32,306 nucleotides of DNA, taken from positions 1 through 32,306 of IMG/VR virus record IMGVR_UViG_2802429237_000004. One strand, 5' to 3'. Position numbers and translations under genes: made by a program. This DNA is from a virus. Its lineage: Duplodnaviria; Heunggongvirae; Uroviricota; Caudoviricetes. Below the pieces are notes generated by a model. It was given only the letters and a program-made list of their open reading frames with translations. It had not been told where the DNA came from and did not search any database. How positions within the stretch are numbered: the first letter of the stretch is position 1; each line of letters opens with the position of its first letter. This document shows, one piece after another, positions 1 to 32,306 of the stretch.

Positions 1-216
1 TTAGTAAGCAAATTGTTCCTGCATACCTTTTGGATGAGGCGGTGCTGCACTGATTTTTTGTGGACGGCATACTGATCGCACAAAAGTCTCATGCGTCACG
101 AAGGTATGCCCGCACTCAATGTTAGTGCACTGGTTGTAGCGTTCCTTGGTTTCATTGGAAACCTGGAAGCTGCTTCGGGTATGTGCCGCCTGCCCACATA
201 TAGGACAATTCATCAT
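1..216 (-). CDS. ogr: Late-gene transcription activator Ogr/B (C4 zinc finger)
   Basis: 71-aa ORF with CPxC...C..C spacing (CPICGQ...CTNIECGH) typical of P2 Ogr / 186 B; lies directly after tail gene D as in P2; stop codon at window positions 1-3. Confidence 0.85.
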   Translation of the reverse strand: MMNCPICGQAAHTRSSFQVSNETKERYNQCTNIECGHTFVTHETFVRSVCRPQKISAAPPHPKGMQEQFAY

Positions 217-283
217 AAAAATCAGCCCTCATTATTAACCAGTTCGCAATAATAATACATTATTGTTCGCAATTTGGAACTAA

Positions 284-1384
284 TCATTCTATTGCAAGGT
301 CATCAATCCTCACTTCAAGCTCCAGACTGGTCGTAAAACCATTATCCGGGCTGACAGTATGTGTCAGGGTGGTAATGGTCCATTCCGCATCATCTATCGG
401 CTGTTTAAAACCACTGACCTTCACAGGCATTTCCGTGTAGAGATCTGCCCGCCCTTCTGCCAGTTGTAGCGAAAATGACGCAACGCCGCGTTGCAGGCGT
501 TCCCACTGCATTTTCGCCGCTCGTTCGGCGTTGCTCCGGTTGGCATAAGTGCGATTAAGTACCAGCACGTTTTCATCCGTACCCACCAGGTAATCGCCCT
601 GCTTCGCTTCTGGCTCTTTCTTCTGCTTCTTAGTTCTGCGCTTACGCTTCACCGTGGTGCTTTCTTTCTTCGCAGGTTCGCGGGTATGCAACCAGCTGGC
701 AATTACGCCCGTGTAGGCTCCGCGATCTGCCAGGGTAAATCGGTGACTGTCGCCGTCCTTGCGTGTGATAGTGATCACTGGCAGAGGTTTACCAGTGGCG
801 CTTTTGCCCTGCCCCTGCCGGATGAATAACAGATTGCCATTTTTCACCGACGCGATGGCACCGTACTGTCGCGCCAGCCGCATCAGAAAACTGCCGTCAC
901 TCTCATTAGTCTGGTCTATATGCTCCACGGGCTTATCCGACAGGTCTTTACCCAGTGCCATCTTCAGCTTGTGCCGCGCGGCTATTTCCTTCACCACTTC
1001 CCCGACGGTGGTCTTATGCCACGATTTTTCACGGCGGGTATTCAGCGTTTCCCGAAAATCAGCACTTCGCGCCCGGATAGTCAGGCGGTCCGGTGCGCCA
1101 GTGTGTTCAATCTCGTCCACTGTGAATGCCCCTTTCGGGAAAAGCGGCTGCCCCTTCCAGCCCAGCGCCAGCGTAATAACCGCACCACGGCGCGGCAGCA
1201 CGATTTTTCCGTCAGCGTCATCCAGCTCCAGATCAAGCTGGTCCGCTTCAAAGCCCCGGTTATCCGTCAGCGTCAAACTCATCAGGCGGTTATCCAGCAC
1301 AGTGGTGATATCCCTGCCCTCAATACTGATGCTGAATGCGGGAGTTTTGTTGCCTTTGTTAAGCAGTTCAGAGCTGAAATTCAC
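284..1384 (-). CDS. D: Tail protein D (late control gene D family)
   Basis: 366-aa ORF at the end of the FI-FII-E-T-U-D tail block, 4-nt overlap with U; size and position match P2 gpD. Confidence 0.8.
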   Translation of the reverse strand: MNFSSELLNKGNKTPAFSISIEGRDITTVLDNRLMSLTLTDNRGFEADQLDLELDDADGKIVLPRRGAVITLALGWKGQPLFPKGAFTVDEIEHTGAPDRLTIRARSADFRETLNTRREKSWHKTTVGEVVKEIAARHKLKMALGKDLSDKPVEHIDQTNESDGSFLMRLARQYGAIASVKNGNLLFIRQGQGKSATGKPLPVITITRKDGDSHRFTLADRGAYTGVIASWLHTREPAKKESTTVKRKRRTKKQKKEPEAKQGDYLVGTDENVLVLNRTYANRSNAERAAKMQWERLQRGVASFSLQLAEGRADLYTEMPVKVSGFKQPIDDAEWTITTLTHTVSPDNGFTTSLELEVRIDDLAIE

Positions 1385-1866
1385 GACAGCAGCCCTCCCA
1401 CCGTTTTACTGATATCGCTTAAGGCAGACGTTGCCGTGTCCTGCAAATTATTCAGTTGCGCACTGAGATCACCGAACATATCGGACAGGGATTCATCCAC
1501 TCGTTTGAGCGACAGGGTGAACTCAATCCGGCGCGGCATACCGTCGCGGAAAAACTCCGTTTTAGTCTGATTCAGTCCCTCAATCACATACATGCCGTAA
1601 ATCGTGCCGCTGCCTTCAATCAGGGGCCATGCTTTCCCCTGTTCTGCCATCTGCTCCAGTGCCAGCAACGACAGCCTGCCGCCTGTTATTTCCGGCATAA
1701 GAACACCGGAAAGCGTCAGCATGTCGTTTTCCGGTCCCAGAAACTGCGTGGACGGACGTCGGTTTACCCGACTGTTTGCCGCATGTCGCCAGCTGCGTTG
1801 ATACTGCAGTTCCTGATACGGAACGGTGCGCAGCATAAACACGTACAATCCCAGCACCATCATCAT
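1381..1866 (-). CDS. U: Tail protein U
   Basis: 161-aa ORF between tape measure T and D, overlapping starts/stops; matches P2 gpU size and synteny. Confidence 0.8.
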   Translation of the reverse strand: MMMVLGLYVFMLRTVPYQELQYQRSWRHAANSRVNRRPSTQFLGPENDMLTLSGVLMPEITGGRLSLLALEQMAEQGKAWPLIEGSGTIYGMYVIEGLNQTKTEFFRDGMPRRIEFTLSLKRVDESLSDMFGDLSAQLNNLQDTATSALSDISKTVGGLLS

Positions 1867-4800
1867 GCGTCGTATCCCCCCTGATCGCTGTAGTTACTCC
1901 TGGCTTTTGCCTTCAGCCTGCGTTCACGTTCATCAAGCTGGCGTGCCACCTCCCGCGCAATATCCTGCGCACTTTGTCCTGGCTGCGTCTGAATGATGAT
2001 CTGCGTCGGTGCCTCAATCCGTTGAACGAGCGGCACAGTGGCTGCGCGACTCACAATTGCTTCTCCACCTTTCGCGGGAAGTGCCAAAGGGTGCAACGGT
2101 GGAAGCTCTGCTGGCGCGGCAGCAACGCCCATCATTCCGGCAACAACGGCAGCCAGTGCAGCTGTATTTCTCCGGCTGGTCACATTTGCCGGGCCGTTAA
2201 CAATTTCCGGCCCGTTTTCACCGACGATGCCAAACTGCCCGCGCGGGATATACCCGCCGCTGTCATACATCCCCGCAAAGCCATATCCCCATGATGGAAA
2301 ACCACCCGATGGCATCATCACTTTACCGTCTGCATTCACCGTCGCAGGTTGCTGACGCGTCACGCTTTCCGGCAGTTTTGCCTTTGCGGCCTCTTTACTG
2401 ACAATGCCGAGCTTCTCCAGCAACCAGGAAACGCCGGATTTCAGGGAGTCCAGCGGATGCATGACCATATTCAGCCCTTCCGCCAGTGCCTCCCCGAATC
2501 GCCGCCCCATTGCCGCTGCGCTCTGCAGTTCGGCAGAGGTCGACTTAACGGGCGTCAGCAGATCAGTAAACCAGCCCCACAGCGCCTGCACTTTGTCGCC
2601 AATCCACTGGAACACGGGCTTAAGCGGTTCGAACGCTGCACTGATGGGACCTGCCGCCGCTTTGAATCCTTCCACCACGCCACCGAGAAATGCGGTGATG
2701 GGTTGCCAGTATTTCCAGACAACCAGCGCCACGCCCGCCAGTGCAGTAACCACAAGACCTATCGGACTGAGCAGAGCACCTAACAGACCAGATATGGCAT
2801 ACAGGGCAACGCGCAGCATCGCCAGCGGGCCGGATGCGAGCACACGCAGCACCGCGCCTGCGGCAGCCAGCCCACCGCGTAGTGCTGCCAGTGGATTCAT
2901 AAACATCACAGCAACAGCACGTAAACCGGATAATCCAGAACGCAAAAGTGCAACCGGCGCACCTGCTACAGTTTTCAGGACATTCCCCATCAGTGATACC
3001 GTGCGACGCAAAGACGACAACGGAGCAGTAAGTAAACCCGCTGCGTTGCCCGATGAAGCAAGCCCGCGTCGCAGCAGTGCCAGTGGTGCGCCAGCCAGCC
3101 AGGACAACGCGCTGCTGGTTCGAGTTACTGCTGCCGTAACGGAAGGTAACGTTTTGATACCCAGCACAGAGAATCCCAGACGGATGACTGCCAGCGGCCC
3201 CAGCACTGCAGCCAGCGCCACCGCTAAGGTGCCGAGGCCTACGGTAACCGCAGCCACCACAGCCGCTACTTTCATCAGTGTGCCTGTCAGTTCCGGGTTA
3301 GCTTCCACCCAGCGGCGCAACGCCCCCATGATGCTTTTCACCGTGTACAGAATATCCATCAGCGGCTGGCGCAGCGTTTCGCCCAGGCTGCTGAAGGTGT
3401 TCTGCGCTCCGGTTTTGACCAGCAACCACTGAGCAGAAAGTGAGTCTTTGTTGATGTCGGATTCTTTCTGCATGGAACCGAGCGCATCATTGCCCGCTGT
3501 CAGTTTTAGCTGGCGCTGCAGTTCCGGAAGGTTGTTTGCCAGTTTCGCCGCGTCATCACCAAACTCTTTACCAAACAACATGGTCATGGCAGACAGACGC
3601 TTGTCCTGCGGCAGTGCGTTCACCTTCTCCAGCACACGCTGGATAGTTCCCATCGCATCCTTCGTCATCTGCTTTTCAATCACTTCAGGATTGAGTTTCA
3701 GCAGATTCATCCCTTCAAAGAAACTCTTGCTTTGCATGGTGGCAATGGACAATTCACGCACCATCGCGTTTGCTGCACTGGCTGCAACCTCCGGCGCAGC
3801 GCCCAGTGTCAGAAAGGTGGAACCCAGTGCCGCCGCTTTACGATAATCCAGACGGTCAGCCACACCGCCCAGACGTTGCATCACATCAATGATGTCCGCC
3901 CCTTTCGACATGGCGTTATCATCCAGATAGTTCAGCGCATCACCGAGCTGTTCAATATTGCGGGTAGGGATTTTGTAGAGCTGGGCGATTTTCCCCAGAC
4001 TTTCTGACAGTTCATCCGCTGGCAGCTCAAAGGCTGTTGCCGCCTTTGCTGCCGTGCTGGCGAAGGCCAGCAGATCACGTTTCTGGTCTTCCCAGCTGTC
4101 GTCAGGGTTTGCGACGTTCATGCGCGCCCCACCTTCAACCAGTGCAGCGAAGTCCACCGCACCGTTTTCCATCGGCAGCTGTTCGCTGGCAGCCTTGATG
4201 GCATCCTGCATTTCATAAAAACGTGCAGTGCGGTTGCCATTATCGTCACGCAGACCATTGACCTGCTTTGCCACACCTTTCATGGCATCTTCCATGCTGG
4301 TATAGCTTTTTACTGCCGCCATCACTGGCGCACCCATTGCCAGCCCTGCAGCCGTGGTAGTGGCTCCGGCTCCTGCGATGCGATCGCGCACTTCAAGCCG
4401 TCTTGAGTATTGTTCTCTGGCAGCGTTCATCCGTGCCTGTTGTTCACCCAGACGTTTAAGTGCTTTTTGCTGGCCCTCCAGTGCCTGCCTTGTTTCTTCA
4501 GCATTTTTCTTAAGTTCTCGCTGGGCACTACTGAGTTGTCTGGTATCAATCCCTGATTCTTTAAGTGCCTGACGTTGTCTCTGGACCGCCCCCAACAAGC
4601 CGTTATAGGTCTGCTGAAGTTCCTGTACTCGTGTTTTGGCCTGACTGAATAACTTTGCCTGCGCGGCGGTTGGCCTGTTAGTGGCAGCAAATTGTGTGGC
4701 GAGTTTTGCCGCCTCTTCGCGGGCTGCGTTCAGGTTGTTGGCTGTTATGGCTAGTTGCGAGCGCGTCTTGCGAAATTCATCAATTCTGCCAGCCTGCTTA

Positions 4801-4940
4801 TTCAGTTCTTTGAGGCTGTTTCGGGTATTCTGAATTGCGCCAGCCAGCTCTTTCGAACTGGCCTGTGCAGCACGGAATGGGCGGGTGAGTTTGTCAACCG
4901 CATTAAGAATGACCTGCAGCCGCAGGTTATTATCACTCAT
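1863..4940 (-). CDS. T: Tail tape measure protein
   Basis: 1025-aa ORF with a long Ala/Gln/Lys-rich coiled-coil N-half and a hydrophobic Gly/Ala/Leu-rich central segment, immediately downstream of the E/E' chaperone pair. Confidence 0.9.
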   Translation of the reverse strand: MSDNNLRLQVILNAVDKLTRPFRAAQASSKELAGAIQNTRNSLKELNKQAGRIDEFRKTRSQLAITANNLNAAREEAAKLATQFAATNRPTAAQAKLFSQAKTRVQELQQTYNGLLGAVQRQRQALKESGIDTRQLSSAQRELKKNAEETRQALEGQQKALKRLGEQQARMNAAREQYSRRLEVRDRIAGAGATTTAAGLAMGAPVMAAVKSYTSMEDAMKGVAKQVNGLRDDNGNRTARFYEMQDAIKAASEQLPMENGAVDFAALVEGGARMNVANPDDSWEDQKRDLLAFASTAAKAATAFELPADELSESLGKIAQLYKIPTRNIEQLGDALNYLDDNAMSKGADIIDVMQRLGGVADRLDYRKAAALGSTFLTLGAAPEVAASAANAMVRELSIATMQSKSFFEGMNLLKLNPEVIEKQMTKDAMGTIQRVLEKVNALPQDKRLSAMTMLFGKEFGDDAAKLANNLPELQRQLKLTAGNDALGSMQKESDINKDSLSAQWLLVKTGAQNTFSSLGETLRQPLMDILYTVKSIMGALRRWVEANPELTGTLMKVAAVVAAVTVGLGTLAVALAAVLGPLAVIRLGFSVLGIKTLPSVTAAVTRTSSALSWLAGAPLALLRRGLASSGNAAGLLTAPLSSLRRTVSLMGNVLKTVAGAPVALLRSGLSGLRAVAVMFMNPLAALRGGLAAAGAVLRVLASGPLAMLRVALYAISGLLGALLSPIGLVVTALAGVALVVWKYWQPITAFLGGVVEGFKAAAGPISAAFEPLKPVFQWIGDKVQALWGWFTDLLTPVKSTSAELQSAAAMGRRFGEALAEGLNMVMHPLDSLKSGVSWLLEKLGIVSKEAAKAKLPESVTRQQPATVNADGKVMMPSGGFPSWGYGFAGMYDSGGYIPRGQFGIVGENGPEIVNGPANVTSRRNTAALAAVVAGMMGVAAAPAELPPLHPLALPAKGGEAIVSRAATVPLVQRIEAPTQIIIQTQPGQSAQDIAREVARQLDERERRLKAKARSNYSDQGGYDA

Positions 4941-5369
4941 CGTTGGCCCCGCTTCTCTGAATCGCTTTATACCGCCATTCCAGCACTTCGGTCAGCGGCA
5001 TAACGTCAGTAACGGATGGCGGCCAGTGAAAGATGGTGGCGATATCAGCCACCAGATCGTCAACCGTCAGGCTGTCGGTAAACCGGCAAGCACCGACTTC
5101 TTCAACAAAAAAGTGACAACCTCAACCGACATGGCAGTGAGATCTGCCGGGTCCATCTCTGCAATTTCCTGTGCAGTCAGTGCCGGACTGGAGATGCGGG
5201 GGATCACGGTCATCATCGCGTTCACATCCATATCCATAATGGCCTGCAGACGTGTGCCGCGCAGCGCACCAGACTGCGGTTTACGCAACACAATTTCGGT
5301 AATTTCTGTTTTACCGCGCATGATAGGAGTATCCAGTTGAATGGTCTTTTCAGTCTGCTTATCGCTCAT
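4933..5369 (-). CDS. E': E+E' tail chaperone fusion made by programmed -1 frameshift
   Basis: Slippery T6G (minus strand, plus-strand coordinates about 5106-5112) near the end of E; the -1 frame read by hand is open for 56 codons (VEEVGACRFTDSL...RSGANDE) and stops at 4933-4935, overlapping the T start codon; about 144 aa total, close to P2 E+E'. Confidence 0.55.
5067..5369 (-). CDS. E: Tail assembly chaperone E
   Basis: 100-aa ORF between FII and T; its 3' end contains a TTTTTTG slippery heptamer as in P2 gene E. Confidence 0.75.
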   Translation of the reverse strand: MSDKQTEKTIQLDTPIMRGKTEITEIVLRKPQSGALRGTRLQAIMDMDVNAMMTVIPRISSPALTAQEIAEMDPADLTAMSVEVVTFLLKKSVLAGLPTA

Positions 5370-5423
5370 TTTGTTGTCCTGTAAATTGGGTTCTGGCGCG
5401 GCATTCCGCGCCGTTCAGATACA

Positions 5424-5939
5424 TCAGAGGCCGAGGGCGTTGCGGTGCGCTTCCATCAGGTCCACACCGTCCACAATTTCCACCATGTTGATAAGGTCCA
5501 CTTCATAAAGCACCTCACCATTGATGGTCAGCTTCGCGTAGCTGTTGGTACTGGTCACTTTGGTGGTGTTGCTTTCACCCGTCTTCCACTCACCGGAATC
5601 CACTTCTTTGTGACGTCCACGCACCACAAGCTCCACGGCCTGCACTTCCCCGGTATCGTCACGCTGGATAGAGCCGGTAAAGCGCAACTGGATGCCATCC
5701 ACCGTGGCTTTGCCCATCTGCTTAAACAGCAGCAGTTCAGTACCACCAATGGAAAATTCTGTGTCCAGCGCACTGTCATCAAGCCCCAGATCCACATCCA
5801 CTGCCCCCGGCATTCCGCCGCCGCGATACTTCTCATATTTGCGGGTGAATTTCGGCAGCGTCAGCGACTCAACGATCCCCTGCCAGTTGTTCCCGTCGTT
5901 AAACAGGTTCAGGTGTTTTAATTTGCGTGGTAAAGCCAT
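5424..5939 (-). CDS. FII: Tail tube protein FII
   Basis: 171-aa ORF directly downstream of the sheath gene; P2 gpFII size and position. Confidence 0.85.
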   Translation of the reverse strand: MALPRKLKHLNLFNDGNNWQGIVESLTLPKFTRKYEKYRGGGMPGAVDVDLGLDDSALDTEFSIGGTELLLFKQMGKATVDGIQLRFTGSIQRDDTGEVQAVELVVRGRHKEVDSGEWKTGESNTTKVTSTNSYAKLTINGEVLYEVDLINMVEIVDGVDLMEAHRNALGL

Positions 5940-5948
5940 GTTGTCCCC

Positions 5949-7121
5949 TTACGCGCTGACCTGGCTGGAGAAATTCACCAGGTACTGATCGGTGATGCGC
6001 TGACGCAGCATCAGGTTTTCAAGTGGCGGCACTGGCGTGTAGTCGTAGTCGATGGTGAGCTTCCCGGCTTTCAGCGTGTCTTTATCGTTCACCGACTCAT
6101 CCAGCCAGCAATCACCACCAATGAGATAGCCCTGACTGACCAGGCTACGCATTTTGGCGCGGATACCTTCGATAATGTCGCGCGCCAGCGACGGGTTCAG
6201 CGGTTTATCCACCGCCCACATGTGCGCTTCTGCCATCGTGTCCGTCAGCACCTGCGCCGTGCGGGTGTAGTTTTCGAAAGCAAAAAGCGGATCATCGCTC
6301 AGACAGCGGGAACCCCAGAAGCGGAAACCATCCTTGCGCACAAGCGTGGTGACGTCATTCTGGTTCAGCAGACCTGCATCGGTTGCCGGGTCCTGCAGAT
6401 CCCAGAACACATCAGCAGAAATTCCGGTGACACCGTTCACGCCCACGTTGGACAGGCTTTTGTGCCACCCGGTCTGCTCATCAATTTTGGCACGCAGACC
6501 AAGCGCACGAGCGGTGGCATATGCCGTTGCTTCGGCATTCAGCACCGTGTCCCAGCCAGTAAAGTCAGGCCAGATCAGCATTCCTTCGCGCTGGCTGAAG
6601 TTTTCACGGTAAGTGATCGCCTCCTGTACCGTCTTGCAGCCATACGCTGACAGGTAGGCAAACCCACGCAGGCTTTGCGCCACACTCAGCAACTCAGTCG
6701 CAACGGCTTTGTTATCGTGACCTGGCACGCCGAGAATGCGCGGTTTAACGCCGAGCTGTGTCTGGGCAGATAACAGGGCTTTCATGCCTGTTTTTTTACC
6801 TTCAGCGGTCACTGCGCCGATGATATTAGTCGTGGTTTCTTCTTCCGTTTCCCCCTGCGGCACACGCACAACAACGGTCACGGGTTTTGCCTGGTCAGCG
6901 ATGGCATCCAGCGAACGGGCCAGCGTGCCGGACTCACCCGCTTTACCGCTGGCGGTCAGTACATCAGTGATCAGCACGGGTTTATTAAGAGGAAACATTT
7001 TTGCATCGGCATCATCGCCCGTGCAGACCATACCCACGATGGCGGTGCTCACCGTGGTAATGGATCGGGTGCCTTCGTTGACTTCAACAACGCGCACCCC
7101 GTGGTGGTAATCCTGAGCCAT
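5949..7121 (-). CDS. FI: Contractile tail sheath protein FI
   Basis: 390-aa ORF heading the FI-FII-E-T-U-D operon; preceded by a TGT-N12-ACA late-promoter element. Confidence 0.9.
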
Positions 7122-7196
7122 AAGGCAGTCTCTCCGGTTGTAGAGGGGGTCTGCCTATGTTCTGGTTGATACGCGCAGGGTGCACGCGATGGGGCT

Positions 7197-7214
7197 TGTA
7201 TGGAAAATGGCACA
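7197..7214. promoter_or_regulatory. Candidate Ogr-dependent late promoter element (TGT-N12-ACA) for the FI operon
   Basis: tgtatggaaaatggcaca read directly in the sequence, centred about 85 nt upstream of the FI start codon; P2-type late promoters carry this partial dyad near -55. Confidence 0.5.
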
Positions 7215-7225
7215 ACGGCAGGGTG

Positions 7226-7249
7226 AAAAAATCCCCGCAGACGCGGGGC
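7226..7249 (-). terminator. Rho-independent terminator after tail fiber assembly gene G
   Basis: GC stem tccccgc/gcgggg with a 4-nt loop; on the minus strand it is followed by a run of T, immediately after the G stop codon. Confidence 0.55.
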
Positions 7250-7255
7250 AGGAAT

Positions 7256-7858
7256 TTAAAATTCTGGTAGTTCGGGCCAGGCAATATCAGGGGCAGTGCT
7301 GATATCTGTTGCCGTCACTGCATCGATGTAGTCAAGAACAGCATTAAGTTTTACTGTTTCTGCATCAGTTAATTTTCTTCCGGCCCGTAATTTCAGTTGA
7401 ATCAAACTAACGGAAGCCATTGCAGTATCAATCAGTGACCGACGCTGTGTTTCTGCCGCTTCTACTGCGGCGCGATGTTGTATTTCAGTATCCGTCACCC
7501 ATTTCTCACCATCCCATTTATCATATGGCGTTAACGGGGCGATATTGGTTGTATTTTCAGGGTAATCACCCGGATTTGTGATTTCTTTGGCATCTCCCGT
7601 TTCGGTGCTATAGACAGTTTCACCGCGATGGTCTGGCACATATTCCCATGAGTTTAAATCCGCAGAGCGGCAGATGGCATAACCAGCTTTATATGTTCCT
7701 GGTGCATCTAAACAGGAACATGCCGGAATACCGACACCAACAGCAAGATATTCAGTTGATGTGGAAATATATTCTCGTGTTTCACCATTATAATTATAGA
7801 CAGTAATATCCCCCGCCTTCGTGGCAATAAACTCGTTATTTAATACAGCATTATCCAT
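7256..7858 (-). CDS. G: Tail fiber assembly chaperone
   Basis: 200-aa ORF immediately downstream of tail fiber gene H with 1-nt overlap; P2 gpG position and size. Confidence 0.8.
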   Translation of the reverse strand: MDNAVLNNEFIATKAGDITVYNYNGETREYISTSTEYLAVGVGIPACSCLDAPGTYKAGYAICRSADLNSWEYVPDHRGETVYSTETGDAKEITNPGDYPENTTNIAPLTPYDKWDGEKWVTDTEIQHRAAVEAAETQRRSLIDTAMASVSLIQLKLRAGRKLTDAETVKLNAVLDYIDAVTATDISTAPDIAWPELPEF

Positions 7859-9594
7859 TATGCAGCCCTCACTATATAGTTAAATGCAATATTTCGCGCA
7901 CGTGTTTCCGTTGATGTTCTGGCAACACGTGATGCATCAAAATAATAATTCGCCTGTTTATATGTACCACCTGTCGCAATTGATGCGAGATTTGGTGTCA
8001 ATGTTGAAGAGGTAAATACGCCGACAGTATTATTATTTGGCCCCGTGGTCATATCCAAAAAGCTCCCTGTAATATTTTGCAGCGTATCGCTCTGAGCACT
8101 CAATAACGCTCGCCCACTGTCCACGCCACGCCCGTCATCCCAGCCACGAATAAACTCGCCACGAAGATCGGGTACTTTTCCTGATGGATATGCTGTAGCA
8201 AGTCGGGGATATTTCACCTTATCAAAGGCAGCACCATTGCATTTCAACCAGCCTGTCGGTGGAGTGGAAGAAGGCCACGGAACAGGGATACCTACAGGTA
8301 ATGCTGAACCTTCTCCCAAACCAAGGTACGCGAGAAGACCAGCAACATCCTTTCCACTCAAATTAGTCAGCGTATTGTCCAGCGGTTGTTTACCTGACAG
8401 AGCATTCAACATTGTCGTGGCAAAGTTCGGGTCATTTCCCAGCGCCGCCGCCAGTTCGTTCAGTGTATCCAGTGCAGCAGGTGCAGAACCCACCATTGCC
8501 GCAATTGCCGATTTCACAAAAGCCGTGGTGGCAATCTGTGTATTGTTGACCGACTGTGCCGCTGTAGGTGCTGTTGGCGTTCCGGTGAGTGCCGGACTCG
8601 ACAGTGGCGCTTTCAGTGCCAGCGCATTGTTAATGGTGGTACTGAATTTCGGGTCATTATTAATGGCTGCGGCTATTTCTTTCAGCGTGTCCAGCGTGGC
8701 GGGCGCGCCATTAATCAGGGCTTTCAGTGCCGCCTGAACAAACGCCGTGGTGGCAATCTGTGTATTGTTGACCGACTGTGCCGCAGTCGGCGCTGTTGGC
8801 GTCCCGGTAAGTGCCGGACTTGACAGTGGCGCTTTTAGTTCCAGCGCATTGTTAATGGTGGTGCTGAATTTCGGGTCATTGTTTATGGCTGCGGCTATTT
8901 CTTTCAGCGTGTCCAGCGTGGCTGGCGCACCATTAATAAGGGCCTTCAGTGCCGCCTGAACAAACGCGGTGGTCGCAAGTTGCGTGGTATTATTCCCCGC
9001 CGCTGGCGTTGGTGCTTTGGGGGTTCCGGTAAACGTCGGGCTGGCTTTTGGCGCGTACTGTGAATGCGGGTCCAGTGCGGCAAGATGTTTTGCCATCAGA
9101 TCATCCACGTACACCTTCAGCTCCAGTGCCTTGTCATCCACATACTTGCGGGTTGCCAGCACAACGGCAGGGTCGATTTTCAGGGTGATATTGTCCGTGC
9201 TGCTGGTTATCAGCACCATGCGCACGGTCTGGGTGCGCCCGCTGCCTTCAGCCAGTTGCGGTTTATAGCTTTCCGGGCAGTTCCCCACGGCAATCAATGC
9301 CCCTGACTCATCAAACAGGCCCACTTCACGTATCCACCAACCGCCCTCGTTTTCAGGGATCACCTGTTCAGCAATAATCTGGCTGCTGTTCTGCGGGTCG
9401 ATATAGAGCATATTCAGCGCAGCCCGGCGTTTCTCATTTACCAGTGCAGTCTGCTTTGCGTCCGGCGTCGGCAATACTCCGCCGCCATCGCCCACCGCCA
9501 TATGGGTAATTTTTAGCGGCACACCGAGCGCGGCGGCGCTGGCAAGTTTCGCCGCGCCAATATCCGTCAGCAGGGTATAAAATTTTGTGCTCAT
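7858..9594 (-). CDS. H: Tail fiber protein H
   Basis: 578-aa ORF with an N-terminal P2 H-like region, internal 74-aa tandem repeats, and a C-terminal receptor-binding-type region; followed by G. Confidence 0.85.
   Translation of the reverse strand: MSTKFYTLLTDIGAAKLASAAALGVPLKITHMAVGDGGGVLPTPDAKQTALVNEKRRAALNMLYIDPQNSSQIIAEQVIPENEGGWWIREVGLFDESGALIAVGNCPESYKPQLAEGSGRTQTVRMVLITSSTDNITLKIDPAVVLATRKYVDDKALELKVYVDDLMAKHLAALDPHSQYAPKASPTFTGTPKAPTPAAGNNTTQLATTAFVQAALKALINGAPATLDTLKEIAAAINNDPKFSTTINNALELKAPLSSPALTGTPTAPTAAQSVNNTQIATTAFVQAALKALINGAPATLDTLKEIAAAINNDPKFSTTINNALALKAPLSSPALTGTPTAPTAAQSVNNTQIATTAFVKSAIAAMVGSAPAALDTLNELAAALGNDPNFATTMLNALSGKQPLDNTLTNLSGKDVAGLLAYLGLGEGSALPVGIPVPWPSSTPPTGWLKCNGAAFDKVKYPRLATAYPSGKVPDLRGEFIRGWDDGRGVDSGRALLSAQSDTLQNITGSFLDMTTGPNNNTVGVFTSSTLTPNLASIATGGTYKQANYYFDASRVARTSTETRARNIAFNYIVRAA
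8522..8965. repeat. Near-identical 222-bp tandem repeat (two full copies) inside tail fiber gene H, with diverged copies on either side
   Basis: The string gccgtggtggcaatctgtgtattgttgaccgactgtgccgc recurs with a 222-nt period (starts near 8522 and 8744), with a diverged copy near 8966; it encodes a repeated 74-aa unit (PALTGTPTAPTAAQSVNNTQIATTAFVQAALKALINGAPATLDTLKEIAAAINNDPKFSTTINNAL). Confidence 0.85.
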
Positions 9595-10196
9595 GGATTC
9601 ACTCTCATTGTGTCAATAACATGGACCGCCCCGCCTTCATGCGCGGTGCCGCCGGAAATAATTGTTTCGTTGATATACGGATAGATCGTGATTTCTTCGC
9701 CAAGATAGCTGGCGGCCCCCACCCAATGCGGACCGCTGGTCTGCAGATTGATGGACATGCCGATCATGTGACGGCTACATGGTTTGGCATCGCTTATCAG
9801 TCGCTCAAGTTCCAGATAGGTATCTTCAGTGATGCCCTGGTCCTGCACGCCGATATCCAGGCGAAACGTGCCCGGTGCCTCTCCGGTCTGCCACCACTCA
9901 ATAATGCGGATCAGAAAGCCGAACGGCTCCACCACCCGCCGCACGGCACTGGTGGTTCCTTTATGCTGATGAATATAAAAAGCATCCTTCACCACCTGGC
10001 GCTTGACGCTTTCTGTCCAGCTCTCGTCCCAGCGATCCACAGAGAACGCCCAGGCGAGATAAGGCAGGAAACTGACCGGACAGGTTGCCGGATTCCACAA
10101 GTCACGCAGCGGCACCTGCAGATCAGAAATCCCACTGCAGGTTTGCGCCAGTCGTCGCTCCAGTGAAGTTGAACCCGGTGGCAGCAGACTATTCAT
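9591..10196 (-). CDS. I: Baseplate protein I
   Basis: 201-aa ORF between J and H; contains the LWNPATCPVSFLPYLAWAFSVDRWDE segment I recall as typical of P2 gpI. Confidence 0.85.
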   Translation of the reverse strand: MNSLLPPGSTSLERRLAQTCSGISDLQVPLRDLWNPATCPVSFLPYLAWAFSVDRWDESWTESVKRQVVKDAFYIHQHKGTTSAVRRVVEPFGFLIRIIEWWQTGEAPGTFRLDIGVQDQGITEDTYLELERLISDAKPCSRHMIGMSINLQTSGPHWVGAASYLGEEITIYPYINETIISGGTAHEGGAVHVIDTMRVNP

Positions 10197-11097
10197 CCGT
10201 TCCCCCGTTGGTCACGCTCCACTGAGTACATGATGCCGCCTGCGTTTTGTTCAGGACCACATCCGCCAGCGGCGAAGCCAGCTCCACACGCTGCACACCC
10301 TCAACATGCAGGGCGGCAAAAATGGCGCTACGGCGAATATCCCGACCAAGCCGCGTCTGACTGGCGATGTACTTCTGCAGGCTGGCTTTTGCCGCTGCCA
10401 TTACCGGCTCGGCTTCCGGCCCCGGATAGAGAAAAATGGTGGCATCCACCCGGTACGGGATGATTTCTGCGCTGCGAACCGTCAGACGGTCAGCCACCGG
10501 GCGGACGTTCTCACTGTTCAGAGATTTTTCCACCACGTCCAGCAGGTCTTTTTCTGCAGTTCCATCGCCTTCACGGCTAAGGACAGTCAGCACCACCTCT
10601 GCAGGTGCCGGGCTGGTTGCACTGGCATCCGCCACCCGACCGTCGGCGCTTCGGGCATGAAATTCATAAGCTGCAGTTGGCCCCGCGACTGAAAGCCCTT
10701 CAAAGGCTGCAGGCACACGCAGGCGTAACGCTTCATCGCTTTCCATCACAGCCGCAACGGGCGGCACAGCGTCATTATCAGCAGGCGTCACCGTCAGGCG
10801 TTTCACGTTGTAGTTGGCAGCGAGCTGGTCCAGATCGCCGCCCATCGCGTAAGCCACCATCACCGCCTGCGCGGCTTCGTTAATGCGCTGTCGCAGAAGC
10901 AACTCACGGTAAGCGTTCTCCTGCAACAATTTGGTGACGGGTTCAGATTCCAGTTCCAGCGTGCGCATCACTGCTTCCTGTTCATCTTTCGGATGAAGCG
11001 CCACAAATTCTGCCTTGCGTTCGGCAAGCAGCGTCTCAAAGTCCGGCACATCCACAATCTGCGGCGCAGGCAACTGCGAAAGGTCAATCACTGCCAT
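10189..11097 (-). CDS. J: Baseplate assembly protein J
   Basis: Start moved to the internal MAVIDLSQLPAP (the ORF-track start at 11136 gives a non-homologous leader); about 302 aa, matching P2 gpJ. Confidence 0.85.
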   Translation of the reverse strand: MAVIDLSQLPAPQIVDVPDFETLLAERKAEFVALHPKDEQEAVMRTLELESEPVTKLLQENAYRELLLRQRINEAAQAVMVAYAMGGDLDQLAANYNVKRLTVTPADNDAVPPVAAVMESDEALRLRVPAAFEGLSVAGPTAAYEFHARSADGRVADASATSPAPAEVVLTVLSREGDGTAEKDLLDVVEKSLNSENVRPVADRLTVRSAEIIPYRVDATIFLYPGPEAEPVMAAAKASLQKYIASQTRLGRDIRRSAIFAALHVEGVQRVELASPLADVVLNKTQAASCTQWSVTNGGTDE

Positions 11098-11443
11098 TCT
11101 CTGCTCCTGTTGATACAGAAAGGGAAACAGGCACACCGTTATTACGCCGCCCGGTCAGCTCCACCACCATTGAACCGTCAAAATTGCTGTTGATGGTGAT
11201 GGAATCCAGCGTAAGCCGTGGCTCCCAGCGACTCAGTGCCACATACACTGCCGACATGACCTGCAGGCGTAACGCCGGATTTTGTGGCTGATCTATTAAA
11301 GCCGACAGCAGGGAACCATATTCCCGGCGGGCAATGCGGCTACCCTGCGGTGTCAGCAGAATGTCCCGCACCGACTGGCGCAGATGGTCAATATCAGTAA
11401 TGGCTTTACCGCTGGTATTGTTCATCCCGCTATAAAGCGTCAT
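11084..11443 (-). CDS. W: Baseplate wedge protein W (gp25-like)
   Basis: 119-aa ORF between V and J, 4-nt overlap with V; P2 gpW size and position. Confidence 0.85.
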   Translation of the reverse strand: MTLYSGMNNTSGKAITDIDHLRQSVRDILLTPQGSRIARREYGSLLSALIDQPQNPALRLQVMSAVYVALSRWEPRLTLDSITINSNFDGSMVVELTGRRNNGVPVSLSVSTGAENGSD

Positions 11444-12018
11444 ACCGGGCCTCCGGTTGTATCGCCGCCTTTCAGGACGCCAGTATGCTGATGCGCATCA
11501 ACCACGATCCCGTTAGAACTCATCGCACCGCCGCCCTGGGTAACGCCGCCATTGATCACTACTTCGCTATTAATACGCGTGCGCTCAGCCTCCAGCACAA
11601 ACTCACTGGTTTTCAGGGTGATATTGTCGGCAGCCTCAATGACCATGGATTTGATTCCCCTGACATACCAGCGCCCGGTAGCGGGTTCGTATTCAAACCG
11701 GCCGCCGTCAGGATGTTCTGTCACGCAGGCATCCGCCGACGTCGACGGCGGTGCAAACTGATTCGAATAGATGGCGGGCAGCGCAAAGGCGGTTTCCAGA
11801 TTTCCGCCCAGACTCAGCAGCACCACCTGCTCACCTTCCGATGGTCGCCACCATGTGCGGGCATTCCCGGCACGCAGCGTCAGCCAGCTGATCCAGTTAG
11901 TTTCAAGCTCGCCCGTTTTCACCCGGCAAAGCCAGTTCTCCCGGTCCACTTCGGTGACTACCCCAGTGCGGATCAGGTTGGTGATAAGACGCATGATTTC
12001 GGTTAATTGTACGTTCAT
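11440..12018 (-). CDS. V: Baseplate spike/assembly protein V
   Basis: 192-aa ORF; its N-terminus resembles P2 gpV as I recall it (IRTG..TE...R.KTGE...W..WLT.RAG..RTWW.PS.GEQV); first gene of the V-W-J-I-H-G block. Confidence 0.85.
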   Translation of the reverse strand: MNVQLTEIMRLITNLIRTGVVTEVDRENWLCRVKTGELETNWISWLTLRAGNARTWWRPSEGEQVVLLSLGGNLETAFALPAIYSNQFAPPSTSADACVTEHPDGGRFEYEPATGRWYVRGIKSMVIEAADNITLKTSEFVLEAERTRINSEVVINGGVTQGGGAMSSNGIVVDAHQHTGVLKGGDTTGGPV

Positions 12019-12064
12019 AAGAAAAAACTAACCGCCATTGCAAACGTAATCGAGTAGATAGGAA

Positions 12065-12082
12065 TGTTTGATTCATGGCACA
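12065..12082. promoter_or_regulatory. TGT-N12-ACA dyad in the V upstream region (possible late promoter element, atypical spacing)
   Basis: tgtttgattcatggcaca read in the 92-nt gap between V and the divergent cargo gene; its centre is only about 55 nt from the V start codon, closer than at FI and O. Confidence 0.3.
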
Positions 12083-12110
12083 ATACGTTGCTTACTTTTA
12101 AGGATATAAA

Positions 12111-12872
12111 ATGAAAGATAATTTAAATCTTCTTATAAAAAAATTAATAGGAAAGGCCTTTCCTGAATTTAGCAATAAGATAACATGGACTTTACTCACT
12201 GCAGGGATCGGTATTCTTGCACTACCTGCACCCACATATTTATTATTCGTAAACCTTATAATTGATTTTTACAACAAAACAACTAATTCAGAAATCAGCC
12301 TTCTTAAGATTGATAGCATTACACCAAGTAGTGGGGTTGCTTTAACTTTAATTCTATCCGGACTAGTCTTCCACCTATTAATAAAAGCCCCCCAGATATA
12401 CCAAGAAATTCTAAAAAAGAATAACAAAAAAGAAACACAGGAAAGAAAAAGAGTAGCAGACGTTAAACTTTATGAGGCATTTATTGAGATTCTACCTACA
12501 ACCTCGTTATCAATTGAGTTCTTAAAAGACCATGATTTTGAAAACTCCTATCATGATAATAATACAAAAGATTTTAGTAAACTTGAATACGGGTGGGGTC
12601 ATGCAGATCAACATTTTCATGACAATGAAATTGAAGATAAAGCCGTTCATCTTTATAGTGAAATAATAAAGTTCGATTATTTTCTCGCTTATAAATCGCA
12701 CAATATCAATGACTATATGTTTAGCATGCTTACTGACAGAGATCGAGCTATGGTGATGGAATTATTACCTCAAACAAAGGAAAATATAAAAATAGCCAAT
12801 GAGTGGAGTTCTACAATTCATCAGCTTTACTGTGACTTTATCTCCACATGTAGGAATAACTTAGCCATATAA
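12111..12872 (+). CDS. AT-rich cargo gene: predicted 2-TM membrane protein with unknown C-terminal domain
   Basis: 253-aa ORF with AAGGA Shine-Dalgarno 6 nt before the ATG; two hydrophobic helices (ITWTLLTAGIGILALPAPTYLLFVNLII and SGVALTLILSGLVFHLLI) then a roughly 160-aa soluble domain; visibly AT-rich against GC-rich flanking tail genes; located between S and V, where P2 carries orf30. Confidence 0.6.
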   Translation: MKDNLNLLIKKLIGKAFPEFSNKITWTLLTAGIGILALPAPTYLLFVNLIIDFYNKTTNSEISLLKIDSITPSSGVALTLILSGLVFHLLIKAPQIYQEILKKNNKKETQERKRVADVKLYEAFIEILPTTSLSIEFLKDHDFENSYHDNNTKDFSKLEYGWGHADQHFHDNEIEDKAVHLYSEIIKFDYFLAYKSHNINDYMFSMLTDRDRAMVMELLPQTKENIKIANEWSSTIHQLYCDFISTCRNNLAI

Positions 12873-12890
12873 ATTATATGCTGTAGTTAA

Positions 12891-13334
12891 TTAAGACAAG
12901 TAACGAAAAAAAATATCACGAGTTAGCATTTCCGCTTCGTCGTTAACACCCAGAAAGCGACGCTCTGCATAACGGACCTCAGGTCCTTTGCGACTGACGC
13001 GATCACGCAGGCCGTAATGGTGAACGCGGGCAATGCGCTGCACCTTACCTTCAAACTGCACGCTGGCAGAATCGGCGCTGGCGGCAGTTTTCAGGTATTT
13101 GGTGGTGCGCAGCTTTGTAAACATCTGACGTTTGATGCGCCCCTTTTTGCTGCGTGCTGTTACCCTGCGCGGTTCATAGCTGCTGCCGTCAGGGTTGCGC
13201 TGCATCCTGATATTCTGCTGCTGTGTCCGGCGCAGTTCCTGCGCCAGCTGGCGCATCATGCGGCTTCTTGCGGCTGGCTCCAGATTCGCCAGCAAGGCAC
13301 TCAGCCAGTCGTCCACCTTCTGCAGTTCAGCCAC
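12891..13334 (-). CDS. S: Tail completion protein S
   Basis: 147-aa ORF downstream of R with 8-nt overlap; P2 gpS size and position. Confidence 0.8.
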   Translation of the reverse strand: MAELQKVDDWLSALLANLEPAARSRMMRQLAQELRRTQQQNIRMQRNPDGSSYEPRRVTARSKKGRIKRQMFTKLRTTKYLKTAASADSASVQFEGKVQRIARVHHYGLRDRVSRKGPEVRYAERRFLGVNDEAEMLTRDIFFRYLS

Positions 13335-13779
13335 GTTTCACCGTCCACATTTCTTCAGGTTCATCGGGTTCCGCTACAGCTTCAACGCTGGACACAGTGC
13401 CGTCAGTGCTGACCAGCACACGTTCCGTCAGTTGCAGGTTAAGGCTGATATCACAGACATCGTTGCGCAGAATATCCACCTCAAAGGTGAATAGTTTTTC
13501 CCGTAACGCCGGGTTATTGATGGCATCGGGCTGGTTATCACGCAGCCACAGCAAAACCGGGGCCATCAGCAGATTCTGGTCGCCACTGAAATCCTCAATC
13601 ACCACGTTCAGGGTGTAACGGTACTCCCATGACATGGAGCTGGCCCCCGTAGCAACCAGCGAACCGTTATCCACAAACAGATGCAGTTTGTCCGGGTTAT
13701 TGCGGACATAAGGCACCGCTTTATTGAGGGCGTGGCGCAGGGATTGTGGTTTGTTCACTGTTTCGCTCCTGACACGCAA
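13327..13779 (-). CDS. R: Tail completion protein R
   Basis: 150-aa ORF; contains ..SLRHAL.......NPD.L..FVDNGS...... and RYTLNVVIEDFSGD resembling P2 gpR as I recall it; exact start uncertain because it overlaps lysC. Confidence 0.75.
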   Translation of the reverse strand: MRVRSETVNKPQSLRHALNKAVPYVRNNPDKLHLFVDNGSLVATGASSMSWEYRYTLNVVIEDFSGDQNLLMAPVLLWLRDNQPDAINNPALREKLFTFEVDILRNDVCDISLNLQLTERVLVSTDGTVSSVEAVAEPDEPEEMWTVKRG

Positions 13780-14011
13780 TAATCATGTCCACTTTGTCTG
13801 CACAGACCGCCCAGGCGGCCTCCGTTTCATCCAGCAATGCATTCAGATCAGCGTTAGTGCGCGGCGTTGCCTGCTCCAGCCGACACGGCGTCACTCGCGG
13901 ACAACCACTGACGGTAAGCTGCACCTCCGGTGAGTGCCGGACGTTCCCGCAGCCGGATAATGTCAGCAGGCAAAGGAGTATCAGCCCAGCGGCGTAAATC
14001 CTCGTTCTCAC
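13721..14011 (-). CDS. lysC: Outer-membrane spanin lipoprotein (LysC/Rz1-like)
   Basis: 96-aa ORF with a signal peptide and lipobox (LLCLLTLSGC) and Pro-rich mature region, lying in a different frame partly inside the lysB 3' end, as for P2 lysB/lysC. Confidence 0.65.
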   Translation of the reverse strand: MRTRIYAAGLILLCLLTLSGCGNVRHSPEVQLTVSGCPRVTPCRLEQATPRTNADLNALLDETEAAWAVCADKVDMIIACQERNSEQTTIPAPRPQ

Positions 14012-14282
14012 GTTTCAGTTCCTCGATCCGGCGTTGTCGTTGTCTCAGCAGTGCGCTGGTCTGTTCTGCGTCGGCATAGAGCCGCGCCTGCTCCCGGTTG
14101 TTGGTTTCAGCCAGAATGGACAGACTGATCAACTGGCTATTTTTCTTCGTTAGTTCCTGCGCTTTACTTTCTAGCGCCGCGCGCTGCGTTTCGATGGTGT
14201 GGCTGGCGCTGTTAAGCCGCCACGACTGCCAGCCCAGCGCAACGAGTACCAGCGCCACCACTACTGCCAGCGCACGCGTCAT
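13854..14282 (-). CDS. lysB: Inner-membrane spanin (LysB/Rz-like)
   Basis: 142-aa ORF with an N-terminal TM helix (ALAVVVALVLVALGW) and a coiled-coil periplasmic domain, directly after the endolysin gene. Confidence 0.7.
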   Translation of the reverse strand: MTRALAVVVALVLVALGWQSWRLNSASHTIETQRAALESKAQELTKKNSQLISLSILAETNNREQARLYADAEQTSALLRQRQRRIEELKRENEDLRRWADTPLPADIIRLRERPALTGGAAYRQWLSASDAVSAGAGNAAH

Positions 14283-14794
14283 AGTCCAGCTCCTTTAAGG
14301 CACCAGGCCATCTCCCGCGCACGGCGGTTATCCAGCCCCTGATTAAAAACACCTTTCACATAAACCCAGCGCGGCAACTGTCGGCACGCATCCGCCCAGC
14401 GCCGCTGGTTGAGTAATTTCACCAGCGTGGAACTGCAGGCATTGCCCGTTCCCACGTTGAAGGCAAACGACACCACCGCGTCATACACCTTCTGCGGCGG
14501 CTGTTGCTTCACACACCTTTCCAGCGCCCGCTCCACACGCAGCACGTTGGAGATCAGCCCTTCCGCTGCCTGTCGTTCCGTAATGGTTTTGCCGGGAATG
14601 ACGCCCGACGTATTACCAATGCCGTCGGTCCAGACACCCGCGCTGCACTGATACGGCTGCAGACGACAGCCTTCGTAATCGGCAATCAGTTTCAGCCCCT
14701 CCACGGAGGTGTGAAGCTGCTGAAAACCCGGCAACGTAGCTGCAATAGCCAGCACGGCCCCGACAAGGCAGCGTTTAACGATTGATGGATTCAT
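14279..14794 (-). CDS. K: Endolysin, T4-lysozyme-like with a likely N-terminal signal-anchor (SAR)
   Basis: 171-aa ORF; hydrophobic N-terminus (CLVGAVLAIAATL) then a lysozyme-type segment (EGLKLIADYEGCRLQPYQCSAGVWTDGIGNT); follows the holin gene. Confidence 0.85.
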   Translation of the reverse strand: MNPSIVKRCLVGAVLAIAATLPGFQQLHTSVEGLKLIADYEGCRLQPYQCSAGVWTDGIGNTSGVIPGKTITERQAAEGLISNVLRVERALERCVKQQPPQKVYDAVVSFAFNVGTGNACSSTLVKLLNQRRWADACRQLPRWVYVKGVFNQGLDNRRAREMAWCLKGAGL

Positions 14795-14990
14795 AGTCCT
14801 CCCGCGAGATCTGCCCGTCGCGCAGAAGCTGGTAGGCTTTATGTTTGTAGTACCAGTTGATAGCCAGCATCAGCACACCAATCATCAGGCCGCCCAGCGT
14901 TGAGGCATCCTTGATGGACAAATCGCCCAGCCAGGCCAGCACGACGGCGATGCAATACGTGATAAAGGCGCTGATTCGCTCAAGCGTCAT
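14775..14990 (-). CDS. Y: Holin
   Basis: 71-aa ORF with two predicted TM helices and a charged C-terminus, directly upstream of the endolysin gene. Confidence 0.7.
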   Translation of the reverse strand: MTLERISAFITYCIAVVLAWLGDLSIKDASTLGGLMIGVLMLAINWYYKHKAYQLLRDGQISREDYESINR

Positions 14991-14993
14991 AAT

Positions 14994-15197
14994 TCAGTCC
15001 CATAGCTGGACGGTCTGCACGGTGGTGGTGGTCGGAATGTCCGGCAGCTCCACCTGCAGCCCGTGAGGTAAAAAGGGGCCGTATTCGGCAAGCCCCGGAT
15101 TTGCCTTCAGTACCTGCTCCGTGACACCCTGCGTGCGCCCGTAATGACGCCAGCAAAGCGCGTCCACCGTGTCATACTGATGCGCACGCACTTTCAT
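14994..15197 (-). CDS. X: Tail protein X
   Basis: 67-aa ORF between L and Y, the same length as P2 gpX. Confidence 0.8.
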   Translation of the reverse strand: MKVRAHQYDTVDALCWRHYGRTQGVTEQVLKANPGLAEYGPFLPHGLQVELPDIPTTTTVQTVQLWD

Positions 15198-15724
15198 CAG
15201 ATAAGCTCCACTGTGCAGTGCGGCGCATCCTGTACCCGGCTGATGGCCCAGCGGGCGTCACGCCACAAATCACCGCTTGCTTCCGCCAGTTCCTCGCCCC
15301 GCTTCACACCGGACGCCGTGGCGTCATAGTCCTGATAACGCTCATTGAGCATGGCGCGTGCCCAGCAGTAAACCGCGTTGAAATAGTGATGAATGCGCTC
15401 ACTTTTGCCGTCCAGCTGTTCCGCCGGAACCTCAGCCAGCGACGCATACCCCAGCATCTGCTGGCGTCTGCGAAACTCATACAGCTCTGCGTTAACCTCC
15501 GAAATTGCCGACAGCGCAACCTGCTTTAAACGCGGCTGCGTCACCGTGCCGTCAGTGCGCATGACACTGCGAAACTCCGACAGGTCCACATCAGGCCAGA
15601 ACGGCGTATTTCTGATGATTTCCGCCTGTTCCGGTGCCTGTTCTGGCGCAACAAACTTCATGCTGCTTTCTCCTGAAATAGAGGGCGGTGGACGGGGTTT
15701 TGATGTGGCAGTGCCTTTCGCCAC
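15197..15724 (-). CDS. L: Capsid completion protein L
   Basis: 175-aa ORF downstream of M; contains ELYEFRRRQ and DLWRDARWAISRVQ resembling P2 gpL as I recall it; true start may be the internal MKFVAPEQ. Confidence 0.8.
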   Translation of the reverse strand: MAKGTATSKPRPPPSISGESSMKFVAPEQAPEQAEIIRNTPFWPDVDLSEFRSVMRTDGTVTQPRLKQVALSAISEVNAELYEFRRRQQMLGYASLAEVPAEQLDGKSERIHHYFNAVYCWARAMLNERYQDYDATASGVKRGEELAEASGDLWRDARWAISRVQDAPHCTVELI

Positions 15725-15756
15725 CCCGTGCCGCCCGTGCGCGGGGGCACGTTCTG

Positions 15757-16407
15757 TCAGCGGCTGTCATTGCGCAGTCTGCGCTCCAGCTGCTGTTTGT
15801 CTTTTTTCACGCCACAGCGGGGATCGAGCTGTAACGCATGGTTTAGATGATTAAGGGCGGAAGCCGGATTGCTTTCACTCAGGACTGCGCCAATCGCTTT
15901 ATGCAGACGCGCCCGTGACTGGTCCGGCATATCCAGACCGTCTGTCAGTTCCAGTGTCTGCAGTAACAGATCGGCATCAAAGCCGGTGGCGGCAAGCATT
16001 GCGCTCTGGGCTGCATCTGCCATTTCCTCTGCCAGCACGGTCTGCACGTTGCGGTTACCCAGCGGCATCACCCAGCCATGACGCAGGGCATGACGCCCGA
16101 TCTCCAGCGCCCCGGCATAATCTCCGGCATCAATGCGCCACAGCATCACGTACATCAGCACGTCATCCTGTTGAGCGCCTCCGGCAGCCAGGACACCCTC
16201 TGCCCAGGCGGCGTATTTCGGCAGCAGCTCCACCTTGATTTCCGCTTTTTTGACCGTGGACTGAACGCCCTTGAGACGGCAGCGGTCTTCCGCCAGTTGC
16301 AGCAGCATCAGGTCATAGCCCGACGCGTGGCGAACGCTGCCGCCCTCGCGGGCGGCCTGTTCAGCCTGAACGCGCAGGCGATGCTGCCGTGCGGGACTCA
16401 GGCTCAT
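15757..16407 (-). CDS. M: Terminase small (endonuclease) subunit M
   Basis: 216-aa ORF between major capsid N and L; P2 gpM position. Confidence 0.8.
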   Translation of the reverse strand: MSLSPARQHRLRVQAEQAAREGGSVRHASGYDLMLLQLAEDRCRLKGVQSTVKKAEIKVELLPKYAAWAEGVLAAGGAQQDDVLMYVMLWRIDAGDYAGALEIGRHALRHGWVMPLGNRNVQTVLAEEMADAAQSAMLAATGFDADLLLQTLELTDGLDMPDQSRARLHKAIGAVLSESNPASALNHLNHALQLDPRCGVKKDKQQLERRLRNDSR

Positions 16408-16410
16408 GGG

Positions 16411-17469
16411 TTACGCTCCGGCTTCTGCTGCAGCGGCGCTGAAATCGCCAATCTGGATGTTTTCCACCAGTGCGGCGCAGCGGTAGTCCTCAACCACATA
16501 GGCTTCGTTAACGGATTCAAAATTTTCAATCCGGTCACGTTTCGGGTTGTCGATAACTGAACGGCGGCGGGTGTCTTCCTGCCAGTAGATGGACAGGTTA
16601 TCCAGACGGGTGATCAGCAGCGCATTCGGCGGGAAGAACGGCGCACGGACGGCCTGCAGGCCCCCCATGCGTTTCTGGCTGATGATCATATCGGCAGCCA
16701 GTTTTTCACTGTTTTCCTGCTCTTTGTTGACCAGCGGGAAATACTTGTCAGACAGCAGTTCACGACCGCAAATCACCACCAGATCGTCATCGTCCTGGTA
16801 GACCACGTCGATAAGCTCATTGACCGCATCCATCACCACAGCGTCCAGGTTGGCATATTCGCCACCTTTACCGACTTTCACCGCGCCCGGTGTGGTTTCA
16901 CCGCCTGTGGTGGTGCTGCCCATGACGTGATCCGGTGCATCCTCGCGGATTTTCTGCAGCCAGCCTTTGTTCACATCCTGCAGCAGCGGGTTTTCACTAC
17001 GGTTGGAGGTTTTCGCACGCTTCACGCCGTTAAAGCCGATCATGATGCGGTCCAGTGCCTGACGTTTCACGATGGCGTCACGGATACGCACCTGGAAATC
17101 CTGAAACTTCGCCCACAGGTCCAGCTTCGCGTAGGTCAGCACCGTGTCAAAGTTGGTCTGCTCGCATTTATATTCCACATCGACCATCAGCGTCGGATCG
17201 ACAGGTTCACGCTCTTTCGCGGTGGTGTCAGTGGTTCCGGCAATGGTGCTGCCAACACCCAGCCCCAGCAGCTGACCGGACTGCTCAGTCACTGGCGTGA
17301 CGTTAATCAGCGTCAGGAAAGCGGCGGACTGCTGGATCTGGTCCTCCAGTGTCTGCTGCACAGACGGCTCCACAGTGAATTTGCTGGACAGTTCTTCAAC
17401 TGCCACACCGTTCAGACGCGCCAGCTGCTGCAGGTAAGCGTTAAAAGCAAAGCGGGTATTCTTCTTCAT
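16411..17469 (-). CDS. N: Major capsid protein N
   Basis: 352-aa ORF immediately after scaffold O; P2 gpN size and position. Confidence 0.9.
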   Translation of the reverse strand: MKKNTRFAFNAYLQQLARLNGVAVEELSSKFTVEPSVQQTLEDQIQQSAAFLTLINVTPVTEQSGQLLGLGVGSTIAGTTDTTAKEREPVDPTLMVDVEYKCEQTNFDTVLTYAKLDLWAKFQDFQVRIRDAIVKRQALDRIMIGFNGVKRAKTSNRSENPLLQDVNKGWLQKIREDAPDHVMGSTTTGGETTPGAVKVGKGGEYANLDAVVMDAVNELIDVVYQDDDDLVVICGRELLSDKYFPLVNKEQENSEKLAADMIISQKRMGGLQAVRAPFFPPNALLITRLDNLSIYWQEDTRRRSVIDNPKRDRIENFESVNEAYVVEDYRCAALVENIQIGDFSAAAAEAGA

Positions 17470-17485
17470 CGGGTTTTGTGCTCCA

Positions 17486-18319
17486 TCAGCAATTGGTCAG
17501 AGTGTCAGCGGGGGCGTTACCGCCTGTTGCACGCTGGCGGTAGTCCTGGCGGCTGTCTTCATGACTCAGCTTATCCACCAGTTCGTTAAAGGCGGCTTGT
17601 TGTGCCTGCAGGGCAGTCTCCATCTCAGACAGGCGTTCTTCCTGCTCAGACAGGGACTTTTCGGTGCGCGTGCTCAGGTTTTGCTGCTCAGTGGCGACCA
17701 GTTCCACGGCCTTATGCACATCAGAGAACCGGGCATCATCGGACTGCTCTTTTTTGGTGAACAGCGCCGTGACGCGGGCAAACAGGGACGGCTTGTCCTC
17801 TTGGATTTCTTCCAGTTCGATCACCGTTTCCTCTGCAGCGGTAAAAAGATTGGCGGGATTCTGCTTGCGGTTTGCCAGCGGGTTATGGGCTGCACTGGCG
17901 CTGAATGTCAGCATTTCCGTACCCAGACTGGCGGGATCATCAGTGGCAGCCAGGCCGACCAGGTAGGCTTTGCCCGTATCAGCAAACTTCGGGCTGACTT
18001 CCATAGAGGTGAATAATTTCTGGCCTTTTTTCACCAGCTCCACCAGAGATTCCGTTGGCTCAACGTCGGCATACAGCGCCATCTTGCCTGCCAGCGGACC
18101 TTCCGTGATTTCTTCAGCAAACAGCGCCGTCACCTTGCCGTAGCGGTTAAAGGTGCTGTCCGGCAGATAAGACTTGATGTGCTCAAGGTTAATCAGCGCG
18201 GTGTACACCGTCGGGTTGTAGCTGGCTGCCATCTGTTCCAGCCATTCACGCTGGATTTCGCGTCCGTCGGTGGTGGCACCTTCCACCCCGATGCGAAAAC
18301 GCTTTGCTTTCACTGTCAT
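17486..18319 (-). CDS. O: Capsid scaffolding protein O
   Basis: 277-aa ORF; N-terminal FRIGVEGATTDGREI and C-terminal ATGGNAPADTLTNC resemble P2 gpO as I recall it; divergent from P. Confidence 0.85.
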   Translation of the reverse strand: MTVKAKRFRIGVEGATTDGREIQREWLEQMAASYNPTVYTALINLEHIKSYLPDSTFNRYGKVTALFAEEITEGPLAGKMALYADVEPTESLVELVKKGQKLFTSMEVSPKFADTGKAYLVGLAATDDPASLGTEMLTFSASAAHNPLANRKQNPANLFTAAEETVIELEEIQEDKPSLFARVTALFTKKEQSDDARFSDVHKAVELVATEQQNLSTRTEKSLSEQEERLSEMETALQAQQAAFNELVDKLSHEDSRQDYRQRATGGNAPADTLTNC

Positions 18320-18397
18320 GAGCCGTGCTCCGTTAGAAAAAACTTACTGGAGCCTTATGGTTGCGGTGATGGGGGCAGTGAAACAATGCGCGGTATT

Positions 18398-18415
18398 TGT
18401 ACCGACAACCACACA
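18398..18415. promoter_or_regulatory. Candidate Ogr-dependent late promoter element (TGT-N12-ACA) in the divergent O/P control region
   Basis: tgtaccgacaaccacaca read directly; centred about 87 nt upstream of the O start codon, the same geometry as the FI site. Confidence 0.5.
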
Positions 18416-18461
18416 AACCGCAGGCGGGGAAAGCCTTCATTCAAGGCTGTAGGTTTGTGCC

Positions 18462-20228
18462 ATGAACACCACACTGACACCCGCAGATCTCGATCCCCGT
18501 CGGCAGGCCATGCTGCTGTACTTTCAGGGATACCGCGTCGCCCGCATTGCTGAAATGCTGGGCGAGAAAGTTGCAACCGTTCACAGCTGGAAAAAACGCG
18601 ACAAGTGGGGTGACTATGGGCCGCTGGATCAGATGCAGCTCACCACCGCCGCACGCTACTGCCAGCTCATTATGAAGGAGCACAAAGAAGGGAAAGATTT
18701 CAAAGAGATTGACCTGCTGGCGCGCCAGTCTGAGCGCCACGCGCGGATCGGCAAGTTTAACAATGGCGGCAACGAAGCTGACTTAAACCCTAACGTCGCC
18801 AACCGCAACAAAGGCCCGCGCCGTCAGCCGGAAAAGAATGTCTTCACCGATGAACAGATTGAGAAGCTGGAAGAAATCTTCCATTCCTCCATGTTCAACT
18901 ACCAGCGCCACTGGTGGGAAGCCGGAAAAACCAACCGCATCCGCAACCTGCTGAAGTCACGCCAGATCGGCGCGACCTTTTACTTTGCCCGTGAAGCCCT
19001 GATTGACGCCCTGCTTACCGGACGTAACCAGATTTTCCTTTCCGCCAGCAAGGCACAGGCCCACGTCTTTAAGCAGTACATCATCGACTTCGCCAAAGAA
19101 GTGGATGTGGAACTGAAAGGCGATCCGATGGTGCTTCCCAACGGGGCCACGCTTTACTTCCTCGGCACCAATGCCCGCACGGCCCAGAGTTACCACGGCA
19201 ACCTGTATCTGGATGAATATTTCTGGATACCGAAATTCCAGGAGCTGCGCAAAGTGGCTTCCGGTATGGCTATTCACAAAAAATGGCGACAGACCTATTT
19301 TTCCACGCCATCCAGTCTGACACACAGTGCTTATCCGTTCTGGTCCGGTGCGCTGTTCAACCGTGGGCGCAACAAAGCCGATAAGGTGGACATCGACCTG
19401 TCCCACAGCAATCTGGCCCCCGGCCTGCTGTGCGCAGACGGGCAATACCGCCAGATAGTCACCGTGGAAGATGCGGTGCGCGGCGGCTGCAACCTGTTCG
19501 ACCTTGACCAGTTGCGCATGGAGTACAGCCCGGACGAATACCAGAACCTGCTGATGTGCGAGTTCGTGGACGATCTCGCGTCCGTGTTCCCGCTCAGCGA
19601 GCTGCAGGCGTGCATGGTGGACAGCTGGGAAGTCTGGACCGACTTTCATGCACTGGCACTGCGCCCGTTTGGCTGGCGCGAAGTGTGGATCGGTTATGAC
19701 CCGGCGAAAGGTACGCAGAACGGCGACAGTGCCGGATGCGTGGTGGTGGCACCGCCAGCCGTGCCGGGCGGCAAGTTCCGCATTCTTGAGCGTCACCAGT
19801 GGCGCGGGATGGACTTTCGCGCCCAGGCTGACGCCATCAAAAAACTGACCGAACAGTACAACGTGACCTATATCGGCATCGACTCAACCGGCGTTGGTCA
19901 CGGGGTTTACGAGAACGTGAAAGCGTTTTTTCCTGCCGTCCGGGAGTTTGTCTACAACCCCAACGTTAAAAACGCCCTGGTACTCAAGGCCTACGACATT
20001 ATCAGCCACCGCCGTCTGGAGTTTGACGCCGGACACACCGACATAGCGCAGTCATTTATGGCAATCCGTCGCGCCACCACCGCCAGTGGCAACCGCCCGA
20101 CCTATGAAGCCAGCCGCAGCGAAGAAGCCAGCCACGCCGATCTGGCCTGGGCAACCATGCACGCACTGTTTAACGAACCGCTGCAGGGCGAGTCCGCCAA
20201 TACCAGCAATATTGTGGAGATTTTTTGA
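18462..20228 (+). CDS. P: Terminase large (ATPase) subunit P
   Basis: 588-aa ORF divergent from O and followed by portal Q with overlapping stop/start (TGATG); P2 gpP size and position. Confidence 0.9.
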   Translation: MNTTLTPADLDPRRQAMLLYFQGYRVARIAEMLGEKVATVHSWKKRDKWGDYGPLDQMQLTTAARYCQLIMKEHKEGKDFKEIDLLARQSERHARIGKFNNGGNEADLNPNVANRNKGPRRQPEKNVFTDEQIEKLEEIFHSSMFNYQRHWWEAGKTNRIRNLLKSRQIGATFYFAREALIDALLTGRNQIFLSASKAQAHVFKQYIIDFAKEVDVELKGDPMVLPNGATLYFLGTNARTAQSYHGNLYLDEYFWIPKFQELRKVASGMAIHKKWRQTYFSTPSSLTHSAYPFWSGALFNRGRNKADKVDIDLSHSNLAPGLLCADGQYRQIVTVEDAVRGGCNLFDLDQLRMEYSPDEYQNLLMCEFVDDLASVFPLSELQACMVDSWEVWTDFHALALRPFGWREVWIGYDPAKGTQNGDSAGCVVVAPPAVPGGKFRILERHQWRGMDFRAQADAIKKLTEQYNVTYIGIDSTGVGHGVYENVKAFFPAVREFVYNPNVKNALVLKAYDIISHRRLEFDAGHTDIAQSFMAIRRATTASGNRPTYEASRSEEASHADLAWATMHALFNEPLQGESANTSNIVEIF

Positions 20229-21265
20229 TGGGAAAGAGTAAAAAGAACCGCGCTGCGGCGACGAAACAGATCCAGCTTAAAAGCCAGACTACAGCCGAAG
20301 CATTCAGCTTCGGCGATCCCGTTCCTGTTCTGGACCGCCGAGAACTGCTGGACTATGTGGAATGCGTACAGATGGACCGTTGGTATGAGCCGCCCGTCAG
20401 CTTTGACGGACTGGCGCGCACCTTCCGCGCTGCCGTGCATCACAGTTCCCCGATTGCAGTAAAGTGCAACATTCTGACCAGTACCTATATCCCTCATCCG
20501 CTGCTCAGCCAGCAGGCTTTTTCGCGTTTTGTGCAGGACTATCTGGTATTTGGTAACGCCTACCTGGAGAAACGCACGAACCGCTTCGGTGAAGTTATCG
20601 CCCTTGAGCCTGCGCTGGCAAAATACACCCGACGCGGATTAGACCTGGATACCTACTGGTTTGTGCAATACGGCATGACTACGCAGCCGTATCAGTTCAC
20701 GAAAGGCAGCATTTTTCATCTGATGGAACCGGACATCAACCAGGAGATCTACGGCCTGCCCGGTTATCTTTCTGCCATTCCGTCAGCCCTGCTCAACGAG
20801 TCCGCCACGCTGTTCCGCCGGAAGTATTACATTAACGGTAGTCATGCAGGCTTCATCATGTACATGACCGATGCCGCGCAGAACCAGGAAGACGTGAACA
20901 ACCTCCGCAACGCAATGAAAAGCGCCAAAGGACCGGGTAACTTCCGCAACCTGTTTATGTACTCGCCTAACGGGAAAAAGGACGGACTTCAGATTATCCC
21001 GTTGTCAGAAGTGGCGGCGAAGGATGAGTTTCTAAACATCAAGAACGTGAGCCGGGATGACATGATGGCGGCGCATCGTGTGCCACCGCAAATGATGGGG
21101 ATTATGCCTAATAATGTTGGGGGATTTGGGGATGTAGAGAAAGCTAGTAATGTATTTGTGCGAAATGAATTACTACCATTGCAAAAGCGAATCACAGAAT
21201 TTAATGAGTGGATAGGAAACAATGTAGTTCAATTTGAGCCTTATACTTTCGAGATTAGAGAATAA
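20228..21265 (+). CDS. Q: Portal protein Q
   Basis: ORF-track start at 20225 is a TTG; the ATG at 20228 (MGKSKKNR) overlaps the P stop; about 345 aa, P2 gpQ size and position; the last 150 nt or so are conspicuously AT-rich. Confidence 0.9.
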   Translation: MGKSKKNRAAATKQIQLKSQTTAEAFSFGDPVPVLDRRELLDYVECVQMDRWYEPPVSFDGLARTFRAAVHHSSPIAVKCNILTSTYIPHPLLSQQAFSRFVQDYLVFGNAYLEKRTNRFGEVIALEPALAKYTRRGLDLDTYWFVQYGMTTQPYQFTKGSIFHLMEPDINQEIYGLPGYLSAIPSALLNESATLFRRKYYINGSHAGFIMYMTDAAQNQEDVNNLRNAMKSAKGPGNFRNLFMYSPNGKKDGLQIIPLSEVAAKDEFLNIKNVSRDDMMAAHRVPPQMMGIMPNNVGGFGDVEKASNVFVRNELLPLQKRITEFNEWIGNNVVQFEPYTFEIRE

Positions 21266-21289
21266 AATATACTATTAAAACAAGGTAAT

Positions 21290-21308
21290 GGCCGATTTAA
21301 TATCGGCC
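21290..21308. terminator. Bidirectional hairpin between convergent Q and the DUF4062-like cargo gene
   Basis: ggccgat-ttaat-atcggcc perfect 7-bp stem in the 49-nt gap between the two stop codons, with T-rich flanks on both sides. Confidence 0.5.
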
Positions 21309-21314
21309 TTTAAA

Positions 21315-22346
21315 CTATCTTTTTATTGCTCGTAGAGTAGTCATTAAATTCTCCCCATAAGGGGTTAAGGTCCAATATGTACCCTTGTCTTTTACACTTC
21401 TATTTCTTTCACTTTGGACCATAAGCCCTAGAGCTCGGAATTGTACTTTGATTGTCTGGACATCAGAACTATCCATACGAATAAACTTTATATGCATATT
21501 TTTAAAATCATCATCCGACCTCAACCCTGCCTCAACAATTTCATAGATGGAAGCGTTGATCAACGTTTTTAATCTATCATCGGAAATTTCATCAATCATA
21601 TAGGGAGAAATATAGGAAAATAATGAATTCCAACTTATCTGAGAGGTCCACTCATACTCTGAACCATCAGATGTCCACTCTGTAGGAGAAGCATGGAAGC
21701 TACATTTAAAAGTAAATAAATCGTCTCCTTGTGCAAGATCCTCAGTCCCTTTCGGTGCAGTTGTGGTATTCTTACTTAATTGATTTTCAAGTTCCTCAAT
21801 AGTCCTCTTCAACCCAAGAATTTCTTTTGCTGAACTCTCACTAGTAACTAAATCTCCACGAACCCATCCTACAGCAGGATGATCTTTAATAAGCCTAATC
21901 AAACTTCTACTGACTTGGCTTCCTAAGTCCGCAGGAGTTTCCCAGAATCGGCAAAGTTTCTTTTTAACAAGCTCTTCAAATGCTTCTAGCTTTTCTTTTC
22001 CTTGAGGAGATGGCTCACATCGCTGGGATGGTAAAAGACCTTTATTTTTGTGCAAAAAACCAATTACTGGCTTTCCTGATTCAACAGCGTAACGATACTC
22101 CATCTCAGTATAACTTATCCCATCAGGCCCTAAGGAACCGTAACGCCCCGCAAGGATTACAATGTAATAATCACTATCATCAATTATTTTCTTTATTAAG
22201 CTCCATTGATCACTATTAGTAGCAGGAAACAACTCCATACCAGCAGGTATACAATCCAGCTCTAAAAGAGCCTGCATGACCTCTTGACGTTCAGTTTCCA
22301 GGTCTGAGTATGTTGAACTAACAAAAACTTGATACCGCTTGTCCAA
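21315..22346 (-). CDS. AT-rich cargo gene: protein with DUF4062-like N-terminal module and unknown C-terminal domain (candidate defence/abortive-infection effector)
   Basis: 343-aa ORF; N-terminus YQVFVSSTYSDLETERQEVMQALLELDCIPAGMELFPA...DYYIVILAGRYGS matches my recollection of the DUF4062 signature; in-frame start is TTG preceded by GAGGGA at good spacing (no upstream in-frame ATG; the next ATG would cut the conserved motif); flanked by terminator hairpins. Confidence 0.6.
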   Translation of the reverse strand: MDKRYQVFVSSTYSDLETERQEVMQALLELDCIPAGMELFPATNSDQWSLIKKIIDDSDYYIVILAGRYGSLGPDGISYTEMEYRYAVESGKPVIGFLHKNKGLLPSQRCEPSPQGKEKLEAFEELVKKKLCRFWETPADLGSQVSRSLIRLIKDHPAVGWVRGDLVTSESSAKEILGLKRTIEELENQLSKNTTTAPKGTEDLAQGDDLFTFKCSFHASPTEWTSDGSEYEWTSQISWNSLFSYISPYMIDEISDDRLKTLINASIYEIVEAGLRSDDDFKNMHIKFIRMDSSDVQTIKVQFRALGLMVQSERNRSVKDKGTYWTLTPYGENLMTTLRAIKR

Positions 22347-22414
22347 ACCGCATCCCTCATGATTATTACTTTAAACAATGTAATATTTTTTACTCCATAT
22401 TTAATTTGCGCGCA

Positions 22415-22433
22415 ATCGTATCCCCGCCACGCC
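22415..22433 (-). other. cos-like cohesive-end site
   Basis: Minus-strand GGCGTGGCGGGGATACGAT; the first 13 nt match the 19-nt cohesive end of P2/186 as I recall it (GGCG[A/T]GGCGGGGAAAGCA[C/T]); lies between the SOS operon terminator and the cargo gene. Confidence 0.45.
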
Positions 22434-22478
22434 TGCCCGCTTTATGTAGTGGTTTTCATGCACCTGCATAATCTACGC

Positions 22479-22502
22479 AAAAGCCCGCCAGTTCTGGCGG
22501 GC
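22479..22502 (-). terminator. Rho-independent terminator ending the SOS (tum/dinI-like) operon
   Basis: gcccgcc-agttct-ggcgggc stem-loop followed on the minus strand by TTTT, about 135 nt downstream of the dinI-like stop. Confidence 0.55.
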
Positions 22503-22637
22503 CTTAGCAAAAACGATCCTCAAACGATCATGCGATCTCATGCGGCATAGACATGCACTACAGAGTTAACGCCTCGCAAGGGCTCGTTGTTCAACCTTGC
22601 TGACGCCAGAAGCAAGTTCAGACGCCAGCAACGTTTC

Positions 22638-22871
22638 TTAATGCAGCCAGCTGTCGTCTTCCCACACCTTCTGCATAATTTTCATCACTTGTTTTCTTTC
22701 TTCGTCCAGTTGCAGTCCGGTTAGTTCCACACCGTTAGAGCTACCTTTGCGAATGCGAATTACCGTTTTGGGATACAGGGGGCGCAGATTGCGGTAAAGC
22801 TCGGATTCAAGGGCGTCCAGGGTAGACTGGCTAATCTTCTGCTCTTTATCGATCATTATTTCAATGCGCAT
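22638..22871 (-). CDS. DinI-family protein (second gene of SOS operon)
   Basis: Start set at the internal MRIEIMIDKEQ, preceded by GAGGTG Shine-Dalgarno; 77 aa; N-terminus and C-terminal ...VWEDDSWLH resemble E. coli DinI and the C-terminal half of 186 Tum as I recall them. Confidence 0.6.
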   Translation of the reverse strand: MRIEIMIDKEQKISQSTLDALESELYRNLRPLYPKTVIRIRKGSSNGVELTGLQLDEERKQVMKIMQKVWEDDSWLH

Positions 22872-22881
22872 AAAAGTCACC

Positions 22882-23070
22882 TCAGCTGATGACATCCATT
22901 GAGCGGTTGTATTCGTGGGTTCTGATTTTTGCCATGAGTTCATCAGTCAATTCAGAAACCCACTGCAGAGCCAGCCCCTTCTCTTCATCACTACACTCAC
23001 TAGCCGCTACAAGCTTAAGAAAAAAATCAATGCGCTGGAGCTTCAAAGACTCCAAAAAATAGTCCTGCAT
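22882..23070 (-). CDS. Small SOS-operon protein (possibly the N-terminal part of a Tum-like antirepressor)
   Basis: Start set at the internal MQDYFLESL, which has a perfect AGGAGGAAAG Shine-Dalgarno directly upstream and lies 30-60 nt downstream of LexA boxes; the ORF-track start at 23172 would place the LexA boxes inside the coding sequence. Confidence 0.5.
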   Translation of the reverse strand: MQDYFLESLKLQRIDFFLKLVAASECSDEEKGLALQWVSELTDELMAKIRTHEYNRSMDVIS

Positions 23071-23098
23071 CTTTCCTCCTATGACACCACACGCAACA

Positions 23099-23129
23099 CT
23101 GTATGTATAACCACTGTTTATATTTACAG
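23099..23129. promoter_or_regulatory. Tandem LexA (SOS) boxes at the promoter of the tum/dinI-like operon
   Basis: Perfect CTG-N10-CAG with AT-rich core (ctgtttatatttacag, about 23114-23129) abutting an imperfect copy (ctgtatgtataaccac, about 23099-23114); LexA consensus is CTGTATATATATACAG. Confidence 0.6.
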
Positions 23130-23223
23130 CATATAATAATCTTACTGATGTAAAACGTTTTTTTACGTTCATCAGCCTGATATGCCTGGTATTATTAAGA
23201 GCACGAATTGTTAACCCGCGTAA

Positions 23224-25638
23224 TTAATACAGGTTCCGCCACTGATCATCTTCCTGCAAACGCTGGTTCCGATAGAAGATACGCAGGCCTGCTCCTGACG
23301 GAATACTGCCTCCGCGAAGGAGTAAATCGACCTCTTTCTCGCTGCCATCAAATCCTCTGGACTTCAGCTCATACACGAGCTGCAGTCGCTGATGGTCTGT
23401 AATTCGCTGTTTGTAGTCTTTACGCCGTTTCGGTTTCACCAGGCGTAACCTTGCTGCCAGTTCCCGGCGCTCTTTTTTGCTCATACTGTGCAGGTAATCG
23501 TGCAACTCCTTGTCATCCATGCTGGTAATGTCCGTTCTGGGGTCCCCATCAGCTGATTTATCTTTCTCCTGTTGGTTCAAATTTTCAGCAAGGGGACAGT
23601 TATTGCCACGAGTCCAAGGGGCGCAAGCGCCCTGGTCGGCTGCCGCCTCCTGAACGTCAACGGCCTTACGAACCATTTTCCACTTCACCGCATGAGTGCA
23701 GATCTTGCCCTCTGCAATGGGTGACCAGATGCCATAAATACGAATACCGTGATCGCCATATGCGGTCGGTTCTTCGTTGATTTCATAAGCAGTTCTGATG
23801 AGGTGATATTTGCGGGGAACCAGTACGCCGCCCTGCTTCATGATGTAGGTGGCAAAACAACCAACATCAGCAGCAGCCAGGATTGCATCAAGGCGCGGGT
23901 TATCCAGTACCGGCGCACCTGCTTTTTTGTCCCCCTGTTGCCTTGCCGCCTGACCAGCCAGCAATCGCAGTTCACGGTAAGCCTGACGCCCCGGAATGCC
24001 AAAGAAGCGGAATTGCTGAACACGATGCAGAGACGCCCAGGCATTAACGTATTCAGCGTTATCACGCAGGGATTTACCCGTTTCCTTGCTGATCTCGCCA
24101 GCCAGACCACGCCCGTCAATGTTCTTACTGATGTATTTCGCGATGTAGCTTGTTGGCGTACCTTTGCGCGGGTTTATCAGCTCAGACTTAAAGCGTGGTC
24201 CCGTGTTATTACCCAGCTCCTCGCGGTCTTCACGAATGGCAAACTTACGCAACAAAGCAGTAATGGTGCGGCGATCTTTTTTGCGCATAAAACACAACAG
24301 GTGCCAGTGAACTGTACCGTCATGATGCGGCTCAGCCACCCGCACGCCATACCAGCGCAATCCGGCTTTGTGCATCGCCTTACGAAATGCAGCAAACATG
24401 CCGACCAGATAATCACTGCTTTGTCTTACCGTCGTATTTGTCCAGGTCGGGTTGGGCCTGCCGTTATTTAGCGTGGAATGGAAACGTGACGGACAGGTGA
24501 TGGTGTAGAAAACGGCGCAGTCACCGCGCATTTCCGCGATAAGCTCCAGACCTTTAACACAGGCCATCATCTCATTGCGGCGATGCGCAGGGTTGCTGCT
24601 GCTGGCGTTTACCACATCCTCCATGTCCAGCATGTCGCCGTCTTCGTTCACCAGTTCATGAGAACGGAAAAACTCCAGCGACTTACGGCGCTGCTCACGT
24701 TTATGCATCACGGCTTCATAGCTGACATAGGGAGATGCTTTTTTGCTGACCAGGCAAACAGCACGCAACTGCTCTTCCCGCCATTCGCAACGCATCTTCC
24801 ATAATTTCCGGTACCACCAATCGGCGCACAACATACGCGCCAGCGAACCCGGAATGAGTTCATAGGGCACGGGTTTACGGCGGTTTCTTTTCCGGCGGAG
24901 TTGCTCAAACGCAGGCGGTATGACATCCAGTCGCAGGGTTTCTGCTGCCACCTTTTCCCATGTCTTGCGGATTTCTTCTGGCTTAACGTCATCGGTGGCA
25001 TACAAATCGCCACAAGCTGCATCAAGGCACATGCTCATATGCGCAGCAACAAGGGTGGACAGGCGTTTCACCTGATCCTGACTCATTTCAGGCAGGATCA
25101 GCAGGCCGTCCAGCCCTTCATGGCTTGCCATAAAGCGAAAAGAAGTGGATAGCTGACTGTCGCGTACATGCTCCAGCCGTTCCAGACATGGCTTAATCGT
25201 CTCACGCAAATAGCGGGAATAAGCCTTTGGCCTGCCAAGGCTGCTGAAGTATTCAATACGTTGCATCAGCGGCCTGCTGATATGGGAAGGCTGGGCGTTA
25301 ACGTCTGCCAGAATGACCATGTCCGGGTTAAAACGCTGCTGCTCATGCGCCAACTTTGCCCGGCTAATGAGCTTATCCTGCTCCATTTCGCGCTGGACAG
25401 GATCACGGGATTCATTAAAGAAATAACGCTCCCAAACCTGATCACTCAGTGCCTCGCGGCGCAGTTGTTCCTGCTCGTTATCGGCAGCGTACAGAGTGAT
25501 CAGGTTTGAAAGCGCAGAAACCGGCGCAACTTCCGCCGGGTCCAGATAAGGGTTAATAGCCTTTTTCGGGCTGTTCCATGAGAATGCTGCGGCGGCCTCG
25601 TTAAAGCCGCTGCAGTTGTTCATATCAGCATGGCTCAT
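23224..25638 (-). CDS. A: Rolling-circle replication initiator A
   Basis: 804-aa ORF with an HUH-type motif ([10 protein letters not shown]) and a Y-x-x-K-Y pair (SYIAKYISK); last gene of the early operon, start overlapping the Dam stop (ATGA). Confidence 0.8.
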
Positions 25639-26492
25639 GCACGCACTCCGTACACGGCAGAACTATCCACGCCACGCGAAGGATCAAATCCCACCCAGCA
25701 GCGCGCCCCAGAAACAGCGATGATTTCTGTTGCAGATTTACTCTCGCCAGCCGACACGCCGATGCTGCGTTTTGCCTTGATGTAGTGGTGAGTGAAATTT
25801 CGATACAGCGAACGGATCAGGGATGTGTCACTGTTAGAAACAATGACTGGATGACCTTCTGATGATCGATATTCAAGAACAGATGCCAGGTGATACTGGT
25901 CATCTTCAGTGAAGCCGTCAGTGTGATAGCCGGAAAACGTACCGTCATAAGGCGGATCGCAATACACCACATCCCCCACCTGCAGCATCGCCAGCGTTTC
26001 ATCAAAGCTGGCGCAGATAAACGTTGCTCGCTGGGCTTTCTCTGCAAATGCGCGAATTTCTTTTTCAGGGAAATACGGATTTTTATAATTACCGTATGGA
26101 ATGTTGAAATGCCCGCTCTTGTTATAACGACATAACCCACGGTAACCATGACGATTGAGATACAGGAAATATACCGCTTTCATGAAATCAGTAATTTCAG
26201 TGGAGTAATTAAACTCCTGCCTTATGTTGTAATAAGCCAACTCCCTGTTTGCTTCCTCAAATAAAGCTCTGGCACGAGATATAAACGCCTCGCAATCAGC
26301 AGCAACCTTTTTATAGAGGTTGATTAAATCAGGATTAATATCCGCAACAAGATAGCTGGGGTAATCCGTCTCCATCATCACAGCACAGGAACCCGCGAAA
26401 GGTTCAACCAGTCGCGGGCCAGCAGGAAGATGTTTTTTCAGTTCGGACATAATGGCAGTTTTATTACCCGCCCATTTCAGGATGGTACTCAT
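25635..26492 (-). CDS. DNA N6-adenine methyltransferase (Dam family)
   Basis: Start moved to [11 protein letters not shown] (ORF-track start is upstream and overlaps the previous gene); KWAGNK AdoMet-type N-terminal motif and DPPY catalytic motif ([10 protein letters not shown]). Confidence 0.85.
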
Positions 26493-26791
26493 ACAGCACC
26501 TCCTGCAATAACATATCCTAAAGCTTCTAATGGGGTTAATGGGCGAATTGATAGCATCACCCATTGTTCTGAAACTGCCATGACGTCATTAACCGGAAGC
26601 ACATGAGAGATAACAGCGGCCCATTCCCTACCCGTAAATACGCCATGCTTCCATTCGCAAAGAGAAAGAACATCACCAACTTTATAGCCACGATCGTCTT
26701 TACGAAGTTCAGCCGTCTTTTGACCTGCAACCACAGCGTTGAAATACTTAGGTGCAATTTTTAATTGATGGATACGCACTGCCCTTGTCAT
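26489..26791 (-). CDS. ASCH/PUA-like (DUF3850-type) small protein
   Basis: Start moved to MTRAVRIHQ, preceded by GGAGG and overlapping the TraR stop (ATGA); about 100 aa; family assignment from memory, low certainty. Confidence 0.55.
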
Positions 26792-27015
26792 ACAGCACCT
26801 CCGTTGTAATGTTTGCCTTTCAGCTCTGCGATTTCCTGGCAGGTAATGCAAAGCTGCACTCCCGGAATGGCGCGGCGTCGTGCTGGCGGAATTGGCGCTT
26901 CACATTCAATACAAAGCACGCGAGACACGCCCGGTGTTTTGGCACGGGCAGCACGAATATGGCGCTGGCGTTCTTCTTCAACGCGCTGCTGTACGAGATC
27001 CATTGCATCAGCCAT
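26788..27015 (-). CDS. TraR/DksA-family C4 zinc-finger protein
   Basis: 75-aa ORF with CIECEAPIP...CITCQ (two CxxC pairs) typical of phage TraR-like proteins. Confidence 0.75.
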
Positions 27016-27254
27016 TAGTGGATCTCCTGCGCTTCGTTCTGGATTGCTTCAGCAGTTACACGCAGCAGTTCTGCCGCTTCGACGTGGTTTAGCTGGCGGG
27101 ATGTGATATGACACGCCAGGCTATCAAGGCGAGCTGCCATTGCTTCAGCCCTTGCCCGACGTTCTTCCAGACGAGCCTCTGTCAGTAAAATATTAAGCCC
27201 TGCGTCATCCGGTCCGGTTTTAGTCGTGAGGATTTCAATATTACGCATAATCAA
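27015..27254 (-). CDS. Hypothetical early protein
   Basis: 79-aa ORF in the early operon; its stop overlaps the TraR start (TAATG); no function recognised. Confidence 0.5.
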   Translation of the reverse strand: MIMRNIEILTTKTGPDDAGLNILLTEARLEERRARAEAMAARLDSLACHITSRQLNHVEAAELLRVTAEAIQNEAQEIH

Positions 27255-27315
27255 TTCTCCTGAATTTAGATAAAGGGATGCCCGGCGGGTTTACGCCATT
27301 AATTTCATTAGTTGG

Positions 27316-27657
27316 TTAATTCGGCATGGTTAGCCGTCTGGGAAATAAGCTCACCACTGCACGAAAATGATTCATTGCTTTAATCAGCTCCCGCTTTTCG
27401 TCAGTGGTCAGCTCATTAATGCTGATGCTATGACGTGCAGCTGGAATTTTTGCCATAAAGAATATGGCAGCCAGTGCCCGTTTATTTTGTTCATTATTGA
27501 TATCCCGTGGATCACGCATATCTTTAATAAACCGCTCAAGCTCTGACTCAATATTCAGGCCAAAAACTTTCGCCCTTAATTCCGCTATGTGATTAAGTCC
27601 ATTCAGGCGTTCACCGGGACTTAATGGAACAGTCGCCGCAGCGCCTTCAATAGCCAT
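27316..27657 (-). CDS. Hypothetical early protein
   Basis: 113-aa ORF on the early-operon strand; no function recognised. Confidence 0.5.
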   Translation of the reverse strand: MAIEGAAATVPLSPGERLNGLNHIAELRAKVFGLNIESELERFIKDMRDPRDINNEQNKRALAAIFFMAKIPAARHSISINELTTDEKRELIKAMNHFRAVVSLFPRRLTMPN

Positions 27658-27738
27658 TTATGCATCCCACAACACATCTACTAAAAAATTTTTGATATGA
27701 TCCATTACCAACATATTGATAGCTAGAAGGAATCATCA

Positions 27739-27987
27739 ATGTTGAACCCGGTTGAAAGAGAGCGTTTAGAGCAACTTGAAAACGAGATCTCCAGTCTTCG
27801 CGATGAGGTTGCTGTTCAACGAATTCTTGTTTCAGGTCTGATCCACTCCTTATTTCGAACTGACTCAGCAAATCAATCTGCATTTTTTGAGCTCCTCCGC
27901 GAAGAATTAAACAAACTTCCTTTAGGTTCGGTTAAACAACAAGAATTCACTCATCTGATACAGACACTGATAGATCGTTACCGATAA
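27739..27987 (+). CDS. Small coiled-coil protein encoded opposite to the early operon
   Basis: 82-aa ORF with a strong AAGGAA Shine-Dalgarno 7 nt before the ATG; heptad-like N-terminus (ERERLEQLENEISSLRDEV); competes with an overlapping minus-strand ORF. Confidence 0.4.
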   Translation: MLNPVERERLEQLENEISSLRDEVAVQRILVSGLIHSLFRTDSANQSAFFELLREELNKLPLGSVKQQEFTHLIQTLIDRYR

Positions 27988-28217
27988 ATACTTCGCCGAT
28001 AACGTTCAAGAGGTGATGTCTTTATACGCATCACTTCTTGTACTTTTTCACCACGTATAAAGGTTCCATCCTTTAGCGTGAAAAAGTAGCTACCATCGCC
28101 CGACAACGACGGATAGCAACAGAGCAAATCATCTTCAGGTACTGAATAACTCTCCCCTCTGTAACGAAACTGATAAACCACTTCACTTTCTGCCGCATAC
28201 ATTTGGACTTTCTCCAT
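27978..28217 (-). CDS. Hypothetical early protein
   Basis: 79-aa ORF (MEKVQMYAAESEVVYQFRYRGESYSV...) with a plausible protein-like composition; overlaps the 3' part of the upstream ORF in another frame. Confidence 0.45.
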   Translation of the reverse strand: MEKVQMYAAESEVVYQFRYRGESYSVPEDDLLCCYPSLSGDGSYFFTLKDGTFIRGEKVQEVMRIKTSPLERYRRSIYR

Positions 28218-28369
28218 TTTCTCGTGGTCAATTCAGACAGCAATTCATCTTGTGAATGACATGGATGCCAGCGTTTACCATCCTCTCCCATGATCCAGCC
28301 GTGACCGTAGTGCATTGCCGGGCTTTGTTTTACCAGCAGCGATGCAAATGATGGTTCTTTCGTCAGCAT
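28073..28369 (-). CDS. Hypothetical early protein, possibly frameshifted relative to the downstream ORF
   Basis: Start set at MLTKEPSF (GAGGTG Shine-Dalgarno); the C-terminal 45 or so codons run through the next ORF in another frame and look non-protein-like. Confidence 0.3.
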   Translation of the reverse strand: MLTKEPSFASLLVKQSPAMHYGHGWIMGEDGKRWHPCHSQDELLSELTTRKWRKSKCMRQKVKWFISFVTEGRVIQYLKMICSVAIRRCRAMVATFSR

Positions 28370-28376
28370 AAGCACC

Positions 28377-28886
28377 TCACAGCAAACCGAATGAAGCACC
28401 GAGGCCAGTCACAGTATCAACTGCACTCGCCATCGCAGGGTTAGCCTGTAAACGGGCCTGCAATGAAACAGCCGCCAGCGCCATCAGTCGTGTTACAGAA
28501 TTAATGCTGCTGATGGCATCACGACGACCGGCACTGGTTTTTACATCGCCAGATACCGCACCTGCAGCAACACGCCCGATCTCTGCGGTTGCACTCATGA
28601 CGTAATGTGGCAGTTTCTCTTTTGCCACCTCATTAATCGGTACACATGGCAGACAATGAATCTGTGCCAGAAAACCATCTACCAGCGTTGAATCTTCAGT
28701 CAGATCGGTAAGCAGCCAGATTTCTGGTGCGGTTAATAAATGAGGTTGAGCTGGGTTCAGCTTGTTCCGCAGAATCTGCACATTCATGCCAGCACGTTCT
28801 GCCAGTTGCACCAGGTTGTGGCGCAATGCGAATGCACGACAGGCTTCATCAAAATGTGGATGTTTGGAAACTTGGTAATCAAACAT
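28377..28886 (-). CDS. cII: CII-like lysogeny establishment regulator (186 CII family)
   Basis: Start set at [24 protein letters not shown] (169 aa), which closely matches my recollection of coliphage 186 CII; second gene after apl. Confidence 0.8.
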
Positions 28887-28918
28887 GGTCGATACCCCTG
28901 ATGTATCCCAAAATGGAA

Positions 28919-29140
28919 CTAGTTGAATACAACATTGCAATCAGTAAGTGCATCAACGGTAAGAGCAGCAAGGTTGATCATCACCTTTTCTCTTTTCTTG
29001 TCTTTCCGAAGACGATGCCGAGGGATGCGACCGTCAGCCAGCATATCGTTAATTGTATCGATTGAAAGACCAGTAAGTTCGCTATAACGCTCAATTGTGA
29101 CATGTGGCGTATTCAGAGTTATTGAAATGTTAGGGGTCAT
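28919..29140 (-). CDS. apl: Apl/Cox-like excisionase and lytic-switch regulator
   Basis: 73-aa HTH protein, first gene of the lytic operon, divergent from the CI-like repressor gene as in 186. Confidence 0.7.
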
Positions 29141-29181
29141 GATGCAACATCTCCTATTGGCTTGTGGTGAGCCGGTTTGAA

Positions 29182-29201
29182 TTGTGACCAGAACTTCACA
29201 A
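29182..29201. promoter_or_regulatory. Candidate operator palindrome in the apl/cI switch region
   Basis: TTGTGA-N8-TCACAA perfect inverted repeat in the 88-nt gap between the divergent apl and cI-like genes. Confidence 0.35.
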
Positions 29202-29228
29202 AACGGAGATTAGGATCTCATAACGGTT

Positions 29229-30167
29229 ATGTCAACTCAAAAAAACACATTTCGCCATGTTAGCGAGAGTCTAAAAACTTCAATAATGCAAAACCGTGGG
29301 GGACAGAAAGTAATTGAGCGTATACTTGTTGCGTATGGTTTTACTTCGCGGCAAGCATTTTGCAATCATCTGGGTATCTCACAAAGCACGATGGCCAACA
29401 GGTATGCTCGTGACACATTTCCTGCTGACTGGGTGATAATTTGCAGTATAGAGACCGGCGCATCTATCGACTGGTTGGCATCGGGAATCAGCTGTGAATC
29501 ATCCTCAGTTTTATTAAATGATGAACGTTTAGCCCATACCAAATCTGATGACCTGGATAGAACTAATTCAATAGCCCAAAAGTTCCCAATCGAGACCAGC
29601 ATAAATCCTAATAAAGGAGGGAAGGCGGCAATTGATCGCTTAGTCGCAGCCTACGGCTTTAGCACCCGACAAGCCCTAGCAAACCATTTGCAGGTTTCAA
29701 AAAGCACTGTAGCAAACAGGTACTTACGAGACACGTTTCCTAGCGACTGGATCATTCAATGCGCTCTTGAAACAGGAACTTCATTACTCTGGCTCACAAA
29801 CGGCAATGGCCCCAAATTTATCGATAATTCCAGCTCTGTAGCCCAACTTAAACACCAAACAATCATTGACGGTAAATTACATGATGAAGGCTACTTAGCA
29901 TTTGACAAGACGCTTATACCTTCCGGATTGAAAAAACCTATTGGAGTTACCGCAGAAGGAAAAACCTTTATTGCAGATACAGAATATGATGATGTTTCAG
30001 ATGGTAGTTGGTTGATTGAGATTGAAGGTAAAGTAAGTTTAAGAAAATTAACAAGAATTCCAGTTGGAAAAGTAAAAATCACATCAGATACAACTGATTT
30101 TGTTTGTAAGCTTGAAGACATTACAACCATCGCAAAATGTTGTTGCGTTTTTTCAAAGGAAATTTAA
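29229..30167 (+). CDS. cI: CI-like immunity repressor with two tandem 186 CI-type N-terminal HTH domains
   Basis: 312-aa ORF; two consecutive segments (ERILVAYGFTSRQAFCNHLGISQSTMANRYARDTFPADWVIICSIETGASIDWLASG and DRLVAAYGFSTRQALANHLQVSKSTVANRYLRDTFPSDWIIQCALETGTSLLWLTNG) each resemble the 186 CI N-terminal DNA-binding domain; AT-rich C-terminal third; start codon choice uncertain (weak Shine-Dalgarno). Confidence 0.7.
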   Translation: MSTQKNTFRHVSESLKTSIMQNRGGQKVIERILVAYGFTSRQAFCNHLGISQSTMANRYARDTFPADWVIICSIETGASIDWLASGISCESSSVLLNDERLAHTKSDDLDRTNSIAQKFPIETSINPNKGGKAAIDRLVAAYGFSTRQALANHLQVSKSTVANRYLRDTFPSDWIIQCALETGTSLLWLTNGNGPKFIDNSSSVAQLKHQTIIDGKLHDEGYLAFDKTLIPSGLKKPIGVTAEGKTFIADTEYDDVSDGSWLIEIEGKVSLRKLTRIPVGKVKITSDTTDFVCKLEDITTIAKCCCVFSKEI

Positions 30168-30177
30168 AGGAACATAC

Positions 30178-31167
30178 ATGAATTCTGAAAATAAAAAAAA
30201 TGAAAACAACGATTATGTTGAAAAAGTTAATTGCGAATGGAAAGATCTTTATAATATTTTAAATGAAAATCTGCATAAATTTAATGAAAATGAACGCGCC
30301 TACTTAGTCGACTTATTAAAAAAAGGTGAACTTGATAAATTCAGAGAATACTACTGGAAATTAGCCCAGCAAGAAAAAATGAACTACAGCGATAAAGCTG
30401 GAGATATTTTTATTAATGAAAACAATAAGATAGATGAATTAATAAAAGAACAAAAACATCTTCGAGAGATAATGCGATCATATACCAAACGTTTATTGGA
30501 GGCTGAAGAGTCCAAAGCTACGTTACATCTTCGGAATGAGAATTTAGAAAAACTAAATTCTGAAAAAGAAGCAATTATTGAGCAAGCCGTATCTAGAATA
30601 AAGCAACTTGAAGCATCTAACAGCGAATTACAAAGCCGAGTACAACAAGAAAGGATTGATGAGAAAATACCAGGATATGTCGATAGCGTTAAAAGTGAAC
30701 TAAGTTCAGATGACTTATATTTCATTAAAATGTCGCAAGTATGGGCTTTTACTGGCTGCATTTTCGGGCTACTTGCTGTATGTGCATCATTTTATACACT
30801 CTACGCCACAATTGACTTCAACAATGTTAAAGGCTTTGAGCTATTTTATTTTTTCACACGTGGTTTAATTGGTATTTCCATTCTTTCTTGGCTAGCATAT
30901 ATTTGCCTTGGCAACTCTAAAAAATATACCCATGAATCAATTTTGAGAAAAGATAGAAGACATGCACTAATGTTTGGGCAAGTATTCCTGCAAATTTATG
31001 GTTCCACGTCAACAAAAGAAGATGCTGTGTTAGTCTTTAAAGACTGGAATATGTCTGGTAACTCTGCATTTTCTGACAAAACAGAACTCCCTCCGGGAAT
31101 CCAATCTTTATGGGATTCAACCAAAGAAAAACTAAAGCCAAGTACCGCTGAAAAAGCACAGGAGTGA
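30178..31167 (+). CDS. AT-rich cargo gene: coiled-coil protein with two C-terminal TM helices
   Basis: Start set at the ATG with AAGGA Shine-Dalgarno (MNSENKKNENN...); about 330 aa; a roughly 200-aa Glu/Lys/Leu/Asn-rich heptad region, then two hydrophobic helices (VWAFTGCIFGLLAVCASFYTLYATI, LFYFFTRGLIGISILSWLAYICLG) and a 65-aa tail; very AT-rich; followed by its own terminator. Confidence 0.6.
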   Translation: MNSENKKNENNDYVEKVNCEWKDLYNILNENLHKFNENERAYLVDLLKKGELDKFREYYWKLAQQEKMNYSDKAGDIFINENNKIDELIKEQKHLREIMRSYTKRLLEAEESKATLHLRNENLEKLNSEKEAIIEQAVSRIKQLEASNSELQSRVQQERIDEKIPGYVDSVKSELSSDDLYFIKMSQVWAFTGCIFGLLAVCASFYTLYATIDFNNVKGFELFYFFTRGLIGISILSWLAYICLGNSKKYTHESILRKDRRHALMFGQVFLQIYGSTSTKEDAVLVFKDWNMSGNSAFSDKTELPPGIQSLWDSTKEKLKPSTAEKAQE

Positions 31168-31229
31168 GGCCAATGTTTATTTCACCCTAAACATACATTG
31201 ATAACTGTTTAAATATACAGTTAAATTTA

Positions 31230-31253
31230 GCCCTCTGATATGAGGGCTTTTTT
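31230..31253 (+). terminator. Rho-independent terminator between the cargo gene and int
   Basis: gccctc-tgatat-gagggc stem followed by TTTTTT that runs straight into the int ATG. Confidence 0.6.
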
Positions 31254-32306
31254 ATGGCAGTACGAAAACTCACCACAGGAAAATGGCTTTGCGAATGTTA
31301 CCCTGCCGGACGTAGTGGACGTCGTGTGCGTAAACAATTCGCCACCAAAGGCGAAGCTCTGGCTTTTGAGCGTCACACGATGGAAGAAACCGAAGCAAAA
31401 CCCTGGCTGGGTGAATCAGTGGATCGTCGAACACTGAAAGACGTGGTTGAGATATGGTTCAAACTACATGGTAAATCTCTGACAGCTGGGCAGCATGTCT
31501 ATGACAAATTGCTGTTGATGGTTGACGCTCTGGGAAATCCCATTGCAACCGATCTCACCTCTAAAATGTTTGCCCACTATCGAGATAAACGCCTGACAGG
31601 AGAGATCTACTTCAGCGAAAAATGGAAGAAAGGAGCAAGCCCGGTCACCATTAACCTGGAACAAAGCTATCTTAGTAGTGTTTTTAGCGAACTATCCCGC
31701 CTGGGCGAATGGTCGTATCCGAACCCACTGGAGAACATGCGAAAATTCACCATCGCAGAAAAAGAGATGGCATGGCTTACCCATGAGCAGATTGTTGAAT
31801 TACTGGCTGATTGCAAACGTCAGGACCCAATTCTGGCACTGGTAGTTAAGATATGCTTAAGCACAGGCGCACGCTGGCGTGAAGCTGTAAATCTTACCCG
31901 CTCACAGGTGACCAAATACCGAATTACCTTTGTAAGAACGAAGGGGAAGAAAAACAGAAGCATCCCTATCAGTAAAGAACTTTACGAAGAGATCATGGCG
32001 CTTGATGGGTTCAATTTCTTCACAGACTGCTATTTTCAATTTTTATCTGTGATGGGAAAAACGTCTATCGTGCTCCCTCGCGGTCAACTGACACACGTTC
32101 TGCGCCATACGTTTGCGGCGCATTTCATGATGTCGGGTGGAAATATCCTTGCTTTGCAAAAAATCCTCGGACATCACGACATAAAAATGACTATGCGTTA
32201 CGCACATCTGGCACCGGATCATCTGGAAACGGCGCTCCGTTTCAATCCTCTGGCAACGCTGCCAAGTGGCGACAAAGTGGCGGCAGCGGTTGGCATTACC
32301 CCGTAA
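31254..32306 (+). CDS. int: Tyrosine integrase (P2/186 family)
   Basis: 350-aa ORF; N-terminus MAVRKLTTGKWLCECYPAGRSGRRVRKQFATKGEALAFE and C-terminal catalytic region (..HVLRHTFAAH...HHDIKMTMRYAHL) typical of P2-family integrases; stop codon is the last three bases of the window. Confidence 0.9.
   Translation: MAVRKLTTGKWLCECYPAGRSGRRVRKQFATKGEALAFERHTMEETEAKPWLGESVDRRTLKDVVEIWFKLHGKSLTAGQHVYDKLLLMVDALGNPIATDLTSKMFAHYRDKRLTGEIYFSEKWKKGASPVTINLEQSYLSSVFSELSRLGEWSYPNPLENMRKFTIAEKEMAWLTHEQIVELLADCKRQDPILALVVKICLSTGARWREAVNLTRSQVTKYRITFVRTKGKKNRSIPISKELYEEIMALDGFNFFTDCYFQFLSVMGKTSIVLPRGQLTHVLRHTFAAHFMMSGGNILALQKILGHHDIKMTMRYAHLAPDHLETALRFNPLATLPSGDKVAAAVGITP

What the first reader, a model, noticed from the sequence alone, without database searches (positions are those of the whole stretch)
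31230..31270. Integrase ribosome-binding site sequestered in the upstream terminator hairpin
The terminator of the cargo gene (gccctc-tgatat-gagggc-TTTTTT) ends exactly at the int ATG, and the only purine-rich candidate Shine-Dalgarno for int (GAGGG, 7-8 nt upstream) is the 3' arm of the hairpin. int translation would therefore depend on the hairpin being open, for example through read-through transcription or coupling, which suggests post-transcriptional control of integrase.
Basis: seen in the sequence. Interest (0 to 1): 0.4.

Follow-up and report, generated by a model that had tools for sequence, protein, structure and literature searches.

The report
Insulating hairpin in integrase promoter
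The hairpin that buries the integrase ribosome-binding site is real and conserved, but it sits inside a previously unnoticed integrase promoter (with phage-CII and host-LexA sites) and most likely silences only transcripts that read in from upstream genes, not the integrase's own mRNA.

Summary
GCCCTC(31230-35)/GAGGGC(31242-47) forms a -13.3 kcal/mol hairpin. It holds the only Shine-Dalgarno of int (GAGGG), and T6 then abuts the ATG at 31254.

The hairpin is not the cargo gene's terminator. It belongs to a ~85-nt module that travels with int in 186-like prophages across Enterobacterales, behind many different cargo genes. The module has five parts:
- an inverted repeat matching the phage 186 CII activator site
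- a TTGAYA -35
- a CTG-N10-CAG box, the best LexA-like 20-mer in the whole window
- a TAnnnT -10
- the hairpin

The stem sequence differs between lineages, but the two arms co-vary (0 of 100,000 random pairings do as well). Only 33 of 80 variants have a T-run, so SD occlusion is the conserved property, not termination.

Two independent rulers, the -10 and the CII half-site at -38, put the start site at about 31233-31235, inside the 5' arm. In that case the integrase's own transcripts lack the hairpin. Only read-through RNA from cI/cargo would be terminated and translationally blocked, as in IS10/IS50. The start site and LexA/CII binding are inferred, not measured.

This is a new variant of known kinds, of moderate interest.

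The parts
31173..31198 (+). Inverted repeat ATGTTTA(31173-79) ... CATACAT(31192-98). It is a putative binding site for the phage CII activator. The right half-site abuts and overlaps the -35.
   Evidence: The motif ATGTWT-N(4-24)-AWACAT occurs only twice in the window. The other copy is the pE homologue at 28860-28886. The phage 186 record annotates gATGTTTG-N13-CAAACATg as the CII site of pE. The half-sites keep a fixed position and spacing in 63 distinct relatives while the spacer varies. The literature places the CII half-sites at -38/-58 (PMC6593788). Spacing here is 1 bp shorter than at pE.
31198..31203 (+). -35 hexamer TTGATA of the int promoter (P_int)
   Evidence: Promoter scan hit TTGATA-18-TAAATT. 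TTGAC/TTGAT/TTTAC is conserved at this position in relatives.
31203..31222 (.). LexA-type SOS box AACTGTTTAAATATACAGTT, filling the spacer between -35 and -10
   Evidence: CTGT-N8-ACAG occurs twice in the window. The other copy is at the tum (p95-like) promoter. This is the top-scoring 20-mer of the whole window with a LexA matrix: 25.7 bits, against 22.3 for the tum box and 27.4 for the 186 p95 box. CTG...CAGT are the only invariant columns besides the ATG in 32 diverse relatives.
31221..31227 (+). -10 element, either TTAAAT (17-nt spacer) or TAAATT (18-nt spacer)
   Evidence: Relatives have TAnnnT directly after ACAG: TAAAAT, TAATTT, TACATT, TATTTT.
31233..31235 (+). Predicted transcription start of P_int (inferred, not mapped). 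It lies inside the 5' arm of the hairpin.
   Evidence: Counting 7-8 nt from the -10 gives 31233-31235. The right CII half-site centre (31195) plus 38 gives 31233. The same ruler reproduces the annotated end of pE in phage 186. In all 71 relatives with a hairpin, the 5' arm ends 12-17 nt after the LexA box.
31229..31248 (+). RNA hairpin: 5' arm AGCCCTC, loop TGATAT, 3' arm GAGGGCT
   Evidence: Folds at -13.3 kcal/mol, z = -5. The arms co-vary across lineages. The hairpin is specific to loci that carry the module.
31242..31246 (+). Shine-Dalgarno GAGGG of int, fully inside the 3' arm
   Evidence: The SD-like sequence is at least 75% paired in 60 of 68 relatives. Opening the ribosome-binding site costs 15.9 kcal/mol in read-through RNA, against 8.2-6.1 in RNA starting at 31233-31235.
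31248..31253 (+). T6 tract, the terminator tail for read-through transcripts
   Evidence: It is present in only 33 of 80 distinct relatives.
31254..32306 (+). int, a tyrosine integrase of the P2/186 family (350 aa)
   Evidence: Pfam Int_N 2e-32 and Phage_integrase 1.3e-21. Annotated as phage integrase in RefSeq.
30178..31167 (+). Cargo ORF upstream (329 aa by the RefSeq start; function unknown). It is the last gene of the read-through source.
   Evidence: There is no PADLOC hit, and the only Pfam hit is far below its cut-off. This slot holds different genes in relatives.
29229..30167 (+). cI repressor gene (186 type). Its promoters pL and pE are the likely source of transcripts reading toward int.
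   Evidence: Pfam Phage_CI_repr x2 and Phage_CI_C. Gene order matches phage 186.
28860..28886 (+). CII site of the pE homologue (ATGTTTG-N13-CAAACAT), the reference copy within the same phage
   Evidence: The half-sites are identical to the annotated 186 site.
23112..23131 (-). LexA box at the tum (antirepressor) promoter, the reference SOS box within the same phage
   Evidence: The 186 record annotates a LexA site at p95.

Best explanation
The hairpin is the downstream end of a compact, portable control cassette for int. The cassette is found in 186-like prophages whose int has been separated from cI by cargo genes.

The cassette contains a sigma-70 promoter, P_int. A CII-type activator site sits at -38/-58 and a LexA box lies between -35 and -10. 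The -10/discriminator region of this promoter also serves as the 5' arm of the hairpin. The 3' arm is the int Shine-Dalgarno.

Transcripts that arrive from upstream (the pL/pE transcripts through cI and cargo) contain both arms. They fold the hairpin and, in this lineage, are largely terminated at the T6 tract. Any that escape have the ribosome-binding site locked, at about 16 kcal/mol to open.

Transcripts that start at P_int begin inside the 5' arm, at about 31233-31235. They cannot form the hairpin and carry a ~20-nt leader with a free SD.

int is therefore uncoupled from constitutive cI transcription. It responds instead to CII (establishment of lysogeny, like lambda pI) and to LexA cleavage (SOS induction, in parallel with tum).

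Shown here: the hairpin, its conservation and arm co-variation, the motifs and their fixed geometry, and the association with cargo insertion. Inferred: the start site, termination efficiency, CII and LexA binding, and the physiological logic.
For: - Hairpin stability: -13.3 kcal/mol, z = -5.
- Specificity to the module: 38/45 distinct module-bearing loci have a hairpin of -8 kcal/mol or better, against 0/28 int homologues without the module.
- Arm co-variation across 15 lineage representatives: cognate halves average -12.3 kcal/mol and swapped halves -6.0. None of 100,000 random pairings reaches the observed sum. G.U wobbles (TGCTCTC/GAGGGCA) and a double change (GTCCTC/GAGGAC) point to RNA-level pairing.
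- Termination is not the conserved property: 33/80 variants have a T-run, whereas the SD is paired in 60/68.
- Promoter: consensus scan hit. TTGAC, CTG-N10-CAGT and TAnnnT are conserved, and CTG/CAGT are the only invariant columns.
- LexA matrix: 31203-31222 is the best 20-mer in the 32.3 kb window, scoring above the phage's own tum box. All 64 distinct P_int boxes score within the range of E. coli sites.
- CII site: the motif occurs only at pE and P_int in the window. It matches the annotated 186 site and the geometry given in the literature.
- Start-site geometry: the -10 ruler and the CII ruler agree on 31233-31235. In 71/71 relatives with a hairpin, the 5' arm ends 12-17 nt after the box, and it is never wholly downstream of the predicted start.
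- RBS opening cost: median 14.4 kcal/mol in read-through RNA, against 5.2 or 3.8 in RNA started at P_int.
- Context: the module is present only where cI and int are at least ~400 nt apart. It is absent where the cI stop abuts the int ATG, as in phage 186.
- All 80 IMG/VR hits to the CII-site-plus-LexA-box pattern have this int family 30-36 nt downstream.
Against: - No start site has been mapped. If initiation is 2-3 nt upstream of the prediction, 4-5 GC pairs survive and the opening cost is still 11.4 kcal/mol in this window.
- Even at the predicted start site, the window's leader keeps a residual cost of 6-8 kcal/mol through weak pairing with the early coding region.
- About 10% of module-bearing relatives have no convincing hairpin (9 of 80).
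- Half-site spacing is 1 bp shorter than at pE, and CII tolerance for that difference is unknown.
- A LexA box in the spacer of a CII-activated promoter raises an unresolved question. It is unclear how Int would be made during lysogenisation of undamaged cells in which LexA is intact.
- Within the window's own clade the stem barely varies, so covariation there is not significant (48/500 shuffles). The lineage representatives in the arm-swap test are not phylogenetically independent.
Confidence: 0.55

Rival explanations
1. The hairpin is a general translational throttle. It, or a truncated version, is present in all int mRNAs, including those from P_int. It keeps Int synthesis low at all times, or until some factor (temperature, a protein or an sRNA) opens it. 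This is essentially the first reader's sequestration idea without the read-through clause.
For: The SD is inside the stem in 60/68 relatives. If transcription starts at 31231, the opening cost is still 11.4 kcal/mol. The predicted start positions are pyrimidines, so the true start site is uncertain.
Against: In all 71 relatives with a hairpin, the 5' arm begins 1-11 nt after the LexA box, within or directly after the -10. A sigma-70 promoter cannot start that close to its -10, so the complete stem cannot be in P_int RNA. A 5'-UTR regulatory hairpin has no reason to overlap the -10/discriminator in every lineage. No Rfam family or known riboswitch or thermometer matches.
Confidence: 0.2
2. The hairpin is an ordinary intrinsic terminator that ends the cI-cargo operon, and its overlap with the int SD is a by-product of a tight intergenic space. 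Under this reading the sequestration has no regulatory role.
For: The anatomy is canonical: a GC-rich 7-bp stem followed by T6. In the commonest E. coli variant an A-tract pairs with the T-tract, as in bidirectional terminators.
Against: Only 33/80 variants keep a T-run, while the stem that includes the SD is kept in 71/80. Yersinia, Serratia, Rahnella and Pantoea variants have SD hairpins without a U-tract. Some of these have a separate terminator just upstream of the module. The arms co-vary around different SD sequences.
Confidence: 0.12
3. int has no promoter of its own, and it is expressed only from read-through or translationally coupled cargo transcripts that somehow open the hairpin.
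For: [quoted passage not shown] In 186, the cI stop overlaps the int start.
Against: The cargo stop codon is 86 nt from the ATG, so coupling is not possible. A conserved promoter with activator and repressor sites fills that gap. Read-through RNA is exactly the species in which the hairpin is most stable.
Confidence: 0.05
4. The palindromic elements are DNA-level protein sites unrelated to LexA or CII, for example sites for Int, Apl or CI. Under this reading the stem-loop is a DNA operator rather than an RNA structure.
For: All three elements are inverted repeats. No binding data exist.
Against: Stem sequences differ completely between lineages, yet pairing is kept, including through G.U wobbles that would be mismatches in DNA. 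A protein operator would conserve sequence rather than complementarity. The other two repeats match the 186 CII site and the LexA consensus closely, and each recurs at its expected second location in the same phage.
Confidence: 0.05

Closest known systems
Protection of IS10/IS50 transposase from outside transcription ('fold-back inhibition'; Davis, Simons & Kleckner 1985; Krebs & Reznikoff 1986; cited from my own knowledge, since no open paper in the library describes it)
   Same: The element's own promoter starts inside an inverted repeat. Only transcripts entering from outside contain both arms, and these bury the ribosome-binding site of the recombinase gene.
   Different: Here the gene is a phage tyrosine integrase, not a transposase. 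The 5' arm coincides with the -10/discriminator region. In this lineage a U-tract adds termination. There is no sequence relationship, and the start site here is inferred rather than mapped.
Lambda pI, the CII-activated int promoter (described in PMC2951348 and PMC7708051)
   Same: It is a dedicated promoter just upstream of int, with a binding site for the phage's lysogeny-establishment activator. This allows Int synthesis independent of the main operon.
   Different: 186 CII is unrelated to lambda CII, and its site is an inverted repeat two helical turns apart. Lambda uses sib retroregulation downstream of int, not an upstream hairpin, and pI has no LexA box.
Phage 186 pE (CII-activated) and p95 (LexA-repressed tum promoter)
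   Same: P_int carries the same half-site motif and the same -38/-58 geometry as pE. Its box is nearly the same as the p95 LexA box (TACTGTATGTTTATACAGTA), and both reference sites are present in this window.
   Different: In 186 the two controls act on different promoters and neither drives int. There, int overlaps cI by 1 nt and is made from the lysogenic transcript. The half-site spacing at P_int is 1 bp shorter than at pE.
LexA-repressed integron integrase promoters (Guerin et al. 2009; from my own knowledge)
   Same: A LexA box overlaps the core promoter of a tyrosine recombinase gene, so the recombinase is made under SOS.
   Different: These are a different recombinase family in a different kind of element. 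They have no activator site and no SD hairpin.
Rho-independent terminators
   Same: A GC-rich stem followed by T6, which the terminator scan detects.
   Different: The stem contains the next gene's SD and overlaps that gene's promoter. The U-tract is dispensable across the family.

Membership tests
Intrinsic (Rho-independent) terminator | Stable GC-rich stem-loop in the RNA | tested here: met
   7 pairs, 5 of them GC; -13.3 kcal/mol; z = -5.
Intrinsic (Rho-independent) terminator | U-tract of about 5 or more directly after the stem | tested here: met
   T6 at 31248-31253. Across the family only 33/80 variants have it.
Intrinsic (Rho-independent) terminator | Transcripts actually end there | not testable with these tools
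   This needs 3' end mapping or in vitro transcription.
RBS-sequestering hairpin acting only on read-through transcripts (IS10/IS50-type) | Shine-Dalgarno and/or start codon paired in the stem | tested here: met
   GAGGG is the 3' arm. The SD is paired in 60/68 relatives.
RBS-sequestering hairpin acting only on read-through transcripts (IS10/IS50-type) | The gene's own transcription start lies inside or beyond the 5' arm | tested here: inconclusive
   The -10 ruler and the CII-site ruler both give 31233-31235, inside the arm at 31229-31235. No start site has been mapped.
RBS-sequestering hairpin acting only on read-through transcripts (IS10/IS50-type) | Pairing is under selection (compensatory change) | tested here: met
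   Arm-swap test: 0 of 100,000 random pairings reach the observed sum. Within-clade counts alone are not significant.
RBS-sequestering hairpin acting only on read-through transcripts (IS10/IS50-type) | Read-through transcripts are translated much less than own-promoter transcripts | not testable with these tools
   Only a thermodynamic proxy is available: 15.9 kcal/mol against 8.2-6.1 in the window, and a median of 14.4 against 5.2-3.8 in relatives.
186 CII-activated promoter (pE type) | Inverted-repeat half-sites ATGTTTG / CAAACAT | tested here: met
   The window has ATGTTTA ... CATACAT, with family consensus ATGTWT ... AWACAT. The annotated 186 site was read.
186 CII-activated promoter (pE type) | Half-sites 20 bp apart centre to centre, at -38 and -58 | tested here: inconclusive
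   The right half-site abuts the -35, which is consistent with -38. Spacing is 19 bp with 7-mers, 1 bp shorter than pE, and this is constant across 63 relatives.
186 CII-activated promoter (pE type) | A cII gene in the same element | tested here: met
   Pfam Phage_CP76 at 4.5e-42 for 28377-28940(-).
186 CII-activated promoter (pE type) | CII binding and activation | not testable with these tools
   This needs EMSA or footprinting, and reporter assays with CII supplied.
LexA-repressed (SOS) promoter | CTG-N10-CAG palindrome with an AT-rich centre close to TACTG(TA)5CAGTA | tested here: met
   AACTGTTTAAATATACAGTT matches 16 of 20 consensus positions. It is the best 20-mer in the window at 25.7 bits, against a leave-one-out median of 19.2 for E. 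coli sites. The matrix was built from remembered sequences.
LexA-repressed (SOS) promoter | Box overlaps the core promoter | tested here: met
   The box at 31203-31222 fills the spacer between the -35 (31198-203) and the -10 (31221-27).
LexA-repressed (SOS) promoter | LexA binding and SOS inducibility | not testable with these tools
   This needs footprinting or ChIP, and expression after mitomycin C treatment or in lexA mutants.
Any curated RNA family (Rfam 15) | Match at or above the gathering score | tested here: not met
   The best hits (RyhB 26.4 against a cut-off of 55; Trp_leader 22.6 against 41) are terminator-shape look-alikes far below their cut-offs.

The most novel reading that the evidence does not exclude
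A portable, three-input expression cassette for integrase in 186-like prophages. It would combine activation by phage CII, repression by host LexA, and insulation from upstream transcription by a hairpin whose 5' arm is the promoter's own -10/discriminator. Such a cassette would replace the cI-int coupling of phage 186. It would also be what allows a cargo or defence-gene hotspot to exist between cI and int across Enterobacterales.
Probability: 0.4. Interest if true: 0.6.

Novelty: new variant of a known kind. Interest (0 to 1): 0.5.

Why it matters
The textbook picture for P2/186 phages is that int rides on the lysogenic (cI) transcript.

This window, and several hundred related prophages in Escherichia, Klebsiella, Enterobacter, Citrobacter, Yersinia, Serratia, Rahnella, Pantoea and others, appear to use a different design. 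They carry a self-contained int cassette that senses establishment of lysogeny (CII) and DNA damage (LexA), and it ignores transcription arriving from upstream.

If this is confirmed, it would explain three things:
- How Int is supplied at induction, when the lysogenic promoter is being shut down.
- How unrelated cargo genes can be inserted and expressed between cI and int without deregulating recombination.
- How a promoter can overlap a terminator/anti-SD hairpin, which could be a compact design for synthetic insulation.

It is also a caution for annotation: a 'terminator' that abuts a start codon can be part of the downstream gene's control region.

Tried and rejected
1. MAFFT alignment of 32 diverse leaders (A1). 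The stems of different lineages fall out of register by 1-2 columns, so it could not be used for pair counting.
2. Covariance model from the window clade (R1). It recovered the close clades strongly but the distant ones only at E of 0.1-5, it missed the Rahnella type, and it pulled in spurious hits. I did not use alignment A3 for pair counts.
3. The count of structure pairs on the window clade alone (A2). Pairing is 96%, but there is only one double change and two G.U changes, and 48/500 shuffles do as well. That test is not significant on its own. I replaced it with an arm-swap test across lineages.
4. Mean pairing probability of the SD in P_int RNA. It is uninformative because weak alternative pairings inflate it. 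I replaced it with opening energies.
5. Rfam search at a permissive threshold. It returned only terminator-shaped sub-threshold hits.
6. Alternative start codons for int. There are none upstream (in-frame TGA at 31236). The next in-frame ATG is codon 43, which would delete the conserved N-terminus.
7. The small overlapping ORF at 31240-31437, which starts in the loop. Its ATG is not conserved in the other clades, so I rejected it.
8. A minus-strand promoter in the gap. The scan found none.
9. Literature searches for a LexA- or CII-controlled int promoter, or an SD hairpin, in P2/186-like phages. Nothing was found. The key 186 CII papers (JBC 2000 and 2014) and the P2 review are not held, so prior description cannot be excluded.
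10. PADLOC and Pfam searches on the cargo protein. There were no informative hits.
Full report
**1. The observation**

The window reads A31229-GCCCTC(31230-35)-TGATAT-GAGGGC(31242-47)-T31248, then T6 at 31248-53, then ATG at 31254. As RNA, the 32-nt core folds at -13.3 kcal/mol, takes 82% of the ensemble, and has z = -5.0. None of 200 dinucleotide shuffles folds as well. The hairpin is kept in every longer context folded, and the consensus scan lists it as terminator-like.

GAGGG is the only purine-rich stretch near the ATG. It lies 7 nt upstream and forms the 3' arm.

The start codon is secure for four reasons:
- An in-frame TGA lies six codons upstream, with no start codon between.
- Homologues align from residue 1.
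- Phage 186 Int begins MTVRKNPAGGW, against MAVRKLTTGKW here.
- RefSeq uses the same start.

**2. Context**

The window is a 186-type member of the P2 family. It encodes a CII-family regulator at 28377-28940(-) and a small apl-position ORF that RefSeq calls 'regulator' at 28919-29140(-). It also encodes a 186-type CI at 29229-30167(+), an unknown 329-aa cargo ORF ending at 31167, and int at 31254-32306, which ends the window. In phage 186 itself, cI and int overlap by one base and int is made from the lysogenic transcript (PMC2951348).

**3. The hairpin belongs to int, not to the cargo gene**

Megablast to sequenced phages picks up homology right after the cargo stop (window 31171) or at the 3' arm (31242), and it then continues through int.

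I fetched 157 related int loci and read the 100 nt upstream of each. A conserved block starts about 85 nt before the ATG, and the sequence upstream of it is unrelated from locus to locus.

The block is present only where cI and int are separated by about 0.4-2.8 kb of variable DNA, or where cI lies beyond the 3-kb flank. It is absent in all loci where the cI stop abuts the int ATG, as in 186. Some Pantoea-type relatives have a separate, classical terminator (GCCCGC..GCGGGCTTTTT) immediately upstream of the block and still keep the SD hairpin.

**4. Anatomy of the block**

I anchored 63 distinct sequences on one motif. From 5' to 3' the block contains:
- (a) ATGTWT-N14-AWACAT, at fixed position and spacing with a variable spacer.
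- (b) TTGAC/TTGAT/TTTAC, overlapping the last T of the repeat.
- (c) CTG-N10-CAGT with an AT-rich centre.
- (d) TAnnnT directly after it.
- (e) The hairpin.
- (f) The ATG, 29-36 nt after CAG.

In a 32-sequence alignment that reaches int identities of about 55%, the only invariant columns are CTG, CAGT and ATG. The promoter scan independently reports TTGATA-18-TAAATT at 31198-31227.

**5. Element (a) looks like a CII site**

The pattern occurs twice in the window. One copy is here. The other is at 28860-28886 inside the 5' end of cII, facing cI, which is exactly where 186 has pE. The 186 record annotates gATGTTTG-N13-CAAACATg as the CII site of pE, and the window's pE copy has identical half-sites.

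The literature states that CII binds an inverted repeat two helical turns apart, centred at -38 and -58 of pE (PMC6593788). In 186, the right half-site centre plus 38 lands on the annotated end of the pE promoter feature. At P_int the spacing is 1 bp shorter than at pE, and this holds in all relatives. That difference is a caveat.

**6. Element (c) looks like a LexA box**

CTGT-N8-ACAG occurs twice in the window, against 0.35 expected by chance. One copy is here and the other is at the tum promoter. In 186 that promoter is the LexA-repressed p95.

I built a LexA matrix from 24 E. coli operators. With it, 31203-31222 is the best 20-mer of the whole 32.3-kb window at 25.7 bits. For comparison, the tum box scores 22.3, the 186 p95 box 27.4, and the leave-one-out median for real sites is 19.2. 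All 64 distinct P_int boxes score 14.8 or more, above the weakest training site. The box fills the spacer between -35 and -10, so a bound LexA would occlude the promoter.

**7. The module is specific to int**

I scanned IMG/VR for CII-site + -35 + LexA-box (22 specified bases). Every one has an int of this family (M[ASTV][VI]RK..G.W.C) starting 30-36 nt downstream. The scan also added new stem variants.

**8. The pairing is selected**

- Loci with the module: 38/45 distinct sequences have a hairpin of -8 kcal/mol or better in the last 32 nt (median -13.3, median z -4.7).
- int homologues without the module: 0/28 (median z +0.2).

Stem sequences differ between lineages: GCCCTC/GAGGGC, GTCCTC/GAGGAC, TGCTCTC/GAGGGCA (with G.U), CTCTCCTAA/TTAGGAGAG, CCCCCTT/AAGGGGG, CACATTCTC/GAGAATGTG, CCTCCATT/AATGGAGG, ACAGTCCTC/GGGGGCTGT, TCACCTG/CAGGTGA.

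In an arm-swap test on 15 lineage representatives, cognate halves average -12.3 kcal/mol and swapped halves -6.0. None of 100,000 random one-to-one pairings reaches the observed total, which is about 7 sd away. Within the window's own clade variation is too low to be significant.

Over 80 distinct leaders from 235 loci:
- 71 have a hairpin of -7 kcal/mol or better.
- The SD-like sequence is at least 75% paired in 60 of 68.
- Only 33 have a T-run.

The conserved property is therefore occlusion of the SD. Termination is an addition in the Escherichia/Klebsiella/Enterobacter-type clades, which include this window.

**9. Where transcription starts**

This is inferred. The -10 (TTAAAT at 31221-26 or TAAATT at 31222-27) puts +1 at 31233-31235. 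The CII ruler (right half-site centre 31195 = -38) gives 31233. Both fall inside the 5' arm (31229-35).

Across relatives the 5' arm always ends 12-17 nt after CAG, and it is never wholly downstream of a start at CAG+12 to +16. A complete stem would require initiation 1-4 nt after the -10, which sigma-70 geometry does not allow.

The cost of opening positions -13 to +3 is 15.9 kcal/mol in read-through RNA. It falls to 8.2 with a start at 31233 and 6.1 with a start at 31235. In relatives the medians are 14.4, 5.2 and 3.8.

**10. Mechanism proposed**

Transcripts from pL/pE that run through cI and cargo contain both arms. They fold the hairpin, mostly stop at T6, and if they escape cannot load ribosomes on int. 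Transcripts from P_int start within the 5' arm and carry an open SD on a ~20-nt leader.

int is thereby disconnected from constitutive cI transcription. It is placed under CII (establishment, analogous to lambda pI) and LexA (SOS, in step with tum).

This is the logic known for IS10/IS50 transposase protection from outside transcription (my own knowledge), applied to a phage integrase and fused with a terminator.

Two of its readings do not: the assignment of the hairpin to the cargo gene, and the idea that read-through opens the hairpin. Its causal arrow is reversed.

**11. Weak points**

- No start site, 3' end, or LexA/CII binding has been measured.
- A start 2-3 nt upstream of the prediction would leave a partial stem (11.4 kcal/mol).
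- The window's P_int leader keeps some residual structure.
- Nine of 80 relatives lack a convincing hairpin.
- The CII half-site spacing differs by 1 bp from pE.
- It is unclear how CII activation and LexA occupancy combine during lysogenisation of undamaged cells.
- The lineage representatives in the arm-swap test are related to one another.
- The LexA matrix is from memory.
- The literature check was limited to open-access holdings. The central 186 CII papers and the P2 review could not be read, so prior description cannot be ruled out. Searches found none.

**12. Verdict**

This is a real, conserved RNA hairpin that occludes the int SD. It is best read as a read-through insulator embedded in a previously unannotated CII/LexA-type int promoter. 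Each component is of a known kind, but the combination and its link to a cargo hotspot appear undescribed. I rate it a new variant of a known kind, with interest 0.5.

Noticed in passing
window 29229-30167 (+): The CI repressor is 312 aa and carries two tandem Phage_CI_repr helix-turn-helix domains plus one Phage_CI_C domain. Phage 186 CI is encoded by only 579 nt. A duplicated DNA-binding domain in a 186-type repressor is unusual.
   Followed up: no
window 30178-31167 (+); the same slot in L001-L157: The space between cI and int is a variable cargo slot. It is 0.4 to over 2.7 kb long in relatives and holds mostly unrelated genes. The window's occupant is a 329-aa protein with a coiled-coil-like N-terminal half and a hydrophobic C-terminal half. 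It has no PADLOC hit and only a sub-threshold Pfam hit. It is a possible defence or exclusion gene.
   Followed up: partly
window 23097-23131 (- strand promoter upstream of the tum-like ORFs at 22638-23172): Two adjacent or overlapping LexA-like boxes score 22.3 and 15.0 bits. The second shares GGTTATACATACAGT with the int-promoter box of the commonest E. coli variant of the module. This suggests that operator sequence has been exchanged between the two SOS-controlled promoters.
   Followed up: partly
window 28860-28886 (+): This is the pE homologue. ATGTTTG-N13-CAAACAT lies inside the 5' end of cII and faces cI. It is followed by a plausible weak -35 (TGGTCG) and a -10 (CAAAAT).
   Followed up: partly
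L029, L032, L038, L043 (about 60-100 nt upstream of int): In Pantoea, Winslowiella and Mixta relatives, a classical terminator (for example GCCCGCTCAGCGGGCTTTTT) ends exactly at the left CII half-site. Termination and SD occlusion are therefore handled by two separate hairpins there.
   Followed up: no
L186, L211, L014: These are decayed copies of the module. L186 has lost the ATG (TTTTTTTGGCAGTACG). In L211 the 3' arm and int are replaced by unrelated sequence that carries a strong hairpin. L014 has lost the LexA box and shortened the stem.
   Followed up: no
window 31240-31437 (+): A 65-aa ORF starts at an ATG formed by the hairpin loop plus the first G of the 3' arm. That ATG is absent in the other clades, so the ORF is probably not a gene.
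   Followed up: partly
L001 (JAEWTL010000113.1) and L066 (QAKE01000041.1): Contigs labelled 'MAG: Bacillota bacterium' carry enterobacterial 186-type int loci, one of them 99% identical to the window. This is most likely mis-binning or contamination of those MAGs.
   Followed up: no
window end 32306; L159 6208-6848: The window stops at the int stop codon. In E. coli SW071614 the next gene, about 100 nt on, is rcdA. The attachment site therefore lies just outside the window, between int and rcdA.
   Followed up: no
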